Below, in pieces: positions 1 through 11,677 of a DNA stretch of 11,677 bases (positions within the stretch are counted from its first letter, which is position 1; each line of letters starts with the position of its first letter). The notes below the pieces were generated by a model that was not told where the DNA came from, searched no databases, and saw only the letters and a program-made list of their open reading frames with translations. This DNA is from a virus (lineage: Duplodnaviria; Heunggongvirae; Uroviricota; Caudoviricetes), in the IMG/VR virus record IMGVR_UViG_2681813234_000006, positions 1 through 11,677 of that record; one strand, written 5' to 3'. A program made the translations under genes and the position numbers.

Positions 1-254
1 CCGTCGCCCCGCCGAGCGCCACAGCAGTGCTGGAACCGGATAAGGGTTCAGACATATTTATTCTCCTGTAAATAAAAAGGACCATCAGCGGCCCCGTAAC
101 TGACATTTTATTAACGTTTGAAGATATGGATATTTATCAGGGTTTACCGTTTTCTGAACCCTGGATATGTTAAGCATTCAGCCCGCCAGTGGTGGGACGC
201 TGGCTCATCATAGAGAAAGAGGGATGGCTGATTACCTCTGATCAGGGAAATCAC

Positions 255-524
255 ATGCAGTTTTTACATAAAAGAATGCATTTAAATGCAGGAGATACGG
301 TAGTGGTTGACTGCTCTCATCAGTGCAATATTTTGCTGATGACAGATACAAACTTTAATAACTACCGCAACGCAAGAAGCTTTCATCATCACGGTGGTGG
401 CGGTTTTTTTCAGAGATTACCGGCCCACCTTCATGTACCGCATTCAGGTTACTGGAATATTACAATTGATTTAGGAGGCGGAAGTGCAGCTATTCGGCAC
501 TCCATTTCCGTCATCCCAGCATAG
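255..524 (+). CDS. Hypothetical small protein, possibly DUF1883-like (family name from memory only)
   Basis: ATG at 255-257 preceded by AGGGA (243-250). The track ORF starts at 189 but has no obvious RBS. Translation has a GGGGFF motif and a conserved-looking Cys/His pattern. Only sizeable plus-strand ORF not antisense to a better minus-strand gene. Confidence 0.35.
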   Translation: MQFLHKRMHLNAGDTVVVDCSHQCNILLMTDTNFNNYRNARSFHHHGGGGFFQRLPAHLHVPHSGYWNITIDLGGGSAAIRHSISVIPA

Positions 525-835
525 CAACTCGCCTTTAGCCTGAGTAAATGCGTCCTCAAGGACGGCAACGAGTCGCAGTTGCGTGCCGTCCTTTACACAG
601 CGTGTGCAGGCAATACCTTCAGAACTTTCATTATGCCGAGCTCATACAATTTCACCATTTTGTTCAACTACAACGCTCATAATTTTCTTACACTTTTTTA
701 ATAAACCACACCAATAACAACCATCACCGATACCTTTTGTATGCTGTTATTTTGCATTACGGTGTAACGGCAAGAGCCCCCTCCCCGCCCTGAAAGGCTC
801 TGTGTTTTTGATGTGCGCCTGATGTGGCTCAGATA

Positions 836-859
836 CAAAAAAGCTCGCAGTAGCGAGCT
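836..859 (-). terminator. Rho-independent terminator downstream of the 883..1161 gene
   Basis: 7-bp stem agctcgc (842-848) / gcgagct (853-859) with 4-nt loop agta; on the minus strand the hairpin is followed by a run of 7 U (plus-strand A-run 835-841). Confidence 0.55.
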
Positions 860-882
860 AACAGAAAATATGAAGCATGTTT

Positions 883-1161
883 TTATCCACGAAGTATGAC
901 GTTGAATTCATCCATACCGACACGGCTGGCTATCTCGTTGTATTCCTCAACAAGAGCCAGCAATTCTGAATTAGCAGCCATGAACTCTTCAAAAACCTTA
1001 TGGATGGCATCACTGTTTAATAAAACAATGTTCTTTCCTGAAAGGCGATCAGGGGTAGAAAATATAACTGTCAAACGACTAAAGGCCCTGGCTCGTTCAG
1101 CATTAACATCCTCAATACGCTGCAACAAGCTGGAGCACCTGGAAATATCATCAATATTCAC
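883..1161 (-). CDS. Hypothetical 92-aa protein, function unknown
   Basis: GTG start (complement of cac at 1159-1161) preceded by AGGAG about 5 nt upstream on the minus strand; soluble, non-repetitive translation; terminator immediately downstream. Confidence 0.45.
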   Translation of the reverse strand: MNIDDISRCSSLLQRIEDVNAERARAFSRLTVIFSTPDRLSGKNIVLLNSDAIHKVFEEFMAANSELLALVEEYNEIASRVGMDEFNVILRG

Positions 1162-1450
1162 TCTACTCCTGCCATCTGGATGATAATCATTTCACGGAGA
1201 GAAGCACTCAGAAGTACCACTGAAGTATAGCTGGTGACCAGCTACTTACACATCTATTGCCATCCTGCTGATGATAAGTCGACATTAGCCCTTCTGTCTA
1301 TAAACGAAACAAAGGATAAGTTCAGGTTTTAAACACACTGCCAGGATAAAGTATTGTATACAGTATAGAAGAGCGTTATTGAATGACATAAAAAACCAGA
1401 CCTAATCCCTTATCCGGAAGATATATCAAATAAACGGGGAAAATGTATTA

Positions 1451-1517
1451 AGATGGCGTTCCTATTCTCTCCATCCCTGATGTCCACGTAACTCGTTATA
1501 GAATCAGAACGCCATCT
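1451..1517. repeat. Imperfect 18-bp inverted repeat (16/18 match) separated by 31 nt, inside a ~500-bp non-coding gap
   Basis: agatggcgttcctattct (1451-1468) versus agaatcagaacgccatct (1500-1517); the reverse complement of the second arm differs from the first at 2 positions. Confidence 0.4.
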
Positions 1518-1679
1518 GAATACACACAAAAAAGCTGGCTTCACACCCTCCAGATGTGTGAACGCAGTACCCGACCACGTGCTTTCGCAACCAGCACAAA
1601 TCATTTTAAAGCATCGAAAAACGATCAGAATATATCAGAACTTCCTAGCATCCTGCTTGGCTTAGATATTAATCGAGGA

Positions 1680-2765
1680 TTAGCTCCTGTTCTTATCTAA
1701 TTGTGCATTTCGCAATTTATCGTTCAGCACCAATATTTCACCAACTGTTTGTTCAAAACGCCCGGACTCAAGTTCAACCCCAATCGTGCGACGCCCCAAT
1801 CCCATTGCTGCTTTTATTGTTGCCCCCGATCCCATAAAAAAATCCGCAACCACATCCCCCGGACGACTGCTGGCAGAAATTATCTGACGCAACATATCCG
1901 CCGGTTTTTCGCAGGGATGCTTACCCGGATAATACTGCACGGGCTTATGCGTCCAGACGTCCGTATAAGGAACGGCGGCCGATACAGAAAAATAACGCCG
2001 CAGAGATTTGTATTCCTCAAGCAGACTGGCATATTGCCGGTTCAGTTCACTGTATGTGCTGACCAGTTGCTGGTGTGGCGTTGCCAGCTCCCCACGCTGG
2101 TGCTTTTCTTCTGCAACACACGCGAACAGCGCCTGCAGTTTTCTGTAATCAGCTTCGTTCGGTAACTGCCACTGACAGGTACCAAACCAGTGCGACACCA
2201 TGTTTTTCTTTCCGGTGGCTTCCGCTATCTGTTTGGACGTTATCCCCAGTGATTCACGCGCATCACGGAAGTAAGAAATCAGCGGGGCCATGACGTGTTG
2301 TTTAAGCTCGCGCTCCTTTGCCGCATAGCCATCATTTTTTGGCTGGTATGGCCCCTGATAATGTTCGGCAAACAGAATGCGCTCTGTTGCCGGGAAATAC
2401 GCCCGCAGGCTTTCTTTGTTGCACCCGTTCCAGCGTCCGGATGGCTTCGCCCAGATAATGTGGTTCAGCACATTAAAGCGCTCACGCATCATGATTTCGG
2501 TGTCAGATGCCAGGCGATGACCACAGAACAGGTAGAGACTTCCGGCAGGTTTCAGTACCCGCCAGAACTGAGCCAGACACTGATCCAGCCATTTCAGGTA
2601 ATCATCGTCGCCCTTCCACTGGTTATCCCAGCCCTCGGGCTTCACTTTAAAGTATGGCGGGTCTGTGACTATCAGATCGACAGAGTTTTCCGGTAAGGTC
2701 TGGATAAATTCCAGGCAATCAGCGTTGATTAACTCACAACTGGATATTTTTACAGTATCAACCAT
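1680..2765 (-). CDS. DNA N6-adenine / N4-cytosine methyltransferase, beta class (motif IV precedes motif I), orphan
   Basis: N-terminal SVDLIVTDPPYF (catalytic motif IV, DPPY) and C-terminal GDVVADFFMGSGATIKAAMGLGRRTIGVE (AdoMet-binding motif I); ATG at 2763-2765; no restriction endonuclease candidate adjacent. Confidence 0.9.
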   Translation of the reverse strand: MVDTVKISSCELINADCLEFIQTLPENSVDLIVTDPPYFKVKPEGWDNQWKGDDDYLKWLDQCLAQFWRVLKPAGSLYLFCGHRLASDTEIMMRERFNVLNHIIWAKPSGRWNGCNKESLRAYFPATERILFAEHYQGPYQPKNDGYAAKERELKQHVMAPLISYFRDARESLGITSKQIAEATGKKNMVSHWFGTCQWQLPNEADYRKLQALFACVAEEKHQRGELATPHQQLVSTYSELNRQYASLLEEYKSLRRYFSVSAAVPYTDVWTHKPVQYYPGKHPCEKPADMLRQIISASSRPGDVVADFFMGSGATIKAAMGLGRRTIGVELESGRFEQTVGEILVLNDKLRNAQLDKNRS

Positions 2766-2915
2766 AGATCAATAAGCACTTCTCTGATAGGCTCATACCG
2801 CTTTTGCGCAAAGCAGATGGGCCTGAGGTTTGCTTGTGACCCTAACGCATGAGCAGATGGCTGGCAGGTGCCGCTAACACCCACCAGCCGCCCATTACCA
2901 CAAATGAAAAAACCT

Positions 2916-3113
2916 TCACTGCGGAAGGCGTCTGTAACAACCGAACTGATAATCTGCCAGACCCGCCATAACAAGCTGGGTCAGTATTAACTGACAGCGT
3001 TCGCGTGAAAGGTAAGTATTCTGCGCAATTTCCCCAACTGTTGCCGGTTCAGTGACGCTTAATTCATTAAACACCACTCTGGCTGTTTCGGTCATATCCT
3101 GCTGTTTTAGCAT
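2916..3113 (-). CDS. Small (65 aa) putative winged-helix DNA-binding protein, possibly PapI/FaeA-like
   Basis: ATG at 3111-3113 (alternative ATG at 3093-3095); segment TVGEIAQNTYLSRERCQLILTQLVMAGLA matches the spacing and hydrophobic pattern of the PapI helix-turn-helix ([28 protein letters not shown], recalled from memory). Confidence 0.4.
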   Translation of the reverse strand: MLKQQDMTETARVVFNELSVTEPATVGEIAQNTYLSRERCQLILTQLVMAGLADYQFGCYRRLPQ

Positions 3114-3286
3114 GTCTTTTTCTCTTTATTGGTTAACGTGACATACCAATAACTCTTGTCGAAAAAGCCAGCAAGCTGAAAGACCGGTATTAATAACCAC
3201 CTGCACATTTTATGTACCGAACCATTTTTCTGGCATAAAAAACCTCTCAATGGCGGGCGGTAAAAATCTTTGTTACTCAAGAAATT

Positions 3287-4000
3287 TTAACGCACTCTGA
3301 CTGTATTAATTTCAAAATCATTAATATTTCCGCTATTAAATATAACGAATTTCTTACCCCCACTCCTGTATGATTTCGATAACACCAGACGATCATCATA
3401 ACGCGCAATAATGTAATACCATACATTCTCATAGTGGATCGCCTGATATTCCCTCTTAAACTGTGGTTTGTACCAACCGGCAATAAGAGAGAATGCCCAG
3501 AAATAAATCATAAACCCAGCCATCATGAACTCAATTCGGTGATGACGAATAAAAGACATTTCCGAAAAACATTTGACTGAAACAAGTCTTCTTCCAAACC
3601 TGACAAAAAGCGTGATTGTAAAGGCAGCAAGAATGCAGAAAATCAGTACATCTGGCTCAACATGCTGATGAATTACCGAAAACTCCAGAACAGGTGGAAT
3701 AAAAAGCAGCAATATCGCGAGAAAAAGCCGGATAAAACTCAAATTTTGTATATTGCGCTTTTGTTTTATGCCCAAAAAGAAAACAATACCAACTCCCCAT
3801 CCAATAAGGAATATAACGATAACTGTCACAGCATAAAACAAACTTCGTGCTACATCATCGACACCAGCCCCGACAACCCACCATGGAAAGCCATAGTAAA
3901 ATGAAGTACCCCATCCATAGAAATAAGCGCTTCCCCATCCTAGACAGCCCATATAAGCAACAAAAAGTGAAGAGTTTCTGAGCAGAGCACTGTCATCCAT
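3287..4000 (-). CDS. Polytopic inner-membrane protein of unknown function, AT-rich, first gene after the late promoter/terminator (moron position)
   Basis: 237 aa; about 5 hydrophobic segments rich in aromatic and Gly residues (e.g. GWGSAYFYGWGTSFYYGFPWWVVGAG, AVTVIVIFLIGWGVGIVFFLGI); short hydrophilic C-terminal domain; codon usage visibly AT-biased compared with flanking genes. Confidence 0.7.
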   Translation of the reverse strand: MDDSALLRNSSLFVAYMGCLGWGSAYFYGWGTSFYYGFPWWVVGAGVDDVARSLFYAVTVIVIFLIGWGVGIVFFLGIKQKRNIQNLSFIRLFLAILLLFIPPVLEFSVIHQHVEPDVLIFCILAAFTITLFVRFGRRLVSVKCFSEMSFIRHHRIEFMMAGFMIYFWAFSLIAGWYKPQFKREYQAIHYENVWYYIIARYDDRLVLSKSYRSGGKKFVIFNSGNINDFEINTVRVR

Positions 4001-4141
4001 AGTAACACCATTAACAACTCAAAAATATCAACACATATTACATAACAAATTGGATTCCATGCAGTCAAGGGGCGTCATTGATGGAGAAAGTATTGGCACA
4101 ATCATCATCACGTTTAATGTCTATGCCATTTTTTTGGGGAT

Positions 4142-4166
4142 AAAAAAAACCCGCTCGGTCACGGGT
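4142..4166 (-). terminator. Rho-independent terminator downstream of Q (tR'-like)
   Basis: Stem aacccg (4149-4154) / cgggtt (4163-4168) with 8-nt loop; on the minus strand the hairpin is followed by a run of 8 U (plus-strand A-run 4142-4149). Confidence 0.5.
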
Positions 4167-4219
4167 TTTACTAGCTTTGCCATCACGTATAAAAACGGCA
4201 AAATATCAGATTCACACGA

Positions 4220-4248
4220 AATATATGCCTTTTTATCTACTTTTGCAA
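4220..4248 (-). promoter_or_regulatory. Sigma70-type promoter immediately after the Q stop codon (pR'-like late promoter, probable qut region)
   Basis: On the minus strand: -35 TTGCAA (4248->4243), 17-nt spacer, -10 TATATT (4225->4220); sits between the Q stop (4256-4258) and the terminator at 4142-4166. Confidence 0.45.
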
Positions 4249-4255
4249 TACTTTG

Positions 4256-4921
4256 CTATGAAAATGCCGCCTTTTGTTTTGAACGTGTTCCCTCCACCAA
4301 CAATAAAGCTTCACCATCCAGCCGATGAAAAATGTGTTTCATTGCAACCCAGTGACCAGTAAATGTCTTGGACCAGTTTTTGGTTGTTACTCCCACCAGT
4401 AACGCCAGTTCCTGGTATTCGTAACCTTCCCCACCAAAAAGCTCAGCTTTTACCGCCTGCGCCGCCAACCAGATCAACGTCTTCAGGCGCACCAGCGTTT
4501 TTCCTGCAATTTTTCTGGTACCGGATTGAGCATTAAATTCAGTCCACGCCCACTGCGTTATCGCGATCTGATGCTCCCAGCAAATGCTACCGCTGTAACA
4601 CCACAGCAGCCAGGCTTTATGATGTTCTTCAAGAGACAGAACGGCGCGTCGCCATGATGATGTCGAAAACTCAACCGGACTGACCAGGGCAATTGATGAA
4701 CCTTTCGCCAGCGATTGCTTTCCCGGGATCGGTGGATTATCCAGCGTTACTATTTTTCCAGTGACCTTATCGCGGTACCGGATTTTTTTACGTCTGTAAC
4801 GCCCTGTATTGAACATGGCATTCTCCTGCCAGGCTTCAAGCTGACCTTTTGTTGCTCCACTCAAATCAGCGGTGGCGATCGTGAGCTGCTCACGCACAAA
4901 CTGTAAATACTGGTTATTCAT
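4256..4921 (-). CDS. Q-like late-gene antitermination protein
   Basis: Position directly downstream of rusA and upstream of a promoter/terminator pair, as in lambdoid phages. Track ORF begins at GTG 4927; the ATG at 4919-4921 forms an ATGA overlap with the rusA stop (4918-4920). Family assignment is by context and overall resemblance, not by a recognised motif. Confidence 0.6.
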   Translation of the reverse strand: MNNQYLQFVREQLTIATADLSGATKGQLEAWQENAMFNTGRYRRKKIRYRDKVTGKIVTLDNPPIPGKQSLAKGSSIALVSPVEFSTSSWRRAVLSLEEHHKAWLLWCYSGSICWEHQIAITQWAWTEFNAQSGTRKIAGKTLVRLKTLIWLAAQAVKAELFGGEGYEYQELALLVGVTTKNWSKTFTGHWVAMKHIFHRLDGEALLLVEGTRSKQKAAFS

Positions 4922-5277
4922 GCGCACTCCAGTTCTGTGATTTTTATCCCCAGCCGACCACCGGGAATAACCTGACCGCGCATAATATTAACTTCATCAA
5001 ACTGCTCATCGTCGATAATCAGTCCCGCATGTGTCAGTACATCCAGTGGTGCTTTCAGAATATTGTCCAGGTCACGACGGCGCTTATCCGGCGGCTCTGC
5101 AATAATTTTTATTGCCAGCCTTCCGGACAGATTTAATTTCAGTCGCTGCTGGCGAACAATAAGCGCCACATCCCGGCGATAACGCTCCCCTGCTTTTGAT
5201 ACAAAATATGTGCTGCCACGACGACGCCAGTAGGTATTCACCGTCGGCGGGTAAGGCAAAACAAATTCTATCCCCAT
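4918..5277 (-). CDS. rusA: Crossover junction endodeoxyribonuclease RusA (Holliday junction resolvase)
   Basis: 119 aa; clear similarity to E. coli RusA along the whole length ([11 protein letters not shown] versus [40 protein letters not shown] versus [40 protein letters not shown] versus GGRLELTITEM); ATG at 5275-5277 with AGAGG RBS. Confidence 0.9.
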   Translation of the reverse strand: [119 protein letters not shown]

Positions 5278-5289
5278 CAGTAACCTCTT

Positions 5290-6339
5290 TTATCCAAGCA
5301 CGCCGGTTGCAAAGGCGTGATCAAGAAAACGAAAAATTAAATCAACCTGAGAACCATGCTTTTCTTCGAACGCCAACGGATCTGCATGAAGCTCGTTATG
5401 ATGTTTACGACACAACGGTAACGTAAAAATATCGTGGGCCTTTGTTCCCATTCCACCCTGACCGTGACCAATCAGGTGATGGGGGTCGTCGGCTGGTTGA
5501 CCACAACACGCACACGGCTGTGTCTTCACCCAGCGCGTATATTTCTCATTTACCCAACGGCGACGTTTAGGTCGCCTCATGAAAGATTCAGGAGACTCCG
5601 GATCAACGGTAATGCTGACCACCGTCTTTTCCTGTGGCGGGATTTGTTGCTGGTGGACATGAGGCAACGGCGCAAGATTTTTTGTGCGCTGCTTCAGTAT
5701 GCTGGTGGCGCTCTGCTCTCCCGGTACGATGTCACTTTCGCGATACACCGAGTGGATTTTTTCCGCACGTAATCCCAGAGAGCGACGTAATACTGCCTCC
5801 GGTAACGCGTCCGCCACCTGATTGCAGACCGCCCACCAGGATAATTCAGCCAGCGATAATTCCCGCTCTTGTGTGCCATTCATTGCGTGACGTATGACGT
5901 CAATCATCCAGGCTGACAGATTCTGCTGAGCAAGTTGCTCCAGTGAATCAGATGTCTGCTCCCGCAGCTGGTTGTCGCAGTGCCAGCACAACACCATCGC
6001 GCCAGTACCGTAACGATGTATGACGGTTTCGCTGTGATGATAATCGCCGTGTGGCCACTGGCAGGATTTCACGTGACGTAATAACCAGTCAGACAGAGCG
6101 CCTGCACCACCTACAGCACGGATCACCCGCTCATCGCTGAAAAATGGCAGTAACGATTTGTCTTGCGCCAGCGGCTGGCGAACAGCGGGAACCTCTCCTG
6201 ATGGCAGCGCCCGCATGTTTTTCGGTTCCGGCTCCACCAACACCCGGGTATTGTAAAATACCGGCATGGATTCACGGCCCGGATTAAGGACCACCAGCCC
6301 GAGTTCCGGTACCAGAACAGGTCGAAGTAATACCCGCAC
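5290..6339 (-). CDS. DUF968-like phage protein with C-terminal Cys/His (HNH-like zinc-binding) motif; resembles K-12 Qin YdfU by recollection
   Basis: 349 aa; C-terminus QPCACCGQPADDPHHLIGHGQGGMGTKAHDIFTLPLCRKHHNELH; GTG start at 6337-6339 with GGAGG 5 nt upstream; 1-nt gap to the upstream gene stop. Confidence 0.7.
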   Translation of the reverse strand: MRVLLRPVLVPELGLVVLNPGRESMPVFYNTRVLVEPEPKNMRALPSGEVPAVRQPLAQDKSLLPFFSDERVIRAVGGAGALSDWLLRHVKSCQWPHGDYHHSETVIHRYGTGAMVLCWHCDNQLREQTSDSLEQLAQQNLSAWMIDVIRHAMNGTQERELSLAELSWWAVCNQVADALPEAVLRRSLGLRAEKIHSVYRESDIVPGEQSATSILKQRTKNLAPLPHVHQQQIPPQEKTVVSITVDPESPESFMRRPKRRRWVNEKYTRWVKTQPCACCGQPADDPHHLIGHGQGGMGTKAHDIFTLPLCRKHHNELHADPLAFEEKHGSQVDLIFRFLDHAFATGVLG

Positions 6340-6340
6340 G

Positions 6341-6619
6341 TTACCTCCAGATACGTTGCTGGTATGTGCGGGATGGACGCGGTGGACGTTCGGAATAAGG
6401 GAGCCTGACAGAGATTATCCAGTGACGATAATCGAGGCTGAGGGCTTTCTTAACCTCGTATCCGCGCCTGCCGTAACACTGAATCAGCCATTCGGCCTGT
6501 TCTTCAGTGCATGGGGGATGCTGGTACCAGTCAGATTTGAATACATGAGAACGCCGCCCGTGCCTGCTGGCAGGGGCGGCAGAGTTATCCGAATTGTAAA
6601 ATCTGGTATCGTGCGCCAT
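6341..6619 (-). CDS. Hypothetical 92-aa phage protein (occupies the slot of rem in K-12 Qin by synteny; identity not verified)
   Basis: ATG at 6617-6619 (MAHDTRFYNSD...). The longer track ORF begins at a TTG inside the terminator hairpin and is unlikely. Tightly coupled to the DUF968-like gene. Confidence 0.5.
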   Translation of the reverse strand: MAHDTRFYNSDNSAAPASRHGRRSHVFKSDWYQHPPCTEEQAEWLIQCYGRRGYEVKKALSLDYRHWIISVRLPYSERPPRPSRTYQQRIWR

Positions 6620-6691
6620 CAGTTTTCTCTGCTGACGCAGCAGGTGCCAGTTGTTCAGGCTGGCATGTGGATTGTAAACCAGGATGCTCAG

Positions 6692-6717
6692 AAAAAACAA
6701 AACCCGCCGTAGCGGGT
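6692..6717 (-). terminator. Rho-independent terminator downstream of the XRE-ImmA gene
   Basis: Stem acccgc (6702-6707) / gcgggt (6712-6717) with 4-nt loop cgta; on the minus strand followed by UUUUGUUUUUU (plus-strand A-tract 6692-6701). Confidence 0.6.
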
Positions 6718-6721
6718 ATGC

Positions 6722-7825
6722 TCAAACAATCTGAAAAATATTTCTTGGATTTGTAATAGGTCGATTGATGGAGAACAACTCACGAATTAAATCTTGACTC
6801 AAGCCAGTTTTCATAAGAATTCTTAACCAAGTTGCATCATCCAGCATATCAATCGCTTCGGACAGCATACTTGGTTCTTCGGGGCGCAAAAGTTCATCAC
6901 CTGGTTCAACTCTCGTGTACCCTCTAGAATTAAGATGCATATAGCCAGTTCTTGCCTGTTCCTGGGTCAATAGTCCTAATGCACTGGCTCGATAAATACA
7001 CATTTTAAGGCTAATTTTCCATCTAAGCTTAAATTCAACCAGAGCACTCCAATCGAATTGCTTACCTCGTATTCGTGGAAATTCTTTAATGAAAGATAGC
7101 CTAGGAACCAATAAGGCGCTAGAAAAGTGATCAGCTTGTGATTCCGTAAGTTTATCACCAGTAGTTATGCCCTCATGCATTACTAAATGCCCTAACTCAT
7201 GACCTAAATCAGAGCGAAATCTACATATGCTTTTTTTTACATTGTTCCTGATAATAACAGGCCTGTTATTGTGAACAGTGAATGCATCAACACGATCATC
7301 GACTCCCGTAACATGCGCAACGATTACCCCCAAACTCTCCGCCAATTTCACCATTGATGATATAGGACCAAGACCTAGATTCCATGCACGGCGACAATCT
7401 TCTGCCACTCGCTCAATATCATTCGGGGTAAGTAATTCGGTTCCTGGGTGCTCTGGTATGTTGACATCAGGGAATTCGATTTCACCTTCAACAGCAGAAA
7501 TTATAATATTAAGAATCTCAGCCCTGGCCAAGACACTATTAGTCAGCGTTTGAGTCCTAGACTTCTTACTCCGAAAATGGCAAACATCGCTTTCCAGAGC
7601 ATATTTTCGCTCAGTAAATAGAAAATCGGACTTAATCATAAGAGCTGAGGCTATTAACTCCAGGCATTGCTCTGATGGCCTAAATCCCTTCTCCAATTTG
7701 CTAACGAATTGCTTTGTTTTGCCAATTTTTTCGGCCAACTCTTCACATGAAAGCCCAACAGCCATTCTTGCTAGTTTGAGCTTATCGCCTCGATACTCAG
7801 TGAAGTTATTCACCTGATGTTCCAT
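6722..7825 (-). CDS. Fusion protein: N-terminal XRE-family helix-turn-helix + ImmA/IrrE-type (M78/COG2856) zinc metallopeptidase
   Basis: 367 aa; N-terminal GDKLKLARMAVGLSCEELAEKIGKTKQFVSKLEKG (XRE HTH pattern); central HExxH motif in SDLGHELGHLVMHEG; ATG at 7823-7825; overlaps the upstream gene by 20 nt; AT-rich. Confidence 0.85.
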   Translation of the reverse strand: MEHQVNNFTEYRGDKLKLARMAVGLSCEELAEKIGKTKQFVSKLEKGFRPSEQCLELIASALMIKSDFLFTERKYALESDVCHFRSKKSRTQTLTNSVLARAEILNIIISAVEGEIEFPDVNIPEHPGTELLTPNDIERVAEDCRRAWNLGLGPISSMVKLAESLGVIVAHVTGVDDRVDAFTVHNNRPVIIRNNVKKSICRFRSDLGHELGHLVMHEGITTGDKLTESQADHFSSALLVPRLSFIKEFPRIRGKQFDWSALVEFKLRWKISLKMCIYRASALGLLTQEQARTGYMHLNSRGYTRVEPGDELLRPEEPSMLSEAIDMLDDATWLRILMKTGLSQDLIRELFSINRPITNPRNIFQIV

Positions 7826-8456
7826 TACTGCTCACATCCAAATTTTTATCCTTCGTACGCCGACGAAGAGACACCTTATTAATCTCCGCTTCACCAGGGA
7901 GTGTGTTACCGTCAAGGGGCATAAGTGGCATTGATGCTGTAGATTGATGAGAAACCATACTAATCTGAGCACCATAGGTATTAAACCCAACAAGAGCCAC
8001 CTCCCAACGAGGCAGTGTGGACTCTAATTCACCATCTCCCTCTTCGGATAAAAATGGCTCCGCTATGACTCGCCATGTAATATCTTGCTCAGCCTCAACA
8101 TCACCAAACAATGAAAGCTGCTCATGCTCTACTTTATTTCGACGCAGGCGATGTTTCTTTTTGGGGTTATTAATGCAATCTTTGGTAAATTGTAGCGGAA
8201 CTTTATTTAAAGCAACTACATAGTCCAACCCCTTGGAAATCATCTTAAGACCAGGAATTGCGCCTTCATTTTGAATAAGATGGTTTCTGACCCAATCATA
8301 AGCCCTTACACCTTCAGACCAGTTGCTGTCTAATACGTGCTTATGATAGTACAACTGCTCAAGTACGTTAGCGATCTCCGCCAACAACTGGCGAACATTG
8401 CTTTCAGCAAGATAAGGTTGAAATTCCCAACAAGGAGCTAACTGATTTTCATTCAT
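7806..8456 (-). CDS. Hypothetical 216-aa protein of unknown function; first gene of the two-gene cassette (candidate effector or toxin)
   Basis: ATG at 8454-8456; TAA stop at 7806-7808 lies inside the next gene's first codons; no recognisable catalytic motif; acidic C-terminal tail; AT-rich codon usage; only a weak SD but a near-consensus promoter upstream. Confidence 0.7.
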   Translation of the reverse strand: MNENQLAPCWEFQPYLAESNVRQLLAEIANVLEQLYYHKHVLDSNWSEGVRAYDWVRNHLIQNEGAIPGLKMISKGLDYVVALNKVPLQFTKDCINNPKKKHRLRRNKVEHEQLSLFGDVEAEQDITWRVIAEPFLSEEGDGELESTLPRWEVALVGFNTYGAQISMVSHQSTASMPLMPLDGNTLPGEAEINKVSLRRRTKDKNLDVSSNGTSGE

Positions 8457-8490
8457 TTCAAGTTTCGCTTTTTTTAGAATTCGTAAACCT

Positions 8491-8520
8491 TATATTTTCG
8501 CATTTTCCTGTTTTTGTCAA
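8491..8520 (-). promoter_or_regulatory. Sigma70 promoter of the two-gene cassette
   Basis: On the minus strand: consensus -35 TTGACA (8520->8515), 17-nt spacer, -10 AAATAT (8497->8492; AATATA with 18-nt spacer is an alternative); located between the upstream terminator and the ATG at 8456. Confidence 0.45.
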
Positions 8521-8530
8521 CCAGACTAAT

Positions 8531-8553
8531 GCAAAAACCCGCCGAAGCGGGTT
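8531..8553 (-). terminator. Rho-independent terminator downstream of hok
   Basis: 7-bp stem aacccgc (8536-8542) / gcgggtt (8547-8553) with loop cgaa; on the minus strand followed by UUUUUGC; the hairpin core is nearly identical to the one at 6702-6717. Confidence 0.6.
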
Positions 8554-8621
8554 AAGTGCGGGTGCATTGAGGATTCCTGACTCATCAGAGGTGGCGAGGG
8601 ATTTCTCCCTCGCCTGGTCTC

Positions 8622-8777
8622 TTACTCCTCAGGTTCGTAAGCTGTGAAGACAGCGACCTCCGTCTGGTCGGTTCGGATTCGTACCTCGCAGAGGTCTTTC
8701 CTCGTTACCAGTGCCGTCACTATGACGGTTAAACAGATGACGATCAGGGCGATTAACATCGCCTTTTGCTGCTTCAT
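8622..8777 (-). CDS. hokD: Hok/Gef family membrane toxin (type I toxin), HokD/RelF-like
   Basis: 51 aa MKQQKAMLIALIVICLTVIVTALVTRKDLCEVRIRTDQTEVAVFTAYEPEE, differing at one position from HokD/RelF as I recall it; ATG at 8775-8777 with AAGGAG about 9 nt upstream. The track ORF has a 19-codon in-frame upstream extension from 8834. Confidence 0.85.
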   Translation of the reverse strand: MKQQKAMLIALIVICLTVIVTALVTRKDLCEVRIRTDQTEVAVFTAYEPEE

Positions 8778-8834
8778 AGCCTGCTTCTCCTTGCCTTTCG
8801 GCACGTAAGAGGCTAACCTAGATTTGCCGTTCAT

Positions 8835-9030
8835 AGATTGAGCCTCAGATTAATGTTAAGCGTCTTGCAGGACGCGTAATGTTAACTGGGGCTTTTCTCT
8901 ATCTGCCTTTGGTGTTCATGCCTGAGGCAGATAGCCTCAAGCACCCGCAGCAATTCTACTTAAGTTAGATAAGTTTTTCTACGGTATTCTCTCTGCGTCC
9001 CGTAAATAAAGTCTCGGCTCATCATTTTTA
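8835..9030 (-). promoter_or_regulatory. Structured hok upstream/leader region; possible site of hok translational control or an antisense RNA (not demonstrated)
   Basis: 9-bp inverted repeat ctatctgcc (8899-8907) / ggcagatag (8926-8934); additional 7-bp complementarity gcctcag (8842-8848) / ctgaggc (8922-8928); a 9-bp stem-loop ggcgaggga/tccctcgcc (8593-8614) lies just 3' of the hok stop. Confidence 0.3.
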
Positions 9031-9294
9031 TCACAGGTGCGAGGAAAATATATAGCGCCCTCCATCAAGCATAACGAAATACATTTTCCATTCATCGCCA
9101 TTCTTCAATTTAATACGAAGACTTTCCCCGCGAGTGTATTTATTAAACAACTGTTCCGATGTGCTAGTAAGAGGTATTTTTACCGTTATTACAACTACTG
9201 CACCACCATTTAATTCTCGAAGTTCAGCATCCGCACACACAAAAGATGAATAAATGTTATGCTCTGGGTAATCAACAAGTAACAGCATATTCAT
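9031..9294 (-). CDS. Hypothetical 87-aa protein, AT-rich, upstream of hok
   Basis: ATG at 9292-9294 with AAGGA RBS; soluble; no recognisable family; not RelE-like. Confidence 0.6.
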   Translation of the reverse strand: MNMLLLVDYPEHNIYSSFVCADAELRELNGGAVVVITVKIPLTSTSEQLFNKYTRGESLRIKLKNGDEWKMYFVMLDGGRYIFSSHL

Positions 9295-9423
9295 TCCTTA
9301 AATATAGCAACTAAAACAAACAACGATTTAACAGTCGGAATTTTTATATAACATAAGAACGTTGCAAGATCTATCCAGATGAAGCCCCTCCATCCCCCTG
9401 ACTCATTACATGCTTTTACTATC

Positions 9424-9843
9424 TCACCGTAAAACATCCTCCTCGCTTACCAGCCCGTTCTGATTCAGATGCGCCATTACCTGATCAGGCAAACTGCTTA
9501 AACTATTGGCGTACTTTAATGAGAGGGACAGTCGCTTAATCCACATTGTCAGCTCAACAATGAGCCTGTTTTTGACCTCTCGCTCATCCAGAAGAACCAT
9601 TGCAACCTCTGGATTAAAAGCTGCAATAAATTCAGCATTGGCATATGCCTGGGCACCTGTTTCAGTCAGGCAGTTAACATAACATTCTGCAATCACGCCG
9701 CCAGCATCTCCCTTCCATTTTTGACAAACAAAAACCCCTGTTAAATTGCCGTGCTGGTTAACTGACGCATGCCCTACGATGTAGCGTCCTTTAGTTTCTT
9801 TCTCTGCTGCTTCACGCAGCGCCTGATAGTCAATCTCGCTCAT
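9424..9843 (-). CDS. Ead/Ea22-like family protein
   Basis: 139 aa; N-terminal IDYQALREAAEK and central NAEFIAAFNPEVAMVLLDE resemble the motifs I recall for Ead/Ea22-like prophage proteins; ATG at 9841-9843. Confidence 0.55.
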   Translation of the reverse strand: MSEIDYQALREAAEKETKGRYIVGHASVNQHGNLTGVFVCQKWKGDAGGVIAECYVNCLTETGAQAYANAEFIAAFNPEVAMVLLDEREVKNRLIVELTMWIKRLSLSLKYANSLSSLPDQVMAHLNQNGLVSEEDVLR

Positions 9844-10016
9844 TCATCGCCCCACTCATCACAATATGCTTCGACCGGAGTTTTTCCTGCTTCATAGTCA
9901 TCACGCCATACTTCAGCATCAGCAGCACTTCCACTACGTAACTCTGCATATTCCATTAACAGTTCATGCCATTCTTCAAAACTGACGTTGTATTTAGTTG
10001 AACCAAAATCAGCCAT
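9843..10016 (-). CDS. Small acidic protein (57 aa), absent from the supplied ORF track (below its size cutoff)
   Basis: Hand translation MADFGSTKYNVSFEEWHELLMEYAELRSGSAADAEVWRDDYEAGKTPVEAYCDEWGDE; ATG at 10014-10016 with GGAGGA about 9 nt upstream; TGA stop (9840-9842) overlaps the ATG of the Ea22-like gene (ATGA coupling). Confidence 0.5.
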
Positions 10017-10059
10017 TTTGTTCTTCCTCCTCGTCTTTTATTTCATGATATGAGTAATT

Positions 10060-10272
10060 TCAGTAGTTAAAGAAAATTTCTTTTGCTTCGTCATGAATTT
10101 CATCAGGTGTCGCGTCATCATCCACTTCGAATACATCCTCAAAATCTCCACCAGTTATTCCCGTTTCAATAATTATTTTGAATTTTCGTATTTCACTACC
10201 GCCCTTTCGGACGGCCTCCTGATGTTTTGAGGGTGCAGGCATCCCTCCGGTTAAGGACTCTATTTTATTCAC
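10060..10272 (-). CDS. Hypothetical small protein (60-70 aa), start uncertain
   Basis: Track ORF starts at GTG 10272 with no SD; an internal ATG at 10240-10242 is preceded by GGAGGG at very short spacing; acidic C-terminal half; no family recognised. Confidence 0.35.
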   Translation of the reverse strand: MNKIESLTGGMPAPSKHQEAVRKGGSEIRKFKIIIETGITGGDFEDVFEVDDDATPDEIHDEAKEIFFNY

Positions 10273-10347
10273 AGTGCTGAATTTAATTATTCAGATTTGG
10301 ATTATGCTTTCTCTTTCACTTCACCAAGTTCCGATTATTAATTTGGC

Positions 10348-10770
10348 TCACAACAGCACCTCCTGAAAGTTTCCCCGATAAAACGCCAGTACACGCTGCA
10401 TAACTTCGCTTTTCCGGCACTCACGACAAATTATGTTCTGACACCTGTCGTAGCGGCGTATTTCTCCGTCTGGTAATGACCAGATAAGGTCCGGATCAAC
10501 CACAGATGTTTTCTTCAGATTTGCCCTTGAGAGTTTTTTGCGGGCATTTTGCCAGTCCTTACGCGCCTGCGCTGACGGGAATAACCCGTAACCAGAGTTG
10601 TATACATCGCCGCTGGCAACCAGCTCTCTTGCGAGAACGCTCATCAGATATCTTGTTGCCCCAGTTTTAGCTTCCAGTTGTCGTAACGTCTCTCGCCCGC
10701 TCTGGCGTACGAGATCAACAATCTGCCCTTTAATTTTTTCCCGCTCTTCCTGTGTAAATACTTTTGCCAT
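10348..10770 (-). CDS. ren: Ren-like protein (lambda Ren family) with an N-terminal extension
   Basis: C-terminal IICRECRKSEVMQRVLAFYRG resembles lambda Ren LVFKECRQSAAMKRVLAVYGV, and TGATRYLMSVLARELVASG resembles TGATVTSINQAAAKMARAG (both recalled); ATG at 10768-10770 with GGGGAGGG RBS (track ORF starts at TTG 10836). Confidence 0.6.
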   Translation of the reverse strand: MAKVFTQEEREKIKGQIVDLVRQSGRETLRQLEAKTGATRYLMSVLARELVASGDVYNSGYGLFPSAQARKDWQNARKKLSRANLKKTSVVDPDLIWSLPDGEIRRYDRCQNIICRECRKSEVMQRVLAFYRGNFQEVLL

Positions 10771-10786
10771 AAGCCCTCCCCTGGAA

Positions 10787-11581
10787 TCACTTTTCCGACA
10801 CAATACGACTGGAGGAATCAACAATCTGTCGGACAATATCCCGGTGCTTGTTCAGCTCCCGCAGCGCGGCGCAGACTCGCTCCCACTTCTGGACATGACT
10901 TTTCGCCCGGCGCAGTTCGCGGTTTGCCATATGCAGCGATGGTAAAATCAGGCCATTGGCTCGCGTTTCAGTGAACGATGGCAACGACTGCACAATGTCC
11001 CCCACAGTATCTGTTTTAATTTCTTCCTGTGTTGCCGCTTCCTGTACTGGTAACGCAACACCGGCTGGCTGAGAAAAGGCTTTACCAGGTGTTTTCTCTA
11101 CCGATACAACTTTCGGCTCTGCTGGTAAATTTTCCCCGGTTTCTTTTACCCGCATCCACTTACACCCCTTCCCCTGTCCCAGCTTAATCACCATGCCATC
11201 GCGGCAAAGCTTTTCCATCGCAGAAACCAGCGACCTGACGCAATCAGCACGCCCCACAGCAATTGCAATCTCAGCGGTGGTCATTGCCCCACCATGAGCA
11301 AGTGTGGACAGGATGTCGCAGCGATTCAGTGGCTCACGCTCTTTTCTGCTGACCACCGGACGGGATTTTCTTTCCACTTTACACACCGTTACTTTTTTTT
11401 CTTTCACGCCAGTTTGTCGTTCTGAAACAGACCAGTAACCATTAACCGACACAACTTCTCCCAGCTCTTCGTACTCCCTCAGCATTTTAATCGCCTCTGC
11501 AGGTTCAATGCCCAAACTGGCAGCAAGCTCGGTGCACGTCACCTTTTGCATCGCTTTTAACGTATCAATCAACGTTTCCAT
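10787..11581 (-). CDS. Hypothetical prophage protein with two predicted winged-helix-like DNA-binding segments; not lambda O or P
   Basis: ATG at 11579-11581 with GGGAGA RBS (track start at 11584 is TTG); two segments with HTH-like patterns (VTCTELAASLGIEPAEAIKMLREYEELGEVV and MTTAEIAIAVGRADCVRSLVSAMEKLCRDGMVIK). Confidence 0.6.
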   Translation of the reverse strand: METLIDTLKAMQKVTCTELAASLGIEPAEAIKMLREYEELGEVVSVNGYWSVSERQTGVKEKKVTVCKVERKSRPVVSRKEREPLNRCDILSTLAHGGAMTTAEIAIAVGRADCVRSLVSAMEKLCRDGMVIKLGQGKGCKWMRVKETGENLPAEPKVVSVEKTPGKAFSQPAGVALPVQEAATQEEIKTDTVGDIVQSLPSFTETRANGLILPSLHMANRELRRAKSHVQKWERVCAALRELNKHRDIVRQIVDSSSRIVSEK

Positions 11582-11677
11582 CAAAATTTCTCCCGTTAAA
11601 AATTATTTACCAATCTCAAACAAAACTTATCCCCTGAACCCTGGTGGAATTTCGGTGTCCGGTTCAGAAATATGATT

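Follow-up and report, generated by a model that had tools for sequence, protein, structure and literature searches.

A pseudoknotted leader RNA between a small winged-helix gene and an M.EcoGII-family methyltransferase gene in temperate phages of Enterobacterales

Results

Temperate phages of Enterobacterales carry a three-part late-gene module in which a ~145-nt leader RNA lies between the gene of a small winged-helix protein and that of an M.EcoGII-type N6-adenine DNA methyltransferase (MTase). In the stretch of phage DNA analysed here (11,677 nt, hereafter the window), all three lie on the minus strand: the gene of the 65-aa winged-helix protein at 2916..3113, the leader RNA at 2760..2904, running to the MTase start codon, and the gene of the 361-aa MTase at 1680..2765. 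Both reading frames of the original prediction were recovered (65 aa, 3113-2916; 361 aa, 2765-1680), while the spacer between them, which it had passed over, is a conserved pseudoknotted RNA that tracks the MTase family beyond the winged-helix gene. This leader probably controls the production of a toxic anti-restriction MTase. The reading that we favour, with about even confidence, is that of a late anti-restriction MTase gated by RNA, with a logic like that of Mu com-mom, in which the winged-helix protein plays an accessory regulatory role.

The two genes occurred together in 31 of 34 genome loci and in all 76 viral loci (76/76), the spacer between them was of constant length (142-153 nt), and mosaic breakpoints in phage genomes lay at the flanks of the winged-helix/RNA/MTase unit; gene, spacer and MTase gene thus travel as one unit. 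The 65-aa gene had been described as directly upstream of the MTase gene; the order is correct, but a conserved spacer of about 150 nt, itself probably a functional element, separates the two. The neighbours of the MTase gene encode Q, a membrane protein, the winged-helix protein, small unknown ORFs and, downstream, the lysis proteins. Upstream on the same strand lie the gene of the Q antiterminator (4927-4256; PF06323 at 7e-90) and, just 3' of it, a pR'-like late promoter found by promoter scan (4248-4220) and a tR'-like intrinsic terminator found by terminator scan (4169-4146), an order shared by phiP27, phage 1720a-02 and a Providencia phage. These elements place the module in the Q-dependent late transcript, in agreement with the late-operon position proposed originally, and the arrangement gives good support to the MTase gene being the first or an early gene on the Q-antiterminated transcript. 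The window contains no tRNA genes, unlike phiP27, which has them.

Immediately 5' of the winged-helix gene, an alignment of 25 diverse loci revealed a conserved block (3138..3175, minus strand) of the form CTTGCTG-N10-(C)AGAGTTAT..GTCAC, also written CTTGCTG..CAGAGTTAT..GTCAC, with promoter-like elements (-35 TTGCTG at 3174-3169 and -10 TATTGG at 3151-3146, separated by 17 nt). This candidate promoter (3174-3146) scored below threshold in a sigma-70 consensus scan, and the block is possibly a weak promoter.

The MTase matched PF01555 (N6_N4_Mtase; Pfam search, E 1.5e-42, residues 29-340), with DPPY (residues 35-38) before FxGxG (about 309-313), the order of the beta class, and a weak HTH_3 match at residues 167-193 within the central target recognition domain. 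No nuclease gene was found among the neighbouring genes, and the assignment as a beta-class orphan MTase is therefore upheld. The enzyme was identical to M.EcoGII at 293 of 345 residues (~85%), the reference having been machine-read from a PDF (PMC11551740, Table S1) in which a few residues may be wrong, and 85% identical to the MTase of phage 1720a-02, which is named as very similar to M.EcoGII (PMC5778455). Phage 1720a-02 also shares the window's winged-helix gene, identical at 63/63 aligned residues, and the intervening spacer. Membership in the family of M.EcoGII, a non-specific adenine methyltransferase, is thus well supported by sequence comparison, although 85% identity is no proof that the window's enzyme is itself non-specific. 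M.EcoGII methylates adenine in any sequence context, can also methylate RNA and needs no partner for full activity, whether in vitro or in vivo (PMC5778455); it is not expressed in the lysogen, and its constitutive expression is deleterious (PMC5778455; PMC12707154). The passages of the M.EcoGII paper that were searched mention neither the upstream winged-helix gene nor the leader RNA, the word 'upstream' being absent (PMC5778455). An anti-restriction or methylome-modifying late function, as first suggested, fits both the ~85% identity to M.EcoGII and the late position.

The 65-aa ORF is a genuine gene encoding a winged-helix protein. It belongs to a conserved multi-genus family (E. coli, Shigella, Salmonella, Klebsiella, Citrobacter, Proteus, Providencia, Plesiomonas and others), narrow in extent (86 representatives among 1.84 billion), with a median dN/dS of 0.083, indicating strong purifying selection, and with synonymous sites free to vary under invariant residues. 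AlphaFold2 predicted, with high confidence (pLDDT 91.7), a winged helix of the order H-H-H-beta hairpin (helices 4-16, 26-33 and 37-49; hairpin 53-62), in line with the small winged-helix protein originally proposed. The protein falls into PHROG 331 (1.4e-37; function unknown in PHROG), is labelled hypothetical or 'TrmB family' in RefSeq, gave only generic, sub-threshold wHTH matches in Pfam, and retrieved generic winged helices (IclR, MarR, O-methyltransferase N-domains, SelB) as its top 50 PDB matches in Foldseek; the predicted fold denotes a fold class only, common to thousands of proteins. The H3 recognition helix, R-C-Q-L-I-L-T-Q-L, was nearly invariant in protein sequence while its codons varied, an invariance that is partly ascertainment, RCQLILTQL having been among the patterns searched with. 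That these codons might conceal a nucleic-acid element, RNA or DNA, was considered and rejected, since synonymous positions vary freely.

The resemblance to PapI/FaeA that had been proposed for this protein failed every test run. No match to PF04703 was obtained at E<=1, PapI was not among the matches to PDB sequences at E<=10, and a direct comparison with a PapI sequence, verified by its own match to PF04703 (6.5e-32), gave an hhalign probability of 1.1% and a BLASTP E of 0.17; the original prediction had itself made the resemblance depend on similarity to FaeA/PapI models, and it falls with these results. What the window protein shares with PapI/FaeA (PF04703) is a single-domain winged helix of about 65-77 aa, whereas the two differ in sequence, with no detectable relationship, in genomic context and in the partner methylase, which is Dam for PapI and not so here.

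We next consider the spacer RNA itself. The window leader matched the covariance model with 125.9 bits (E 2.4e-26) and had a minimum free energy (MFE) of -61.3 kcal/mol (z -3.5). Its predicted helices, all on the minus strand, are P1 (2902-2898 / 2839-2835), P1b (2895-2890 / 2854-2849), P2 (2889-2878 / 2870-2859) and P3 (2824-2811 / 2804-2789), together with the pseudoknot P5 (2857-2852 / 2834-2829). Across 86 close loci 93.7% of cells were paired, compared to 30-46% with the partners slid, and across 60 diverse sequences 87.4% compared to 27-40%, with double changes in 31 of 39 pairs; these pair counts are inflated because the sequences were aligned by fitting them to the structure of the model, and many of them are closely related. 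In the same 60 sequences the covariation score was 0.401 against 0.149 for shuffled alignments (0/500 shuffles as high). The pseudoknot was also recovered without an alignment, the mean best helix being 4.0 for matched and 3.17 ± 0.11 for swapped pairs, and one of its pairs occurred as UA:45, CG:17, AU:12 and UG:5. Covariance-model matches with E<=0.01 were confined to the sense strand; G-U pairs were frequent. Collectively, these comparisons give good support to a conserved pseudoknotted RNA of P1, P1b, P2, P3 and P5 as the MTase 5' leader. A further helix, P6 (2834-2831 / 2778-2775), paired in 87% of close relatives and in 53% of the diverse set with a register shift, is tentative only.

Ahead of the leader, the terminator scan placed a hairpin with a U-run, P0 (2903..2929, minus strand), across the stop codon of the winged-helix gene, the stop codon lying within the loop. 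Its stem covaries across loci (CCUUC/GAAGG, GCCUCC/GGGGGC, GCUGCC/GGCAG) and is missing from the Proteus/Providencia lineage; P0 looks like a terminator or attenuator.

Searches against the 4227 Rfam families gave no match in the spacer at E<=1 for the whole window, noise only (12-15 bits) at E<=10 for a 221-nt region, and no match for a Salmonella copy of the leader. Several other explanations of the spacer were rejected. A leader peptide (MGGWWVL) or other coding is contradicted by the lack of a frame open in all loci, by lengths that are not multiples of three and by the differing Proteus versions; the 12-nt palindrome CTTTGCGCAAAG, considered as a DNA operator, is the apical stem of P3; and a helix P4 (AUCAG/CUGAU) masking the start site shows a frequent, uncompensated U-to-C change.

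No canonical Shine-Dalgarno sequence precedes the MTase start codon. In its place stands the near-invariant UGAUCUAUG (2763..2771, minus strand), which comprises the start codon with UGAUC before it. UGAUC is complementary to GAUCA of the 16S rRNA 3' tail, and also to GGUCA in the P1 3' strand region, with which it is paired in the MFE fold. This sequestor pairing was longer when leader segments were matched (4.72) than when they were swapped (4.27 ± 0.11) and was missing in most phiKO2-type leaders.

The leader RNA accompanies the MTase family over a wider range than the adjacent winged-helix gene. The covariance model found it in 61 of 99 diverse viral loci, with matches upstream of the MTases of phiKO2, PY54, N15, VHML, MAR, ST2-1pr and phiARM81ld; in N15, phiKO2, PY54 and the Vibrio and Aeromonas phages it precedes distant M.EcoGII-family MTases, with no adjacent winged-helix gene. 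In N15-like phages a distant winged-helix homologue, gp51, sits 5' of the annotated late promoter, and in the Aeromonas phage phiARM81ld a Com-like protein (PF10122) is encoded between the leader RNA and a 55%-identical MTase. With five covarying helices and a pseudoknot, a range over Enterobacterales, Vibrio and Aeromonas phages and no counterpart in Rfam, the leader is a candidate new cis-regulatory RNA family; a bulk survey listed four unnamed candidate RNAs 5' of phage N6-adenine MTases (PMC10690425), and the window leader may be among them.

Discussion

We propose that the MTase would hypermethylate replicated phage DNA before packaging and so confer broad protection from restriction, and that its synthesis, the enzyme being toxic, would be gated at translation. 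In the OFF state, the start region UGAUCUAUG would pair with GGUCA of the P1 3' strand region and shut translation; in the ON state, P1, P1b, P2 and the pseudoknot would form and leave the MTase start site free. Some effector would tip the balance between the two folds. In this lineage the winged-helix protein, made just before the RNA from the same transcript, is the most economical candidate, and it would then act by the logic of Mu Com, which activates mom translation, with unrelated parts. Because the leader is also found where no winged-helix gene adjoins it, its core sensor may respond to something else; the MTase itself and SAM/SAH are candidates, as is a Com-like protein in Aeromonas phages. 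Since the fold is typical of DNA binders and many phages have the RNA with no winged-helix gene next to it, the protein may not act on RNA at all, and the terminator-like P0 means that control could be transcriptional attenuation instead of translational. A bolder reading, which we consider doubtful, is that the leader represents a new class of riboregulator specific to the non-specific adenine MTases of temperate phages (a riboswitch for SAM/SAH or some other small molecule, or a feedback sensor bound or even methylated by the MTase under its control), with the winged-helix protein as a new RNA-binding activator replacing Com in lambdoid and N15-like phages.

Somewhat unlikely in our judgement, yet the strongest of the alternatives, is that the winged-helix protein is an ordinary, controller-like DNA-binding transcription factor repressing or activating a module promoter, with the RNA leader independent of it. 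Most of its structural matches are to winged helices that bind DNA, of the IclR and MarR kinds, the H3 recognition helix is near-invariant in protein while its codons vary, in every lineage the gene follows a conserved non-coding block whose elements are spaced like those of a promoter, the leader is found without the adjacent gene, and the distant homologue gp51 of N15-like phages lies upstream of the annotated late promoter. Against this, there is no conserved palindromic operator, the H3 invariance is in part a product of the search pattern, and the candidate promoter failed the sigma-70 consensus scan. A TTATTGGT..ACCAATAA repeat before the window's winged-helix gene was considered as an operator and rejected, as it is not conserved in other loci. 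Nor does the protein resemble the controller (C) proteins of restriction-modification systems, being a winged helix rather than of Xre type, with no conserved palindrome and no nuclease. Candidate targets for such a factor are the CTTGCTG..CAGAGTTAT..GTCAC block before its own gene or a DNA site in the spacer.

It is improbable that the winged-helix protein instead acts as an MTase subunit or determines MTase specificity, restraining the enzyme or redirecting it, for instance towards RNA or particular DNA. This idea draws on Stx phage PA8, in which a small winged-HTH gene, PNB-2, lies just 5' of the gene of the MTase M.EcoPA8orf6770P, and the two proteins work together as a 1:1 complex whose substrate becomes 16S rRNA (Gong et al. 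2023, PMC10810198); the strict gene linkage in the present loci (31/34 genome and 76/76 viral) and the ability of M.EcoGII to methylate RNA (PMC5778455) are in keeping with it. Homology to the PA8 PNB-2/MT-A70 pair was, however, rejected: PNB-2 has 143 aa, its partner is a 208-aa MT-A70 enzyme, and neither is related to the window proteins. The PA8 genes also overlap, lie at the opposite end of the prophage and are described without a structured spacer (PMC10810198). Moreover, M.EcoGII reaches full activity by itself, both in vitro and in vivo (PMC5778455), many members of the MTase family have no adjacent winged-helix gene, and the MTase C-terminus, the type of region suggested as important for partner binding in PA8, is the variable mosaic end in the present case.

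A PapI-type switch depends on a methylase that is specific for GATC and competes with Lrp where GATC sites are paired, whereas the window MTase is 85% identical to the non-specific M.EcoGII and lies in a Q-dependent phage late region; no paired GATC/Lrp sites came to notice in a non-systematic inspection. An epigenetic switch of the PapI type, with the small protein and MTase methylation jointly setting heritable ON/OFF states of a promoter, is almost certainly wrong: it has in its favour the fold class and size of the protein and one invariant GATC at the MTase start site, but FaeA/PapI homology is absent (Pfam, PDB sequence search, hhalign), the setting is a Q-dependent phage late operon and not a fimbrial regulatory region, the lone GATC is better explained at the RNA level as the UGAUC of the start site, the closest characterised relative of the MTase is non-specific for context and not GATC-specific Dam, which rules out a Dam/GATC phase-variation switch, and the family, silent in lysogens (PMC5778455), cannot maintain an epigenetic state.

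Returning to the RNA-gated late MTase, M.EcoGII is a widely used reagent, and a dedicated leader RNA with a companion protein would offer a concrete, testable explanation of what keeps its gene silent in the native host. The module also lies between Q and stx in many Stx phages, so attenuation or processing of the late transcript there could affect toxin expression.

Among known systems, the closest is M.EcoGII, which like M.EcoGI is a prophage-borne non-specific adenine MTase of E. coli O104:H4 C227-11 (Murray et al. 2018, PMC5778455). M.EcoGII and the window enzyme are both prophage-borne orphans with DPPY, an HTH-containing target recognition domain and FxGxG; they differ in length (349 aa and 361 aa, respectively) and in a divergent C-terminal tail. 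Translational riboswitches and protein-binding leaders (such as those of T4 gene 32 and ribosomal proteins) likewise have a conserved structured 5' leader up to the start codon, with alternative pairings of the closing helix and the ribosome-binding region, to which the window leader bears a likeness; it matches none of the known riboswitches, including those for SAM/SAH, among the 4227 Rfam families.

The logic is most like that of Mu com-mom, in which a small regulator gene lies immediately 5' of a toxic, broad-specificity modification gene (Hattman 1999; Drozdz et al. 2012, PMC3299994; PMC6483171), the same order as here. Both are late modules with an enzyme that stays silent in the lysogen; for the M.EcoGII family, silence and toxicity are taken from the literature (PMC5778455; PMC12707154). 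In Mu, mRNA structure at the enzyme start limits translation, and in the window leader the GGUCA/UGAUC pairing is predicted in the MFE fold. Mu-like prophages have non-specific adenine MTases in place of mom (com-hin1523/hia5/nma1821 operons), and the com-hin1523/hia5 operons keep the layout of com-mom (PMC3299994; PMC6483171). The parts are different: Mu Com is a Cys4 zinc ribbon, whereas the window protein is a predicted winged helix with no PF10122 match and only two conserved Cys; the Mu RNA is a short hairpin, whereas that of the window is pseudoknotted, multi-helix and ~145 nt long; com and mom overlap, whereas the window genes are 150 nt apart; and Com binds mRNA and activates mom translation, whereas the window protein is, by analogy, a candidate effector. 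This comparison suggests that phages have found at least two solutions, built from unrelated parts, to making a lethal, broadly DNA-modifying enzyme only at the end of infection, one being Com with its hairpin, while the other would be a winged-helix protein with a pseudoknotted leader.

A conserved structured RNA upstream of the methyltransferase

The spacer between the gene for the 65-aa winged-helix protein (3113-2916, minus strand) and that for the 361-aa methyltransferase (MTase; 2765-1680, minus strand) was highly conserved, carried compensatory changes, and contained no reading frame open in all loci. A covariance model built on the structure derived for the spacer gave exactly one sense-strand match per locus in 86 non-redundant loci. 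Distant homologues of the MTase (52-62% identity) in enterobacterial, Vibrio and Aeromonas phages (phiKO2, PY54, N15, Vibrio VHML, MAR and ST2-1pr, and Aeromonas phiARM81ld) also had a match upstream, and of another 99 diverse viral loci 61 were matched as well. With alignments fitted to the model's structure and many sequences being close relatives, 93.7% of cells paired in the close-relative alignment (86 loci) versus 30-46% with partners slid, and 87.4% versus 27-40% in the diverse alignment. In the latter, 31 of 39 pairs changed on both sides, and the covariation score was 0.401 compared with 0.149 after shuffling (0/500 shuffles as high). Helices P1, P1b, P2 and P3 covaried. In addition, the tail following P1 paired with the strand that separates P2 from P1b, forming a pseudoknot; a pair within it was seen as UA (45), CG (17), AU (12) and UG (5), and an alignment-free test gave a mean best helix of 4.0 for matched versus 3.17 ± 0.11 for swapped pairs. 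The window leader had a minimum free energy (MFE) of -61.3 kcal/mol (z = -3.5). As judged from this covariation, the spacer is a structured RNA (2904-2760, minus strand). Rfam returned no match to it; a large-scale survey of structured RNAs from viruses lists four candidates, all unnamed, that lie upstream of N6-adenine MTases (PMC10690425). The stop codon of the small gene is covered by a further hairpin, which has a covarying stem and a U-run and is a possible transcription terminator or attenuator.

In place of a Shine-Dalgarno sequence, a near-invariant UGAUC precedes the MTase start codon and is complementary to a GGUCA overlapping the 3' strand of P1; the two were paired in the MFE fold of the window leader. 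Complementarity across diverse leaders was 4.72 for matched versus 4.27 ± 0.11 for swapped combinations, and was missing in most phiKO2-type leaders. This pattern suggests a switch, in which closed P1 would leave the MTase start site free and open P1 would mask it.

A 74-aa ORF (2750-2974, minus strand) spans the entire leader together with the last part of the small gene, and the database proteins P0061, P0071, P0074 and P0102 are frameshift fusions of the winged-helix gene into this frame, probably annotation artefacts. Vibrio phage MAR gp57 (L246:1287-1445), a 52-aa hypothetical protein without a Pfam match, lies almost wholly inside the covariance-model match (1313-1456), as does the same region of VHML (L241), and is probably a miscalled ORF. 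In phage N15 gene 52 (L240:1501-1735), the annotated gp52 start lies 234 nt downstream of the point at which the MTase tblastn match begins, and the leader match runs as far as 1506; the true start codon is probably further upstream than the deposited one.

A linked module in the late operon

Between the window and public phages, similarity was limited to the small gene, the MTase and roughly 130 nt on the upstream side, and the flanking genes differed. The MTase followed the small gene in 31 of 34 genome loci collected via the small protein (spacer 142-153 nt), and the small gene was present in all 76 evaluable viral loci found via the MTase. One Enterobacteriaceae locus (MGYG-HGUT-00110, L020:4001-4150) retains Q together with a winged-helix gene truncated at its 5' end (residues 13-63) but lacks a downstream MTase; it is probably a decayed copy of the module.

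The window is part of an Escherichia coli lambdoid prophage and shares 99.8% identity with strain N18-04097. The relevant genes, all on the minus strand, run DUF968, RusA, the Q antiterminator (4927-4256; PF06323, 7e-90), a 237-aa membrane protein (4000-3287; PHROG 1521, unknown function), the 65-aa ORF, a 150-nt gap, the MTase and small ORFs, with the lysis genes just beyond the window edge. Because a pR'-like promoter (4248-4220, minus strand) and a strong intrinsic terminator (4169-4146, minus strand) come after Q, the region is part of a Q-dependent late transcript. A conserved block with promoter-like spacing also lies upstream of the small gene. Separately, ACCGCCCGCCATTGAGAGGTTTTTT (3233-3262, minus strand) aligns with strong tR'-type terminators directly preceding the module in other phages, and its stem is degenerate in the window; it looks like a relic, the membrane-protein gene having come between tR' and the module.

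Elsewhere, a hok/sok type I toxin-antitoxin locus lies at 8622-8946 (minus strand; sok RNA, RF01794, 111.7 bits), where RefSeq annotates hokD at the corresponding position in N18-04097. At 8532-8613 (minus strand) there is a weak match to isrK, an Hfq-binding sRNA of Salmonella Gifsy prophages; it scores 26.4 bits where the gathering score is 50, and may reflect either a diverged relative or chance. The stretch at 6722-8456 (minus strand), between hok/sok and the nin-like region, encodes a 367-aa HTH-domain protein and, overlapping with it, a 216-aa protein of unknown function; the two are a possible regulatory or defence pair.

The encoded proteins and comparison with known systems

Both ORFs proved to be real genes. 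Homologues of the 65-aa protein occur across Enterobacterales, with varying synonymous sites, fixed residues and a median dN/dS of 0.083, and the MTase carries PF01555 (1.5e-42) with DPPY preceding FxGxG, the motif order originally noted. The AlphaFold2 model of the small protein is a confident winged helix (pLDDT 91.7) of a narrow family (86 representatives among 1.84 billion proteins; PHROG 331, unknown function). Its proposed PapI/FaeA resemblance was rejected: Pfam matches were sub-threshold generic winged-helix families without FaeA, a PDB sequence search found nothing relevant, Foldseek matches were generic winged helices (IclR, MarR, O-methyltransferase, SelB), and a Pfam-verified PapI sequence (PF04703, 6.5e-32) scored an hhalign probability of 1.1% against the family profile.

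The MTase is identical to M.EcoGII at 293 of 345 residues and shares 85% identity with that of phage 1720a-02, which Murray et al. name as very similar to M.EcoGII (PMC5778455). M.EcoGII itself methylates adenine in any context, is unexpressed in its own lysogen and does harm under constitutive expression (PMC5778455, PMC12707154). Given these properties, a GATC-based phase-variation switch is not plausible. The alternative in the original prediction, a late anti-restriction role, is plausible from M.EcoGII kinship and the Q-dependent late position.

The winged-helix gene lies just upstream of the RNA in at least 20 of 60 diverse RNA-carrying loci and is absent there in many others. N15-like phages encode a distant homologue, gp51 (hhalign 66%), ahead of the late promoter and terminator annotated there; the RNA and MTase come after these two elements. 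Candidate partners of the protein are the leader RNA, DNA or the MTase. A small protein that binds an MTase is reported from another phage (PA8 PNB-2; PMC10810198), although that pair is not homologous to the window's proteins. Aeromonas phage phiARM81ld carries a Mu Com-like zinc-ribbon gene (PF10122) between RNA and MTase. In Mu, Com is reported to activate translation of the toxic gene mom, and in Mu-like prophages non-specific adenine MTases are reported to have Com homologues encoded ahead of them (PMC3299994, PMC6483171); although its parts are unrelated to those of com-mom, the present module resembles that system in its logic.

What the first reader, a model, noticed from the sequence alone, without database searches (positions are those of the whole stretch)
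6692..8553. Self-contained two-gene moron: unknown 216-aa protein plus XRE-HTH/ImmA metallopeptidase fusion, with its own promoter and terminator
Between hok and the nin-type genes sits an AT-rich cassette with a consensus -35 (TTGACA) promoter, a 216-aa gene with no recognisable motif, a 20-nt overlapping XRE-HTH + ImmA/IrrE (HExxH) fusion gene, and a strong intrinsic terminator. HTH-plus-COG2856-peptidase proteins are known as proteolytic switches (ImmR/ImmA of ICEBs1, IrrE/DdrO, CapH/CapP of CBASS) and as predicted antitoxin-like partners of diverse toxins. A phage-carried, insulated module of this shape is a plausible undescribed anti-phage defence or toxin-regulator pair, with the 216-aa protein as effector and the fusion as sensor/regulator. 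The functional assignment is inference.
Basis: partly seen in the sequence, partly recalled or inferred. Interest (0 to 1): 0.85.

Follow-up and report, generated by a model that had tools for sequence, protein, structure and literature searches.

The report
Known RosmerTA toxin–antitoxin cassette in prophage
The two-gene cassette is real and self-contained, but it is an already catalogued RosmerTA toxin–antitoxin/anti-phage module whose toxin is a relative of the experimentally proven Vibrio toxin Vmi480, so it is an ordinary member of a known family rather than an undescribed system.

Summary
On the minus strand a 216-aa gene (7806-8456) overlaps by 20 nt a 367-aa XRE-HTH + M78 (HExxH) peptidase gene (6722-7825). 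The pair is AT-rich, has a TTGACA -35 upstream and an intrinsic terminator downstream, and lies between hokD and a DUF968 gene of a Rac-like E. coli prophage.

The interpretation (toxin/effector plus regulator, probably defence) is right in kind, but the system is not undescribed. PADLOC calls the pair RmrT (PDLC03929) and RmrA (PDLC03943), which is RosmerTA (Millman 2022). The toxin is homologous to Vmi480 of Vibrio mimicus (hhalign probability 97.7%). The antitoxin is 46% identical to a Vmi470-type partner. Luo 2015 showed that Vmi480 kills E. coli and that Vmi470 neutralises it.

The pair is syntenic in all 12 other loci where I recorded the downstream gene, from Enterobacterales to Alphaproteobacteria, and occurs in 237 of 5,426 complete E. 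coli genomes.

What remains open: how the toxin acts (soluble, no Pfam match, no convincing structural match), what triggers it, and whether this allele defends against phage.

New details found here: the cassette is bracketed by a duplicated hok terminator hairpin; another RosmerTA subtype occupies the same slot in a different strain; and a repeated GTTGACAAA-like motif near the promoter is conserved from Vibrio to E. coli.

Low interest (0.22); already known.

The parts
6699..8552 (-). Whole RosmerTA cassette, including the two copies of the terminator-hairpin repeat that bracket it (repeat unit plus cargo = 1,835 bp).
   Evidence: Alignment with an empty hokD|DUF968 site (L013) and with an alternative cargo (L014) places both junctions inside the hairpin AAAACCCGCCGnAGCGGGT. 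GC is 41.6% against 51.4% in the left flank.
8534..8552 (-). Upstream copy of the hairpin repeat. It is the intrinsic terminator of the hokD unit and insulates the cassette from upstream transcription.
   Evidence: Terminator-like site 8553..8536(-); -15.1 kcal/mol, z = -3.8. It is the only copy present at the empty site.
8513..8522 (-). GGTTGACAAA: the -35 hexamer TTGACA (8520..8515) embedded in repeat motif 1, a candidate RmrA operator half-site.
   Evidence: Read directly. The motif GTTKACRRA lies at -65 from the ATG in the window and in L002, L003, L007 and L011. It is also present upstream of the toxin gene in L008, L009, L010, L012 and L015.
8492..8497 (-). Most likely -10 element, AAATAT, 17 nt after the -35. 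It is weak (3 of 6 matches, with A2 and T6 kept).
   Evidence: Sequence. CGAAAATAT is invariant among the enterobacterial cassettes, whereas positions 4-6 of the alternative TATAAG vary. The consensus scan did not call it.
8480..8488 (-). GTTTACGAA: second copy of the repeat motif, 33 nt downstream of the first and between the -10 and the ATG. It is a candidate operator overlapping the transcription start.
   Evidence: Direct repeat D1. Conserved at -32 in five loci. The equivalent GTTTACA lies about 32 nt after the first copy upstream of vmi480.
7806..8456 (-). rmrT: 216-aa toxin of the Vmi480 family (PADLOC RmrT PDLC03929, PHROG 5786). It is soluble and acidic (pI 5.45), with no TM segment. 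The last ~40 residues are modelled with low confidence.
   Evidence: Homology to Vmi480. AF2 model.
7806..7825 (-). 20-nt overlap between the end of rmrT and the start of rmrA, consistent with translational coupling.
   Evidence: ORF coordinates and junction sequence. The same 20-nt overlap occurs in L003 and L007, and a 35-nt overlap in L002.
6722..7825 (-). rmrA: 367-aa antitoxin/regulator made of XRE-type HTH, a linker, an M78 Zn-peptidase and a C-terminal domain (PADLOC RmrA PDLC03943).
   Evidence: It is 46% identical to the Vmi470-type partner and 29% identical to the verified Millman RmrA.
7616..7789 (-). HTH DNA-binding domain of RmrA (residues ~13-70).
   Evidence: Pfam HTH_3/HTH_31. 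Similar to 434 repressor and SinR among solved structures.
6983..7300 (-). M78/ImmA-IrrE peptidase domain of RmrA (residues 176-281). HELGH is at nt 7201-7187.
   Evidence: Pfam PF06114. H209, E210, H213, E228, A231, F234, S236, A237, L239 and P241 are invariant in 8 RmrA sequences.
6692..6717 (-). The cassette's own intrinsic terminator (hairpin 6717..6702 plus T-tract), which is also the downstream copy of the hairpin repeat (6699-6717).
   Evidence: -15.3 kcal/mol, z = -4.0. A similar terminator follows rmrA in L007 and L014.

Best explanation
The cassette is a RosmerTA-type, toxin-first, two-gene toxin–antitoxin / anti-phage module of the Vmi480/Vmi470 subtype. It is carried as a moron in the hokD|DUF968 slot of a Rac-like E. 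coli prophage.

Proposed working, with the basis of each step marked:
1. In the lysogen the operon is transcribed from its own promoter. The upstream hok terminator and its own terminator insulate it. The anatomy is shown here; expression is inferred.
2. RmrT (216 aa) is a soluble growth-arresting or lethal protein. This is shown for the homologue Vmi480 and inferred for this allele.
3. RmrA neutralises RmrT, and its translation is coupled to that of rmrT by the 20-nt overlap. Neutralisation is shown for Vmi470. Coupling is inferred from the overlap.
4. RmrA's N-terminal HTH probably represses the operon by binding the two GTTGACAAA-like direct repeats, which overlap the -35 and the transcription start. 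This is inferred from motif conservation.
5. RmrA's intact Zn-peptidase site, together with host ClpP/ClpX, probably keeps RmrT inactive or low by proteolysis. The ClpP/ClpX dependence is shown for other members of the class (E. coli E101, S. pneumoniae spr1630, Pectobacteriaceae). For this allele it is inferred.
6. Infection by some phages disturbs this control and frees RmrT, which stops the infected cell (abortive infection, narrow spectrum). Defence is shown for other RosmerTA subtypes only.

The toxin's biochemical target is unknown. Unlike Gordonia phage Kita RmrT, it has no membrane segment.
For: Family assignment:
- PADLOC RmrT PDLC03929, E 1.4e-24, near full length; RmrA PDLC03943, E 1.5e-105.
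- All 52 members of the toxin family match only PDLC03929.
- All RmrA partners match PDLC03943 best, at 345-397 bits against about 221-256 for the next model.

Link to a validated TA:
- P0179 carries the identifier VMD_06480, which is Vmi480.
- Against our toxin it gives BLASTP E 5e-16 and hhalign probability 97.7% over 179 columns.
- It matches only PDLC03929.
- The near-identical module in L015 has a 198-aa toxin, a 5-bp gap and a 362-aa antitoxin, exactly as Luo 2015 (PMC4671572) describes. Its antitoxin is 46% identical to ours.

Literature on the class:
- Vmi480 is lethal alone and is rescued by Vmi470; vmi470 cannot be deleted alone.
- RosmerTA defends against phage, and a ΔrmrA construct could not be transformed.
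- Kita RmrTA defends against Bas54 and Bas59.
- ClpP/ClpX dependence.

- Synteny: the toxin gene lies immediately upstream of a 362-376-aa HTH+M78 gene in 11 other loci of this family.
- The peptidase active site is invariant.
- Promoter and operator motif conservation.
- The cassette is mobile and discrete: empty site, alternative RosmerTA cargo and hairpin repeats, plus different prophage slots and non-phage contexts.
- It neighbours other defence genes in two loci: NACHT in L007 and Abi_2 in L010.
Against: - No experiment exists on this E. coli allele. I found no paper that tests it.
- Our toxin is only 26% identical to Vmi480, and it is unrelated to the RmrT that Millman verified for defence. 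The anti-phage activity of this subtype is therefore extrapolated from other subtypes.
- RosmerTA homologues tested in S. thermophilus were ineffective against most phages.
- The -10 element is weak and the promoter scan did not call a promoter.
- The operator motif was defined post hoc, contains the -35 consensus, and also occurs next to a different RosmerTA subtype. It may be just a promoter or module border.
- The role of the peptidase in neutralisation and the ClpP link are untested for this subtype. Rousset's E101 toxin is stated to be 33% identical to Vmi480, but I could not obtain its sequence.
Confidence: 0.82

Rival explanations
1. The cassette is purely an addiction or stabilisation module. 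The pair is a toxin–antitoxin that only stabilises the prophage, or itself, by post-segregational killing, and it has no role in phage defence.
For: - Vmi480/Vmi470 was characterised only as a TA on a mobilisable genomic island.
- Antitoxin essentiality and the ClpX/ClpP dependence fit an addiction module.
- It sits next to hok/sok, another addiction-type module.
- RosmerTA homologues gave little or no protection in S. thermophilus.
Against: - Other RosmerTA subtypes with homologous RmrA proteins do protect against phages.
- The cassette occupies classic prophage moron and defence slots: between Q and the lysis genes, and in the nin region beside NACHT or Abi_2 genes.
- The two roles are not mutually exclusive.
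Confidence: 0.25
2. It is an ImmR/ImmA-like or CapH/CapP-like proteolytic regulatory switch. In this reading the HTH-peptidase fusion controls prophage induction or another operon in response to DNA damage, and the 216-aa protein is a non-toxic accessory or sensor.
For: - The M78 peptidase domain matches capP (E 1.9e-14) and the HTH matches capH (E 9.9e-6) in PADLOC.
- The HTH resembles phage repressors.
- Ernits et al. suggest an ImmR-like HTH-cleavage mechanism for RmrA.
Against: - The full-length match to RmrA models is far stronger (351 bits against 52 for capP).
- HTH and peptidase are fused in one protein here, not split between two.
- No CBASS or ICE genes are adjacent.
- The prophage has its own RacR/YdaS/YdaT switch.
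- Otherwise similar prophages lack the cassette entirely, so it is not part of the core lysis–lysogeny circuit.
- A homologue of the 216-aa protein is lethal when expressed alone.
Confidence: 0.05
3. It is an inactive remnant: the genes are decaying cargo with no current function.
For: Frameshifted or truncated toxin copies exist in some genomes (P0012-P0014, P0017-P0021).
Against: - Both ORFs are intact here and annotated as intact CDS in all listed genomes among the 237 that carry the cassette.
- Catalytic residues are invariant.
- Many columns of the toxin are conserved across phyla.
- The promoter leader is conserved.
Confidence: 0.03

Closest known systems
Vmi480/Vmi470 toxin–antitoxin of Vibrio mimicus MGIVmi1 (Luo et al. 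2015, PMC4671572). vmi480 is the counterselection marker of plasmids pLP11 and pLP12.
   Same: - Same toxin family: BLASTP E 5e-16, hhalign probability 97.7%, and both match only PADLOC PDLC03929.
- Orthologous antitoxin: the Vmi470-type partner in L015 is 46% identical to ours over 347 residues, and both match PDLC03943 best.
- Same toxin-first order.
- Same promoter layout, with GGTTGACAAAAAC at the -35 and a second GTTTAC copy about 32 nt downstream.
   Different: - The toxin is only 26% identical and is 18 residues longer, with a longer acidic insert and C-terminal tail.
- The genes overlap by 20 nt here instead of being separated by 5 bp.
- It is carried by a lambdoid prophage rather than a mobilisable genomic island.
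- This E. coli allele has not itself been tested.
RosmerTA defence system as defined and verified by Millman et al. 2022 (E. coli OLC-716 RmrT/RmrA).
   Same: - Same two-gene, toxin-first architecture.
- RmrA is homologous (29% identity, E 3e-35, full length) with the same HTH + M78 organisation.
- Both pairs are recognised by PADLOC RosmerTA models.
   Different: - The toxins are unrelated in sequence (BLASTP E 9.4; hhalign probability 0.4%) and fall in different models (PDLC03929 against PDLC03935).
- The anti-phage phenotype was shown for the OLC-716 subtype, not for this one.
RosmerTA of Gordonia phage Kita (Ernits et al. 2023, PMC10440598).
   Same: It is phage-borne, pairs an RmrA protease-type antitoxin with a toxin that has no known domain, and gives narrow-spectrum defence.
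   Different: The Kita toxin has a predicted membrane-localised C-terminal region and depolarises the membrane. Our toxin has no hydrophobic segment (maximum 19-residue Kyte-Doolittle score 0.95), so it probably acts differently.
E. coli E101 prophage TA (E101_02645/02644, Rousset et al. 2021) and S. pneumoniae spr1630/spr1629.
   Same: - They have the same class of HTH + Zn-peptidase antitoxin with a domain-less toxin.
- The E101 proteins are reported as 33% and 42% identical to Vmi480 and Vmi470.
- Our RmrA matches the NCBIfam 'spr1629 family repressor/antitoxin' model at E 2.8e-45, below its cut-off.
- These systems make clpP or clpX essential.
   Different: I could not obtain the sequences of the E101 and spr1630 toxins, so their membership in the PDLC03929 subtype and ClpP dependence for this allele are both untested.
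ImmR/ImmA (ICEBs1), DdrO/IrrE (Deinococcus) and CapH/CapP (CBASS).
   Same: They share the COG2856/M78 metallopeptidase with HExxH and a downstream Glu ligand, working together with an XRE-type HTH.
   Different: - In those systems the HTH repressor and the protease are separate proteins, and the output is de-repression of other genes. Here the two are fused and paired with a toxin.
- No ICE, radiation-response or CBASS genes are nearby.

Membership tests
RosmerTA (RmrT/RmrA) | An antitoxin, RmrA, with an N-terminal HTH and an M78/ImmA-IrrE Zn-peptidase domain. | tested here: met
   Pfam HTH_3 + Peptidase_M78. PADLOC RmrA PDLC03943 at E 1.5e-105, covering residues 11-350 of 367. HExxH and the Glu ligand are invariant.
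RosmerTA (RmrT/RmrA) | An adjacent, co-directional partner gene recognised by a catalogued RmrT profile. | tested here: met
   PADLOC RmrT PDLC03929 at E 1.4e-24, residues 7-206 of 216. The genes overlap by 20 nt. All 52 family members match the same model.
RosmerTA (RmrT/RmrA) | The pair is conserved as a unit across genomes. | tested here: met
   11 other loci of this toxin family, from Enterobacterales, Vibrio-type and Alphaproteobacteria sources plus metagenomes, keep the toxin gene directly upstream of the HTH-M78 gene. The same slot in L014 holds another RosmerTA subtype with the same gene order.
RosmerTA (RmrT/RmrA) | The toxin is toxic alone and is neutralised by RmrA. | not testable with these tools
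   Shown experimentally for the homologous pair Vmi480/Vmi470 (PMC4671572), but not for this allele.
RosmerTA (RmrT/RmrA) | It confers resistance to phage infection. | not testable with these tools
   Shown for other subtypes. I found no test of the PDLC03929 subtype in the library.
Vmi480 toxin family (PADLOC PDLC03929) | Significant full-length sequence homology to Vmi480 (VMD_06480). | tested here: met
   BLASTP E 5e-16 with 26% identity over 176 residues. hhalign probability 97.7%, E 1.9e-12, over 179 columns. Vmi480 was identified by its name tag 671076.VMD_06480.
Vmi480 toxin family (PADLOC PDLC03929) | A cognate antitoxin of the Vmi470 type (PDLC03943). | tested here: met
   46% identity, E 3e-122. 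PDLC03943 is the best model for every partner.
CapH/CapP (CBASS regulator) and ImmR/ImmA | A separate HTH repressor and a separate M78 protease, located next to the operon they regulate (CBASS or ICE genes). | tested here: not met
   HTH and peptidase are fused in one 367-aa protein. capP and capH match only as sub-domains at 52 and 25 bits, against 351 bits for RmrA. No CBASS or ICE genes are in the neighbourhood.
PD-(D/E)xK restriction-endonuclease-like nucleases (considered for the toxin) | A convincing fold match plus the catalytic D...(D/E)xK residues on the core strands. | tested here: inconclusive
Membrane-depolarising RmrT (Kita type) | A predicted transmembrane or membrane-associated segment. 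| tested here: not met
   Maximum 19-residue Kyte-Doolittle hydropathy is 0.95 and GRAVY is -0.52.

The most novel reading that the evidence does not exclude
The Vmi480-family RmrT may be an enzyme with a fold not yet seen in solved structures, possibly a distant restriction-endonuclease-like nuclease. Its control may need both the fused peptidase of RmrA and host ClpP/ClpX, with RmrA binding a GTTGACAAA direct-repeat operator that is conserved from Vibrio to E. coli. In addition, the hok terminator hairpin may serve as a recombination site at which alternative RosmerTA alleles are swapped in E. coli Rac/Qin-like prophages.
Probability: 0.3. Interest if true: 0.5.

Novelty: already known. Interest (0 to 1): 0.22.

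Why it matters
It matters mainly for annotation. In RefSeq the two genes are labelled 'hypothetical protein' and 'helix-turn-helix domain-containing protein' in 237 complete E. coli genomes. They can be relabelled as a RosmerTA module of the Vmi480/Vmi470 subtype.

The mechanism of RosmerTA is still unknown: the toxin's target, the role of the peptidase, the ClpXP link and the phage trigger. A soluble, widespread E. coli allele of a toxin already used as a genetic counterselection marker would be a convenient model for that question.

The shared insertion point, with its duplicated terminator hairpin, shows at small scale how defence cargo is exchanged at one prophage slot.

None of this changes current understanding.

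Tried and rejected
- Direct similarity of the 216-aa protein to the Millman-verified RmrT: none. The link to validated biology had to come through Vmi480 instead.
- Pfam and NCBIfam on the toxin, and Pfam on all 52 family members at E up to 1: only scattered noise.
- Solved-structure sequence search with the family profile: nothing.
- Deposited phage genomes: no match by megablast or tblastn.
- Millman Table S11: I looked for carrier strains (E. coli 042, ABU 83972, VR50 and others), but the held copy is truncated and lists none of them.
- pLP12 (KT326153) is not in the collections. The Piotrowski 2009 paper on spr1630 is not held.
- The genome-contig scan failed with the broad alignment and gave only 2 loci with the narrow one.
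- The idea that the flanking hairpin repeat travels with the cassette everywhere was rejected. It is specific to the E. coli hok slot, and other loci only have a similar terminator after rmrA.
- PADLOC scan of other unannotated window ORFs: only the DNA methyltransferase matched.
Full report
1. WHAT IS THERE

All genes in this part of the window are on the minus strand.
- A 216-aa ORF runs 7806..8456 and a 367-aa ORF runs 6722..7825. They share 20 nt (7806-7825).
- The 367-aa protein has an XRE-type HTH (Pfam HTH_3, residues 16-62) and an M78/ImmA-IrrE peptidase domain (PF06114, residues 176-281). The HELGH motif is at residues 209-213.
- The 216-aa protein has no Pfam or NCBIfam match.
- Upstream on the minus strand, in order: the hok stop codon; a terminator hairpin (8553..8536); TTGACA (8520..8515); a weak -10 (AAATAT after 17 nt, or TATAAG after 20 nt); then the ATG at 8456, with no obvious Shine-Dalgarno sequence.
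- Downstream of the second gene lies a hairpin plus T-run (6717..6702).
- Both hairpins fold at about -15 kcal/mol with z of about -4 against shuffles.
- The cassette is 41.6% GC, against 51.4% for the DUF968/RusA/Q side.
- The consensus promoter scan did not call the promoter, because of the poor -10.

The window is 100% identical to a Rac-like lambdoid prophage of E. coli N18-04097 integrated beside yccA. The local gene order there is hokD, the pair, a hypothetical gene, DUF968, RusA, Q. Rfam finds sok next to hok.

The one correction is that only the -35 is consensus.

2. WHAT IT IS

PADLOC recognises both proteins. The 216-aa protein matches RmrT model PDLC03929 (E 1.4e-24, residues 7-206). 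The 367-aa protein matches RmrA model PDLC03943 (E 1.5e-105) and thirteen other RmrA models. capP and capH match only as weak sub-domain hits.

RmrT and RmrA are the toxin and antitoxin of RosmerTA. Millman et al. [quoted passage not shown] Ernits et al. 2023 confirmed the ImmA-type domain as the antitoxin for diverse RmrT toxins, and showed narrow-spectrum defence for the pair from Gordonia phage Kita.

Our RmrA is homologous over its full length to the RmrA that Millman verified (E. coli OLC-716; 29% identity, E 3e-35). Our toxin is unrelated to the OLC-716 toxin (BLASTP E 9.4; hhalign probability 0.4%), which belongs to a different PADLOC model (PDLC03935). RosmerTA is by definition a conserved antitoxin paired with interchangeable toxins.

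3. THE TOXIN FAMILY AND ITS VALIDATED MEMBER

- The word-indexed search found only Enterobacterales relatives at 61% identity or more.
- An exhaustive profile search of 1.84 billion cluster representatives found a small family: 59 representatives at E up to 1e-3, nearly all single-domain proteins of about 190-225 aa.
- Members come from Enterobacterales, Vibrio, Aeromonas, Pseudomonas, Shewanella, Pseudoalteromonas, Allosphingosinicella, and from plasmids.
- All 52 aligned members match PADLOC PDLC03929 and no other model.
- One cluster member, P0179 (198 aa), carries the identifier 671076.VMD_06480 and accessions from V. mimicus VM573 and V. anguillarum 775. This is Vmi480.
- Vmi480 aligns to our protein at BLASTP E 5e-16 (26% identity over 176 residues) and to our clade's profile at hhalign probability 97.7% over 179 columns. 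It matches only PDLC03929.
- A contig carrying a protein that differs from Vmi480 at two positions (L015) shows a 198-aa gene, a 5-bp gap and a 362-aa HTH+M78 gene. This matches Luo et al. 2015 exactly.
- That antitoxin is 46% identical to ours (E 3e-122) and also matches PDLC03943 best.

Luo et al. showed that Vmi480 alone is lethal to E. coli, that co-expressed Vmi470 abolishes the lethality, and that vmi470 cannot be deleted unless vmi480 is deleted too. vmi480 is used as a counterselection marker. So this toxin subtype already has a validated member.

4. IS THE PAIR A UNIT?

In all 12 other loci where I recorded the downstream gene, a toxin gene lies directly upstream of, and co-directional with, a 362-381-aa HTH+M78 gene. 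Eleven of those loci carry this toxin family, and L014 carries another RosmerTA subtype.

| Locus | Source | Position of the pair |
|---|---|---|
| L002 | Limnobaculum | between Q and the holin |
| L003-L006 | Serratia | between Q and the holin |
| L007 | enterobacterial prophage | between λP-like and NinG, followed by a NACHT gene |
| L008 | Allosphingosinicella | non-phage context |
| L009 | metagenome | non-phage context |
| L010 | metagenome | after an Abi_2 gene |
| L015 | Vibrio-type | the vmi480/vmi470 module |
| L014 | E. coli | same hokD/DUF968 slot, other RosmerTA subtype |

Every RmrA partner of this toxin family matches PDLC03943 best, at 345-397 bits against about 221-256 for the runner-up. 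Toxin and antitoxin therefore co-diversify as a cognate pair. The peptidase residues H209, E210, H213 and E228, and the A231/F234/S236-A237/L239/P241 signature, are invariant. So are F84-R85 in the linker between the HTH and the peptidase.

5. THE CASSETTE AS A MOBILE UNIT

The cassette occurs in 237 of 5,426 complete E. coli genomes. The genes are annotated only as 'hypothetical protein' and 'helix-turn-helix domain-containing protein'. It is absent from deposited phage genomes.

Its flanks match in 4,782 genomes. In many of the listed prophages hokD and the DUF968 gene are contiguous (an empty site). Qin-type prophages have rem in the slot. Strain GPEC505-623 carries a different two-gene cargo there, and PADLOC identifies that cargo as another RosmerTA subtype (RmrA PDLC03947, E 5.5e-102; toxin weakly PDLC03933).

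Alignment of occupied and empty sites shows that the empty site has one hok terminator hairpin. Both occupied sites have that hairpin at each end of the cargo. In the window the copies of AAAACCCGCCGnAGCGGGT are at 6699-6717 and 8534-8552, 1,835 bp apart.

This duplication is specific to the hok slot. Elsewhere the cassette simply ends in a similar terminator. The likely cause is recombination between the cassette's own terminator and the near-identical hok terminator (inference).

6. REGULATORY DNA

- The 68 nt upstream of the ATG are 82-94% identical among cassettes whose toxins are only 61-94% identical.
- A motif, GTTKACRRA, occurs twice as a direct repeat. One copy overlaps the -35 (8521..8513). 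The other lies 33 nt downstream, between the -10 and the ATG (8488..8480).
- One or two copies lie upstream of the toxin gene in all the other loci examined. These include the distant ones (L008-L010, L012) and vmi480, which has GGTTGACAAAAAC followed about 32 nt later by GTTTACA.
- Of 19 occurrences in 179 kb (both strands), 16 fall in the nine 200-nt upstream windows.

Caveats: I defined the motif after seeing the data. It contains the σ70 -35 consensus. The enterobacterial loci are not independent. The different RosmerTA subtype in L014 also has TCTGGTTGACAAA at its border. I treat it as a candidate RmrA operator, not as a demonstrated one.

7. THE TOXIN'S ACTIVITY

- RmrT is acidic (pI 5.45) and hydrophilic, with no membrane segment. 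This differs from the membrane-depolarising Kita toxin.
- With a 32-sequence alignment, AlphaFold2 gives pLDDT 71.7 and pTM 0.67. The fold is two long N-terminal helices followed by six β-strands and one short helix. The last ~40 residues are modelled with low confidence and have almost no assigned secondary structure.
- Foldseek finds nothing significant in the PDB or BFVD.
- The conserved residues (D43, W46, G49, E110, F117, R129, E133) do not map onto a PD-(D/E)xK motif.

The toxin's target is unknown. 'Nuclease-like' is only a weak lead.

8. MECHANISM

Established for homologues:
- the toxin is lethal and the antitoxin neutralises it;
- several RosmerTA-class toxins make ClpP or ClpX essential (E. 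coli E101, whose toxin is reported as 33% identical to Vmi480; S. pneumoniae; Pectobacteriaceae);
- other subtypes give narrow-spectrum phage defence.

Shown here:
- family membership;
- intact catalytic site;
- conserved synteny, overlap and promoter;
- insulation by two terminators;
- mobility of the cassette.

Inferred:
- autorepression through the HTH;
- neutralisation that involves the peptidase and ClpXP;
- release of the toxin on infection (abortive infection).

Rival readings: an addiction-only module (0.25, and not exclusive of defence), an ImmR/ImmA-like regulatory switch (0.05), and a decaying remnant (0.03).

9. VERDICT

It is nevertheless a catalogued RosmerTA module of the Vmi480/Vmi470 subtype, so it is already known. 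What remains open is the biochemistry of the toxin and of the RosmerTA switch, which is an open question for the whole family rather than for this locus. Interest is 0.22.

Noticed in passing
window 6699-6717 and 8534-8552; L013 (empty site); L014: The hokD|DUF968 slot of Rac/Qin-like E. coli prophages is a variable cargo site. It is empty in many genomes, holds rem in Qin-type prophages, holds this cassette in 237 genomes, and holds a second, different RosmerTA subtype (204-aa toxin plus 381-aa RmrA, PDLC03947) in strain GPEC505-623. Both RosmerTA cargos are bracketed by a duplicated hok terminator hairpin, which suggests exchange by recombination at the hairpin.
   Followed up: partly
window 8513-8521 and 8480-8488 (minus strand); L002, L003, L007-L012, L015 upstream of the toxin genes: A GTTKACRRA motif, usually present as two direct repeats about 31-33 nt apart (one on the -35 and one after the -10), is conserved upstream of Vmi480-family toxin genes from Vibrio to E. 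coli and Alphaproteobacteria. It is a candidate RmrA operator. The motif was defined post hoc.
   Followed up: partly
window 7570-7575 (RmrA residues F84-R85, within the conserved CHFR motif): An invariant Phe-Arg lies in the linker between the HTH and the peptidase of all eight aligned RmrA proteins, including the distant Millman RmrA. It could be structural, or it could be a self-cleavage site like the ImmR and DdrO cleavage sites. Nothing tested here distinguishes the two.
   Followed up: no
window 3287-4000 (minus strand): A 237-aa ORF in the most AT-rich part of the window (36-40% GC), lying between the Q antiterminator gene and a type II DNA methyltransferase (1680-2765, PADLOC MTase_II, E 8e-153). 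The sequence looks multi-pass hydrophobic. It is annotated as hypothetical and has no PADLOC match. It may be another moron.
   Followed up: partly
L007 8049-9923; L010 2872-3828: In other genomes the RosmerTA pair sits directly beside other defence-type genes: a NACHT/NB-ARC protein in L007 and an Abi_2 protein in L010. This is consistent with location in a defence island.
   Followed up: no
window 8622-8946 (minus strand): A complete hokD/sok type I toxin–antitoxin (Pfam HOK_GEF, E 2.8e-21; Rfam sok, 111.7 bits) lies immediately upstream. Two unrelated toxin–antitoxin modules are therefore adjacent in this prophage.
   Followed up: yes
P0012, P0013, P0014, P0017-P0021 (homologues in other genomes): Several genomes (Salmonella, Plesiomonas, E. 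coli) carry frameshifted or truncated copies of the toxin gene, which suggests the toxin is recurrently inactivated.
   Followed up: no
window 7806-7930 (RmrT residues ~176-216): The C-terminal ~40 residues of RmrT are modelled with low confidence (mean pLDDT about 33-65), yet within the enterobacterial clade they keep conserved residues (LP.EAEI...LRRR.KD.DLDV..NGTSG). This could be a degron or a substrate segment for the peptidase, relevant to the ClpP/ClpX dependence reported for this class.
   Followed up: no

Follow-up and report, generated by a model that had tools for sequence, protein, structure and literature searches.

Judged by its sequence, the minus-strand gene pair described here, found within a window of 11,677 nucleotides (the whole stretch of DNA that was analysed), is a phage-defence toxin-antitoxin (TA) cassette of the RosmerTA type, a cassette type that has already been catalogued. 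Its toxin gene, rmrT, and its antitoxin gene, rmrA, share 20 nt. This overlap is genuine and conserved, yet it is an ordinary operon feature, i.e., a tight junction between two neighbouring genes. Reading all of the evidence jointly, we consider it rather probable that rmrA starts at the ATG at 7825, inside the end of rmrT, and that RmrA synthesis is coupled to the translation of rmrT. The case for translational coupling is circumstantial: It is consistent with the overlap, with the weak Shine-Dalgarno (SD) sequence at rmrA, with the lack of an internal promoter, and with the constraint that dual coding imposes on the shared nucleotides. The features of the cassette are collected in Table 1.

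Table 1. Features of the rmrT/rmrA cassette, in coordinates of the window.
Feature	Position	Strand	Basis
rmrT, 216-aa toxin gene, RosmerTA-type	7806..8456	−	ORF, PADLOC, PGAP CDS WP_001004961.1
rmrA, 367-aa antitoxin gene: N-terminal XRE HTH fused to M78 (ImmA/IrrE) Zn-peptidase	6722..7825	−	Pfam, PADLOC, PGAP CDS WP_000401169.1
Dual-coding overlap, 20 nt: RmrT ...N-G-T-S-G-E-stop / RmrA M-E-H-Q-V-N-N	7806..7825	−	sequence reading
ATG, most likely rmrA start codon	7823..7825	−	conserved ATG-GAA-C core, third-position constraint, PGAP
Stop codon TGA in frame with rmrA, three codons 5′ of the ATG	7832..7834	−	sequence reading
In-frame GTG (codon 5), alternative rmrA start; overlap would be 8 nt	7811..7813	−	sequence reading
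Met21 codon (LARMAVGL), proposed downstream start, rejected	7763..7765	−	helix-1 position, non-conservation
HTH_3 DNA-binding domain (predicted) of RmrA, residues 16-62	7640..7780	−	Pfam; 434 repressor and SinR matches
HELGH zinc-binding motif (H209-E210-x-x-H213), M78 peptidase domain	7187..7201	−	translation
Leader 5′ of rmrT: TTGACA (8520-8515) and two 27-nt direct repeats (8522-8496, 8489-8463); candidate promoter/operator	8457..8523	−	repeats and conservation
Terminator-like hairpin and T-run directly 3′ of the rmrA stop; cassette 3′ end	6702..6717	−	sequence scan
Terminator-like hairpin 3′ of hokD; predicted to shield the cassette from upstream transcription	8536..8553	−	sequence scan

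The assignment to RosmerTA rests on the order of the genes and on both of their products. The two genes are direct neighbours on the same strand (rmrT 8456..7806, rmrA 7825..6722), and both proteins match the catalogued PADLOC profiles, RmrA at 1.5e-105 (PDLC03943) and RmrT at 1.4e-24 (PDLC03929), which supports a toxin-antitoxin or defence pair, in line with the original comparison to toxin-antitoxin pairs. RmrA displays the RosmerTA combination of an N-terminal HTH (Pfam HTH_3, PF01381, 2.5e-08) and an M78 Zn-peptidase (Peptidase_M78, PF06114, residues 176-281, 4.4e-11) with an HExxH motif, where H209, E210, and H213, together with H217, are invariant among 43 homologues. Its AF2 model (pLDDT 88.8) has a disordered stretch at residues 1-7 and a first helix at residues 13-23, and its Foldseek matches are CapP, IrrE/PprI, and SinR/CapH. 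RmrA also matches the NCBIfam “spr1629 family repressor/antitoxin” at 2.8e-45, with a score of 155 bits that lies below the curated cut-off of 335. We considered whether RmrA belongs to an ImmR/ImmA-type pair of a separate repressor and M78 protease, and rejected this: RmrA is a single 367-aa ORF, and the similarity of its domains to that pair is at the level of the fold only.

RmrT is a member of PHROG 5786, a PHROG without assigned function, and searches of Pfam and NCBIfam with RmrT gave no match. Its AF2 model has a pLDDT of 62 with residues 186-216 disordered, and conservation of the tail is restricted to the overlapping clade. A profile search of a word-indexed database stopped at ~42% identity, while an exhaustive HMMER search went further and returned 59 clusters. 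We found no experimental test of this toxin family in the literature, and the roles given here are assigned from relatives: By analogy, RmrT would be toxic, RmrA would neutralise it, and the cassette would act against phages.

Within the nin region of a lambdoid, Rac/Qin-like E. coli prophage, the cassette forms an autonomous module of ~1.8 kb, flanked by hokD/sok on one side and by DUF968-rusA-Q on the other. Of the complete E. coli genomes examined (5,426), 244 carry it (about 4.5%), and a 94% variant occurs in E. coli 042 and ABU 83972; a search of isolated phage genomes found none that carry it. The leader upstream of rmrT stays with the gene pair: Across 23 distinct cassettes it shows few substitutions, while the flanks further upstream diverge. 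A consensus promoter scan gave no score to this TTGACA leader because of its noncanonical spacing to any −10-like hexamer. Terminator-like hairpins were seen outside the rmrT/rmrA pair only.

At the junction, the 3′ end of rmrT reads ...AAT GGA ACA TCA GGT GAA TAA, with its TAA at 7808-7806, and the 5′ end of rmrA reads ATG GAA CAT CAG GTG AAT AAC, in a frame that is +1 relative to that of rmrT. Reading of the minus strand thus confirmed the 20-nt out-of-frame overlap that was originally described, with the toxin stop inside the XRE-ImmA frame, and RefSeq/PGAP annotates the same overlap in both the identical record and the 94% variant. Conservation of the overlap in homologous cassettes had been put forward as a check, and we find the geometry preserved, more than chance would produce, in 19 of the 21 distinct junction sequences that represent 77 such cassettes. 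Every cassette whose RmrT identity is 63-100% has the ATG at a 20-nt overlap, and the same ATG-GAA-C core, which sits within the toxin codons for [N/D/Y]-G-T, yields a 14-nt overlap in eight more cassettes with 38-54% RmrT identity, so that the core is conserved down to 38%. The arrangement is inherited, and its overlap length differs by clade: 20 nt here, 14 nt for the sister clade, and 8 or 11 nt among Pseudomonas-type relatives.

Selection can be seen to act on both frames across the overlap. Nucleotide diversity is 0.063 within the 20 nt versus 0.185 and 0.155 in the flanks (about one-third), placing the overlap in the lowest 1% of 20-nt windows, and the usual relaxation of third positions is absent in both frames. 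In the AF2 models, both protein segments that the overlap encodes, the C-terminal tail of RmrT and the first seven residues of RmrA, are disordered, and dual coding is tolerated for this reason.

Within the overlap, rmrA most likely starts at the ATG at 7825-7823, which lies within the last seven codons of rmrT and gives the predicted N-terminal peptide MEHQVNNFTEYR. The in-frame TGA three codons upstream, which is also present in nearly all close relatives, bounds the possible N-terminus of RmrA. The original prediction had left out the in-frame GTG at 7813-7811, from which the overlap would be 8 nt. In the close relative L158, this ATG is absent and initiation must rely on alternative GTG or ATG codons, indicating that the start of rmrA is evolutionarily movable. 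We hold it to be quite improbable, however, that this GTG is the true start, its position nearest to the rmrT stop being what termination-reinitiation would favour, and that the ATG is kept only through constraint on the toxin codons. The GTG is indeed conserved in all junctions of the 20-nt clade as well as in L158, it falls in the −8 class, the third most common overlap class in E. coli, and the RmrA residues 1-7, disordered in the model, are probably dispensable. But it is missing from the 14-nt sister clade, where the homologous ATG-GAA is the sole start; its SD is no better (−3.3 kcal/mol); PGAP picks the ATG; and in the stretch from ATG to GTG, the third positions of the toxin codons show constraint (P ~ 0.013), which translation of this stretch in the rmrA frame would explain. 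A start further downstream, at Met21, would leave the two genes non-overlapping and turn the overlap into a start-calling artefact, a reading that the original prediction dismissed on the grounds that the first HTH helix needs the upstream start. Our data uphold this dismissal: Although an ATG is present and a few database entries are called there (e.g., P0030, P0047, P0052, and P0107), Met21 lies within helix 1 according to the AF2 model, the alignment with the 434 repressor, and the HTH_3 match from residue 16; most homologues have L, C, V, or Q in its place, whereas the preceding YRGDKLKLAR block is conserved to <45% identity; and its SD amounts to −0.7 kcal/mol. A Met21 start is thus effectively refuted. 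The chance of a programmed +1 frameshift in the overlap, yielding an RmrT-RmrA fusion protein, is practically nil: The relative frame of the two genes would suit it, but the overlap holds no recognisable slippery or shift-prone motif, there is no Rfam element at the junction, and the frames of the two genes vary relative to each other within the family, with overlaps of 1/4 versus 8/11/14/20 nt and assorted spacers.

The signals for initiation at the ATG are poor, in line with the weak SD that was originally noted. The best anti-SD duplex reaches −4.0 kcal/mol, a value equalled at 27% of random positions in the window, whereas 11 of the locus's 16 other annotated genes reach −5.7 to −11.8 kcal/mol, and the corresponding rmrA starts in relatives range from +0.4 to −4.4 kcal/mol. 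A consensus scan found no promoter-like site within rmrT. An internal promoter or a leaderless rmrA transcript was rejected on this basis, together with the finding that the 94% variant does not preserve an AAAAAT-like stretch 5′ of the ATG. An occluding or regulatory RNA at the junction was likewise rejected, as the folding equals that of shuffled sequences (z = 0.09, no specific structure), a small GUGAA/UUCAC hairpin is not conserved among variants, and Rfam gives no match. Hence, rmrA is without an efficient initiation signal or promoter of its own, as a coupled pair would be expected to be, but no occluding RNA structure was found. With the junction unstructured and the region 5′ of the ATG rather A/U-rich, de novo initiation could nevertheless take place. 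In that case, free 30S subunits would initiate rmrA independently at this SD-poor site, and the overlap would merely reflect compaction of a mobile module, with no regulatory role. This explanation, which we regard as somewhat unlikely, has a precedent in bioBF, an overlapping pair with a weak SD that is uncoupled (PMC6728339), and the verified RosmerTA and vmi480/470 systems do without an overlap. It is harder to reconcile with an SD that is at the random level here and consistently weak in relatives, with a tight juxtaposition that is kept in very diverged cassettes (among 70 wider RmrA loci, overlap is unavoidable in 42, and most others are spaced by 2-17 nt), and with the coupling observed in four of the five overlapping E. 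coli pairs tested (PMC6728339). Spacing counts against coupling in turn. The common coupled spacings in E. coli are −4, −1, and −8, and reinitiation drops steeply with downstream distance (PMC10666635); the ATG, 17 nt 5′ of the rmrT stop, is beyond these classes and outside the range of −8 to +6 that Huber et al. (2023) regard as permitting efficient termination-reinitiation in E. coli, in a study whose tested distances ran in the downstream direction (PMC10666635).

In the coupled arrangement that we favour, a single mRNA starting at the conserved leader would carry both genes, and RmrA synthesis would depend largely on the ribosomes translating rmrT because the rmrA start has neither a useful SD nor its own promoter. 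Two routes can be envisaged: Ribosomes may reinitiate at the ATG after having terminated 17 nt downstream of it, or the rmrT ribosomes may keep the rmrA site open and locally enriched in ribosomes. Antitoxin synthesis would then always, and exclusively, accompany toxin synthesis, at a low ratio fixed by the junction. Such coupling would concern expression and would not require a 1:1 complex. The fixed stoichiometry that was originally proposed is unsupported, given the spacers of 9 nt and 5 bp in the verified RosmerTA and vmi480/470 systems, the incomplete neutralisation in the Kita system, and the ClpP dependence of a related TA, all of which suggest that control is probably not a simple 1:1 titration. 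A more far-reaching proposal, which we deem unlikely, is that the conserved 14- to 20-nt backward overlap with its SD-less start is a functional design and more than compaction: RmrA would come only from ribosomes that have just finished RmrT, well below 1:1, neutralisation would be catalytic or regulatory (via the peptidase and HTH, aided by ClpXP turnover of the toxin) and not stoichiometric, and any phage disturbance of host translation termination or reinitiation would at once tip the balance to the toxin. If true, the junction would be a natural case in which E. coli ribosomes reinitiate efficiently after moving back 17 nt.

The main value of these findings lies in annotation: Two genes listed as “hypothetical protein / helix-turn-helix” in ~4.5% of complete E. 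coli genomes can be read as a RosmerTA-type defence/TA cassette. Fixing the RmrA start is useful for cloning and expression constructs: If the ORFs are split at their annotated boundaries, one of the two will be cut short. Initiation close to the stop and with a poor SD is common to the rmrA genes of the Proteobacterial relatives examined, and coupling over a 17-nt backward distance, if true, would extend the known reinitiation range of E. coli.

The closest verified comparison is the anti-phage RosmerTA system of E. coli OLC-716 (Millman et al. 2022, bioRxiv 10.1101/2022.05.11.491447), also a toxin-first two-gene operon, whose RmrA of ~370 aa carries an N-terminal HTH and a Zn-peptidase and shares 29% identity (3e-35) with the RmrA of the window. 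Its rmrA start has a weak SD as well (−2.5 kcal/mol) and lies very close to the rmrT stop, but a 9-nt spacer lies between the two genes in place of the 20-nt overlap, the genomic context is different, and its RmrT of 239 aa has no sequence relationship with the RmrT of the window (E = 9.4). Phage protection has been demonstrated for the RosmerTA systems of OLC-716 and Gordonia phage Kita only; the Kita-phage RmrT is incompletely neutralised by its cognate RmrA, with no confident complex predicted. Among relatives, a ΔrmrA mutant was unobtainable, and rmrA is essential by Tn-seq in Pectobacteriaceae. A second comparison is vmi480/vmi470 on the MGIVmi1 element of Vibrio mimicus, where the toxin kills E. 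coli and co-expression of the antitoxin neutralises it (Luo et al. 2015, PMC4671572). Compared with the cassette by description, this system likewise has a ~200-aa toxin first and then a ~362-aa HTH and Zn-peptidase antitoxin, tightly linked and with its own promoter, but it has a 5-bp intergenic spacer and no overlap. At 198 positions, the PADLOC profile matched by the RmrT of the window equals the published length of Vmi480, and we infer that the RmrT of the window is homologous to Vmi480. Related to vmi480/470 is the prophage TA E101_02645/E101_02644, owing to which E. coli E101 cannot do without clpP (Rousset et al., bioRxiv 10.1101/2020.05.25.114553); it too is carried by a prophage, and its domain-less toxin precedes the antitoxin, but its protein accessions differ from those of the window and were absent among the cluster members listed.

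Beyond these TA systems, the peptidase domain of RmrA is structurally closest to CapP and IrrE/PprI, and its HTH resembles CapH, SinR, and the 434 repressor. In CapH/CapP (CBASS), DdrO/IrrE(PprI), and ImmR/ImmA, however, a separate HTH repressor and protease control other genes, with the protease cleaving the repressor upon a signal, whereas RmrA has both fused and is paired with a toxin. The toxin-first order and tight linkage recall higBA, hicAB, and mqsRA. While overlaps of 4, 1, or 8 nt, shorter than the 20 nt here, prevail among coupled pairs, co-directional, out-of-frame overlaps of similar length occur in ordinary E. coli K-12 operons, at thiB/thiP (−25), thiP/thiQ (−17), and ftsI/murE (−14), and compared with these, the 20-nt overlap of rmrT and rmrA is of uncommon, not exceptional, length.

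The two genes of the cassette overlap by 20 nt and out of frame, as the original prediction had stated. Both the reading of the ORFs and the RefSeq/PGAP annotation support this, and we consider the observation correct and robust. The identical overlap is annotated in E. coli N18-04097 (a 100% identical record) and in a 94% variant, E. coli 042, whose junctions differ at a single position of the overlap region, where an AAT to GAT change replaces the toxin Asn by Asp immediately 5′ of the rmrA ATG. PADLOC profiles matched the 367-aa protein as RmrA (1.5e-105) and the 216-aa protein as RmrT (1.4e-24), which bears out the suggested toxin-antitoxin (TA) nature of the pair and, on profile similarity, makes the two proteins the antitoxin and toxin of RosmerTA, the system described by Millman et al.; the cassette is a member of a defence family already catalogued. 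RmrA contains Pfam HTH_3 (residues 16-62) and Peptidase_M78 (residues 176-281), with an HExxH motif (H209, E210, H213) that was invariant in 43 homologues. Its AF2 model was confident (pLDDT 88.8), with structural matches to CapP and IrrE/PprI for the peptidase part and to SinR, CapH, and the 434 repressor for the HTH part. RmrT matched no family in Pfam or NCBIfam and is a member of PHROG 5786, a family of unknown function. The RmrT family is a small one, with 59 clusters (50% identity; nearly all 195-225 aa) in a set of 1.84 billion representatives, and its recognition as an experimentally unexplored toxin family in E. coli prophages is a by-product of this analysis.

Features of the rmrT-rmrA cassette and its borders in the window
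Feature	Position	Strand	Details
Terminator-like hairpin	8553-8536	minus	after hokD, directly before cassette
rmrT leader, ~70 nt	8457-8523	minus	TTGACA + two 27-nt direct repeats
rmrT ORF, 216 aa	8456..7806	minus	stop TAA 7808-7806; end ...AAT GGA ACA TCA GGT GAA TAA
In-frame TGA	7834-7832	minus	three codons 5′ of rmrA ATG
rmrA ORF, 367 aa	7825..6722	minus	begins ATG GAA CAT CAG GTG AAT AAC
rmrT/rmrA overlap, 20 nt	7806-7825	minus	rmrA frame +1 vs rmrT frame
In-frame GTG	7813-7811	minus	alternative rmrA start, 8-nt overlap
Terminator-like hairpin	6717-6702	minus	directly after rmrA

Conservation of the overlap, a check proposed in the original prediction, was evaluated at 77 loci with both genes, drawn from metagenome and viral contigs and comprising 21 distinct junction sequences. 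Every cassette with an RmrT identity of 63-100% retained the ATG at the 20-nt overlap as well as the GTG at 8 nt. Locus L158 (IMGVR_UViG_2890520432_000006), with an RmrT identity of 61%, has AAG in place of the homologous rmrA ATG, and the only possible starts (ATG, GTG, and GTG) yield rmrT overlaps of 35, 23, or 8 nt; here, the start codon has moved while the overlap persisted. The database protein entry for this locus, P0029 (376 aa), is called at the 35-nt overlap. A 14-nt overlap was found at locus L159 (53% identity) and in all of seven more cassettes (identity to the window's proteins: RmrA, 54-66%; RmrT, 38-54%), which include those of Xenorhabdus, Proteus, Raoultella, Yersinia, and a second E. 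coli prophage type. A common core (...T-GGA-AC...) unites the 20-nt clade with the 14-nt clade; it is read as [N/D/Y]-G-T in the toxin and as ATG-GAA-C (Met-Glu) in the antitoxin, which makes the window's ATG the homologous start. In an ERZ791624 contig with a coverage of 1.4x, a 1-nt deletion just 3′ of the overlap disrupts the rmrA frame, which is probably an assembly error in this very low-coverage contig and not a pseudogene.

Judged from sequence diversity, both frames are under selection across the overlap. The mean pairwise diversity of 22 distinct indel-free sequences was 0.063 in the overlap versus 0.185 in the rmrT-only and 0.155 in the rmrA-only flank, i.e., within the lowest 1% of 20-nt windows, and the usual relaxation of third positions (0.36-0.37) was gone in both frames. 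In the structure models, the overlap encodes part of the C-terminal tail of RmrT, predicted to be disordered at residues 186-216 (pLDDT < 50), and residues 1-7 of RmrA, its sole N-terminal residues predicted to be disordered. Because C-terminal tails are variable and unalignable in the wider RmrT family, the conservation of the NGTSG[DE] tail motif in the close clade is best explained by the overlap.

Initiation of RmrA at Met21 (7765-7763) would remove the overlap, but it is highly improbable. Met21 lies inside HTH helix 1 (residues 13-23 in the AF2 model), the 434 repressor alignment begins at residue 15 and HTH_3 at residue 16, and the block YRGDKLKLAR (residues 11-20), directly upstream, is conserved across ~120 homologues, most of which have L, C, V, or Q at the Met21 position. 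We thus rejected this start, which the original prediction had named as a refutation, and the claim that the overlap is not a start-calling artefact held. The rmrT stop is just 10 nt, without a start codon, from Tyr11 of RmrA, so a start that keeps the conserved block must lie within rmrT, at the ATG or the GTG, while the upstream TGA precludes a further N-terminal extension. The GTG would still yield a coupled gene pair, yet we consider it a doubtful start, since it is missing from the 14-nt clade and since the three toxin-frame third positions from ATG to GTG are constrained (diversity 0, 0.14, and 0 versus a mean of 0.337; P~0.013), which favours the ATG as the point where translation of the rmrA frame begins. 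A firm rmrA start assignment is a further by-product.

A single mRNA with translational coupling is the best-supported reading of this arrangement, where coupling is plausible but unproven. One mRNA starting at the conserved leader would carry both genes, and initiation at the rmrA ATG would largely depend on ribosomes translating rmrT; these would either terminate 17 nt downstream and then reinitiate, or mediate access to the start. The Shine-Dalgarno (SD) sequence is as weak as had been claimed: The anti-SD duplex amounts to −4.0 kcal/mol at ATG 7825, matched by 27% of random window positions (GTG 7813, −3.3 and 36%; Met21, −0.7); of the locus's 16 other annotated genes, 11 score −5.7 to −11.8. 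A consensus promoter scan found no sigma-70-like site within rmrT, and no Rfam family matched at the junction. Coupling is plausible because four of five tested overlapping E. coli pairs were coupled, with a varying SD contribution (PMC6728339). Caution comes from the dominance of the −4, −1, and −8 junction classes in E. coli and from an efficiency that drops steeply the farther downstream the start lies, in tests that did not extend to 14-20 nt backward (PMC10666635); the rmrT/rmrA junction offers a natural test case for backward distances. Independent de novo initiation of rmrA at an unstructured, A/U-rich site would fit a junction RNA whose fold is no better than those of shuffled sequences (z = 0.09), and we regard it as unlikely, though a serious alternative to coupling. 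A frameshift fusion of the two proteins, whose frames differ by +1, has a negligible probability. The proposed fixed stoichiometry was unsupported: Related systems lack the overlap, the RmrT of Kita phage is incompletely neutralised with no confident complex predicted, a related prophage TA system renders clpP essential (bioRxiv 10.1101/2020.05.25.114553), and co-essentiality links rmrA to clpX in Pectobacteriaceae. These findings point towards proteolysis and regulation and away from 1:1 titration.

The prophage in the window is lambdoid and Rac/Qin-like, with the order racR, ydaS/T ... hokD, [rmrT-rmrA], DUF968, rusA, Q. The rmrT leader displayed few substitutions across 23 distinct cassettes with differing outer flanks, which, together with the flanking hairpins, argues for a self-contained travelling module. 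Its TTGACA and repeats (GGTT[G/T]AC...GCGAAA, 8522-8496 and 8489-8463, minus strand, 33 nt apart) could be a promoter and RmrA operator; the consensus promoter scan gave the leader no score. The cassette was present in 244 complete E. coli genomes out of 5,426, as well as in 2 plasmids, and in none of the isolated phage genomes. Directly upstream lies a type I TA module, hokD/sok (8622-8946, minus; hokD CDS 8777..8622, minus, PGAP; Rfam sok match RF01794, 111.7 bits, 8772-8946), such that two unrelated TA modules adjoin back to back in the nin region. A second, paralogous cassette (RmrA 58%, RmrT 41% identical; 14-nt overlap) at 864-2622 of locus L161 (E. coli GCA_039912505.1), also a lambdoid prophage, sits on the opposite side of a hok gene (DUF977-[T-A]-HOK_GEF-DUF1367-YbcO), which suggests that the surroundings of hok are a recurrent hotspot for insertion. 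Downstream of Q, a 361-aa ORF (1680-2765, minus), a DNA methyltransferase in the PGAP annotation, is possibly a further defence or anti-restriction cargo gene. The DUF7167 family CDS WP_419867029.1 (10060-10191, minus) has an odd RefSeq start call at ATA (10191-10189), within a 70-aa ORF starting at GTG 10272.

Among 80 genome loci encoding RmrA relatives (31-66% identity), 70 carry an ORF of at least 150 aa that runs in the same direction and terminates beside the RmrA N-terminus; many of these ORFs are detectable RmrT homologues. Overlap is unavoidable with any start at 42 of the 70 (at least 8 nt in 30; 1 or 4 nt in 12), and the remainder mostly have a 4-nt overlap option or 2-17-nt spacers. 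Proteobacterial loci mostly have overlaps of 8/11/14/17/20 nt and weak SDs, Actinobacterial loci 4- or 1-nt overlaps, often with strong SDs. Stop-proximal rmrA initiation is thus usual in the family, at most but not all loci, while overlap and its length are lineage-specific. A length of 20 nt is uncommon but unremarkable: The first ~70 co-directional pairs in the K-12 table of Huber et al. include −14 (ftsI/murE), −17 (thiP/thiQ), and −25 (thiB/thiP), and a recent review puts >80% of overlaps below 30 bp. As operon features go, the overlap is ordinary, and RefSeq already annotates it. In the verified RosmerTA of E. coli OLC-716, by contrast, a 9-nt spacer with a weak SD (−2.5) separates rmrT from rmrA, the 239-aa toxin is unrelated to the window's RmrT, and RmrA is 29% identical; vmi480/vmi470 likewise have a 5-bp spacer in place of the window's 20-nt overlap.
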